A program made the translations under genes and the position numbers. A DNA stretch of 64,000 nucleotides from Paramecium tetraurelia (taxonomy: Eukaryota): positions 1 to 64,000 of the forward strand of contig CT867995.1 in assembly GCA_000165425.1 (NCBI GenBank), written 5' to 3'. Below are positions 1 to 64,000 of the stretch, in pieces (position 1 is the stretch's first letter; each line of letters opens with the position of its first letter). The notes beneath the pieces were generated by a model. It saw only the letters and a program-made list of their open reading frames with translations. It did not search any database and was not told where the DNA came from.

Positions 1-2072
1 TGGTTCTTTGGTTTTCTTCGTGATAATGAACTTTCTAAATTCTCAATTTATAAATTATTTTCCATTTTGGATAATTATCTTGAATTTTGATTATCGTGCA
101 ATTAATTCAAAATGAGAATATTTTTATACGTTGATCCTCTTTTAAGGTATTAAATAATCAACGTATTTCTTTAAAATGAAATCATCAATATACCCATATG
201 TGAGTATTCTTCTAGTTGTGTAGATATCATGAAAATTGCATTCTTCACTATTTTAATGGATAGTACAAAGTTACTAATAATAGGGTAATTACTAGACATT
301 AGTTTTTGGTTTGAGTAATCTCTATGTTTTTTAAAAATTCTATTCAAGTCTTGATTTCTGATTTGTTCTTTGAATTTCCCTCTTTTGTTCTAAATTCAGA
401 GTTTGAAAGTTTTTTATTCTGAAATAGAAATATCTTCCTATTGTTTCGATATTTCAATCAAAATTTAATTAAAATTTAATTTTGATTATAAACAATCAAA
501 ATAGAGCAAATATTCGGTTAAAATAGATTTTTGTTTTTCGCCAATTTCCTTATTAACATAATAGAATAATTTTTGATGAAAATTCTATTTGATTTTCATA
601 ACTACTAAAGGGAGACAAAATTAATGTATTTCATTTCCTCCTGTAAATTAAACTTCATAATAATTTAAAATGATTACTGATTTGAGCTATATGCTCTCGA
701 TTTATTAATCCCTTCTTAAAAGATCAATCTACTCTAATAATATCTTATGTAAGAATAAATTTAGTGTTTTAATGTAAGGTTTTTTATCATATTATTCAAC
801 TACAATGTTAAAGATTTGTAGGGTTATTCCTTGATTTTGGCAATTCAATTATTAAAGTCATTAACTGATCCTAGTTAATAGTATGTCAAAATTATTAAAT
901 TATTTTTTCCTGAATTTTTTATTTAACATAACATTGAATATCAAAATCATGATACAATATAATAAATCCTTTCGTTTAAAAAAAACCCATTGATTTTATA
1001 AACACTTTAGAGCAGATTTATTAAATTCTAAAATTATTGATATTCTTTTATGCTTTTTTTGCAGTTCTACAAACTTTCATAGAACGATGACTTTTTTGGT
1101 CTCTCAGAATTTTTTCAATTGGTTTAGATAAAGATGATAAGTATATAATATGCTATTTTAGAAGACGTTCTTTATGAAAAGATGCATGATCTAAATTAGA
1201 AAATACAAAATCTACCAAATTTCTTATTGCATAATTAAATTAATCGTGCGAGAAGATTTATCATAATCTGAGCTTAACATTTGTTCTTCCACATTAAACA
1301 GAAATAATCTGTTTCCAATAGCGTCAATGAAGTTTATTCTTCTAGTAATTGAAATTAAATTTATATAAAACTTTTCTCCATTTTTAAGCCATACCTTTTA
1401 GGATAATCATTCCTAATTACAAATTTCGTTAATATAGATTAGATAGAAGTTATTTATATAAAATATTATCACTAATTGAGCTTTAATACACTATTTGCTT
1501 AAGTATGGCTGTATATCATTTAATTAATTAAACAACTAAAATAGAGAATTAATTTGAAAAATATTTGATTAATACATTGTTTAGTTAACTGAAATTAATT
1601 ATAAAAAATTATAAAATTGAGGAGCTACTAATTATGTTATTTAAGGTAGACACAAAAAAATAAAATTTTGAATTTAATCTTTAAATCATCTCAATTCATA
1701 ACTATAAATTCTATTTTTTTATTTAAACTGTTTTTTGATTCTATTCAACATTTGAAAAATTCTCCAACATTCAAACAACCACTTTGAGTATTTATCAAAA
1801 TTTTTTATTGAGGATAAATTTATCAAAAGCTTTAATATTTAAAAATATGAGTCAATGGTTTTTTTAAAATAAAGATAAATCATGAAAAGAAATGTGCAAA
1901 ACAAACAGATTCGAATCGTTATTAATTATTTAAAAAATGCAGTATTTATAATTATAAAATGATGGCCAATTTTTCTTTTTGTATATAATATTTTTAATCA
2001 TTTTGAATTATTAATTCAAAAAATCATTTATTAATATTATTATTTTTTTGTCTAATATATTTTATATAGCAT

Positions 2073-5000
2073 TCACTTTTGGATTAGTTCAAAATTAAAA
2101 GATGTGTTCTTCTGGACTCTATTTGATTTAAAGCAAAATCTAGGCGCAAGTAAAAGAATAAATAACAAAACAATCATAAAACAATATAGTATAATAAGTG
2201 TTAGATGATGTGAAGTTTTTTTCTCATCTGAGTTTTTTGAATTTTGATCATCAGGTATATCATTTGTATTATTATTGATATTTGTATCATTATCATGATT
2301 ATTATATTGTAGATTCTAAATAAATATAGATTGTGTGATTGAATTCTAAATATTCTGACCTGTGATTTCAATAGTTGCATTTTAAATACCAATTAAATCA
2401 ATAGATAGGGTTAGATAATTTTAAACATAATATAATTATGTAGTATTTTTCATCTGAAAGGCATAATAATTGCCCGATAATTTAGTCTACTTTTTGGAAG
2501 GCTTAACATTCATTATTTCGAATCCTATCATTCGGTTTATTAGCTTGGTATTGTATTTTAATTCTAATTTTGATTTATCATACGTGTAGATTTGAGGAGT
2601 AAATACTTCATCTTCTTAAAAGCTTTCGATCATTAATAACCCATTTGATCCCTAACGTACTGAATAATATGATACAGTTTTGTTATAATCTAAGAAAAAA
2701 CTTTGATCTAAAACAAAACTAAGAAGTGTTCCAGTCTCTTAATTAAATAAAAGAGAATACAATTCAACAACGTAGAAATACGTTACCAAAAACTCTGCTT
2801 TAAGGACGTTGTCAGAAATTTGCTGTGAGGAGGATCCAAATTATTGAGTAATCAAGTAAAACGTAAAACTCACAGCATCTGATTCAACTAAAAACCAAGT
2901 AGATTGTTAAAAATAAATATTACCAGATGGAGTAGTGTCGTTGGGTGCAAACCCATAATTTTCACTCATTGATGAAGAGATGCAATTCTTTAATAGAAAA
3001 ATTTCATTATCACCTTGACCATTGTTTGATGTTGTAATAAGTCCAAATATTTAACAAGGTTGAGCAGTAAAGTTTTCAGACATGCTCAAGTAAAGAGGGC
3101 TTACAAAGCACTAATGGCATACTGATGTCTATTTGAAAGTTTAATTAAGATTAATTTTGTTCTCCGAAATCCAAAAATAAAATGCAAAGAAATCGAAGCC
3201 TTGGAAGCTTCCATAATTAAATATTGTTAGGATTCCATTTTTATAACTAGATTGTGCATAGCAACACACTTCATTCATAAGATGCGAGATTAATTAATTT
3301 GAAGTTGTGTTATAAGCATATATAGTAATTATTGAACTCTATCTACAAATTTGCACAGGAAAAGAAGTTATCATCTCAATAAAAAGAGCTGAGCAATCTA
3401 ACTAGACTTAGTCTGAAAAATCGTAAATCATTAATAATTCGTGAGTTTTAGGAAAAAATTGATATAAACTGTAATATTCGTCTGTTAAATAAATTAAACC
3501 ATCCTAATTCAAGACATTTTCGACTGAAATGTTAAGAGAGTAAGAATTACTAAAAGCAATTGGTTAAGTAATTTTAATAGAATTACATACATCACAATTA
3601 ACTTAATAATTCTAAATGTTTCCATAAAAAAGGGTTCTAGGATTTATATTTACATCCCCTTTATCTTAAATGAAGTAAACTTACTTATTATTGGAATTTT
3701 TAGGTAATAATAAATAGTTTTCATAAATTATTGAAACCTTCTGATTGAACTATGAAGTGAAATTTTAATTATAAGCCTTATATTTTAAATTACATTGTCC
3801 AATATAGTCAGCTTCATTAAAGCGAGTTGTTAACATTAAATCATATGATAAATATGGATGATTATACGATTATCCTACAGTTGTGAATAAATATACTATT
3901 TAAACTTCATAATTTGTTTCTTACTAAAAAATAGAGCTCAATTAGGTGAAGTTTAGATTAGCTACCCTAAGTTGTTTAGAAGTCCTCAATGCTGTATAGG
4001 ATGTACCAGTTCCAGAAAATTAGGCTATTTAGGTATATTAGCCTTTCTAAAGTATCAAGTAGAAGTTATTTGTCGTGTATGTACTCAGAATTTTTGGATT
4101 ATTTTATATTTAAAATTGTTCGATGTAGACATCAAAATAATTTTGATTATTCGTTTAAAGCCATATATTTATTTTTGAATAGAAATAAATGAAACTCTTA
4201 TTGTCATTGCAAAAGACGAGGTAGATTCCATTATTTAAAATGCCAATTGCATTACTGGCGTAATTTTAAACTGGGTATGGAATTTAATTAATGAATTCAT
4301 ATGACTATTTTCCGTTTGTAAGCCTATAATTGTTAGTTCACACTACATTATNNNNNNNNNNNNNNNNNNNNNNNNNNNNNNNNNNNNNNNNNNNNNNNNN
4401 NNNNNNNNNNNNNNNNNNNNNNNNNNNNNNNNNNNNNNNNNNNNNNCGAGGCCTTCAATCTGGGTGGATCTCCACAGGGGAAATCAAATGGATTTACATA
4501 AATCTCTTTGAAATTGTTATTTGGAATGGTAAATAATAATTATTATTCTTAAATGTCTGTGGCTGTTAGTAAACCATCTATAGTAGTTGTAAACAACACA
4601 TCTTTTAAAATTGCAGCATCAACGACCTAAATTGAAAACGGAATCGTCACCAAATCTTTGGGGTGTAATGAATGGTTAAACTATTGTATAATTACAGATT
4701 TCTCAAATTGCATAAGAACATTCAAATTTGATGCAGTTTTCATACAAGAACACTTCACTAACTTTTCTGTAATACTAATAGGGTACTTTGCTGATGAAAC
4801 AGCTGCGTTATTAATTGTAAGCATTATTATATCGCTCTTATATTATGTGCAATAAAGTTATTACTAACTTGAAAATGAACAGGCTATTGAATAAATTGCG
4901 TTTTATATAGTATACTCTCCAAACTTAGTTCCTTCAACACCTGCATAAAGATAATCAGAATGGCTAGATTAAATAGATAATGTTAAATTTGGACCTAAAA

Positions 5001-6467
5001 ATGTTTAGCCCCTATCTATAATCATTACTTCTGGAAATTAAAGTACCAGTTCGTCAATATATTGATGAAATTAGATAGGAATTTAATTTTCTGTGACATC
5101 TAATTATATCAATTAGATTTAAAAAGCATATTGCATTAATTTTTAATTTACCTGAGAAACTACGGATATATTCAGTTTTACAGGCATAACAAACGAATCT
5201 ATTTATTATGTTAAATTTTAGGAAATAAATATCTAAGGTTCATTAATTAAATAAGTAGAAATTACGATTTAATTATTAATTGAGTCTTATACAGCAACAA
5301 TATTCCTCAATAAGTAAAATAATGCAAATGTCCCTTCATTCAGCTATTAGTAACATGTAGCTTTAATGGTGTTTTCTAACTGCAAGCCTATTATGAAGGA
5401 GTCAGTAACAATGAAAATATTATCCAGAGTTACTTACAAATTGATAATTTATGTATACTCATTTAAAAAATATTAAATTGATTAGACTTCTTGATTTATG
5501 TAATTAACATCAATGAAAAAGGATGTAAGTTTTTATTATTGTAGAAATACAATGTGAAACAAGTTATTGCTAATTTGTTAATTTGCAAAATATGAAATTG
5601 GTTAGAGATCATCTTGACTTTAAATATTTATATTTATTATTTCTTGAATGTCTGTATTATTAATTAAATCAACCAAATATACACGATCTTTGGTTATTAG
5701 AAAAAGGAAATTTGAATTACTAGATAAGACAGCATTTTAATAGTTGCCTTAAAATATTTACTCAGATATTAACTCTACATCATTTTAGTTAGAAGTAAAG
5801 TAAACTATATGAACATCTATTTCTGTTGTATATATCAAGCAAAAAGTAAAATTTGCAAAGTTTACAGATTAAATTTAAACTATAGGATTATATATTTCGG
5901 ATTTTATTGAATAATTTACGACAATATCTGTGCATTCTAGGCTTGTGGAATTTAACAATGTAAAGAACAATTCTCCTTCCTAAATGCTACTAAGCATCCC
6001 AAAATCATTTGTGATTAAGTTAATTTAGAAAAAATCTATAATAATACAAAATATGTATTACCATTTTAAATCGTGATATCTAAAAAAGTGAATTGTAGTT
6101 CGCCGTTATGTTTTATATGTCCCTTGTAAAGCATTTTATCATAAGTTAAAACCCAGAAATTATTTGAATTATCTCCGAAAAGAGCAACATAATTACTCCC
6201 AATTCGGATTGATGAATCATTAATACTCGTTGAATTCATTTTATGAATTTGTGATATTGTTTAATCAATTTTCAGGTTGAACTAGCTTGAAATTAATAAT
6301 GTGTAATATGGGGCTTCAACTATCTCTAAAGTATAATCTCTCAAATATATTGTATTAGAATTTCGAATTTCTAAAGGGAAGTTGAATTTTTGAGTTTAAG
6401 AAATTGTAATATCACTTAAACATTCTTTTAAGATAGCTAATAAAATCCAAAAATGTTAAAAATACAT
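2073..6467 (-). CDS. Large (~1400 aa) type-I membrane/surface protein of unknown function; spans the assembly gap
   Basis: ATG at 6467 starts a signal-peptide-like MYFQHFWILLAILKECLSD. Long beta-rich ORF under TAR=Gln with tiny introns (e.g. 6037-6062). C-terminal hydrophobic helix LTLIILYCFMIVLLFILLLA, short basic tail, TGA at 2075-2073. The interior was only partly traced. Confidence 0.8.
4352..4446. other. Assembly gap (95 N)
   Basis: Run of n characters. Confidence 1.
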
Positions 6468-7051
6468 TAAATTAATTATCGAAATGATACCCAGAATTAT
6501 TATGTAATATATAATAAAGATTATTTAATATGGAAGGATTACATAATAAATGTAAATGACACCTAAATTACCCAACTAACTTAAATTTTGAACAAATTAT
6601 TTATCTTACAACATTTGATTCATTTTGGGATTTTGTAAATATTCAATGCTAATAAATAAACATTTACTATATAAAAAATTTTTGTTTTTATATTTAAATC
6701 GATTATTTCATAGACTACCTGGATCTCAAGACCATTAGAAATTACTTTTTAACAATTTCTTGGGATTTAACCAGAATGTTAAAAGATTAAATATGAATAT
6801 TATTATTAGGTTAATTAAAAATAATATCAATATAATTTATACTTAGTTGATACTTTTTTTGGTTCTTGTAAAATTGTAATAATACTATAGAAAAATAATA
6901 AATCCTTAATTAAAATTAAAACTATTTAGTTTAGTAGGTTTTAATGTCTGAAAAGGTTGTAAAATAATAATCCTTAAGTATTGATTATTTGAAATATATT
7001 TAAGAGCTATAAATTTTTAAAATAACATTTACAAATTTAATATTAATTTTA

Positions 7052-7940
7052 ATGGGAAACACTAATGTAAATAAAATTATGCTCAGCGCAATAGAAAAAC
7101 AACGATATGATAAAATTGTTGAAATAATTGAAGTATTAAATGTCTTGATTAGAAATATCCACAAATATTGTCGGAAGATTTAAGTTAAGAAATTTAATCT
7201 ACTCCTTTAGCAAGAGCAGTTTGGAGAAATGATATCTATTTAGTTGATATATTGATCAAAGTAAGAGATTTTTAAAATAATAGAATGGGGCTGACGTTGA
7301 CAATGGGGGGTCTTCAAGTATAACTCCGTTAATGTGGGCTTGTAGAAGAGACAATGCTTATTTGGTTTCAAATTTAGTTGAATATGGAGCAAAAATCGCA
7401 ATAAAATCAAATGAAGGATATACGGCATTAGATTATGCTATAGTTCATGGTAATTATAGACCAGCTTTGTTTTTATTTGAATTTTATTAAGAAACTTTAG
7501 AATATTTTGATTATTATTAGTTTGCAAAAGACAGGGATTATCGTTATGTTAATTATGAGGTGATGTTATCCAACTTGAGACAAAAAGTTCCTTATTAACA
7601 ATTGCCAAATATTTTTAAAAAGCCTGAAAAAAAAAGATTAATCGATCCAGTTGTTGATCCAAGAGAAAGTTGGAAATAATTAATAGTTAGACAAATTGAT
7701 TTCAAGGAGCCACCTTTGGTTGAAAGAAATGAATTGCCAGATAACTTATAACCATAAAATCGTTTCTGGGGAAAAGTGAGATAACAATTGAATGGATTGT
7801 CTGTTTAGCCTTCATAGAGAATGAATTAGGGGGATGAAGGATAAAATTTATAATAAAATATTCCGTAAGAAATCAAATCATCAAAAAGTTAGGACTAAGA
7901 GCATTCCAATGTTCATATTGACTAAGTATCTGTAGGTTGA
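7052..7940 (+). CDS. Ankyrin-repeat protein, possibly N-myristoylated
   Basis: Starts MGNTNV. Ankyrin motifs STPLARAVWRND, NGADVDNGGSSSITPLMWACRRD and GYTALDYAIVHGN. Introns 7133-7152 (20 nt) and 7261-7283; TGA 7938-7940. Confidence 0.88.
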
Positions 7941-7987
7941 AACTAGAAAACAATTGATTTAATATTTTAAATATTATTATTATTTAC

Positions 7988-8633
7988 ATGGATTCTCCAT
8001 AATTATTATGCAAAGTAGTGTTGATTGGAGATTCTGGAGTAGGCAAGACATCAATATTGAACAAAAGAATTTATGAAAAGTTCTCATTTCATACTACCCA
8101 TACATAGATGGGATAAATGAATACTTTGAAACTAAAAATTAATGATAAAGAAATAACTCTCAAATTATGGGATACTGTAACTAAATTGTTAATTACTTTA
8201 GGCAGGACAAGAAAAATATAGAACGATAACATTATAATTTTATAGAGAAACCAAAGGAGCATTCCTTGTTTTTGATATGACGGTACAATAAACATTTGAC
8301 AATATCAAATTTTGGGCTAAGTAATTGAGGAATCATGGAGGAGATGACGTTAAGAAGGTTATTTTAGCAAATAAATGTGATTTAACTGATAAATTAGTAG
8401 TCAAAGAAGAGGAAATATTAGAATTAGCAAAGTAAATTAATGCTACTTACTTCATTGTATCTGCATATACTAATGAAAATATTATAGAATGCTTTGATTA
8501 TATGGCACTTGAATTAATGAAAAATTGTTGTAATTAACCAGATAAGGGTCTCTAAAGTAAATAATTATCCGCAAATACAGAAAGTGTTTTGGATTAAAAA
8601 TAAAAGAACAAGTCATCTTCAGGATGCTGCTGA
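7988..8633 (+). CDS. Rab-family small GTPase (divergent)
   Basis: GDSGVGKTS (G1), WDT/AGQEKY split by a 25-nt intron (G3), NKCDL (G4), C-terminal GCC prenylation motif, then TGA. Confidence 0.93.
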
Positions 8634-9515
8634 TAGCTGATAAATATTATATTAGAGTATTCATTAATATTATCCCTAATACTTTTAAGTCAATTTTTAT
8701 TATATTTATTAATGATTCCATTAACCATCATATGTAGACTGTACTTTGCTAAACTCAATTGTGTGGAATCCCCTTTATTAAATTTAAAGATAATATGAAT
8801 TCTTGATCAGAATAAACAGTTCCTAATTTTATTCTTAATATTAAATAATATGTAATTTCTTAAAAATAAAAGTCCATATAATATAATGACAGACCAATTT
8901 TATAATAATATGTGCTCTTGACTATTCTAAATTATTTTTAGTTATGTAATATATAATTCTTAATTGTAATTAAAACGAAAAACCTGAGAGCTGCATAAAA
9001 ACAAGATTCCATTCAGAATTAATACAACATTTTCATAACGTTGGTATAAAATTTTTTCAATTTAAGAATTTCAACCCACTTCTAAATTCTCTTAAAAAAC
9101 AAAATTTTTGACAATTATGATAAATATAAGTATTTAAGACCTTCTAATTATTGAAGTAATCTATTGGTCAAGAACCAAAGACACACCTTAATAATAGGTC
9201 ATCGACTAGATTAGGATTAATAGTGGGAATTTTATCGCATTTCACAGGAAAATTAGATTATTATTGATTTAGGACACTGAATATTTAAGTGAAAAAGATA
9301 ATCAAAATTTTCCAAGATTTCTTTTATTTTGATGATATTTCATTTATTCTATTTGTTATTAAAGCAATAAAATTTTATAAATATCCAAATTATATTATAA
9401 TGATTCACTAATTAATCAATGAATGAATATTGAAATAACATATTCCTTGCAAAGATGAGCTTATATTAATAATTTGATTATCGTGATGTTAGTATTTGTT
9501 AATTTTGATATAAAT

Positions 9516-10641
9516 TCAATCTTCAAATATTTAAACTTATGATTTAGCAATTCTAATACACGGATATAATGGAAAATTTGTTTGGATTTATAATTTCTAA
9601 ATCTACATATCAATAAGATACAAAAGATTTTTTAGTTCGAGTATTAGTCCATCTAATAGTTTTTTCTATCATATCAACTAATATTTCGATAATATCTCCT
9701 TATTCTGATGGAAATCCTTTTAATTACTCATTTATTTCTTTATCATGATGTGAATATACTTTTCCCATTCTGCAAATCATGTAATAGCTTATCTAAAACG
9801 AATAAATTACCCATGTTCAGCTTCTGTAACAAATCCTCTATAATCTTTATTAATGCGATCCCTGAAACAGATTCCACAATAAAATTGATGTAATTTTAAA
9901 ATTTTAAAGCTAAAACTAATTTATCCATTATTTGGTAATGCTTACTCACATAAAACTACTTACCAAACATCATCTTCTGCAAAGGCCACCTTTCCATCTG
10001 AAGAAACTTAAATTTATGATTGCTTGTAGATGTTTGAAAATTTTAAATCTCTTTTGTAATCCTTTGGATCCTAAGTCTAATGCGCAGGCTTTTAAATTAA
10101 TAGAGAAGCCATATTATCCTTGAGGGTTTACAGTTTATCTTTTAAAATTTGATATTATGGTAAAATAGTTGGCTTATCAAATTTTGGGATCAGCAACTAT
10201 TTCAATATTTCTTGATTAAAAGACTTTTAACTTTTATTAATCTCTTAGAATAATTATTTGATATTGTCTTCAATTTAATTGATAGCATCATCAGTAATAC
10301 ATTATTAGCTATTTAATCCTTAAAATATCCCTTTAAATAATGCATAAAATGAGACCTAAATAATAGTAATAAATGATAACCTTCTCTAAATCATTTCTTA
10401 GATTCTCTTTTTTTTAGATGACATCTATAATGATTTTCTTATATCTATCAATTAAATTGCTCAAACTAATTTAAATTTCCTATATATATGTTTCAATAGA
10501 GATAATTAGTTATTTTAATTTTGAAACATGTACATTGTCTATTTTTTCAATTAACTATCTGTTTTCTTTACTCAAATTAAACTCTCCTAAAAAATAATCA
10601 GGCTCCTTTAAAGCTTTTCTTATGGATAACTATTTAAACAT
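9516..10641 (-). CDS. Coiled-coil plus SPRY/B30.2-like domain protein
   Basis: Continuous ORF with three tiny introns. C-terminal SPRY-like pattern: ISFSFKILKLHQFYCGIC...HGYYMICRMGKVYSHHD...GDIIEILVDMIEKTIRW...PLYPCIRI. Confidence 0.72.
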
Positions 10642-11181
10642 ATTTGTATTTTCTTATTTTTTTTAATTTTCAAAGCATTCTTCACATGCAAATTATAAAA
10701 TAGTTTCATTCCAAAGCAAAAATATAGCCTAGTTATCCGGATGATATTTGCACATCATAATATTCATTTAATTAATAGTATTTGTTCTTATAAATAATAA
10801 TCTAATTATTAACAAATTAACTATAAATTTGTGGTTTGATAAATTCTTATTCAATATAGACAGTAGAAAGGTGAAAAATAAAACTAGATGGGGACGACAT
10901 TTGTTTATTTTGATTAACAAGTAAATATCGAAAGAGTAATATTTAAGGTGAAATGATCAATTGGATTGATATTTTGTGTTGTTTAATAAAATACGAAAAT
11001 ATTATTTCATCTTGATGAATAATAGAATTTTATTAATTAGAAACTAATGAATAGAATCAAACATATGAAAGAGTGTTAATTTTAATAATCTATATATTAT
11101 TTTTTAATAATTAGACTATCAATTTATAATGGACATTGAATAATAAATATTAAGATTAATATAACTTTCTGTAATTCTACA

Positions 11182-12135
11182 ATGAATTAAAATTAGACAA
11201 AATAATGTTCACTTCATCAAGGATTAGAAATTATTGCTTTGGATTAAAGTAAATAGGAATTAGAAAACAAATAGTTATGTTTAAAATGTTTGGCTGTACT
11301 TCGAAACAAAAAGTCATTTTGATCTCTGAATCTTTAGAGTAGATTGGAGAGATAACTTCTAAATTCAAACAAGAAAGACTTAACCAATAAGAAAGAAATG
11401 TTCAAATTATAAAGGATTTAAAGGATAAAGTACAAAATCTAAAGGACTCTTAAGTTTAATAATTTGAAAAAATAACATGTACATTGGAAAAATGGGTATA
11501 AATGATTTCAAATTAAGAAGAGGAATTTACTGAAAAGATAGACTCCGTATCCTTTATTGATATTGATGAATTTATTAATTTTACTTAAGACTTGGATGCT
11601 TAAAAATTATCATATAATGATGAATTTAAATTAGATTTAAAACAAAAATTGGAAGCTTTGATAGAGAACAATATAATTGGATATGACCTTTACATTTTGG
11701 TCTTTCAATATTCATAATAAAACAAAAATTGGAATTAAATCCAAAAGATATAAACTAGTGCTGGTGGATATCGTTTATGTTTCATCAGTGATAACCAGTT
11801 TACTTTTTAACCTATCAATTAGGATATCCTGGAAAGTTTATTCAAAAGAAAAAAGTGAAGAATATACTAAGAGGTAAGGTATCAAAATTAAGAAAGGATT
11901 TGATTAAAATTGCTTTTTCCCTTAATAATACATTAAATAAAAATAATTGCTCATTAATAAAAGTGGATCATGCATCAATATGATAAAAGTTCTCGAAAGT
12001 GGTTAATTGATGGTTGAATAATGTATTGAATTTGAAACCAATTATATTTTTGGTGCTACAAACAATAACGGTGATTATTTAGTAACGTGGGATTATGTCA
12101 CAAAAGATTTATAATTGAGAAAGTATTAAGAATGA
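11182..12135 (+). pseudogene. Pseudogene of the Paramecium-expanded CxxH/CxxC-coiled-coil-WD40 family
   Basis: MNQNQTKQCSLHQGLEIIALD...LCLKCL hits TGA at 11320 (frameshift). The coiled coil continues in another frame and most WD repeats are missing. A second 1-nt frameshift lies near 11834, before the family-typical C-terminus FFPQQYIKQKQLLINK...IFGATNNNGDYLVTWD. Confidence 0.7.
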
Positions 12136-12386
12136 GGAATTAAATGTACATTTATATTTCAAAATATTCGATTATTTAATGTTATGTAAAACAATTTGAA
12201 CATTGTTTTAGTTAGAATAGTTAGAGTTATTATATATTTATATATTAAATTTGCCATTTAGCAATAATTACTTTATAATTTAAATGCGTAATATATATAG
12301 AAAAATGAAAATTAAGATATTTGCTTTGTCTTTTGCTTCTAATCGAAATAAATTATAAAGGCAAAATATCCAATTATTTATAATAA

Positions 12387-15300
12387 ATGTCAAGTTAATG
12401 TTCTTTTGAAGAACTAAACTCATCTGTAAATTTGAGTTTGGACAGTGGGTTAATAAATGTTGTTTAGAATCCAAATGATTCAGAGTTGGATTTCAATTAG
12501 TTAGAGTCAGCAATATTGAGTTCGAAACAGGAAGGTCTAACAAAACTGATAAAGGGATCTGATTAATATTATTATTAATATTTCCTCAACATCCTAAATA
12601 CAAGTGGATATAGATTGGATTCTAAATAATTAGAAAACTTTGAATAGTATAAGAAGATGAATACAGAAAACTTTTAAAAAATAAGACTTAGATCTTTATT
12701 TATAGAATATGATGAACTAATGAATATGTAATAGAGTGAAAAAGTGAAACTGAAAGAACAAGAGATATTGAGAAAGATTAACAAAAGATTATTTGGATTT
12801 AGTTTCGAAGAATTATCGTAAAATAACTTAGATAGTGATTAATAAAAATTATTAATATAGAAATAGTAAGTAATTAGTGGGAATACATAAGCAAAAGTAG
12901 GACTTTCAGAATTGGATAATAGTAAATTATAAGTAGAAGAATACATAAAAAATGCATACTCTGAGAAAGGAATCTTGAAATTAAAGACTAATCTTCTTAG
13001 TAAATTAGATTTGATATAATTATCAAAATCCACTGTTAAAGTGATCGATATTTTCTTTACCAAAATTGATACATTAATAATTGAGTATTTAGATTTGTTT
13101 AAACAATAGATTAAATAATATACCAGAGTTTTACAATGAATTGATGAAGAGAGAGGATTATAAAAATAAATTTGACGCAGTTCATTTTAAAAAGCTTACT
13201 TTAAGTTAAATGAAATAGATAATGACATTAAATAATAGATTTTTGGAGAATCTACACTTTGTTGGATATCTATATTTTAAAAAGTATAATTTAGGTAAAT
13301 ATGATAAAAATGATGAAAAATTCTAAGATAATAAAGAATACTTTTTATCTACTTTAAAAAAGGCTTATTTATGGAGTAAAACTTTACCTGATAAATTCAA
13401 ATCATTAAGTGATCAAATATTACTTGAGTTGCTATAATTAGGTAATTGAATTTGAATTAATATATTAGGCATTGAATTTAAGCATTTTGATTTTGATCTA
13501 CTTTCAGAATACTTAAGAAACCCAAAAGATTATTATTCTAATTGTACTTAATAACAAAAAGATCATTAAAGCAAAATCAGAAGAGAATATCAATCGTTTT
13601 GGCATGATTTCCATGATTTTAACTTTTAGAGATGTATTTGATTTTATTATAATATAGGGATGTATCCAGATAAAATGATTGAGAAATATTTGGAGAAATA
13701 TTTCTAATTGCATGACAATTACAGCATATTTGAGTTGTATTTAGAAGCCAATTATTTAAAGATGTTAAAAGCTGAATGCAAACTCTACAAAGGAGATGAA
13801 GTCACTAATTTAACTGAATTCTTTACAAATTCACAAATTAAATAGATGAATAATAATAAGATTCTCAATTTGTGTGATTATAATAAATAATACTTTTTTA
13901 AAGGAGATCCAGTCACACTTTATATCGAATTGAAAAATATATCCAATCTAACAATTAAGATATTTTAAATCAACATGAAAAACTTTTATATGGCCAAAAG
14001 TGAATAACTAACTTCAAATATATGTTTAGATGGGTTTATTCCAACCGAAGAGATAAGCTTTACATATGATTATCCACCAATTAAGAAAGTAATCAAAGAA
14101 TTCTCATTTGAATCAATATAGAAAAGTGAAAGAGGAAGCTTTATTATTGAATTTATTGGTAATGGATTATCATCAAAAGCCATAATTGAAAAAGGACGGC
14201 TATGTTTACATGAAACCGTTGTGTCTGCTGGATATAAATATGAAATATTTGACGAAAACTTTGAGAAATTGGTTGATGAACAAATTGGATTATGGATTAA
14301 TGAAACTTATTACAAATAATCTAATGGTGAAATAATATTACCATTTCCAGAATCTGAGACTAAATATAATGCAATTATTCAACATGGTGATTTTTACTAG
14401 AAAACCTAGCTTAATTTATAACCTGAGTAATTCTAATTGCATTGTGCTTTTATATTAACTGAAGAATAAATTTAATTAGGATAAGAACTTACAACAATAA
14501 TTATACCAAAATTACTACTCAACAATTAAGATGTTGGATTTGGATTTTTTAAGGAATAATAAATTTTAGTAACATGTGTCAATGATAAAGGAGTTCCATA
14601 GACAATTACCTTTAAAGATCTCATTTTTGAAAGCAATGTCCCTCTAGAAGTTAAATTTCCAATTACCTAATAATTAAGGAATATTGATATTGAAGTCTCA
14701 GGAAGAATCAAGAGATTGCGTTTTGATTAAGATTTGATCCTAAAGAAGTTTCATCAAGTTAAATTCAATCATGGCTAATCATAACATATATTTTAGAAAC
14801 AATTGCTGAAATTTGATTAAAATGATGGATACTCAATCTATTTGTTAGGAAAAAATGGAGAACCTACCAGCAACGCATAAGTTTAAATCTAATTTGAACA
14901 TTCAGAAATAGATGATCTAATCTAAGAAAAGCTTATAACAAATTAATAAGGATAAATAAAATTAGGATTCTTGAAAAACATCTCTAAAATATCCTCATCT
15001 GTTCTTATTACAAACACATAAGTTGAAAAAAAGGAATGGGATCTATTCAATCCAAATAAATTTTGTTTAGAAAACTACTAAGAGACTTTTGTCGTTGGAC
15101 AGAAATTGACTCTTAAGTATCCCTCAGAATATACTGAATAGGATATTTTATTTTATAAAACCAAAAGTCTAAAATCAGTATTTTTACCTGTGAAAAATTT
15201 AATTTAAAAAGTATAAAGGGATAATAATTCGGTAATTTTTGAATTTGAGAAGAAAGGAAAATATATACTTGAATTTGTAAGAGAAAAAGTAATTTATTAA

Positions 15301-18300
15301 TTTAATGTTCTTGAAAGCAATGTCAAGCACAAAGATAATCTAATTTATACATCAACAAGAAGAATTTCTCAAAACTTAGCTGAAAAAAATTTCTCCTTGG
15401 AAAATACTAAAATCAGTTAGTAAGAGTAACACTTCGTTGTAGAAGGAGATTTTGTATCTTCAACTGAAGTTCGGTTTTTAGCCTTGGCAACAACTTTTTT
15501 CCCAAAAGAATTATCAATAATAAATAAACAAATGGGATCAATATTTTATTAAAATGTGTCTGACAATGATCTTAGAATAGAGTTGAGAGATAATATTTAT
15601 CTATCTAATTTATAATAATCAGAAGAATTAAGATATATCATTGAAAGAAAAAATTAAACTAAATATGTGGGAAATACTCTTGAAAAACCATAGATCCTGT
15701 TAAATAGACTACTTGCTGATTAAACAGTAACATAGGATGAATAAATATTGAAATAGGACCATAATTTAACAGGAAATGAAAGGAAAAGATGTGCATCATC
15801 TAGATTTTTGAAAAAAGCAGCTAATTAGTTTACAGGAAATTAATTATGTGATAGTTTTACAGAATTCTTATTGTTTCCTGGTAAAGTAATAACTCAGATC
15901 AATTAAGATAAGAATCACTTTTCATTTGAAGTTCCAAATTAATATTCTACTATTTTGATCTTAGCTTACGCTAACGAATCATACATCTCTAGGGTATTGC
16001 CATTATCCAATAGTGTTATATAAGCAAAGAACCTATGTCATCAGTCATCTTTATCAAAAGATAAATTTTACTCTACTTTTCGAAGCACAAAACAAATAGC
16101 ACCCAAAATTCCATATTAAATTTAAGATATATCTTCTACTGAAATTTTTATTTTGGATAACCTAAATGTATTGTTTAGAATTCAAAAGGAATTAATGAAA
16201 ATTGGAAATAAGAAATTAGTAGCTGAGGATGAAAAGTTCATCAATCAACTTTTGAAATGGAATCAAGAGTCTATTCAATCTCAACATAAATTTTATAATT
16301 AACATTAATGTGATGAACTTAATTTATTCTTGTATTTTAAAGATCCGGCATATTTTGAAACCTACATCTCAAAATATATTTCAAACAAAATTGAAAAATC
16401 ATTCATTGATTTCTTTTTACTAAAAGATAAGAATGCTCTTAGCAAATATGTATAGGTAACTTCATTTAAATAGTTAAACGCCTTAGAATAAGCCTTATTA
16501 GTCATTTATTTTTAAGAAATTATAGGCAATAAAGAATAAGCATAAGCTATTGCACTTTATATGAGCAATAATAATAATAACAATAAGCTGATTAAATAAG
16601 ATGACGATAGATTTAAAACACTATTTGATACAATTTTAGGAATTGAGAAGGATAGTTAAGGTGAGCAGGAAGAAATTCCTGAGAAAAAATAAAATGAAAT
16701 TGCTCCTCCTTACAGTCCTCCAAAAGAGCAAATGGTTTAAAATATGCAGCGTTAATTGAAAAAAAGATCATCTCTAATGAGGTTTGATAGTATTGATTAT
16801 AAACAGAAAGAAGATGATGATTCTTCTATGAGCATTTAATCAATTGTCCAATCTATTAAAAGTCGATCATCAGTTAAAAAAAATGTAAATAAAATTCCCG
16901 AAATGAAATTTCATAGCAAAGACTATAAGCCTTAGGAGCAAGCTTTAAAATATGATAAAATGAGAAATCAATTGATGAAGACTTTTTCAAATGTTGAAAC
17001 TACCAATGAGTATTGTGAGAAACATTATAGATATGGAGTGAATTAATAAGATTTTCATAATTTAGTTAAGCCTTAAGAGTTCTTTGTAGATCTTGTGAAT
17101 CATTCTATATAGAAAGGGTTTTTAAAATAAGATTTCTGTCCTTCATCTTTCATGCTTTGTAATAATAATTTTACAGAAATTCTTAGTGTATTAGCATTGA
17201 TGAGTTTACCATTTTAAACTCCTTAATTTAGCCAGACTTAATTTGGAAATAAAGGATTGGAGATCAATTATGAAAGTTCTGCGCTGATTTTTACTAGAGA
17301 AATCAAAGAGGCAGAAGTCTAACTTAATTCAAATATTATAATCAATTAAACATTTTTTGATATTACTGAAGAAAATTAAGTGGATTAGGATGGTAATGAA
17401 TATGAATAAGATTTGAGTGAGTTCTTTATTAAGAAGGTATATTGTTGTAAAATAGTTGTTTCGAATTGTTCAGCAATATCATAAACCTTTTAGTTATTAG
17501 TAGAAATTCCAAATGGTTCAATCCCAGTTTTTACAACATTTTCAACTAAAACATTTACTTTGACTTGTGCTCCTTATTAGACACAAATACAAAAGTACTT
17601 TTTCTATTTCCCAAAATCAGGAATATTCACAATATATCCAGCTAATATATCAAAGCTTGGTAAGGTCATTTAGATTGCAAAGGAGAAAACACTTTAAGTT
17701 TATGATTAAAAACCAAAAGTAAATCTAGAAAATATCAATGAAGTATTATCAACGGATAATAATAAAGATATTTTAAATTACATTGAGAATAAGAACATTT
17801 TCAATACTAAACTATTTAATCCAAAATTATTGTATCATAAATTTAGTGATTAAGTGTTTTATAATTAAGTGATGGAAATATATAGAAGGAGAAAGTTTTA
17901 TGATTTCCACAGTTTTGCTTATTCACTATTACACAATAACATTGAATGTTTGAAAGAGCTGTTTTTGACAGAATAAGGTCAAAATGCATTGAAATAGAAG
18001 TTTAAGCATTTTAAGTGTTCTTTGTTTGAAATCAATTCTATCAGAGTTCTTGAATATTATCCACTCATTATCAAGCGAGTTCATAAACTCAAATAAGGGG
18101 AGAATAATATACTAAATGTGTAATTTAGAAAGCAATATACAAATTATTTATCATATCTCCTGGAAAAACCATAATTTTCAACAGTTGATAAAATAGTCCT
18201 CATTTACTACTTGTTATTATAGGAGAGAGTAAACGAAGCTGTGTAAGTTTATGAATAAATAAGTGAGGAAGAGTAAAAAGAATAGCAATTATAATTTGAT

Positions 18301-19304
18301 TATTTGTCAGCATATTTAGACTTTTATACTGGATACCCAAATTTTCAGAAGGCTAGAGAAATATGTTAGAAATACTTGAGTTATCCAGTTATACATTGGA
18401 GGAATATGTTTTATGAAATAATCAATTTATTTATTGAATATGATGGAGAGGAAGATAATCAATTTACAAAATTAGAAACCACATAATAATAGAAATAAAA
18501 TGATATAATGAAGAATGAAGAAACATTAACATGTGCAATTGAAGCAGACTCAATCAATATTACATTCTCTAATTTATCTGAAGTGAAGATAGAATACTAT
18601 AAATTGGATATTGAAATTCTATTTTCTAATAATCCATTTTTGAAGAATGTGATTCAAGATTTTTCAATTGTGTTACCAAATGTATGCGTTACTCAAAAAC
18701 TTGTTGGTCAAGAAATCCAAAAGAAGTATATTATTAGTTAAATAAATTTAGTTTGTTTTAAGAGAAAATAAAGATTCCGAGTGAAATATCAAAGGAGAAT
18801 TTGTTTGTGACAATAAAAGGTAAGTAGAAATCAGTCACTTGTAAGTATTAACCAACATCGTTGTTTGTTCGAACGATGGTAGACTCTGGATAAATTAGAG
18901 TATTTAATTAATAGGGTTAATACTTATCTAAAGTTTATGTGAAAGTGTATTCTAAGAACAAAGGTGATTCAGAGACTTTCCACAAAGACGGATATACTGA
19001 TATAAGAGGAAGATTTGATTATGCTTCACTAAGTTCATCAAATGTGAAAGACATTGCTTAATTTTCAATGTTGATTTATCATGAAGATTTAGGTAATCAC
19101 AAATTTTAAATATTATTAGGATCTATTATATAGTAAGTCTCTCCTCCACCAACATTAGCATAATATGAAAAAGAAATACGGTTGATAGGGAACAAATGGA
19201 GAGAATAAGAAACCTAAGAAATGTTATAATAGCAATAAATATACAATTAGAAATTTACTAAACCATGTAAAGTTGAGTAAAAAAACATAGATAATATAGA
19301 TTGA
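12387..19304 (+). CDS. Giant (~2270 aa) conserved hypothetical protein with macroglobulin-like beta-sandwich segments and a helical C-terminal region
   Basis: One ORF under TAR=Gln with four tiny introns found (13085-13109, 13442-13468, 18726-18751, ~19092-19119). Motifs: LIKGSDQYYYQYFL, DPVTLYIELKNISNLTIKIFQIN, FIIEFIGNGLSSKAIIEKGRL, VEIPNGSIPV, YFFYFPKSG, LEYYPLIIKRVHKL, VYVKVY...FHKDGYTDIRGRFDYASLS. Confidence 0.9.
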
Positions 19305-19478
19305 GCAAATAATAGAAATTACAATATATTAATTAAATAACCTTAAGAATTTTGGTTTTAAATATTCTAATTTAATCACTAATTATTATTATTAAAACTA
19401 CATCTTAAAAATATTATTATCTATGTATGATTTCTAATATATTAAATATACTTTATAATAAATAATATATTTATATTA

Positions 19479-20214
19479 ATGTAGGTTAATTATGAAGCAT
19501 TTATTGATGGTATAAATATATGAACAACCTTAGAGGCGAAAAACAAGATGATGAAATGGTAAGAAATCAACGAATAAAACATGTGGGAATTGTATTCAAA
19601 TAAAGATGGATATATTGTGTATACTAAAAAGAATCCAGAAAACGGAATAAATATGAATAGGACACAAACAGAAATAGCTAGAACACCTGATCAGATACTT
19701 GATTTGATAGGAGATGTGAATAAGAGACCTATGTATGATGAGAAAGTGGAAACTGTACTAATTATAAATTGACCATCATAGGCTCACGTTGTAGAATAGA
19801 TTGATGCAAATACAAGAATAGTTTATGTGAGAATCAAAGCACCCATTCCATTTATGAGCAGCAGAGATTTGATTATGGTTCAAAAAGTTTATAAATAAAA
19901 TGATGGCATTATCATTGTTTGTTGTATGATCATTATGTCTAATGCTTATTCTAGCTAAATCAATTATCCATTAGAAAACTCCTCCTATTCCTAAAATTGA
20001 GAGAGCAGAGATGCATTTGAGTGGTTGGATCATTATTCCATAACCAAACCAAGTATTATTTACTTATATTTATACTTAGATGACCAAACTCATAGCAATC
20101 CAATGTTTTGATCCAAAAGGAGATGTACCTTAATCAGTGACCAATCAATATGCAAAATTGTAATCAGATATGATGAAAGCAGCAGTCAAATTTATTGCAC
20201 TTAATTATAAATGA
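19479..20214 (+). CDS. START-domain lipid-transfer protein
   Basis: Motifs WELYSNKDGYIVY, RPMYDEKV, IKAPIPFMSSRDL, PPIPKIERA and FDPKGDVPQSVTN; four tiny introns. Confidence 0.9.
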
Positions 20215-20245
20215 GTATTTATTAACACAAATTCAATAATGATAA

Positions 20246-22271
20246 TCATTTGTTAAACATATATTTCATAAGGCTGTTTTCCATTCTTGTTAGAGGCATT
20301 TCGATAAACAAACAGAACAATGTTGAACATATTTGAGTGATAAACAAATTCCCAATGTAAAGTGTGAATATAGTTTCGAATGAGAAATTGGGCGTTTAAT
20401 AGAATTGCCCTAGTAATCCAAAGATTATTATCTAATGTATTAAGTAACCAGAAAAGGAAATCTTGTTAATAAACCTAAAGTAATTGTTCCTCATAAACGT
20501 CATGTTGAATCTAAGATATATAAAATATCAATTACACATCTTTCATCCCAAATAGACATGGCAAACATAAGACACTCATTCCCAAAGCTATTCCTAATCG
20601 ACAAAAGGCAAACCAGAAACTCTAAATGGTTTTATTCCAATAATCCTAATGTTCATAATGCAATTGAGCCGGTCTCCATCCAAACCATATTCCTCCAATA
20701 ATTAATATACCCAATAAATAGCAAAACAACTTAAAATTAAGTTGTCTCTGTTAAGCAAATGCCTATAATCTACTTAATGCATTCACATTATTTTCTTTCA
20801 ATTCTCTGTATAAAACTCCTAATAGGAATCCCAAATAATATGGGGGACCTCTCGTAAATGGTTTCGTGTAGTAATTCTAATGCATATTCGGTTAAGTCAA
20901 AGCGAAAGGAGGCAACAAATACTCATTCACTAATGACATCACTGTTCCAATAGTTTGAGTGATTATTAACAATGATACTATCATAGCCTTGGCGACTTTT
21001 GAATTGACTTTTGCATAAAAGAACACCGGAATCAAACAAGAGATGAACAATTGCATATCCGTTGATAAATACCAACCCCATGGAAAACAATATTAAGTAT
21101 CATAGAAGAGGTTATCTATAAATATTAGGTTTCTCCATCCTGTTGCACATTCAAAACGATCCAAAGCCATAAACCATCTTGGTCCATCTCCTAAGTATGG
21201 TACTAACTATGAACTTATCAGAATGGCTATTGCATAACAAGGCCAAATTCTCAATATCCTATGTAATAAGAATCCAAATATTGAGAATCCATTTCTCTTC
21301 ACTAGTTTCACTTTGCTCTTCTCCAATAACATGTAAGCACTAAAAAACCCACCAAGCCAAAAGAACATGTCTACACTATATAGCATATTAACTAAGTTTA
21401 AACATAACCACGATTTCAATTACGCTATCATTTCAAATCTAAATGAAGATTTAGCTAAATCTAGAAATTGATGACCAAAGATCACCATAAAAAATCCTAT
21501 TGATCTATATCCCTCCATAATACTTAAATTTGTATCGTGATCTTTGAATGTGAATAGTGTATTGTAACTTGTCTAAATAGAATAATCTAAGAAACACAAT
21601 TTATTCGTTTCCTCTTGTTTTACAACTGGAATCTAATTGTTTGTCAATCCTTAATTTTCATCATCCTGCTTTTCATTATTTTCAATATCTCTTATATTAA
21701 TAGAAACTTTGACTTATCTTTTGATATTTATTAACTAACAAAATATTGGATTGAAACAACTTAGGAGCAACAACATTCCAATAAGAAAAAGTGTCAATAT
21801 GAACATAACACCTGAATTCTTATTATAATTAAGAGGGTCATAAAAAATGAAATCAGCATTGTCTAATGACACCTTGAATAACTTCAATTTTACATTATAT
21901 GTATCTAAGATCCCTGTTGAATTGATCAACTCCTTAAAATCAGACTAAAATTATTCATCATTGAAGTCATCCGTTGTACATTCTCTTGAATGACATAATC
22001 CATAATAACTGGGCACGGGTTCCATTTCTATTTTCAGACTTGAATAATAATATCCCTTTCTTAAACAAGTTTCAAACATACCAAATTGATTAAGACTACC
22101 TTATAATAACAAATAGTACCTTGTTCCTGATAAACTTACATATGGCCATATATCTTCAAAAAGCTTCTTGTATCCTTCAATTTCAGCTTTCACCAAAAGG
22201 GATGTCATGTAATGTTGACAAGACTCCTAGGATGCAATTACAATTGGTATTAGTATATAATTTAATAACAT
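20246..22271 (-). CDS. Acyltransferase-3 / NRF-6-like multi-pass membrane O-acyltransferase
   Basis: Signal peptide and Cys-containing N-domain (GMFETC). Motifs EGYRSIGFFMVIFGH, YSVDMFFWLGGF, HRILRIWPCY, CFPWGWYLSTDMQLF, YYTKPFTRGPPYILG and IEMPL. Confidence 0.9.
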
Positions 22272-22372
22272 TAATTAATATTTCAGTATAGTGAAATTAG
22301 CAAAATGGAAGTAGAAATTCACTAAGATAAATTAAATGATAACATTCAATGAGTATATCATTTGATTTAATA

Positions 22373-23562
22373 ATGAAATAAGATAGACATTTTTCAAGAT
22401 CCCGAAGAAGCACCTCTCCATAACTCAAAAATAAAAAGGCACTAAAAAACAAACAAAAGAAAAACCATAACTTACAATCTTCATCTTCCAAAACCAAATC
22501 AATATCACAAGAAATTTAACCTGGCTTACCTGAAGAAAGGAATATCCTCAATTTGATTTAGGAACTGGAAACCTAAGATTAGAAAGGGATCGAAAATCAG
22601 AAACTTATTCACTTATGTCTTTAGGATACCTAAAATCCAAGTATTAAATATATAGATCTATTTAGTTATAAACGAAAACCAAGAACTTTCAGAGATCTAG
22701 AGATAATCACAATATAACTAAAATTATCACTAAGAATGTCAACAATCAATGAGAAATGAATACGTCTTCCTTGGGAATAGTCTTTCAAAACACATGATCT
22801 CTGAGAGACAGAGAGTCAAGATGGTTAATTGGATGGTCGAAGTCTTAAGTAATTATAATGAAACTACATCCGATATTACTTTCTTCAGATCTGTTTCCAT
22901 AATGGATCACTACCTCTAAAAATCTATTTTCAAATTTTCTGATAGTAATCTTCATCTTATTGGCATCACTTCCATGTTTATTGCTACGAAACTTGAAGAT
23001 ATTTATCATATCCCTTTGAAAGATTTTGTAACCAGAGTTAGTCATAATTAATATTCCTTGTATATATATTATCTAATTTAGTTTCGCAATCAAAGCGATG
23101 GAACAATCAATCTTGGAAACCTTAAATTTTGAGGTCACATTCCCAACCTCATTGGACTTTTTGCAAAATATCTTTTACTAATGTTTTAGTTTGAATGACA
23201 AGTATTAATTTCTTATTATTACTTTAGTCCTAATTTACAAGATATTTTAGATTCTAGTATCTATATATTGAAAATGTGTTTATATGATTACACTATGACA
23301 TCCTTCAATTTATATACTCTCGCAGCTTCCTCCCTTATATTTTCCATAAAAGACTTTGTCAACAAAAATTATCTAAATGATCGAAATATCGTCATCGATC
23401 AATTTGTAATCATTTATACTATCAATTTAGTACAATAAAATTATGTAAATCTCTTAAATCGATTAAACAGAGCTTAATTCATGTGAAGTCTATATATAGG
23501 ATCTAGTTGGTTCTTTTCATATTTTATATCCTCTATTCCGCAATTTACAATAATATTCATGA
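22373..23562 (+). CDS. Cyclin (A/B-type cyclin box)
   Basis: RVKMVNWMVEV...FFRSVSIMDHYL...LHLIGITSMFIATKLEDI...MEQSILETLNFEVTFPT; several tiny introns. Confidence 0.92.
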
Positions 23563-23784
23563 ATTTGATTAATTTAAGCATTAATTTTTTTATTAATTTT
23601 TAATTATGTAATCAAATTAACATAAAATCATGAGAAATTATGATTTTTATAACAATGAAAATTGGAAAGAGGTTAAACTATAAATTCAACATTATATTGA
23701 ATTATTTTAAAAATAAACTCAACCTCAAATTCAAAATATAGAATAATTTTATTAAAATCTAGAGTATGATCATTCTTTTATTTA

Positions 23785-24607
23785 ATGGATGTTCCCTAAT
23801 TTTTATTAAAGCATGTTTAATTCAAACTCTTAAAAATTAACACTCAAAGAAAGAGATTGTATGATTAAATCAGACACAATCCTTAAAAGATATCACTAGT
23901 ATTATATTTTGATTTTGAGATTTTATGGTATTGAAATAAAATAGGTGAAAATTAAGTAAATAGAAAAAGCTAATGTAAGCAATTAATAGTCTTAAATTCA
24001 TACATAAACTTTTAATAATTTTAATAACTAGTAATCTAAAGACATTAAAAATACAATTAAATAGATAGATATCAAAGTAACCCAATAAAAGACTAATAAT
24101 TAATGTGAAATATATCAATAAAAGTAAAAGTAAAATGAATTATAAAATTGCAAACCAAACAATCAATTATAATAAATACAATAATAATTTTAATTGCCTA
24201 AGGATACTAATAATTACAAAAATATTTAGACATAAAGTCACATACAGAATACAGATCCAACCAATAATTAATAATCAGAATTAGTATTGATTGATAAAAA
24301 GTAGTTTGAATTGTGTTGTTTATAAAATACTCATCATCTATTGAGATTAAAAAGAATACTAGCATCCTTGAGTGTGTTAAAACATAGAAAAGAAGCAATT
24401 CAGCTATGTTAATTTTTAAAAAAAGAGTTGACCAACATGGGAAGAGAGAATATTTATTAAGAAAATTTCAGTGGATTTGACAGATATTATGAGGAAATGT
24501 CAGAGAGGGATACGTACAGAGCTGTGAATCGAAGGTTTAATTCATTTAAGTATTGTTATGTAGATAAAGATTTACTGGAATAGGTCGATATTTCGATAAT
24601 TTAATGA
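23785..24607 (+). CDS. Hypothetical Gln/Asn-rich protein (5' end uncertain)
   Basis: Open frame from 23861 to TGA 24605-24607 with a protein-like C-terminus (FDRYYEEMSERDTYRAVNRRF). An upstream ATG at 23785 would need an intron that I could not place. Confidence 0.5.
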
Positions 24608-24622
24608 TTTCAATTAATATAA

Positions 24623-25374
24623 TCATTTTTTAGTTGATAAATTTGTGTTGATTTTAGAGGTGACAGATTTAAATTTCTCCATTTTAAAGGGTTCCTTCTT
24701 TTCTACTCCTTAAATCGCAGCCAATTTTTTGTGGTTGGTATCGTGAAATAATTAGGAGGCCTTGTTGCCTTTGACCATGGAAGAAGTCATTTTGGAATCC
24801 TTGGTTTTAGCATATTGTATATACTTGAGATCCTGCTCTCTATTGATATTTATCCAGAATGGTTGATTCAGCCTCAATACAATAAGAGTTGCCCATGACT
24901 AATTTCATAGGTGTTGATGGTCTTAATAGGGAGGTACAATTACCTGTTTTTACGACCATAGCGAAATTCCTCTTCTGGTAATTCAATGGCCTGAATATTT
25001 GTGCCCTTCTTAACTTTAAGTCTGGCATCATGAGTCTGTCTGAATTTGTACATGTCCTGTTGGAGTAATGAATAAATCAGTTACATGTGCTTTGAATGAG
25101 CCATTGTGTATGGATTGTTTATTGAGTTCAGCAAAGTCTCGATTTGGTAGATGATCTTGAGATTCTTGATGAAATTTCCAGGTCATAGTAACTTATGGGA
25201 ATTGACATTGTCATAAATACCTTCTTTGGCTCCTTCTTTGTCTCTTGAGAGTGGTTATCCATAAATAAAGTCTTGATTAGGAAGGTTGTAGGTGGAGGGC
25301 TTTGATTTTCCAACGTCATCCTTCATCAAGAGAGGGTTGGTGTGATTATTTGAGAAGGGAGGTGCAGTTTACAT
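24623..25374 (-). CDS. CFAP77: Cilia- and flagella-associated protein 77 homologue (DUF4483, axonemal microtubule inner protein)
   Basis: NPLLMKDDVGKSKPSTYNLPNQDFIYG, DKEGAKEVTMTW, RDFAELNK, FRQTHDARL, YGRKNRPSTP and FKMEKF; four tiny introns. Confidence 0.8.
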
Positions 25375-25432
25375 ATATTATTTTATTTATTAATAATGAG
25401 TTTTATTTATTATTAAAATAATAATAATAATA

Positions 25433-25813
25433 ATGGAAGTAAACATATTATTATTTATATATTGTACAATAATAACATTATATTTGATATAGAAAATATT
25501 TACTAGCAAGACTAATAATAATAACAATTTGGTGAAGGATTTAATGTAGGAAATAGAGAATTTAAAGAATGTTAATAATAATCAGAACAAACAACAGAAT
25601 AGTCAGATTACTCAAATCAAATAGCACTTTACTGAGTTGACTCAGATATAGGACGATTTCCAGAAAAGTATGCTATTATGAATAAGAATAGAATTATTGA
25701 ATACTCAAATAAAATTGATGCAACATGTAAATAAAACATATTCTCAAAGAACGAATTCACAGCACAATAATTCAGTTTTATCATAAAGAGATTAGTCAAT
25801 CGAGGAGAAATGA
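25433..25813 (+). CDS. Small protein with an N-terminal hydrophobic anchor and a coiled coil
   Basis: Starts MEVNILLFIYCTIITLYLIQK. A 24-nt intron removes an in-frame TGA; stop at 25811-25813. Confidence 0.6.
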
Positions 25814-25864
25814 ATGATTATTTTAATTAATTAAATAATAATAATATATATATTAGAAGCAATT

Positions 25865-26601
25865 ATGAGTCAGGAGGAGATGTTGGCTAAATAAGAGGAA
25901 ATAAATTTATAAGCTGAGGAAGGTGAGTAAAGAAGGAAGAATAAAAAAAGAGTAATTACAAATCCCAATTAATTAACAGGACATTGGAGTGAATAGGAAC
26001 ACAAAACATATTTAGAATTCTTGAATATGCATAGAACAGTCATGGAATCATAAGATTAAAAGAAAACGAGCAAGATTTTCAAATTAATGAGTGAAACAAT
26101 TGGTACTCGAAGTCCTTCTTAATGCCGGTGAGATTGGTTTTTTCTCTATCTTCTAGGTCACATCACCAGAAGTTCAATCCTTTTGTGCATTCGGTCAAGA
26201 AGAGATAGAAGGGAGTGGGTCGGAAGAGAAAGGAGAATGGAAACTAGGATAGAATGGATAAGTATAATGACAATGGACTGCTCTAGTAGTTTATGGTTGG
26301 GCCACAATTATATTAATAGCAACAGGGATTTTAAGATTACTAATTTCAGTTCCCATAGATGCCATACATGTTTCCAATCCCAGATCAGACATCCAAAGAT
26401 GACGATAAATTAAATATATATGATCAATAATAGTTGTACTTTCAATAATACTTGCTGGCATAATAGTAAATGCAATAATAAATGGATGATAAAAATCTAT
26501 TTTGTTATTTTATGCATCCACAACAGCTCCCTTTAAATTTGAATTACTATCCACAATAGGTGTTATCAGAAGATATGAATATCAAAGATGATGAATAATG
26601 A
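25865..26601 (+). CDS. SHAQKY-class Myb transcription factor with a Gln-rich C-terminus
   Basis: GHWSEQEHKTYLEFL...IFKLMSETIGTRSPSQCR/SHHQKF, with an intron inside the Arg codon. Confidence 0.88.
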
Positions 26602-26650
26602 AATAGTATTTAAATATTATAGTTCGAGATAATTCGTTTTTATTTAAATA

Positions 26651-27476
26651 ATGAAAATACAATTAATATTAGTCCTTCTAATAGCTGTCAATACTCAATC
26701 CTTTTTGGAAGAGTCTGCACTCTACTATTAGACTCCCTTCGCTCCCATCATGATCTAAGAGGATGAATTACAACAAGATATCGAAACAGCCATTGCTCCT
26801 GAATAAGAATATGTGTATAATCCAGAGTCTGTCTTATAATCAGCCAAAGAATAATAAATTTTGATTGCCAGAAATTATGAGTAAAACTTGCCTGCAACAG
26901 GTGATTGCATAATATTGTATTCCGAATGCAACTTTAGAGGTTCATCATTCAAGTATTGCAATTAACCAGATGAAGTCTTGTCATTTCAACTCCCCATATA
27001 ATCTGTATATGTTCCCATTGGGTATTGATCATACTTATTAAGATCCTCATTTTAAATGACTGATGCCTTAGAAGGAAACTAAATCAATATGTTATTGAGT
27101 AATGATTGCATTCCCTCTGGTTTACATTTACCAGAACCAGAATTACAAGAAGCATAAGACACTGGCAGCAGTTGGTTTAGTGAATTGAAGGATTCTGAGA
27201 AGGCTGTTCTAGATGAAGGTGACTTGTCAACACCAAAAATATAATACTTTGATAATGATGGAAATGTGATTAGTATGTTTTCATTTGATTAATCTATCAG
27301 GCAGAGAACAATACTAAAAGATGGTTGAAGAAGATGCCAAGAGATCTTACGAAATCTTAAGCGGATAATAAACTCTAGTATCTCCAGGAGAAGAACAGCC
27401 TTAATAAACTGCCACTGCTAATGTTGAAGAAATGCCTGTAGAAAAGGAATAATAATAATAAGAATAATAAGAATGA
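26651..27476 (+). CDS. Secreted acidic protein with a beta/gamma-crystallin-like segment (candidate secretory-granule protein)
   Basis: Signal peptide MKIQLILVLLIAVNTQ; CIILYSECNFRGSSFKYC...PIQSVYVPIG; acidic/Gln-rich tail; two tiny introns. Confidence 0.75.
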
Positions 27477-27560
27477 TAGATTATTATAAATTTTAGAGAA
27501 ACAATAATATTTATATCTTATGTTAATAATAGTATTTATATATCAAATCTTGTAAGCTAT

Positions 27561-29301
27561 TCAAAACTATGAATATACATTTTACTTACATCCTCACTGT
27601 TTATATCATCTGGTAAAATCTTGTCATGTTACTGTTACTGTTGGAGCAACTATTATTGTTTCAGATATTCGTGTTTCTGCCTTTGATTGATTATAGAATA
27701 ATATTTACGCAGCCTACGCTAATTAGACATCCATCATATTAATTCTTAATTTATCCTTGATATTAGATTTTCCCTTTAGTTTTTAGTTCTATTGTTATTA
27801 AAATGGCAATTGGTTTTGTTATTGTTAGAATTACCTATTAAGAATACTGATCAAATATAATTACTAAGCTTAATTGAAATAACAACTGACTTCCGTTGCC
27901 TGCTCTTTTCCTAAATATCCGAAACTACTTTCTTCTGAATCATTCACTCCTGTCTATTAGTAAATATTTCATACTTGAATCATCAGCTAAAAGTGAATCA
28001 CATAGATCTAATTGCTTATAACTAATTTCATATTATTGAATTATTTTATCTGGAACTTATTGTGATTATTATTATAATTATAATTATTATTAATTGTTCT
28101 TTGAAACCTAGGTATGTTTCTGTTATGGTAACATATCAATATTCAAATTTCCTTCAGTGTCATCTTGATTAACATTCTCTGCACTCTGGATAAATTATTC
28201 AAACATTCTATCAAATTTAAATTTATTCAAACTTACTCTATTATCGAACTATCACCCACTCTTTTTAAAAACACCTTCATTAATTGTTCTCTTTATAACA
28301 ACTTTTGTATGGCTTCAAATTACCCTTATACGAGATATTTCAACTCTTATGTTTCTATATCCATATTAATTATACATACCTGATTCTAATTAAATGTTCT
28401 CTTGATTGGAATGGTTCTATTATTACAATTCTGAGATTTACTATTTCAATTAGGTGATCTAATCATTCATTGACATTTTATTTTCTGACAATTAATCATT
28501 TTCCTATTGCAAGACCTCTTGCTTCTTTTTGATTTACAATAACACATTCTCCAACTTCTTCTTGTCCAATTACAACTAATAAGACTATTGTAAGATCTGA
28601 ATCTGCCTTTTGAAGAAATGGTCAATTTGAATGGCTTAGAAAGTATCTTGGGTTGAGGATGGCAAATTGAATTGTTGTTGAGATGCTTGTAGATTTGGTT
28701 CTTAGAACAACACTACCACCAATTGATTCAGGATTTGATTGAATTTAGTCATAAAAGCTAATTCTTTGGCATCTTGTGGCAGATTTTGATCTCTTTCTTA
28801 TAACAATAATTTGATTTTCTCTTTGACTTTTTGAATTTGAGATTGATCACTTGATACACTATTACTGTTGATTTTATTTTTAACTGAATGATGGAAGGAT
28901 GCATTTTTGGTTAGAGCAGGAGATTGTTGTTCGATATGTATCATAGATTGATTCTTGCGTAACTTATGTGAAATCTTCACAGTTTCAATCAATTCGTTGT
29001 TGATGGAGTACTTTTATTTGGTGTTTTATTATTATCCACTAATGACATTCAAAATGCTGCTTAATTTCTGCTAAGAAACAGGTTGATTAATAAATGTCTT
29101 ATTAACTTTCTATAGATTCTCATAAGATTTTTATCTTCCAACGACAGGACTATTGTTGTTTGAGATGTTTTGCGATTAACTTTCAATCTGATTCTTCGAT
29201 CCAGTTTTAATTAACTTCTTCTCCAAGATTTTGCCTTGCAATTTTAACATCTAACTGGCATATATTTATTGAGCTATTCTCTCATTGTCACATTTCTTCA
29301 T
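27561..29301 (-). CDS. Hypothetical Gln-rich coiled-coil protein
   Basis: Frame is continuous from ATG 29301 through ~28380, then several tiny introns; the last intron is followed by TTT TGA at 27561. Confidence 0.7.
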
Positions 29302-30449
29302 AATAATTAATAATCTAAACTAATTATATTAAACCATGAAGAATAATTTGAACAACATCAACTACAACCAAGAAAGAAGACTGCTCACTAAATATGTGAT
29401 TTGAACCACCAGCTTACTTAATTAGAAAATTAACACTCATAAGAATTTAGACAATAACCTTGATTCCAAAAAGAATTTGACCGCCTTCAGTATCAATAAC
29501 AAGAAGGATATCTAAATCCAATAATAATGACTCTTCTAAATTAAGAATTTTAGATCTACTATGTGCAAGTCATGATCTTTCTCTTTTGATTTAAAATAAT
29601 CAAGATCTTAAGAATACAGAAAATACTCATCGGCTTCAAAGAACCCAGATGAAGTCCTGTGATATGAAGTTAGATAAAAGAGAAGATATCTAAGAAATTA
29701 TGTAAAATATATTGATTTCCTATACAAAATTTTAGATGTAATTGTATAAACAATTTAAAATTATAATAGAGAATAACTCATATTTTCATTATGCCTAAAA
29801 ACGTCGATTTTGATATTAGCTAACCATTGTCAATTGGTTCCAATTAGCTATACTTTTTGGACTCTCCAAATCTTATATTATTATTTCATAAATCAATTTT
29901 ACCTCTCAAACATTTTGTATGATTTATAAGATAATTTATTAAGCCAATTTATTATTTCAACATTACTATTGAGTTTTTTATCAATCTTTTGTTGAAATGG
30001 ATTTTTGCATAAGCTAATTTAATAATGAATAATTATTGATTATATTTTATTTTATGAATCAATACCATCAATTCTAGTTCAATTTTTACTAATTATATAA
30101 TTTAATTTGCATTACTATTTAGGAAATTAAGATTGTCCACGATTGATTTATCCTATATTCTCCTAACATATTATTTTAAATTAGTTAATTATATTGATAT
30201 ATTTTTAGAAGTCTAATTAATTGATTGTTAAACAATTATTTTAAAAAATAGATTTTGTCTATAAAGATAAAGCTTAGGATCAATTTAGATTGAATTCTTC
30301 AATAGAGAGCTAATTTAATTAACTTATCTTAACAAACATAAAATAGATTGGTAGCATAATCATATAATAACTCCGTAAACAAAATGATAATAGATAAATT
30401 GAATGTTTAAACAAATTTAATATTATTTATTTATAATAATTACATATAT

Positions 30450-31739
30450 TCAATTATTAAAATTCTAAATGCTAGTTTGTATATAATGATATACTTCTTT
30501 AATCTACACAAATTTTTTAGTCTGTTTGTTAATTTTATTATACACTGTAAAATTATTTTGATCATGAATAATTAAATTAAATTTAGCGTGATCATATTCT
30601 TATTCTCCTCTTCTTTCTGCCTTCTATGTGAATCCTTGAGCTCTCAGATAAGATTGAAAATCATTTGGAGCAGGTTGTTTTCGATTTCTTTGAATATTAT
30701 ACTAATCAAATTCCCTCAAAATCATACTAACCCATTGTTCATTCTCTCTATTATAAATGTCTTTAGAGACCAAATCCTTTAACAATTTCTTATAATCTAT
30801 GCTTTGATTTTGAGTGATTTTCTAAAAAACTATCCGTATTGCTTCTCTTAAATCTTAATTTTCTTTATATTTCTAAAAGATTTCAGTGGCTAATTTACTC
30901 TGATCAATGTTGGGTCTTTGATCCCATTTTTCAAATAAAATTTTATCTTTTTCGCAATACAAATGATAGAATTGAGTGAAAATATCTAATTATGATGCTA
31001 TCCCTGTAATTTCACGTACAATAATTTAGATAACATTCTTTATAAGGTTGTAAAATGTTCCTTGCATTTCTGATGAATCAAATAATTATTCAAACATTTT
31101 CTAAAAGAAATTGGATTCTGTGAAGAATTCGGTTGAAATTACAATATTTTAATCTAGTCTTTCAATCTTTTTAAGGTAAATGTCAAATAAGAATTAGTTA
31201 AACTTTTATTAATATCTAGATTCTAATGATTTTACGTATTTGCTGCATATCAACTTACTGATTATCATTCTGAATCTATTCCTGATAACTACTTATGCCA
31301 TACCTTTATTCTAAAATATAATAATTTAATACAGACTAAAAATAAGCCTCATAAACTGAAAGTAAATCATCAACATATGTAATCTCAAATGATTTAGGTT
31401 CTAGTAAGACTTTCAATATGAATTCCTGGACATCCTTTATCTCTTATTGATGTATCATCGAACATATTTGAGTAATGGATGTTTTATTCACAAATCCAAA
31501 CCATGTATCTCGTATCAATTGTCTGAATTCTGGTTCTTTCTATGCTTTTTGGTTAATTTGTGATATTTGACTGATAAATGAGTTCTTAAAGCTATCTCCC
31601 AATTGCAAATGCTACACCATTTGTTCATAAAACCTATTAATGAAGATGACTATTACATTTTCTATACTTGCTCAAGGTTTTAGGGGAGATAATAATGGTA
31701 CTAATTCAAGTATTCAAAGACTTTGGCTGTAGGCTTCAT
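30450..31739 (-). CDS. Hypothetical alpha-helical protein
   Basis: ~410-codon frame under TAR=Gln with at least two canonical tiny introns; the 3' end is approximate. Confidence 0.7.
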
Positions 31740-31855
31740 TTAATTATAAATTGTAATATTTACAAAAATATTTTGGAAAGAAATGAATTATCTTAAATTC
31801 AATTGAAAAAGGAAGCAAATCAAAAAATACTAGATAATATGGTATGATATGTTAA

Positions 31856-32427
31856 TCATTGTTCTTATTCTGAAAGAGCAGTTCCTTCAAGAGCTTAAGA
31901 TTGTAATTCTTCCTTTGTCTCTTACTCTAATTGGTCTTCTCTAATGATGTTATCCATGTCAGTTTATAATTTGATCATGGCTGGACCCCTTTCAATTTCT
32001 TGGGTCATTTGCAAATATGCATTATAGAGTTACTTTGGTAAATGATCACCTGCATCCTATTCAAGGATATTTCCATTGACATCAGTAACAGTGTAAGAGA
32101 AGACTCCTGCATTGTTGGATAAATCAGTGACTTGACCCACAACTCCTGGAACATATTATTCATTGGTTTGGACTAAGGAAGCATGTTTCTTGGCTTATTT
32201 ATCATGCTTGGTGTCTTCTGAGGTTATTTATGCCCAATGTTCTATTTAAATGAAGAGATCGTACGAGCTTCCTTTGGGTTGAGGTGATAATCAGAATCTC
32301 CCAAGTTGACAAATTCCATGAAGGCACTATTGAAGACTCTCTTCTGATGAACTGCTCCGTGAGACTTTCTAACATGTCCAGCTTGAGTGGCTATAAGTAA
32401 AGCACAAATAAGAAGGGACTTATACAT
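31856..32427 (-). CDS. Secreted precursor-like protein (signal peptide, basic segment, acidic C-terminus)
   Basis: MYKSLLICALLIATQA signal peptide; one 23-nt intron; KHDKQAKKHASLVQ; acidic tail; TGA at 31856. Confidence 0.85.
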
Positions 32428-32501
32428 TTCGATAATAATAATAATAATAATCGTTTTTGCACTTTTTACATTTGGTAAATTATTTTTAATTAATAAATAA
32501 C

Positions 32502-33136
32502 TCAACTTTATGGATCCTTGGCTGTTAGCACAAACAAACTCATTAAACCAATCATCACGAATTTCAATGAAGGATAGTCATTCAGTAATATAGTGATGTA
32601 TCCCACATATGGCAACACTCTAAAAATATGTAACCTATATGAACCCTTCTATTTTTCCCATGATGTCTGATCGTTCCAGCCACATCTGTTTTCTTGGATA
32701 CAAGGCTCGGTCATCCACTTGATTATTATCACCTTTGGTCAATATCAACTAATCCATAGGATCTTCACTCCTATTCACTATATTATCTGCATTCTTACTT
32801 CTATTGAATTTGCAATACTCTATGCACAATTGGAATGTCTTAATCTTTGATCTTATACACAATCACATCTCCCACCTCAAATGGCTTGTTGAAGTAGGTC
32901 AAGAATAGTATATCACCTCTGTAATATGCAGGCTCCATTGATCCAGACAAAACAACGACCACTGGAGATTCTGAAAATGACACGACTTATAAACTCTTCC
33001 AAATTGACAATGCTGATCCTACTACTATTGCTAATGAAACTATTTGCAATATTATCTGCATGTATATCATTTCTCATTATACCTTTCTGAACTTCATGTG
33101 TCTGAATTCATCCACGTAGCCAAGAATGACATCCAT
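32502..33136 (-). CDS. SEC11: Signal peptidase complex catalytic subunit
   Basis: [43 protein letters not shown] and LPYVGYITI; three tiny introns. Confidence 0.96.
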
Positions 33137-33202
33137 TATTTTATTTTTAATTTATTTAATTACATATTTGATTTGTATTACAAATTAATAGAAATATTAA
33201 AA

Positions 33203-35320
33203 ATGAGTCTCTAAGTCTATCAAGCACCACCATCCCAACTTATTAACTCCTATCTGATCACACTTATAGATGGAACTGGATCTATGGCTTAAGAGTATGA
33301 ATAAGCAGTCAAAGCATATTAATAAGTCTTCTCCTATCTTGGAAATCAGAAGTTAGATTATCAATTCCAATCTCAACTCTATCCAATCCTTCCCTATGTT
33401 GGAGTCAATGGATGTGGAGGAAACATCACAAAAACCTTCAAAGAATTATTTTCGATACTCCTTAGTAAACAACACCCTGTCCCAAAAAACATTACAATAT
33501 TATTTGTGAGTGATGGCAGAGAATCCTTTGATCTTAATTAGCTTCAAACTCAAATCTAAGAAATGAAGAAAATATATATGATCCAATTCATTAGTTTAGC
33601 TGTAGGAGACAGATTCCCTAATGAAATCAGCAATATCTTAAGAAACAAAATTCATAACCATGATCCTAACTTTTAATCACTATTTAAAGTTAAGAGACAA
33701 TATACAAGTACTAAAGAAGTCATCTATTAAAATTTTCTTAATTGCTTTTTATAAATCAAACCATTAATCCAAGTTCAAGATGGAATCATTCAAATTAATT
33801 AGTAGGTCTAATAAACTCTTGTATCCCCATTGTCAAATTAAGTAATTGCAGGTAGTCACTTTTGTGCCAAATCAGATGGCAAACAAGATAACGAAATTTG
33901 TGCTGGACCTACTAAATTACAACCCAAAACTACGGACAAAGATATCAATGAATTTATCATTGGTTCCTTATCATAAGCCATCAATGATCAGATTGCTAAC
34001 AAAAAAAGAGACACTCAATTATTCAAAAAGATCTCTGAAGCAGCCCCTCAACTTTTAAAGTAAATAAAATCAGTTGTATCTACTCCAGAAGAACAAAGCA
34101 AAAGTCAAGAAGTTTATTCATTACTAGATGAATTACTATCCTAAAATTTATAATTGCAGACCATGAGTGAGAATCAAATCACCTAATTATAACGAGGATT
34201 ATTCGATCAATAAGTGTCTTTGAATTAAATTATTAATGTTAATTCGCTCGATATTAAAAAGAAGATTGTTACACCTGAAATGTTAAATGAAAGACTAGCA
34301 GAATAATATCAAAAATTAATTGCTCCAGACACCTTTCAAGAACCAGATAACTTAAAAAACTAATAATTAACTTTACTTGATTCTACCGAATTGATTATTA
34401 TTGAAACTCTTAATAATCACATTTCATATATTCAAAGCAATCTAAATGCAGATCATACCAAACTGTTAACGGATTTTCTCACTTCAACATAAGAATCTCT
34501 AATTAAAGTATTTTCTGCTTCAGATTTTAAAGTTGAATAAGATGAATAAATTGTATCTTTCAAATAGATGAACAATTTGTTCTAATTAATAGATTAGACC
34601 ATCAAGAGATTAATTAGCATTTAAAACTTCTTAGTTCTTGTGAAGAAATATCAATAGAAAACTTAAGTTATTGAAGGTGTGGATGCATCAAATGCTTTGT
34701 TTTCATCTAATGATGATTATAAATATTTACCAAAGGAACTGTAAATTTTATTAAAGGAAGGTTTAGAACTGGAAGAGGCTGAAAAATGCTTAATACTTAT
34801 AGTGGATATAAATGATTCAATGAAGAATGAATCCTAAATTGCTATTGAATCATTTTAGACACAATTTAAAGATATTCCAGAAAAAAAGAAAGTAATTTTA
34901 GTGTGGTAAAATAATAAATTTTAGTAATAATAACAATAATAATAATAATAATAGTAATAATATGAAAGCTTATTAGAATAATTTAAATAACTTGATCAAT
35001 AGTATGATTTATCTAATAAAAGAAATAGAATTTGTGTAGTTACTGATGGATAAACTAATTATTAGCAATTACATAAATCGTTTAAAGTTGTAAGGTTTCA
35101 TTATTCTTTCTAAATCATTTATTTAACTATTGGATCCTAAATAAATTCTAAAATTGGAAATGAACTAAAATCAAAATACTAAGACAGAAACATTAGAGGA
35201 TGTCCTTTATTGTTTAATGTACCAAGATCTATTGTCTAATCAACATAAAATACATCTTAAAGAACGAAAGACGCATTTAATAGATGTTTTGAAGATATTT
35301 ACAAACATTTTATAAAATGA
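33203..35320 (+). CDS. Protein with two von Willebrand A domains
   Basis: N-terminal vWA (LITLIDGTGSM...ILFVSDG...FISLAVG) and C-terminal vWA (LILIVDINDSM...ICVVTDG...IIYLTIG); no intron needed. Confidence 0.82.
34921..34960 (+). repeat. TAA/TAG/CAA trinucleotide run encoding poly-Gln inside the vWA gene
   Basis: ttagtaataataacaataataataataataatagtaataa, in frame within the CDS. Confidence 0.85.
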
Positions 35321-35343
35321 ATTATGCTAATTCATATAAATAA

Positions 35344-36395
35344 TCATAAGAAATCATAATTAAATTGACCTATTTGCTTTTCCTCTTCTATTTTATTAAT
35401 TTCAGTCAATAGTTCCTAAAACTAATCTTAATTTTAATTTTCATATCCTTCCAAAAATGGTTTAATTTCTTGAGATTTTTTTTATATCTAGAAATATTAT
35501 CAAGATTACATTTCCCTTTTTCAATCCAGCCAATCCCTAAATAAGATTCTTAAATTCATCAACCAACTCTCCTATTTTATCTTAAGCTGTTATATCTTGC
35601 AATTCTATTGGTTTTTATTTGCTTCTTTTTCCAGTTGATAAACGAGTAGTATTTTAATTGATATGTTATGCATATTCTGCTAACTTTTTAAGAGGACGCA
35701 CGATGTAATAAGCGAATATCCATCCAAGTAGCAAGATTAATAAGAATGAGCCGCTAATCAAATAAATAGTATAGAGCAGATTAGCGTTGAATTCATCATC
35801 TGAATTTTATAAAATTTCATCAGCTTAATTGTACTCATTTATTTCGTCCATATAAAGCTTGATTACGGATGATTTGTTACTACTACGAAAGAATTCGAGG
35901 AACTTGAATAATTTCCAGCTAGATAGCAATTACTATTAACACATTTAGAAAATGTATTATTGCCATTTTACAATTGAGAAGCCTAATAATATGGAGTAAG
36001 AAGTACAAAATTAATGGTTTCAATGATGGATTCATTTGTGACTACAGGATAAGTTTAAACTAATGCAGAATCGAATGATGATTAATTTTATACTGTAATC
36101 TGACAAGTCCATGTGCAGACTGCAGTCTTCAGGCATGTAAGGGATACATACATGTGCTATCTGTGTAATTTTTGACTGCATTTTAAGCGAATAGAGTGAA
36201 AAAATGTTTGCTGACATAGAGACCAATGATAACTTGGGAGGTAACAAACAATAAAGTGATGAATGTGAGTAGGAAGAGTGAAATCATAATTTGATTGAGT
36301 ATACTCCAGTTCGATTTGATTTCGAAGAAGCAAAATTTTCTGGAGATGGGTTTTTTGACAAAATTCCTGGACTCTCTGGGTTTAAATTAATACAT
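35344..36395 (-). CDS. Two-TM membrane protein with an extracytoplasmic loop and a HAMP-like domain
   Basis: TM1 IMISLFLLTFITLLFVTSQVIIGLYV; TM2 LLYTIYLISGSFLLILLLGWIFAYYI; then VRPLKKLAEYAQHIN...QDKIGELVDEFKNLIQGL. The model needs tiny introns of 25, 34, 23 and 22 nt, plus possibly an in-frame 24-nt one. Confidence 0.7.
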
Positions 36396-36498
36396 GTTTT
36401 TTAAAATAATGAGTAGAGTAAATGATTATAGTATAAACTTCTGTTAATTCATAAAAATTGATTCGTTTTGGTAATAAATATAATATTAATTAATCTAT

Positions 36499-39027
36499 AT
36501 GAGCTTGTTTAGATCAGAGTAGATGGAATTCTATAATCTGGTTATTCCAAGAGAGTCAGCATGGGATGTAATGAACACATTAGGATATTTTGATAGCGTT
36601 CACATTATAGATTATGATCCGAATTTACCCTAAATAAATAGGCCATTTTCAAATTATGTGAAGAGGTATTTCATTTAGAGATTTAAGATGTGATGATGTG
36701 ATGCAGAAGATTGAGTAGATAGATAGTGAGATGAGAAATTTCAAGATTGAAAAGAGATATTGTCCAGATGTTATAGATTTATTGAAGAAGAGAAATGGGA
36801 CTCATAAACAATTTGAAGAATTGGAATAGGATATATGTAAAGTGGCAGATGATTTGGAACATCAATAACAAACAATGAATAGTTTATAAGAGAAGAAAAA
36901 CACAATAAGGGAGAATTTGGAAGTGTTAAGAAATGCAGTGGCATTTTAGAATGAGGATTCGGAAGAGGCTAGTTTGTTGGGATTTCAGAAGATGGTTGGA
37001 GTTATATTGAAAGAAGATGAAATGAGATTCAAAAGGATAATCTTTAGAATAACAAAGGGCAACATTCACGTTGATATTATGGACATCCAAGAACATTTCA
37101 TATAATAGGATAGAAGGATAGTATAGAAGTGTGTGTTTATGCTCATTTATCCAAATGGAGACTTGACTCAAAAGAAAATCCAGAGAGTAATTGAGTCTTT
37201 TTCATGCAATAAATTTGATATCCCAACATCAAGTGACTAACATGCTTAGAGAATTACAATGTTGGAGAATCAATTGAGTGAGGCAGATTAATTGTTGCAT
37301 TTGACTATTACTCAAATTAACAAAAGGTTGCAGGATTTGGCAGAGGTTAAACACAACTGTTCTTGGATTGAAGAGATGAGAATCTTGGTAACAAAAGAGA
37401 GGTATTTGTACATGAATTTGAATATGTTGAATATGACAAACTCCGTATTTCATGGTCAGATATGGTTACCATAAGGTTAGGATTAAAAAATTTAATAGGC
37501 TCTACGAAACTTACATGGTAATGATAAATAAATACCTAGTGGTTAAATCTAGGAATGTTAAACTCAATTAACTCCTCCTACATATTATAAATTAAATTAA
37601 TTTACATATCCCTTTTAGGAAATTGTCAATACTTATGGCATACCCAGATACAAGGAAATCAATCCAGGCTTGTCTACTATCATAACATTCCCATTTCTAG
37701 TTGGTGTGATGTTTGGTGATATTGGTCATGGGTATAATATATTAAATTATTAAGAGTTTGTTATTGTTTGTTTGTGGATTGTATCTCACAACTGAAGATG
37801 CAAGGAAATCAATCTTCTCTGGAATAGTCCCCATGAGATATATGATACTCCTCATTGGATTCTTTGCTTGTTACAATGGACTCATTTACAACGATTTTCT
37901 ATCCATAGGCTTAAACTTATTTGGAAGTTGTTACAATTTGGTAGATGGTGAATATGAACTTCAAGAAGATTGTGTCTATAAATTTGGAATAGATCCAGCA
38001 TGGGGATCTTCAGCCAATCAATTGACTTTCATGAATTCATTCAAAATGAAATTGGCAGTCATCATCGGAGTCACTCACATGACTTTCGGTATCATTTTGA
38101 AAGGATTCAACACTCTACACTTTAACAACTATTTGGATTTCTTTTGTGAATTCATTCCATAATTCCTTTTATTACTCTGTAGTTTTGGTTACATGGATTT
38201 CTTATTGTTTTTGAAATGGTCTACCAAATTTGAAGATACTAAAGATGCTCCTAGTGTAATCACAACTATGATTGACATGGTGTTAAGACCTTTTGATGTC
38301 CCTGAGAAACCATTGTTCGAATCTGGGGAGTAATAGAGATTTATCCAACTTCTGTTATTAACCATAATAACCTTCTGCATTCCAATTATGTTAATTACAA
38401 AACCACTTATTTTCAGTTTACGTAAGAAGAATCATCATCAATATTAATAAATACCCTCTTAAGTACCTGAGGAAGATCCCAATCCAGAATAATTACAACA
38501 TGATATGTAAAAAGAGTAATCACAACCACATAGTAAATTGTCTATTTAATAACATAATGAACATGATGATATTGGTGAATTAATTGTCCATCAATGTATA
38601 ATTTATATTGATTATTCATAGCCATTGAAACTATCGAATTTGTTCTAGGAAGTGTTAGCAATACAGCATCTTATTTAAGATTGTGGGCATTATCCTTAGC
38701 TCATTCACAATTAGCTGAAGTCTTCTTCTCCATGACTATAGCCAGTCACATTGGCGAAGGAGGATTCTTTGGAACCATAGGAGTATTCATCTGCATTTAC
38801 ATTTTAGTCTGTCGTACAATTCCCAGGATTTGCTTTGGCCACTTTTGGAGTCTTGATGTGTATGGATCTTATGGAGTGTTTCTTGCATGCCCTTCGATTA
38901 CAATGGTATGATCTCTAATCACTATTTATTTAGGGTTGAATTCTAAAGCAAATTCTACAAAGCTGATGGGTACCTGTTTAAAGCATACTCATTCACAAAT
39001 ATCAAAACCAATAAAGAAGATGATTGA
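36499..39027 (+). CDS. V-type ATPase V0 subunit a isoform
   Basis: [84 protein letters not shown] and [17 protein letters not shown]. Confidence 0.98.
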
Positions 39028-39038
39028 TGTCTTAAATA

Positions 39039-39914
39039 TCATAAAAATATAAACCAAATTAAAATTATCATCAATATTAGTAATGGGATTAAGTAAATGG
39101 AGATTGGCCATTGCCATTACTCAACCAGACTTATTCTCTCCTTCTTATAAGTCAACTTGGCTCCATATTCTAAAGCATATTTCATTGGTCCTGTAAAAGT
39201 GAACTTTACAAAATGAGCGTGTTCCCAAACTTTTTAGTGTTTCTGTATTAAAACTAAAAAGGCAATTGTCATATATAAGGTGAACCCATATAGTATTTCT
39301 TCAAAACCTATATCCAAAGCTGCAGTTTCTGCAGACTTGAAATACTTTGCTACCAACCTAGGTCCGAAATAATGTTAACTCTTTTTTATTTTGAATATGG
39401 GATCATCAAAATAAGCGAGCTTAATCCATTTTGCTAATTATATTTCATTTTCAGATAATTTCATCTTATCAGTTTTTTTCAAAGGATCATTGATTGCTAT
39501 AACGAAAGCACTGCAATATAAAGACTTACTGTTTCTCAATTTCTTCATATAAGCATTTTTAGAGAGTCGACATACATAATAACATTCTAAATCATTTAAA
39601 TTTATTCCCACTTCTTCATGTACTTCTCTTACTGCAGCTTATAAATCAGTTTCATCATTGTCGCATTTGCCCCCTGGGAAGGCGATTTCACCACTATATT
39701 AATCTCTATTTGAGTATTATCTCTAAATATAAAGTATTTCAATGTCTTGCTATTCTTGAAATTTGGTGCATTAAGGATTGTTGACATTCAGTTAAGAATA
39801 GCCTTATTATGGTTTGAATCGGCCTCTCAAGAGTATACAAACTGCAGATTGAGCAGCAGTCGGAGTATTGGTATAGGGTTTATATTATTATTGAGGTGGA
39901 ATTAAATTTAGCAT
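39039..39914 (-). CDS. Nudix hydrolase, CoA-pyrophosphatase-like, with a C-terminal hydrophobic tail
   Basis: SAVCILL; R...YSGEIAFPGGKCDNDETDLQAAVREVHEEVG (Nudix box with the upstream CoAse-type motif); ILYGFTL. Confidence 0.9.
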
Positions 39915-39963
39915 ATGATTATTATTATTAATATACATTATTTAGCATAATATTATGTTTTGG

Positions 39964-40347
39964 TCATTAGATTAATATGACATTTTGTATGTGTTCTCCA
40001 GGTATGACGACGCTGCCAACATAGTATTTGTCTTTCATAAATTGATCATTGAATGCCTTGGCCTCATCTACCTTTTTTTATAATTCTTATTTTGTTTCTT
40101 CAGTGGCTTTATTGTAATTGTTATAGGCTTCTCTAATTGATTCGTCATTTGTAAAGTATTTGGCTGGGAATTAGGGTGTGTAGTGAAATTCTATATCTAG
40201 ATCCAAGGGTGATGGGTGAGTGGCAACAGAGTGTTAGAGTATGATAGAAAAAGGTGAGGAGATACATGAAAGCACTCCATAGATGACTCTGTTGTCTGAA
40301 CAAACCACTTTGACACTTTTATTCAAGTATTAAGATTGATCACTCAT
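39964..40347 (-). CDS. Sm/LSm-fold protein, most like the NatC auxiliary subunit Naa38/Mak31
   Basis: Sm1 YLNKSVKVVCSDNRVIYGVLSC...IIL and Sm2 YVGSVVIPGEHIQNV, separated by a long insert. Confidence 0.7.
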
Positions 40348-40371
40348 TTAATTAATTTAATATTTCAAATG

Positions 40372-41062
40372 TCACTTATCTTCATCTGAAGAGTCGTCAT
40401 CTTTACTATTCTTTCTAACCTTGATCATGCCATATCTTAAAAGTCTATAAATTTATTTCTTTTATATTTTACATGTGTGCTAAAGTGCCAGTTTCGAAGG
40501 TGTCCTTACCTCCCATATCTTCGAACCCTACAATTCTGTTTTTTAAGACTCCATTCACAAATAAGCATACTGTTGGTAGAACTTGTATTTGTAGTTTGCC
40601 TACAAAAAAGGGTGCCTTTTCTGCATTCAAACAATAGAATTTGGTCTCAGGATGTCTATCAATCATATGAATAATTTACTATTATGATATTGCTTAGAGA
40701 TGTTTGTCCATGATTTTGCATCTTTCAAAATCACGATGGAAGAAATGAACAACACTGAATTCAGATTTAGTAACAGATGGTAAGAATTCTTCCTCAACTA
40801 TTTCTCTATATTCTCCAAATCCCTTATTCTTTTTGAGCATGGCCTCTTGCAATTCTTTGGCTCTTTGTTCTCTCATCTTCTTCAACATCTCTTTCAAATC
40901 TTCATCATCACAATCATCCTCGTCCTCTTCTTCGTATTGTCTTCTTGCTGCTCTCCTTCTCTCCTCTTCCTATTACTTGGCCTACTATTCTTTCATCTTG
41001 TCTTTCAAGGCCCTCTCCATTACAGTTTCGACCAACATATTGCCCATCAATGAATTACTCAT
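40372..41062 (-). CDS. TXNDC9: Phosducin-like/thioredoxin-domain protein (TXNDC9/PhLP3 type)
   Basis: GFGEYREIVEEEFLPSVTKSEFSVVHFFHRDFERCKIMDKHL, NAEKAPFFVGKLQIQVLPT and IVGFEDMGGKDTF. Confidence 0.93.
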
Positions 41063-41133
41063 TTTATTTAAATTTTAAACTAATGTGAATCAAACAAAAA
41101 TTGTATTAATATTTACATAAAAAAATATCTCAA

Positions 41134-41497
41134 TCATTCTTCTTCCTCATCTTTTACCTTGTGTTTTTACATATATAATCTAACCAATTGCTTGGTTTTT
41201 AGTAATCTGGTTTATGTAATCTTGATTGTAGGTTTCGATGGATTGAATTTCTAATGATGAGATCTATTGAATTATTTAAAAATCTTACCTGCACTAACTA
41301 GGAGTTCTTGTTCCTATTATCTAACTCATCCTTTTGAATAATCTTTGACCCTTGCTATGATTCGCATTCTCTTGCAAAAAACGAAGATATGATTCGTGTT
41401 CTTCCTAATTCCAATGGCCTGCTTTCTTTTAAATCTTTTTGGAACTCTCCTGGATATCGCTTTAAGATTTTGTTACTTCTGAATCGTTGGATGGCAT
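41134..41497 (-). CDS. Small SHAQKY-class Myb protein
   Basis: GHWNQEEHESYLRFL...LFKRMSQIIGTRTPSQCR/SHHQKF; one 25-nt intron. Confidence 0.88.
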
Positions 41498-42143
41498 AAC
41501 TTTGATTTTTAAATAAAATATATATTCCAAGATTTTATTAGTATTCTGAATCATTCAATATCATACATCTGTTTATTCAGATTTTCAAATCTACATTTCT
41601 TATCTTCTCCCTCTATCTTCAGTATTCTTTTCCATTCTCTGCTCCTCCCCCTTAACTCTCCTTATCAATTCGAATTCCCTCATTTCCACAAGTTTAGAAT
41701 TTCTTATCATACACAATAACTTTATATATAATACAATAAACGTATAATAGTATTTGTTTTCGTATTATTATCTCATCAACAGGAGATAATCGAAGCTAGA
41801 ATACTATCTATTTTAATCTTAATTTAAGAGTGAACATAATTGACATTATTGCCTCAATTATTTAATTTTTACTCTCAAATTAATTTAATTTATCTTTTTA
41901 TATTTAATATATTCCACTTTATATATATATAATTAACAATCAATATGAGATAATTCTACTACAAAACCACTTCAAATTAGATACAGGAGAATTCTCTTCA
42001 TTATTATTAACTGAGATCATATATTTCGAAAAGAAATAAGAAATTGGTATAATCATAGTCGAAATAAAAATATAAAAAGGTACTCAGAATGAATAAAAAT
42101 TATAAGAATCCTGTAAATAAAAATAACATATATATTCATCACC

Positions 42144-42497
42144 TCAAGAATTGATTTTTAGTACAATATCATCAGAATAACCAATTTCTACTCGACTTCT
42201 TCTAAATTTCTCAGGCTTCCTCATCGCTTTCCAATTTTCCTTCACGATCCAAACTAAAAAGAATATTGTAATAATCTCAATTATAATGAATACAATAAAT
42301 AATAGTATCTTGCAAAATTCAAAATCTTTAGTATCCTTGAAACTCCCTTTATAGTAAAAGCACTCTTAACAAAATTGAAAAGTAAAAAAATATATTTGCA
42401 CTCCCAAATGAATGATGCAGAGTAATAATATTGTCAATATAAAACATAGATAGATACGAAGGCTTTTGCAATTTAAAGCCCTTAATCTAATTTACAT
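42144..42497 (-). CDS. Small hypothetical two-TM protein (3' end uncertain)
   Basis: ATG at 42497, then IYLCFILTILLLCIIHLGVQIYFF and ILLFIVFIIIEIITIFFLVWIV, followed by a basic tail. Confidence 0.45.
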
Positions 42498-43447
42498 TTA
42501 TTATTTTTTGTTTTTTTTTTGGTTCTAAATTTTTATTTCTTTGACGCTAATCGCAAAAACCCCTAAATACATGATGCAATCAATCATTAAAAACATCCAT
42601 TTATCTCGAGTTAATAAGCATTTTCCATTTATTGTTAACTCTAATAATACAAAAACAATCATCAAAATTATAAAGGAGACAATTTTAATTTCTCTTATCC
42701 AATTCTTTCCTAAATTCCTTGATTTATAAATTAATTAGTCAACTTCAGGCATTTCATCTGCCATTTGATCTCAAATAAATTGTAGAATAAATGTTGAATA
42801 AATAAAAAATTAATTAAAGTGTATTAATCATAATCAGTATATAATTTTATGGAATATAATAATTTTAATTTTACTTGTCTAAATACTATTATTAGATATA
42901 TTAAATCTAAAGACTAATTTGGGGAATATTTGAAATGAAGAAGTATGATGATTATGGTTAATTATTATAGCTAAAAATATGAGGACTTAAAATATTATGT
43001 AAATACTGGTTCATATTTGAATAATTAATTTAGACTTGTTTGGATGAAATCCAAAAGGATAAATGATGCTTTCAATTCGAACATAAATATCGTAAGATTC
43101 TTTACTTAGAACAATACACGAATAGATCATAAAGCTATTAATATTTAAAAATAAAATGATATATTTGTTACACACATTGATCTTTCTATGCAATCTATAT
43201 AATTAAGTTATCTTTCTTTATTTGGATAGTAAAACCTGGAGAATCAAGTAATTGATACCTCTTACTTAGATTAGTTCTTTACCTTTAATATAAAATGAGG
43301 ATAAAATGAAAAATCTAAGGAGAGATTAAATAACATAGTACTTACGTTCTCAAAGGTTCTATTCATTTATGTTTACTTTTAATGTTTGACATTTATATAA
43401 TTATATAATATATCTAGTTATGAATTTTAATAGTTAATATAATTATT

Positions 43448-44831
43448 ATGATGAAAAACTTTACTGTTTTTGAAAAATTGGGAGAAGGTACTATTAATTC
43501 TATAAATACCAATTAAATTAGGGTCTTTCTCAACAGTGTTAAGAGTAAAACGGTAATCTGATCAATAAGAATATGCCATGAAAAAAGTGAGGATGGGATA
43601 ATTGAAGGAGAAGGAGAAAGAGAATTCTCTTAACGAGATTCGTATTCTGGCCAGCATTTCGCATCCGAATATAATTGCTTATAAGGAAGCATTCTATGAT
43701 GAGCAATCTCAAAGTTTGTGCGTAGTAATGGAGTATGCTGATAAGGGTGATTTGTAATAGCTGATCTAGTAACATATTCATTAGAAGTAATTTATCTAGG
43801 AAGCTGAGATATGGAAAATGATTTACTAAATGGCAATTGGTATTTATGTGATTCAATTCTTAGCATTGCGAACGTTACATCAAATGAAAATTTTGCATAG
43901 AGATTTGAAATCTGCGAATGTATTTCTACACTAGGGAAATTATAAATTGGGAGACATGAATGTATCTAAGGTGGCTAAAAAGGATTTGGTTTACACTCAA
44001 ACTGGAACTCCCTATTATGCAAGTCCTGAAGTATGGAGAGATTAGCCATATGATGCTAAAAGTGATATTTGGAGTTTGGGATGTGTTGCATATGAAATGG
44101 CAGCCCTTAAACCACCATTCAGAGCTTAAAACATGGAAGGATTATATAAAAAAGTATAGCGAGGTTTATACGAAAGAATACCGCCTAAATTTAGTGGTGA
44201 GTTAATGACTGTAATAGGATTATGCTTGCAGGTACAAAGCAAATAAAGACCCACTTGTGCTTAATTGCTTAACAACCCTATTTTATTGAGAAATGCCAGA
44301 TAATTTATTATAGAAAGTAGAGTTTCATAACAGACGTAGTCTTCTCAAGCAGGTTCAAACATACTCTTATAAACTATAAAGTTACCAAAGAATTTAAAAC
44401 ATTTGAAAGAGAAATTACCAAAATCAAAATACCTAATAGAAAGTGTCAATAAATCCTATGATGAGACATAAGCCAATAGTTCATTCTTGCCAAAGATTAA
44501 CAACACTAAAGAAATCAGACCTAATGGTTCGGTTCCACCCATCAAGAGTGATAGAAATCAATAATAGCAGCATCAACAGAATTCTTTACATGAAGAACGA
44601 TCTAAGTCGATTGTCAATTCAGTCCAATTGTTGGAAATGGAGAGAGTTAGATAAAAGAGACTATTAGAAAAGTAGCAGAACTTAAAGATCAGCATCATTC
44701 ATTAGAATGCCATTCCATATATAAACAGTTCGTCGTCTTAAATCCAAAATTTATATGCCAACAAACAACACAATACAAGAGATTCTCAAAAATAATATGT
44801 AGAAGCACCAAAACCTATATGGTGGGGATGA
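43448..44831 (+). CDS. NIMA-related Ser/Thr kinase (Nek/NRK)
   Basis: LGEGSFSTV, YAMKKV, NEIRILAS, HRDLKSANVFL, KLGDMNVSK, TQTGTPYYASPE, SDIWSLG; ends PKPIWWG. Confidence 0.96.
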
Positions 44832-44894
44832 TCATTAATGTAATTATTGTGTAGTTTCTCTTTATAATTATAATAAAATATATTTATATATTTA

Positions 44895-45519
44895 ATGCAA
44901 GAAGTAAAGAAGGAGCTTAAATTAATCATCGTTGGTGATGGAGCCATAGGCAAAACTTGTGCTTTGTTCAGCTATGTGAATGATAAATTCCCAACTGAAT
45001 ATGTGCCCACCGTTTTCGATAATACAATTACTTAAGTTGAAATTAATGGAGAATAGTACTAGTTGTCTTTATGGTATTTAATCATTGAGATATTTACAGG
45101 GATACAGCTGGACAAGAGGGCTATGAACATTTGAGATAAGTATGTTATTAAGGAACAGACATCTTCTTGGTTTGCTTTTCACTAGTGAGTGATGTTAGTT
45201 TTGAAAATGCTTTAAAAAAAGTAATTGATCTCATCATTTTAAGTGGCTGCCTGAAATCTCATTATACAACAAAAATGGGTTTATTATGTTCTTAGGCTTG
45301 AAAAAGGACTTGAGAGATCCCAAAAATCTAAATCATATATAAACTTAAGTGGCAGAATAAACCATTAAGAAGATGGGTTTCCAATATAGAGAGACAAGTG
45401 CTATGACTTAGGAAGGTTTAAAGGAGGCCTTTACATTTTCAATCTAAAGCCTCATCAAATCAAGACAAGAACATTAGAAAACAAAAAAACCCAAGAAATC
45501 AAGCTGCTAGTTGATTTGA
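44895..45519 (+). CDS. Rho/Rac-family small GTPase
   Basis: [42 protein letters not shown] and a CAAX box CQLI. Confidence 0.95.
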
Positions 45520-45537
45520 TATTAATTATTAAAAAAA

Positions 45538-46683
45538 ATGAATGAATAATTTAGAAAGTTTCTATTAAATCAAGAGAAAACTGAGATTTAATAAAAAAAG
45601 TCAGAAAATGCACCTCCAATCCGATTGAAAACATAATCCAAAAGAAAGACTAATGTGGATCTGGGTTAAGAAACATTTGTGTAAAAGAAAGTAAAACCAG
45701 ATGAGAAAGATGATAAAAAAGAGCCTAATCTCATGGTGAAATTATAGATGAATCCCGTTGACTTAGTAAAGTGTACTAAATAATACTCATATGGCAATTA
45801 TAAAAAATATTACCATCTAAGATTATAGTAAAAGTGGGAAGATCCAAGATTAACTATTTTAGATGGTTGTTACTTCACTGATAAATCAATTCTTGATATT
45901 GGTTGCAATGATGGGACATTGACTTTATTGATTGCACTAAAGTTTAAAATTAATATCATTTTTAAGACATTACCCTAAATTGATTAGAGGAATCGATATC
46001 GATTATACTTTGATCAATAAGGCAATTGAACAAATGGTTCATTTGGACGATTAATAGAAGAAAATACAGAAATAAGAATTCAAACCAATCATTGAGGATT
46101 TGCCTGTGAGTTTTGAGAAATACATGGAATAACCTAGTTAATATTAATTATAACATTAGTGTCTAAAGCAATAGAGGAATAATTTATTCATTAGACGATA
46201 GAGGATATGAACAAGGAGAACTAGCAAAACAGTATTTAATTTATTTAGATAGCAAAGGACAACACATTTCCACATAATGTCTATTTTCGAGTGCAAAACA
46301 TTATTGGTAATAAAAAGTACGATGAAAAATACGATACGGTTTTATGTTTATCGGTTACCAAATGGATTCATCTTAATTTTGGAGATGTTGGTATCAAGAG
46401 ATTATTCAAGACCATCTCTAATTCTTTGAATGAAGGGGGTCACTTTATTCTAGAACCACAAGAATGGAAGAGTTATAAAAAGAAGAAATACTATAGTACT
46501 GAATTCAAATAGAATTATAAGGAAATCCAATTAAAACCATAGGATTTCTCTAAGGTTTTGGAGAAGGAATATAATTTCAAGTTGATTTAATAGATAAATC
46601 CAGATGATGAAAGTGCAATAAAGAAGTCTAAAAGCACTTTTAGAAGACCAATTCTAATATTTGAAAAGTAGAAGGAGATTTGA
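45538..46683 (+). CDS. MEPCE: Bin3/MePCE-family RNA methylphosphate capping methyltransferase
   Basis: YGNYKKYY, DPRL, LDIGCNDG, GIDID, FPHNVYF, CLSVTKWIHLNFGDVG and ILEPQEWKSY. Confidence 0.93.
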
Positions 46684-46701
46684 CATTTATATATGTAAAA
46701 T

Positions 46702-48977
46702 TCATAACATATATATAAAATCATCCTCTATTAACAATTCATTTTCATTTTTTGGAGACTAGTCTAGTTTATCAAAAGCTATATAAAAATGTATGAATAC
46801 AAATAATGGATACATTTTCTTAAAGAACTTCTTCTTGCTTCTATTCTAAAAGTGGAATTGCCTTATCATGTGGTGACTTATCATGATTGGATAGTTATTT
46901 TTAAATCAACTTATCTAAACTAATGTCATTTTTTTGTATATTATAATATTATTATTACATAAGTTCCTCAAGTTTTTATAGTTCATCTATTTCCTGTTCA
47001 TCATCCTCCAAATATTATTATTACATAAGATTCTCAAAGTAGTTTGGATCTTGGATGTTATTATTATTGATAACCAGTATTTCAGACTTAATATTTTTGG
47101 TTTCTTACTAGTATTCCTATTACTCAGTTTTTTCAATTAATGAGTCTTGTTCAATTTGATTTGATTTGAGCATAGAAAATGAGAATTAATCCATCATCAT
47201 TCTTTCAATGTCAATAAGATTAATATTCGGTTTGATCTCTTCTTATTTGTTGTGATTTATCTGATAGAATTGCTAAGCCATTAGTTCTTCCAATTATTGT
47301 GATTCACTCAATTACTTATTTTAAACAACAGGTGGTAATCGTTCAATACTTTGTTCATTGCTTTTCACGTACTCACTGGATCTAATAGTTTGTATTTTTT
47401 CTAGACTTCCACTATGCATGATTGATTTATATTGCTGACTTGTTTGATTAATGGGAGGTTTGTGCACTTGATTCTTAAATATTTGATCTGGGATGCCATT
47501 GACAGAGATTTTGGCAATTTATGTGGGTCCTTCTTTTGGTCTAATCAACCCATTTTCGACTAAGGCATTTTTGTCTTAGTGGATATGATGAATGCCTATT
47601 TCCTTGATTTTAGATTCGATCTGTATCTTTCTTGTTACAACATTGCATAGATCATTGTGAGAGAGTAGCTGTGTTTCTTACATATTCTCAGTTCTATTGA
47701 AGTCTTGATGAATAGACTTCAATTATTACAGAACTTATTGATATTTACTTGAATCAGGATTGTTGCTCCTTCTTATCGAAACTGATAAGCCACCATGCAT
47801 ACTAGAACTAGACATATTGCTATTCTACAATTTGAAGGATTTTTTGTCATCATGTTTTGTATGATAGTGTTTTCTAGTAGAGATTATTACAGATTTCAGT
47901 GGTTCAGTTTCAAGATCTCAAATTAGAAATAAGTTGATACTTCTAAAGATAGAAAGAGTGAGCAACTGATTGGGTGTAGATCGTTCTTTTGGATTCAATT
48001 TAAAAATCTGATTGAAGATCTACAAAATGTCTTCTTATTTAGTTATGCGTTTGAATTGAAATAATTCTAGTCGATTTCAATATAATAATCATACATCCTT
48101 TGTTGATAGAGTTACGTATTTGATCTAGAGTAATGTCAGAAGATAAATGATGCCAAGGGGGCATTTTAGTGAGCATTTCTACAAATATACAACCAGCACT
48201 CCATACGTCTGAATACTGAGAGTACTCCTATCCATTGAAACATTCAGGAGCACTGTACATAGATAATTTGTATTTGTTTAGAATGTAGATGTCACTCAAT
48301 TTAGCATTTGCTTCTCCATCCACTAAGACATTTGATGTTTTTAGATTCCTTTTTTAAGATCAATGATACCTGTGTAGTATGCCTTAACTATGAAGATATT
48401 CTAATCCTTACAATATTTGTTTCATAAACATAATAGCAAGTTAAGGAGAAAACGAACTGAATTTCTACAACAACCAACTGATTGAACCTCCACTTTCATA
48501 AGGCATCAGTATTTTAATTTCATTTTAGATTACTTCATTTTTGAATACTGAGTAATCCCAACCTATTATTTGATGGATATTCTTGAAGTCCAACCGTTTG
48601 AGAATGTCTACAATACTTATCACATTGTCAAAATCATCTTCTGAACTTAATTTGAACTATGATTATAGAAATTAATACAATTTTTAATGCTAAAAGTTAC
48701 CCATTTAAAGTATTCAATGCAGAGTATACATTACATCCCTCCTAAATCAATTCACCTTAAATGTAATCATAAACTATGTTCTAGAGTTGATTATTACAGA
48801 TCTTACTTCTTCTTCTTCCTCCTCCTCTTATTCTTCACCCTATTACTCTGGAAAGTCCTCATTGTTAGACTCTCATATTTGAATATGCTATACTTTCATA
48901 CTCTTATCACTCAAATGTCCCCGATGAGCTACTTTCACTTCCTCGTTTTTCCTTTTGTAACACGGTGCTGTACCCAT
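46702..48977 (-). CDS. STE11/MAP3K-like probable pseudokinase with a long low-complexity C-terminus
   Basis: Starts MGTAPC. Kinase-fold motifs LALKI, YESGGSI, GLEYLHSQGILHRNLKTSNVL, KLSDIY, YSAPE, SDVWSAGC and PPW. The 3' end depends on the last intron choice. Confidence 0.85.
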
Positions 48978-49337
48978 TATAAATTATAATTATATAATAA
49001 ACTAATCAAAATTTATATGTTTTAAGACGAATTAAGATTTGAATTAGATTATTATTATTTATTCTTAAGACAATTAATTATCTAAATGAATAATCTTGGA
49101 ATTTCAAACAATAGGTTTTAATAAAAAGCCTAGCAAAAACGACAAAAATCCTTTGATTAGCCTCATCCTAATCAGAAGGCTCCAATCAATAACCAAGAAC
49201 TTGTCAATAATCACGAGTTTGAAATTACCCCTGACATTGTTAAACCAAATGTGCAAGTTCCCATCTTTCAAGATCCTAAGTTGATTGAAAATCTATAATA
49301 AAAAAAAAAATGATAAATATTAATAATTATTATATTA

Positions 49338-50658
49338 ATGGACGAGTCACAATTCAACTCACTGTAGAAAACCATAATAATCCCTCCAAGAAAACTATTT
49401 TAAACCATTTTACAAGAGTTCGAAACTCAGACCCCAAATTTCTAGTAATTCATCAATGAAACTCAATCAAATCCCTCCTTCATCAATGGTGAATTGATTC
49501 CAATCTTCATTATCTATGAATCTGAAGTCGACCTTGTCCATCAATTCCAACTCAAAAAGGATCAACAACTCTTACGATCCTACCCATCATATCATCAAAC
49601 CAATCTCTATGTGAATAATACCTATACAGAAACGAAAAAATAAACTTTAGAAGACAACAAAGTTATACATTGTAAAATCCTGGAAATCAATGTTAATGAA
49701 GAATTCGTAGATTAAGATTTAGAGTTGCTCATAATTGGTACTTATGAGCAGAAGTACTGCTATAATGGGATCAAAACTATTTTGAGAAATGAAATTCCTA
49801 AAGAATAATACAAACAATTGTCGTATTAGCACTCAATCATGGTCTAAGTACACAATGCATTCGATTTGGAATATAAGTATTTCGGAAATACAGTTAAGAT
49901 GAATATTGCATTTCAAATTAAATCGCATATCTAATTGGATAATATTGAAATGGACTTTCTTTTGAGTGAAAGCCAAATGATCTGGAAGGATGTTGGGATC
50001 AATAGAGTTGTACCTAAATGCATGTTACAGAATATATCAATTAACAAATAATACCTTAATAATGAGGAAGGATTCATAGAGGTTCTATTAGATTGGCCGG
50101 CTATGTTATAGAACGAATAATTGCAACCAGATCTTCCATCAAGAAGACTGAGCATAGTATAAGTCAACCCTGTATTGGAAATTAGAACACCTTTGTATAT
50201 TAGATGGGGATAACAAAAGTACACTAAATGCAACTATTTGCTGTGGAAGATTAAACCTATTTAAACAATTGGAGGAGAAATCAAAGAAGTGGTCAGATAT
50301 AAGGATGCTTAAAACCAAGAGTATTTAGCATTAAAAATAGTTCTTATTAATTATTCAGGCAAGGAACATGAGATTATATTCTGTCCTCCTTCTTAAATAT
50401 TCGGAAAGAAACTTAACCAGAAAAAAGATCAGCCTTTGGTAGTTTTAGGTATCACATTGTCAACGGAGAAAAATTTGGGAGTTTTGTAGCCGAATTAATT
50501 ATGTGAGACTATCTTGAGGGTTCAATTAATTAATAATGGAATTTTGAATATGCAACACATAAATCTTAAGATAGACAACTAATTAACTGAGTTGAGTTTG
50601 AATTTTTTATATTCTCATCAATGATTTGGGAAAATTTATTATTTATAGTAATGATTGA
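49338..50658 (+). CDS. Hypothetical beta-rich protein (C-terminus loosely like the Ig-fold tail of TRAPP subunits)
   Basis: ~440-codon intronless ORF under TAR=Gln; C-terminal LKIVLINYSG...NLGVLQPNQLCETILRVQLINNGILNM. The family call is weak. Confidence 0.75.
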
Positions 50659-50785
50659 AGTTAATAACAAAAGGGAAGGTTTTTCTGTAGTTGATGGAAG
50701 AAATGGAGTGTTGAATGTTAAAAAGGAAGGAGACAATGGTGGAGTAAATTATATAATAAATTATCTAACTTAATTTCAAAATTAA

Positions 50786-52338
50786 ATGACAGAACTTCTG
50801 TTGATTATGAATGTGAGAATAGATGAAGGGAGACAGGGTACAATCAATGTGCATTTGGGAGACGATCCTGAGGTGTTGGCTAGAGATTTCTGTATTGAAT
50901 ACAATGTGAACTAGAGGTTGGTTCCTTTATTGATAGAGAATATAAATAAAAATTTGGAAGTGGCTGAATAACAGAAAGTGAATGTAAGAGAAAGAGATTA
51001 ATGTATAGTCTAATTAAGATACCATGCAATATTCGACAGAAACATGCAATTCAAAATTTATGGAAACTCCATTCAATGAACCATTGCAGCAATTGTCAAC
51101 GAACAACTACTACTCAACTCATTCATCAGTTCATGAGAGACTATATGAAGATGCGAAGAATAAGAGATTGAAATAGAAGTTGAATATTTCGGATAGTAGA
51201 TCAAAGAAAATCAAAATTTAGGAGCCTGAAATAAATTATGGGTTATTTCTGTATCAGAAGGGTTTGAAAAAGAATGAGGAGAAATAGCAGAGAGCAGAGA
51301 GTGCGAAGAAGGATTTGTAGAACTCTTAATTAGTTGAATGTACTCATCATCCGAGGATAAATCATGTTTCAAGGTAATTGGCACAACGCAAAGGAGAGTG
51401 TGTGAGTGAACATTTGAATAGGTTGGCTTAGGAGTAGAAAATAAAGAGGGAGAATGCCAGTCAAGAACACTTAAAGACCGAAGTTTAGAGTTGTTCATTC
51501 AAGCCTTAAATAAATAGAATGTATTGGAAATGACTAATCTTAATAGATCAAGGTATATAGTGGAGGAAAGAAATGACCGAGGCAACTAGCCATGGTATCA
51601 GTCTTTGTATTCAGATTACGATTCCAAGAGGTAGAAATTGGAGCAATTGGAGAAGTAGTACTTCTCATCAAATTACACATTCCATCCAAAGATAGATTTA
51701 ATATCTGAGAAGATCGTATAGGGTAGCAGTTTTGAGTAGAGATAGAAGAATAGGTCGACATCAAGATAAAATTTGTCTGTGTGTGATGATGAGAACTAGT
51801 TGTTCAAACCTAAAACAGGTAGACCTCCTGAGAAGAGACCGAGAGATTTGTTTTAGAATTTGTATAATCATGCAAAGATTTACGAATAGAAAAGACAGAA
51901 TTAGATTGTCTAATTACATCAATAATAAATAAGTGCATCTTAGATAAGGGCGAGTGAAAGATCGAATTAGATGATTCAATCACAAATGCAGATTTAATTG
52001 ATAAAGATCTTTGAATCTTTGGATAGCGATAAGGATGGCTGCATCAATTCTGAGAACTGCGATGTGGGGGATTTGGAGGATAATGTTATCAAGATTTTGT
52101 CACCTTTACTTTTGGAAATGGAATCTGGAAATCATACTCTCAATAAGAAGGAATTCGTAGAATCTGCCGAAAGATTAGTGGCCATTCTCTCTCCAGGTGA
52201 CAAACATGAACTATTGAAAAGACCTGGCAGGAAAACTGATGTTCCTCAATTTAGTTTTAATGTGTGTAATTATTCTTTATATAATAGCCATCTGTCAATA
52301 AGAGATCTTAAAAAATTGTGGCAGCTAAAAGGAATTGA
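50786..52338 (+). CDS. Coiled-coil protein with repeated C-x-F/H-x-P-x-I-N and RLY motifs and a degenerate EF-hand (ciliate cytoskeletal-type family)
   Basis: N-terminal GTINVHLGDDPEVLARDFC; SVHERLYEDA; CTHHPRIN; CSFKPQIN; FKPKTGRPP; IFESLDSDKDGCIN. Confidence 0.8.
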
Positions 52339-52374
52339 AGATTTTAATTAATTTTTATATTAAAAATATAACTT

Positions 52375-54929
52375 ATGTCGGACGAGGAACCAAAAGAAGA
52401 TGATCAAGACATTGGAGACAATCCTGATAAGGAAAATCCAGATAAACAACAAGACGACCAAGGTGACCAGGATAATTTTGAAGACGTAGATGATTACTAG
52501 GATGAGGACGATCCCAGGGATGATGAAGAGTAAAATATTTAAATTTATATTCACCTTTAGTTTAAAGAATAATGAGACATCAAATAATTTAAAACTTACT
52601 ATTGACGACTTAGACTTGGATGAGAATCAGAAATTACGAAAATGGAAGGACCTGCTGACTGATCATGTTCTATAGGTCTAAAAATTAAGAGGAAGAAATA
52701 ATAGGTTAAGAGGCGAGCTCAAAAAACTAGGAGACAAAGCAGAGAAATTGGTCTAATCTAATGTCAGAAAATAAAAACTATTGGAATAGAAATTGGATCC
52801 CAAACACTATAATCTTGCTGAGAAGAAGATTTTATATGAAATCAAGAATGGCAAATCCAAATAGGACTTTGCTAATAAGATTGATCCCAGAATTTGTAAC
52901 TCATTATAATATTTTAAGTGGATTTGCTGATAGCCATCGACAAAATGGAACAATCCAATAATCAGATGAGAGAATCAATCAAGGCATTGAAGGATAGAAA
53001 TAAAAATCTAGAATAAACAGAAGATGTTAATAAACTAAGTAATGAAATTGTACTTGTTGAAAAATAAATTGCAGATGAAGATAGATTGAGGAGGAAGATG
53101 TAAGTAATAATGAAAGAATAAGAATCAGAACTTAAATAACAATAATTTGATTGTGATTATGAGGGTAGATTAAATAGTCTCAAAGAATAAATTAAAACAT
53201 TAAGAGACAGTATCAAGGAGGGTTAAAAGGAAGAGTTGCATGAAACTAGAAAGGAATTCGAATTAAACAACCACTTTGCTGAACTTTAAAAAATGTAACC
53301 CCCTATTTATATTCTCATAGATATCGTCAAATGTGCAACTAATTAAATAAGCCTTGCGAAGAGAAGCAGCATTTTAAGTAAGACAAATAGAGGGATCAAG
53401 ATAATATGAATGAAAAATTGAAAAAAGTATAAGAATTTGCACAGAAAAGTCAAGAGGAGAATTAGAAAAGATTCCTATAAATCAAGGAAAATAAAAAAGA
53501 ACCAGAAGAAAAAGATGAACTTAAGAAGGCTTTGGAAGAATTTAAAAAAGATGAAAACAAATTTAAATAAATTTAAGAGGAGGTCAAGTAATTGCAAGAA
53601 GATCTTGAAAAAAAGGAACGAGAAGCGTAGAAAGAGAAGAACAGATAAGTTGAAGAGTATGCTAAATTAAGTGAGGATGTTGGATAGTTAGCCAAATAAT
53701 TAAAAGAAAAAGAAATCTAAACCAAATCATAAGTTCTAATATTAAATGATCTCCAAAGATAAGCACAATTATTGGAGAAAAAATAAATCGCTGAGCCAAT
53801 ATAAAGTACACAACAAAAGTCAGAATCCCTCATGCGTGGAATTACTGAATAAACATAGACTTGCTTACCTTTTGATGATTCCAAGAACTTAGATTGGACA
53901 TCATATATGCCTGTCAATTAGATAGTTGTGTGCAAGAACAGTATCAATAATCTAATTGTTGGTTTGGAACTGACTTATGGATCTGCAGAAAACGAAGAGG
54001 AGTAAAAGACTACAAAGAATATTGGATTATAAGAGGGAAACATTGAAAAAGTGGAGATCAAAATTACTCCTGAAGAAAAATTAAGCTACATTTCTGGGTT
54101 CCATAATAAAGAGCAAATTATCTTTTTGAAGTTTGAAACAACTAAGAAAAGAGTCATTCAGGTTGGAAACATGAAATATAAAGATAACTTCACTAAGGAT
54201 TTCAGAATTGAAATTAAAGATAAGGAAATTCAAGGATTTAGTGGAATATTGGACTTCACTAATGGTAATATATAGAGTATTAATTGATTAGAATCATCGA
54301 ATCCATCTGAAAGATACTTAGTTGCACTTGGAGTTAATCTCAAATAGAAAGAGGATATCTCAGCTAAAAAGAAATAGAAGAAATAGTAAATGGAAGAAGA
54401 AAAAGAAAAATAGAGAGTTCCGATTGATTATAGAAAAATAACCTATCCCTTTAGAAAGAATCAACCTAAACATCTTGAACTAGTCAAATCTTAACCCAAG
54501 TTAGAGGTTTCTATTTATGAAGAAGAGAAATGTATTTCGATTGTATATTCATTATAGCTAAATTATTCTAAAAGGAGAAGGAAAGATTCTTATAGGCACA
54601 AAGAGCATAATTGGGTTTTTTATCAGCAAAACAATTCAGTCCTGCTACTTATAAATAATAGGAGTATTTAACTGAAGATAAGCTGGTAATATTAATATCA
54701 TTATTAATAATAGAGAAAAGAGAAGAACAAGGAGAGAAAAAATTGGGTTGAGCAAAAGAGAGAGGAAAATAAAAATTCATTAACCCTGCCTCTGATTGAT
54801 CTGAAATCACCAGTAGAACAGGATAAAAAAGGAGCCAAAGGATAAAAAACAGCTAGTCCGTAGAAGCAATAGAAATAACCTTAGAAGGAGGCTCCAAAAA
54901 AAGATGATTCTAAAGCTAAAAAAAAATGA
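52375..54929 (+). CDS. Acidic N-terminus, long coiled coil and jacalin-like beta-prism domain
   Basis: Starts MSDEEPKEDDQ; heptad-rich middle; jacalin-like IVGLELTYG...IKITPEEKLSYISG...IIFLKFETTK...IQGFSG...LVALGV; several tiny introns. Confidence 0.75.
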
Positions 54930-56476
54930 ATAATTTACAAATTTCAACACCTATAGCTTAACATCGTTCTTCTATTCTCACCCTCGAGCCTGAATCCATA
55001 TATCAATCTCTAATAGAAGTTCATGTTATAGTATAGGATAGCATAAAACATATCATGAATTCTCTGAACAATGGTCTCAATGTAAGTGATGTATTGAGAA
55101 ATATGCCATCTTTTACATTTACAAAAACTATGGAATTGATTGAATCTATAGTGAAGGAAATTGAGTATGACAAAATCAAATCTGACTTGGGTGAGGAGGG
55201 TGAACCGGAAAGACCTACAAATGATTAATGGAGGAGATAAAATGCTCATTTAATGAAGGAATTCATAAGAAAACCTGATAACAAGATTGAGGAATTAGAA
55301 GAGGAATAGTTTGAAGAGAAGCCTCCTTCTTGGGAAGAGTTTTAGCCTGAAATTGTATAAACATAATAGGAGCCTGAGAGCGATTTATATGATGATCATT
55401 TGAGAAGTCAGTTATCGTATAGAGAGAAGATGAGAAAGGAATTCGAAGAAAATCAAGCTCAAATAGAGAAGGAAAAATAGGAAGAACGAAGAAAAATCAG
55501 AGTTTTAGTAGATGGTCAACCAGAAAAAGTAACTTATGATATTGATGGTAAAATAATACTTAAGGCTAAAAGAGTGCAATTGGCTCCTGTAAAAAAGATT
55601 GAAGGATAATAAGTTAAGGAATCGGCTCCCTCTCAAACAGAAGAATTGGCAGTTATCAAACCGAGAAGACCAGCATTACCTAAACCTAAATTAAAATTAT
55701 TTAAGGTATAACCATCAAACGAAAATGCAGAAGCCCTAAAGATTATAGCCTAATAAGAGAGAAATCATTTACAGGAATTTATGGATGTGTTAGAATTAAA
55801 ACCAGGGGTTTTTCTTGAAATTGACCATCATGAAAAAGGATAACGCAATAAACATACTCAAGCTTAAGATTTGCCTTATCGAGTCTAAAATAAAATGGAT
55901 CAATATTTAGCATCCGAATAATCATAGTCTATTCGTTTATCCAAAGAAGAATATTCAAGTATTACAATCAACAATAGCATTCTAAGAGGATCATATGAAT
56001 AATCTTATTTAAAGAAGAAGTCAGGCATTCGATAAAACACTACTCAGAAAACCAAGCAAAGTGATTACGAAGATACTATGCCAAAAAATGGGATTGTGAA
56101 AGTCAATGATATAGGCAAGTTCTATGATTTGTTGATCAAAGACTCAGAAATTATAGAGGAAAACACTCATACTGAATTTCCACCTATTTTAATGGATAAA
56201 TATGACAGTCTTAGCATATAGGAATTCAAGACTCCAATAAAATCAGAACTTCCATCTATCCCTGCTACCCAATTCTATAAATATCTATCAAAATAATAAC
56301 CCCCTAGTCTATCAAGGATTGACAACAATAGTGTTACTGGATCTGTGACTTCTAAATTAACTAGAGATAGATCCATGCCAGAAGTAATTAGCAATATGAA
56401 ATTGCATCAATGTTTAGCTGCTCCTAAAATTGGTAAGTATTTAGGATTTGGAATCAATCAAAAATATAAATTCTGA
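54926..56476 (+). CDS. Hypothetical protein (start either 54926, overlapping the upstream stop, or 55054)
   Basis: ~515-codon open frame; motifs EPERPTNDQWRR, VTYDIDGKII and LELKPGVFL; TGA 56474-56476. Confidence 0.75.
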
Positions 56477-56523
56477 ATATAAAATCTTTCAATTTATAAT
56501 TATAATTGATTATTATAGAATAG

Positions 56524-56983
56524 TCACCATTCCTCCTCAGGCTAATCCATTTTCTAAAAAAACATAGCTTATTGACGTATCTTTTGATTAAAATGTAAAT
56601 CCCTTTATATTTTCACATAGTTTTGGAAATGCTCCTGCTTTGACAAATATTTCACTTCCTTTTAATCTTCTACAGTAATTTTATATAAAATATATACTTT
56701 TTTAATAACTACTCTTCTTTATCTAATCGACCCTCTGCCTTACTTTCTTCTAATCCTCTTCCTTCAATCCGTGGATATTAACTACATCCAAATCTTGATT
56801 TCGATCTCCCTTTATTGAAGTCAAACAAGGTAAGTGATACCATACTTTTCTGTCAAACCCTAAACCAGGAGGTCTAGTTAATACATGGCCTATCCTGATG
56901 TCGTCTTTGATAATGTTCTGAAGACAATTCTAACATTTCACTCTATTAGAAAGAGCATACCCTACTTCAATGTACTATTTCAT
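56524..56983 (-). CDS. Stand-alone PARP-type zinc finger protein
   Basis: EVGYALSNRVKCQNCLQNIIKDDIRIG...WYHLPC...GLKEEDQKKVR, the C-x2-C...H-x2-C zf-PARP signature; one intron. Confidence 0.88.
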
Positions 56984-57970
56984 TATAAAAATCAAATGCG
57001 CAATTTCTAATTGAATCTTTTTAATTTGATAAAATCATTTGAATATTTACCCAATATATTCATTTTTGCTCATAGACTTTATAACTTCACTTCATAATAA
57101 TGATTCTAAAAAAGTGCAAATAAAATCCGTTTCATTTTATTTTACGTCATTAGTTTTGGTTGTTAGTGTTATATAAAATTGACCAGAAAAGTTCTATAAT
57201 TTAAACAACTTCTTGTAATAGCAAAAGAGTACTGAGAAGACTTATACTCCAACAAAAGCACTCAAAAATATATATAATAACTCAAAATTAAGCAGGTCAG
57301 GTCTTCATTTTTTACAAGACTCCGCAAGGATCCTATAGAAGCCTTGAGTCTCAAGAGTGGTCTCTATTTAATTTATGAGGAATGTCTACAAGAATATTGT
57401 CATCAAATCACAGATATCGGTTTATTGCAGTTGTTTAAAGAAGAAATCTGACTTGTTTATGTAAATATTTGAGTATAAAATTTAAATTGCTATGTTGGTT
57501 AAATTATTACTTTATTATAAAATAAAGTAGAGGTTAATGATTCTGAATTATTAAATTAAACTTATATTGCTTATTTTTTTAATTTCAAGACAATATAAAA
57601 TAAACCCAAGTTTTTCAGTTTAAATTTATAAAATTAATTGATTTTAGGAATGTAGAAGAAAGCTTATCGGGGAGCAAGATCAGCCTTTATTAATTCTGAA
57701 ATAAAATTAGGTTCAAATTCTTTTAATATATTTTATAATATTAAATTAGTAAATTTTGAGTTGATTCATGGCTTGGCTTAATGTTCGTCATTAATCTATA
57801 AGCTATAACTAAATGAGGCAACCCAATTCCAGTAGATTTTGAATTTTAGGTGCATTATAAAAAATTTTATCAGTAAAAATATTGAGTGCATCTTAATCAT
57901 GACGCACTAAGGGCTGATTTGCTCGAATTTGGATATTTATAAAGATTTTTAAATATTAATATTGAATTAG

Positions 57971-58427
57971 ATGAATATCATTGACGAGGCCGAATAAAAA
58001 CTTCAAAAGAGTGTTCAATAAAATAAATAAGCCCAAAAAAAAGAACTTAGGCCTCGTTCGAATATAGTCCCTGGGATATTCTAAGAATATAAAAGAACAT
58101 ACATAAAAGTGCCACCTGTTTCGAAGGATTAATTGTCTCGACTTGTACTCAAGGAAGGGTTTAAAATTAAAGAAGTATGATACTGCATAATCAATTAAAT
58201 AGGCCGCAAAGAAGCTCTAAATCAAGTATGCCACAGCTAAAACTATTATATTCCATCTACGGGAGGAAAAGAAACAAATTATCTAGGTAGGATCGAAGAT
58301 GTGCTCATACACTGAACTACAATCAGGTATGATTTCGAAGTTGAGAATTATTTCAACAGCCTCTAATGATATAATTTCAAATGTGGAGTATCAATTAGTC
58401 CCTGTAAATCAATTACTAATTCAATGA
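57971..58427 (+). CDS. Small helix-turn-helix (Psq/transposase-HTH-like) protein
   Basis: RTYIKVPPVSKDQLSRLVLKEGFKIKE/AAKKLQIKYATAKTIIFHLR, with a 28-nt intron. Confidence 0.75.
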
Positions 58428-59468
58428 AAAATCTATTTTCATTAGGAATCCTATGTTGAATAAATAATTTGATAATACAATTTAAAATTCAATTATAATT
58501 ATAAAACATTAAACTAACTTCATTATGTTTCATTAGCTTCCACTTTATCTTGTGTTGAACCCACAAATACTTCAAATATAACTAATCTCCATTAATTCTT
58601 ATTCAATTTTTTTCGAATCATTTTAATGTATTGAATTCAAAGAATATCAAACACTTTAATAATTATTGTAAAACTTAGGAAATATTCTAACTTCCCTATC
58701 TTTAATTGGGCTAGCCTCTTGACAAAATTAGTAACAGCACTATTAGTTTATCTTAACACTTTAATACTTTATACTGTAATTGACAAATAAGCAAAATCTT
58801 GGATGTTAAAAAAGATTATAAAAAAAAATCTTTTTTTTGTAATTCAGTATTTTTTATCATAGCTTTAGATTCATCAAAATACTACCAATTATTGTATTCT
58901 TATTAAGACAATTATCCAATAAAATACAAAAGACCATTTCTATTTCTAAATAATATTATGTGATCGTTAAATTATATCTAGAAAAGCCAAAAAATTATTT
59001 GTCTTGTTAAAATTTATTATGCTTTTCTTGCCCCTAAAAATATTACAAATTCGCTCCTTTTTAAATTTTCTATAATATTTTAAATATAATTTTGTTGTTC
59101 TTCTTGTAGTTGTTGACTGACAGGATATATCCTAAATTTAGATTCAATCTCATAAACTTAATTCTTCTTTTTTCAATATATTTACTTATATAACCACATA
59201 GAGATTATCAACACTATAAATTTCAATTTCAACGAGTCTGCTTTTTGTCATAAGCAGGTGTTGAGATGAATTAAAATAATTAAGATATATGTCTCATTAT
59301 TTTTGCTTAAACCCACTTTCTCAAATATTAAGGAGATGCATAGAAACTATTCTGACATATAGCGTCTTCCTGATTTATAAAAATTTCAAATTTAATATAG
59401 ATATTTATTACAATTAAAAATAATCTAATTAACAAACCAAAGGCTGTTGATTATTTATAATAAACTAT

Positions 59469-60106
59469 TCATTAATTTTTGGCATCCTCTCTTTGATTCA
59501 GCAATATTGTAACAAAATAAGTGAAGAAAATAATTGTTGAGATAAGAAAAGCCCAAAAATGAAATAGATTCTCACCTCCGATGCATTTCCCTGTCCAAGG
59601 ACAATGATGGTCATAATTTGTAATACAAACTCTACAAAATGGGCAATGATCAGATCGAGCAGGTTAGATTTTTTAACATTTTTCACAATACCATACATTT
59701 CTTTATTAGGGCCTATTCGACAAAGAGTACAACTATCCAAGATATTTCTAATTCAACTGTGAGTCATTTGCAATTCCTGGATTAGCCAATCCAACACCTA
59801 AGTAAAGTATTGATTATGCTAATGTTATAATTATCCCAAAAGTTATATCGTGACCCAAAGCTTTTTATTGTCTCATCATTATATAGGCAAAGACATTGAA
59901 TCCAATCAAAGTAGCAGCAAATAAAGGCCCTTTTATATAAAATCCAACATATTTTTACAATGAGGCCCTAAAAATATCGTTTTCGCTATGATCACATATT
60001 CCCCATATGAATTTCTATCACTTAATGGTCTTGGTCTGCACTCAGGGGACATATCCATTGACCCATAGTTTTCAGTACCTTCAGCCTTTATTATTATATG
60101 TTCCAT
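59469..60106 (-). CDS. Short DHHC palmitoyltransferase
   Basis: NPG, then CEKCQKIQPARSDHCPFCRVCITNYDHHCPWTGKCIGGENLFHF; one intron. Confidence 0.92.
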
Positions 60107-60182
60107 CTTATTTATGAGAATATTCAATAAATAATAATTCAAGTGATAATAAAATTAAATATAATTATTTTATAATTTTACA

Positions 60183-60875
60183 ATGCAAAAAATAATTTAG
60201 AATCCGATTTCTAAGTTTGAAAAACTTTAACCTGAAATTATCTATCTAATTAGTGAATTTTTAACATTTGATCAATATCTAGAATTGAGATTAATAAATC
60301 ATTTTATGAATCGGAGAATCTAATATATTTCAATTCTAAAGGTTTAGTAAATCAAATCAAAAATAGATTATTTTGAATTATAATTGGAAGAGTAGGTAAT
60401 AAGCAACGAAAATTATACATATTAAGAAGGGTTATGGTTTAGATTTTTATTTGAATTAGATAAACTAATTTACTAATTGGATCGAAATCAAATATTTGCA
60501 ATCAAACCAACTTTCAAGCCACTGCCTTTGATCGTATAATAGATATTTGAGTATGCAATCATATTAGGAAATTGTAAAAGTAAGGATCCACTTTAAGAAT
60601 TTACTTCATTTTTATAAACCTTGAATGCAATAAATATATCTAATCTCACATAGTCTCAATTATAAAGACTTACACCCATTTTATAAATATCAGTTGAATC
60701 TGCTCAAAACTATGGCCGTGTTTATGGAATCATTTGTGAGATCATTTAATTAATTATCAAAGCTCATAATAGTTGTTAGCTCAAAGTTTAATTCCATAAA
60801 ATAGGATAAGAAATAAAGAAAAATTAAAACAATCAAGTTCATTTAGATAAATTATTTGGTTTAAATAATAAATGA
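60183..60875 (+). CDS. F-box-like protein whose C-terminus resembles the dynein stalk microtubule-binding domain
   Basis: FEKLQPEIIYLISEFLTFDQYLELRLIN (F-box-like), then a coiled coil, then LDRNQIFAIKPTFKPLPLIVQQIFEYAIIL...FLQTLNAINISNLTQSQLQRL...SVESAQNYGRVYGIICEII. Confidence 0.7.
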
Positions 60876-61453
60876 ATTAACATTATTTTAAACTTCTAAA
60901 CTTAAATTAATATCTATTTTATTTAAAATATCTTAAAAAAGATAAAATTATTTATTACTGTTATTAATATCTTAAAATATTGTTTTTAAATTAAAAGTAT
61001 TAAGACAGAAGATCTATTATACATATTCATTTAATTATAATTATTTGAATTATATATTTTAATAGAAACATAAAAGTATTTCTTTATGTATTATAAAGGA
61101 ATAGGATTTAAAAAGAAATTTTTTCTCTAATATCCACTTATTGTTATTCATAAAGTTATCTATGTGAAAGAGAAATAAAAATATCTTTCTTTATTAAAAA
61201 AACTAATGATTAATTTCTCTGATACATTATATTTATTATTTTAGAAATTTAATCTAAATAGCTGAAGTTTGATGTTAAACAGATTTTTCTCGATTGAAAA
61301 CATTGGCTTAAGCATTAAACAAGAAGTATTGCTACCGTATAAATGTATGAATTTAGAAATCTTTAATTAAATTAATACAACTTAATTTATATAATTCTAT
61401 ATTTCAACTTCTTAATCTTTTTAAGGTATATATAATTTTAGAATTAATTCTTA

Positions 61454-61836
61454 ATGAAATCAATACTTTTGTTTTCATTTCTAGTTGCTGTTAGAAGCTA
61501 TTGCTGTAAGATTATTAATAACTTTTAGACATTATATAATATGGAACAGAGTATTATTGTGAAGAGTGTTGCTTTTGGTATGAAGGTGATTGGCATTGCG
61601 AGTCTTATTCATATTGTTATACTTTCTTGGGGATTATTATAGCTATTTGGTGTTTTATAATAGGAATTTATGCAGCTCTTTATTTTTATGCAAAAAATAA
61701 AACAGCTAAAAGATTAAGAGCTATCTTTCAATTATCTCAAAATAGTTTGAGAGATAATTCATAAAATTAGATTCCATAGAATCAAGAATAACCCACATAA
61801 ATTAGTTTGGTTGAGTTAAAGGAGTAAACTTTATGA
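61454..61836 (+). CDS. Small Cys-rich type-I membrane protein
   Basis: Signal peptide MKSILLFSFLVAVRS; 23-nt intron; YCEECCFWYEGDWHCESYSYC; TM FLGIIIAIWCFIIGIYAALYFY. Confidence 0.78.
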
Positions 61837-62729
61837 GTTTATAATCATGTTATTTTATTTCTATAAATTATGTTTTACTTAAAGAATTAGTAATTCTAAT
61901 TCAAAAGTTCACATCCTATAATATAAAAGTATAAAAAGAATTAATTTTACTAATATTAAGAATAAGAGAATTTTGGATTTATGTTCTCATTATTTTCAGA
62001 GTTAAGATTATATTATTTTAGTGGGATATTCATAATAATACTAATAATCAACAGAATAAAATGATTACAATAATCAATTAAAATAAATCTTAATCAGAAT
62101 ACTGTTACATTTCGGACATATTTATTTTGTTTAATCCTTTTTTAGATTCAATCAGATTGTAAAATAGTCTGATCAAAGCTATTTATTCTAATTATAGATT
62201 TGGTATTATCGACGATTTAAAATTTATTCTTACAAATAACGCACTCTTCGAAGACCATTGTTCAATGAATTTATTTCTTAAATAACAGCATTTTTTTTAA
62301 GACCATCTTACTTTTATTAAGTTTCCTTAAACAAATCATACAATTTATTCTTTCACCTTAAACTCCTATGAAATATTAATTGTTTTTTCTATAAATTTTA
62401 TTGTTTTAATATTTGCGAATTATTTTTTAGATATTTTTGTTTAGGAATAGGATAAGTTGCGGCAGAGTATTGATACTTATAATATCCGGTTCGTAATGAT
62501 ATCCATATTATACCTTTTTTGATATTAATTTAAAATTGTTTCTAAAAAACCAATTTCGCCTCAAGTGTATCCTGTATTAATACTGTAAATTCCATTGTCC
62601 CTAAAATATATATATAAATTAAATAAAATAATTTTCAATAGAGAAACGTTAAGTAGTTACATCAAAAATAAATAAATAAATAAGAAATTAATAATATATA
62701 AATATATGGAAATATGATATAATAAAATA

Positions 62730-64000
62730 TCATTAATGCTACAAAGTTTGCAATAAATAATCTTCAAATCTGTCTCCTTCAACATTTAGAATGTCAATGT
62801 ATTATTTTGTAGCTAACATATCATTTTCATCTTTATGGACAAAGAATAATAACTCCTTAATGTAAATTACACGATCAAAGTAATTAGTATCTAAAGATAA
62901 TCGATAATTATTATATACTTTCTTCTTCTGGAATCCTCTCGTATTCATCAAACCAAGCTGCAGTATTAACAAATGTATCCTTGTTTACCAAAGGCTAACC
63001 CAATTTGCTGAAATATTACTAGAGTTCATCTTCTTTTGGAGTAGGAGATGAAAGAAGAATTAAGTATGTACAAATTTATCTGACATTGACATAGCTATAT
63101 ATTGGATTTAAAAGAATACCCATTTTAATCAAGGATTTGTAATGCTTGCATCCATTGAGAGGGCGAATATTTCAAGACTCCATAGGAGGATCTAGCCAAA
63201 AGCAAGGCTAATTATTTGATATCGATTAGTAAGTGAGTGCTTGTGATGGCTCTTAAATCTTCAATGAGATAATAGAGCTGAGAGATGGAATATCTTTCTC
63301 TGGATAATGGTTCTCTTGCAGTCAAGGGGGGAGGAATGGGAGTTAAAAAGTTTAAGACTTCATGACTAACAATTACATCAACGAATTAGAGTTGAAGTTC
63401 CTTTTAGATCCTTTCAACTCTTTCGATGTACCCTCTAAATAAACCAGAAATAGCATCTAAGGCTTTAATTTCTGTTTAATGAGTATAGTAAATCCACTCA
63501 TCTATTTTAAGGTACAATTGATCACATGCTTATCTATATGTTCTAACTTATTGTGAGGCATATCTCTTGATAGCATCCACTCTATCTTTGAATATTTATT
63601 TCTCTAGAGTAATAGCACTGATAGCCTCTGGATTTTGAAGTTCCTTTTTAACAATTTCTTCTTCCTTTCCTTTCTTTCCTTTTTTTTCATCCTTTTTAGC
63701 AGGTTGTTTGCCTCCCTTTTTGGTTTTATCTTCAATGATTTCTTCTTCTCCAGCAAAAATTCTTAAAGAATCAGCAATCAGTTTATCTAATCTAACATTA
63801 GGATCATCTCCATCTTGCAATTATAATTCTCCAACACTAGGTTAAATATCTTATAATTCTATTGCCTCTAATGTTCCATAGTAGTCATTGAGTAATTAAA
63901 TAGAATTTTACGCTCTATCTAATTCAATTGCTAATAATTGTCTCACTTATAATAAAAAGAGATCAATTTCGTTTTCTATGAATTAAGAGTTCTATATTTG
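62730..64000 (-). CDS. 3' part of a large axonemal-type protein, SPEF2/CPC1-like (runs off the window)
   Basis: KKGGKQPAKKDEKKGKKG linker; LYLKIDEWI...IERVERIQKELQL...PIPPPLTAREP...YSISQLYYL pattern recalled from SPEF2 C-terminal regions; TGA at 62730. Confidence 0.6.

What the first reader, a model, noticed from the sequence alone, without database searches (positions are those of the whole stretch)
12387..19304. Giant ~2270-aa protein resembling an uncharacterised Planctomycete/myxobacterial family with macroglobulin-like domains
Seen: a very long ORF with only four introns found and strongly patterned blocks (LIKGSDQYYY; PVTLYIELKNISNLTIKIFQIN...LDG; IEFIGNGLSSKAIIEKGRL; LGKNGEP; LVEIPNGSIP; YFFYFPKSG; EYYPLIIKRVH; VYVKVY...FHKDGYTDIRGRFDYASL). 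It has no signal peptide. Recalled, not searched: near-identical motifs occur in ~2000-aa hypothetical proteins of Planctomycetes, Verrucomicrobia and myxobacteria and in scattered protists. 'G-x-P...TN-x-x-G' and 'KVY...DG-x-TD-x-x-G' resemble bacterial alpha-2-macroglobulin MG domains, but I saw no CGEQ thioester motif. Inference: a functionally undescribed, patchily distributed, possibly horizontally acquired cytosolic scaffold, cage or protease-trap protein. It is the best candidate for a novel system in this window.
Basis: partly seen in the sequence, partly recalled or inferred. Interest (0 to 1): 0.72.

Follow-up and report, generated by a model that had tools for sequence, protein, structure and literature searches.

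The report
Paramecium CAGE-complex cage protein gene

Summary
Window 12387-19304 (+) is one gene read with the ciliate code. The four frame-restoring introns are real. There is also a fifth, in-frame 27-nt intron (19093-19119). The five-intron model gives 2262 aa, identical to the database protein GSPATT00028957001 of P. tetraurelia.

No Pfam, NCBIfam or PDB sequence match passes threshold. The family is large: 2467 representatives in 1.84 billion proteins. It includes hundreds of Planctomycetota, Verrucomicrobiota and other bacterial genomes.

It is not undescribed. It aligns end to end with Tetrahymena CAGE1, CAGE2 and CAGE3. A 2025 preprint (10.1101/2025.09.22.677704) showed that family to form a ~1 MDa homotetrameric hollow cage, and its homologue table lists this very accession.

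My AlphaFold models reproduce the published domain order. Their best structural matches are alpha-2-macroglobulin/complement MG arrays, at fold level only. There is no thioester motif and no A2M Pfam domain.

All ciliate copies form one clade, so this is not a recent transfer. Bacterial copies have no conserved gene neighbour.

Verdict: already known family, function still open.

The parts
12387..13084 (+). Exon 1 (ATG at 12387); start of the N-terminal region that aligns to alpha-helical domains D1-D2 of Tetrahymena CAGE1
   Evidence: not modelled here
13085..13109 (+). Intron 1, 25 nt, GTA...TAG
   Evidence: no gap against P0001 at this junction
13110..13441 (+). Exon 2
13442..13468 (+). Intron 2, 27 nt, removes an in-frame TGA
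13469..13633 (+). Exon 3
13634..13657 (+). Intron 3, 24 nt, removes an in-frame TGA
13658..18725 (+). Exon 4 (residues 399-2088), the bulk of the protein
13861..16005 (+). Array of six Ig/MG-like beta-sandwich domains (residues 467-1181; aligns to CAGE1 D3-D8), interrupted by a disordered loop at residues 1078-1123
   Evidence: AF2 model m00e664432ea9; Foldseek and VIA matches to A2M/complement; domain mapping
16156..16674 (+). Alpha-helical domain (residues 1232-1404; aligns to CAGE1 D11) with invariant E, K and D residues (the conserved HELN...EK..D block)
16675..17043 (+). Low-complexity, poorly conserved, low-confidence linker (about residues 1405-1527)
   Evidence: pLDDT under 50 at the ends of both models; unconserved columns
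17308..17715 (+). MG/CARDB-like beta-sandwich (residues 1616-1751; aligns to CAGE1 D12), holds the EIPNGSIPV and YFFYFPKSG motifs
   Evidence: ECAM 4ziu Z 11.0, rmsd 2.4 over 116; Salmonella A2M 4u48 Z 11.2, rmsd 2.7 over 116
17734..18516 (+). Two helical domains (residues 1758-2018; align to CAGE1 D13-D14); the second is TPR-like
   Evidence: (Fis1, LpoA-N, CTR9, Z about 9)
18726..18751 (+). Intron 4, 26 nt
18752..19092 (+). Exon 5; with the end of exon 4 and exon 6 it encodes the C-terminal beta domain (aligns to CAGE1 D15), which holds the family's most conserved motif KVYVKVY...FHKDGYTDIRGRFDY
   Evidence: (TTR-52 E 0.0045, below cut-off)
19093..19119 (+).
19120..19304 (+). Exon 6 with the TGA stop at 19302-19304

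Best explanation
[quoted passage not shown] Shown here: it is homologous along its whole length to Tetrahymena CAGE1, CAGE2 and CAGE3 and to ~2100-aa bacterial proteins, and it has the same order of helical and beta-sandwich domains (my odds for membership: about 0.97). Inferred from homologues whose structures were solved by others: four copies assemble with D2 symmetry into a ~1 MDa hollow shell of about 22 x 16 x 12 nm, enclosing roughly 600 nm3 and open through slits (about 0.8). Proposed mechanism, which is inference only: an energy-independent container or holdase that takes macromolecular clients into its lumen or onto its walls. In Paramecium it would act in the cytosol or ciliary matrix; in bacteria, outside the cytoplasm (about 0.35; the function is unknown in every organism).
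For: Sequence: the window protein aligns 46-2218 of 2262 to 16-2208 of 2216 of TTHERM_00565630 (CAGE1) in one segment, 28.6% identity, 746 bits. It aligns 34-1876 to CAGE3, TTHERM_00530680 (789 bits). It aligns to CAGE2, TTHERM_00444610, in three colinear segments (E 1.6e-100 on the C-terminal 509 aa). The locus tags and UniProt ids match those in the preprint. The accession XP_001425320.1 is row 3087 of the preprint's homologue table. Architecture: AF2 models (pLDDT 81.2 and 82.1) give secondary-structure blocks whose limits fall within about 10-20 residues of the CAGE1 domain limits D3-D14 carried over by alignment. As the preprint reports for CAGE1, there are no Pfam domains, and the beta domains hit A2M by Foldseek. 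Energy independence: no nucleotide-binding or any other Pfam domain in the window protein or in 22 of 22 diverse members. By a crude test, 50 of 109 full-length representatives have a signal-peptide-like N-terminus (2 of 2 named bacterial controls positive, 0 of 7 named eukaryotic). The preprint reports the same with DeepTMHMM. A periplasmic or secreted location leaves no ATP to use. Bacterial genes stand alone: among 36 loci with full flanks, the most widely shared neighbour family (a sulfatase) is in 6 of 36.
Against: Nothing was tested on the Paramecium protein itself. The tetramer could not be modelled (size limits), and residues 1-399 and 2088-2262 were not folded. The preprint saw no cargo density in either cage and states that the function is unknown. 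Reported partners (Asf1/importin beta, actin, IFT proteins) may bind the outside of the cage. My two trees disagree on which Tetrahymena paralogue is closest, so no partner can be carried over by orthology. RNA depth on the gene is low.
Confidence: 0.8

Rival explanations
1. A thioester-less relative of alpha-2-macroglobulin that works as a protease trap. A disordered loop would serve as bait, and cleavage would close the cage around the protease.
For: The top 35 Foldseek ranks for the beta array are all CD109, complement, A2M, TEP or bacterial A2M (E 8.9e-13 to about 5e-10). VIA's best rows are Salmonella and E. coli A2M (Z 12.8 and 12.2). The C-terminal sandwich matches A2M MG domains (Z 11, rmsd 2.4-2.7 over 116). 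There are weak Pfam MG4 hits in 4 of 14 close relatives (best E 5.1e-5). Two long, low-confidence, unconserved loops lie at residues 1078-1123 and about 1405-1527. A2M is also a tetrameric cage, and bacterial CAGE, like bacterial A2M, appears to be exported.
Against: No CGEQ-type motif. No A2M-family Pfam domain in 0 of 22 diverse members at E 0.001. TM-scores are only 0.10-0.15 and rmsd exceeds 12 A over the multi-domain matches, and titin ranks 36th, so the signal is partly that of generic sandwich arrays. The helical domain matches TPR-like folds, not clearly the thioester domain. The eukaryotic proteins are cytosolic.
Confidence: 0.1
2. A large scaffold or adaptor whose function lies on its outer surface, for example regulating Asf1-H3-H4 nuclear import, or binding actin or IFT trains. 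The cavity would be incidental.
For: Tetrahymena CAGE3 and CAGE1 were first found as Asf1-interacting proteins Aip1 and Aip2, also recovered with importin beta6 (review PMC6562869, passages; preprint discussion). Dictyostelium AbpF was named as an actin binder, and exterior cross-links to IFT proteins are reported. TPR-like helical domains are typical interaction modules.
Against: Asf1, actin and IFT have no counterparts in the bacteria that hold most family members. The preprint reports that the cavity and slits are conserved between Tetrahymena and Dictyostelium at about 25% identity. The preprint's authors did not recover the Asf1 interaction.
Confidence: 0.2
3. A bacterial gene recently acquired by Paramecium through horizontal transfer.
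For: Most known members are bacterial (preprint). The distribution among eukaryotes is patchy. Phalansterium groups with bacterial sequences in both trees, though on long branches.
Against: The gene has five canonical 24-27-nt Paramecium introns and 117 TAA plus 38 TAG in-frame glutamine codons. GC is 21-28%, like its flanks. All 24 ciliate sequences (Paramecium, Tetrahymena, Pseudocohnilembus) form one clade with SH-like support 100, and all 14 Paramecium sequences form one clade inside it. The bacterial signal peptide is absent.
Confidence: 0.03
4. A nanocompartment or enzyme with a catalytic site, not yet recognised, that lines the lumen.
For: A handful of polar residues are invariant across 51 bacterial and eukaryotic sequences: the conserved DExxYxxxRK-type block, the HELN...EK..D block, the R of EYxPLxNxRAH, and KDGYTDxRGRFDY.
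Against: No match to any enzyme family in Pfam, NCBIfam or PDB sequences. The preprint found no cofactor or enzymatic motif. Invariant residues may equally serve folding or subunit contacts.
Confidence: 0.08

Closest known systems
CAGE complex proteins: Tetrahymena thermophila CAGE1 (TTHERM_00565630), CAGE2 (TTHERM_00444610), CAGE3 (TTHERM_00530680) and Dictyostelium AbpF (DDB_G0291229); preprint 10.1101/2025.09.22.677704
   Same: Length is about 2200 aa. Homology is colinear along the full length (28-31% identity). The order of helical and beta-sandwich domains is the same. There are no Pfam domains and no signal peptide. This accession is listed in the preprint's table.
   Different: Paramecium has five paralogues in P. 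tetraurelia. They form their own clade and are not 1:1 orthologues of CAGE1, CAGE2 or CAGE3. Assembly, location and partners are untested in Paramecium.
Alpha-2-macroglobulin / complement C3-C5 / TEP / CD109 superfamily, including bacterial ECAM and Salmonella A2M
   Same: A long chain of MG-type beta-sandwiches followed by a helical domain and a terminal sandwich. These are the best structural matches. Human A2M is likewise a tetrameric cage.
   Different: No thioester motif. No A2M Pfam domains above threshold. Domain packing differs (TM 0.10-0.15). The helical part looks TPR-like. The eukaryotic protein is cytosolic. A large N-terminal helical region is present.
Other hollow megadalton assemblies (vault, chaperonins, encapsulins and carboxysome shells)
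   Same: A homo-oligomeric shell around a large cavity. For the vault, function likewise remains unclear. This comparison is drawn from the preprint's discussion and general knowledge.
   Different: No sequence or fold relation was found here. There are four very large subunits rather than many small ones, no ATPase domain, and open slits rather than a closed shell.

Membership tests
CAGE complex family | Full-length colinear sequence homology to Tetrahymena CAGE1, CAGE2 and CAGE3 | tested here: met
   CAGE1: 46-2218 to 16-2208, 28.6% identity, 746 bits. CAGE3: 34-1876 to 3-1877, 789 bits. CAGE2: three colinear segments. Ids checked against the preprint.
CAGE complex family | Single chain of about 1900-2400 aa without recognised Pfam/SCOP domains | tested here: met
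   2262 aa. No Pfam or NCBIfam family above cut-off. 0 of 22 diverse members hit Pfam at E 0.001.
CAGE complex family | Domain order: helical D1-D2, six Ig-like sandwiches D3-D8, helical D11, sandwich D12, helical D13-D14, beta D15 | tested here: met
   Met for D3-D14. AF2 secondary-structure blocks coincide with the CAGE1 domain limits carried over by alignment. D1-D2 and most of D15 were aligned but not folded here.
CAGE complex family | Homotetrameric D2 hollow cage of about 1 MDa | not testable with these tools
   4 x 2262 residues exceeds the limits of structure prediction and complex prediction. Shown by cryo-EM only for the Tetrahymena and Dictyostelium homologues (preprint).
CAGE complex family | Eukaryotic members lack a secretion signal; bacterial members mostly carry one | tested here: met
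   Crude hydrophobic-window test: window protein negative; 2 of 2 named bacterial controls positive; 0 of 7 named eukaryotic controls positive; 50 of 109 full-length representatives positive. No dedicated predictor was run.
Alpha-2-macroglobulin / TEP superfamily | Thioester motif (CGEQ type) in a thioester domain | tested here: not met
   No match to CGEQ, C[GAS]E[QN], CLEQ or GC.E in the protein.
Alpha-2-macroglobulin / TEP superfamily | Pfam A2M-family domains at gathering score | tested here: not met
   None in the window protein. MG4 only below threshold in 4 of 14 Paramecium-type relatives. 0 of 22 diverse members.
Alpha-2-macroglobulin / TEP superfamily | Array of MG-fold beta-sandwiches | tested here: met
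   Fold level only. Foldseek top 35 ranks are all from this superfamily. VIA Z 12.8 (rmsd 12.4 over 390) for the array. Z 11 (rmsd 2.4-2.7 over 116) for a single domain. Generic sandwiches score nearly as high.
Alpha-2-macroglobulin / TEP superfamily | Alpha/alpha-toroid thioester domain between MG7/CUB and the last MG domain | tested here: inconclusive
   A helical region sits in the equivalent place. Its compact matches are TPR-like (Z about 9). The complement and TEP rows that span it have rmsd 18-21 A. The domain was not folded alone.
Alpha-2-macroglobulin / TEP superfamily | Protease-sensitive bait region | not testable with these tools
   Disordered loops exist, but their cleavage and its effect need an experiment.

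The most novel reading that the evidence does not exclude
CAGE is an ancient, thioester-free branch of the macroglobulin world. Its MG-type sandwich array and flexible loops would form an ATP-independent trap or holdase that captures proteins in the bacterial periplasm and in the eukaryotic cytosol or cilium. Paramecium's five lineage-specific paralogues would build separate homotetramers specialised for different clients or compartments (ciliary matrix versus the nuclear-import route).
Probability: 0.12. Interest if true: 0.7.

Novelty: already known. Interest (0 to 1): 0.3.

Why it matters
The family is one of the few megadalton assemblies shared by bacteria and protists that has no known function, so any tractable model organism helps. 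Paramecium offers RNAi by feeding, deciliation and regrowth assays, and five paralogues to compare. The gene has a fifth intron. The Paramecium copies are lineage-specific duplicates rather than orthologues of CAGE1, CAGE2 or CAGE3. Bacterial genes have no conserved operon partner; the words operon, neighbor, neighbour and synteny do not occur in the preprint's main text. The reported loss of the C-terminal domains in Tetrahymena CAGE3 may be a gene-model artefact. None of this changes the verdict that the finding itself is already described.

Tried and rejected
- NCBIfam and a PDB sequence-profile search (only eIF3k at E 0.3-0.38) gave nothing. The solved Dictyostelium cage did not appear in the PDB copies searched.
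- The search of earlier findings returned no earlier notes.
- The first literature search, on Planctomycete giant genes and HGT, was irrelevant. The gene ids GSPATT00028957001, GSPATT00018092001 and GSPATT00005249001 and their UniProt ids occur in no searchable paper text. Of the 15 papers listed, only the CAGE preprint concerns this protein family.
- No whole genome is held for the window, so paralogues were counted from the preprint's table instead.
- RNA: no RNA holder was listed in the index. Laying three raw RNA runs gave sense-strand coverage but no joints, so the introns are not confirmed by reads.
- An IQ-TREE-type run timed out, so only FastTree trees were obtained. The sister relation of the Paramecium clade to CAGE3 (SH 98) dissolved into a trichotomy when CAGE1 sequences were added, and I dropped that claim.
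- A conserved bacterial operon partner is rejected. The best shared neighbour is a sulfatase in 6 of 36 loci; all others are in at most 4 of 36. Recalled, from no call: sulfatases are very numerous in Planctomycetes.
- A2M membership is rejected at sequence level.
- The interface domains are not described in the preprint, and fragments under 1000 residues would have been a blind guess.
Full report
**The sequence.** The region is AT-rich (GC 0.21-0.28). Under the ciliate code it holds a 1722-codon open frame on the + strand (13642-18810), flanked by shorter + strand frames.

Four short GTA...TAG introns restore one reading frame: 13085-13109, 13442-13468, 13634-13657 and 18726-18751, of 25, 27, 24 and 26 nt. 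That frame is 2271 codons long, from ATG 12387 to TGA 19302-19304. This product aligns 1-2271 to a 2260-aa P. octaurelia protein at 93% identity, with no gap at any junction.

The only 9-residue gap pointed to a fifth intron at 19093-19119. It is 27 nt, GTA...TAG, in frame and stop-free. With it removed the product is 2262 aa. That product is identical to P0221, which its sources name GSPATT00028957001 of P. tetraurelia. The CDS uses 117 TAA and 38 TAG as sense codons and ends in TGA. There is one copy in the window.

Three stranded oligo-dT RNA runs cover the gene only in the sense orientation. Depth is low and 3'-biased, and no joints were reported, so reads neither confirm nor contradict the introns.

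**No known domain, but a very large family.**
- Pfam and NCBIfam give nothing above cut-off for the exon translations. The best hit is a sub-threshold transthyretin-like match in the last part (E 0.0045).
- A profile of 14 relatives finds no solved structure by sequence.
- Among those 14, Pfam MG4 and TTR-52 appear below threshold in 4 each. Among 22 diverse members, none hits any Pfam family at E 0.001.
- phmmer with 1200 residues of exon 4, run against 1.84 billion representatives, finds 2467 proteins at E 0.001 or better and 811 at 1e-30 or better. Most are about 2100 aa.
- Named examples include a Phycisphaeraceae MAG and the amoebozoan Phalansterium; 7 of the 10 looked up had no name.
Of the 75 loci kept, 55 carry Planctomycetota-type titles. 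The other 20 are Riflebacteria/Ozemobacter, Verrucomicrobiota, Kiritimatiellia, Lentisphaeria, Victivallales, Desulfobacteraceae, Myxococcales, Elusimicrobia, one Erysipelotrichia MAG and one unclassified. The ranking favours relatives of the Phycisphaeraceae query.

**Structure.** Two AlphaFold models were built on 51-sequence alignments.
- Residues 400-1409: pLDDT 81.2.
- Residues 1489-2087: pLDDT 82.1.

Together they show, in order:
- the end of a helical region;
- six beta-sandwich domains, interrupted by a disordered loop;
- a helical domain;
- a low-confidence linker;
- another sandwich;
- two helical domains;
- the start of a terminal beta domain.

For the sandwich array, Foldseek's top 35 ranks are all CD109, complement, A2M, TEP or bacterial A2M (E 8.9e-13 to about 5e-10). 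TM-scores are only 0.10-0.15, and titin follows at rank 36. VIA-align puts Salmonella and E. coli A2M first (Z 12.8 and 12.2, rmsd above 12 A over 390-474 residues). The single sandwich at residues 1616-1751 matches A2M-family MG domains (Z 11, rmsd 2.4-2.7 A over 116), but generic Ig-like domains score 9-10.7. The helices at residues 1858-1995 match TPR-like folds. No thioester motif exists. The likeness to A2M is therefore at fold level only.

**Identification.** A literature search found the preprint 'The CAGE complex' (10.1101/2025.09.22.677704). I read its abstract, all of Results and Discussion, and passages elsewhere. It reports the following.
- Cryo-EM shows a ~1 MDa D2 homotetramer of Tetrahymena CAGE1 and of Dictyostelium AbpF.
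- Each subunit has 15 domains, with no Pfam hits.
- Foldseek matches domains 4 and 6 to A2M.
- There are several thousand homologues, mostly bacterial.
- Most bacterial members carry signal peptides.
- The function is unknown.

A second word search retrieved TTHERM_00444610 (CAGE2, E 1.6e-100) and TTHERM_00530680 (CAGE3, E 1.5e-56). A third retrieved TTHERM_00565630 (CAGE1). The ids agree with the preprint.

The window protein aligns to CAGE1 in a single segment, 46-2218 to 16-2208, at 28.6% identity and 746 bits. CAGE1's published domain limits, carried over by alignment, coincide with my AF2 blocks for D3-D14. The preprint's supplementary table (media-3.csv, searched by term, not read through) lists XP_001425320.1, which is this protein, at row 3087. 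It lists five P. tetraurelia homologues in all.

**Evolution.** Two FastTree trees (25 and 29 rows; SH-like support only; long branches flagged) place all ciliate sequences in one clade. All Paramecium sequences form one clade inside it (support 100). The five P. tetraurelia genes, or their 90%-cluster representatives, fall in four lineages plus one closer pair. The first tree made the Paramecium clade sister to CAGE3 (98). The second left a trichotomy, so I claim no 1:1 orthology. This pattern, together with the introns and codon usage, argues against recent transfer into Paramecium.

**Bacterial context.** In 36 loci with full 8-kb flanks (508 ORFs of 100 aa or more), no neighbour family is widely shared. 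The most widely shared neighbour family, a sulfatase, is in 6 of 36; the rest are in at most 4 of 36. By a crude N-terminal test, 50 of 109 full-length representatives look exported, and the controls behaved as expected.

**Mechanism.**
- Shown: family membership and shared architecture.
- Inferred from solved homologues: a hollow homotetramer.
- Proposed: an energy-independent container or holdase. There is no nucleotide-binding domain anywhere in the family sampled, and the bacterial members sit where ATP is absent.

The rivals are an A2M-like trap, an exterior scaffold, and an unrecognised enzyme. I weigh them in the fields above. None is excluded.

**Verdict.** The function remains an open question.

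Noticed in passing
P0211, P0231, P0170, P0171 (Tetrahymena CAGE3 and orthologues): The preprint says CAGE3 (1890 aa) lacks domains 14-15. But its T. malaccensis and T. utriculariae orthologues are 2274 and 2281 aa. They match it at 88% identity over its residues 1-1881 and then continue for about 390 residues. An older 2226-aa version in the same 90% cluster aligns to the full length of those orthologues and to window residues 34-2261. The 'loss' may be a gene-model truncation.
   Followed up: partly
window 19524-19800 (+): RNA depth jumps to 44-61 just downstream of the gene, in the same orientation. Reads break off at 19648 and 19653, and there are several mixed positions (19595-19707). This looks like a well-expressed small neighbouring gene with an intron, a paralogue or an allele. 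The 82-aa frame has no Pfam hit.
   Followed up: no
window 20148-22424 (-): A 759-codon frame on the opposite strand encodes an Acyl_transf_3 membrane acyltransferase (PF01757, E 2.2e-15).
   Followed up: no
P0150 in the trees: The Phalansterium (Amoebozoa) sequence groups with the two bacterial sequences (SH-like 100) and not with the ciliates. The branches are long and composition is skewed, so this may be an artefact. It bears on the direction of bacteria-eukaryote transfer, which the preprint leaves open.
   Followed up: no
P0167 (P. sonneborni, 996 aa): A 996-aa annotated protein matches the C-terminal 509 residues at 48% identity and also carries RNA polymerase III Rpc25 Pfam domains (PF08292, PF03876). 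It is probably a merged or truncated gene model.
   Followed up: no
L041 (Erysipelotrichia MAG), L042 (Elusimicrobia MAG): Family members turn up in MAGs of phyla outside the main PVC/Riflebacteria range, on short contigs (about 6-8 kb). Mis-binning cannot be excluded.
   Followed up: no
L008, L018, L040 and three further loci: A sulfatase gene lies near the CAGE gene in 6 of 36 bacterial loci, in four of them downstream on the same strand. This may be chance (recalled, from no call: these phyla carry many sulfatases).
   Followed up: partly
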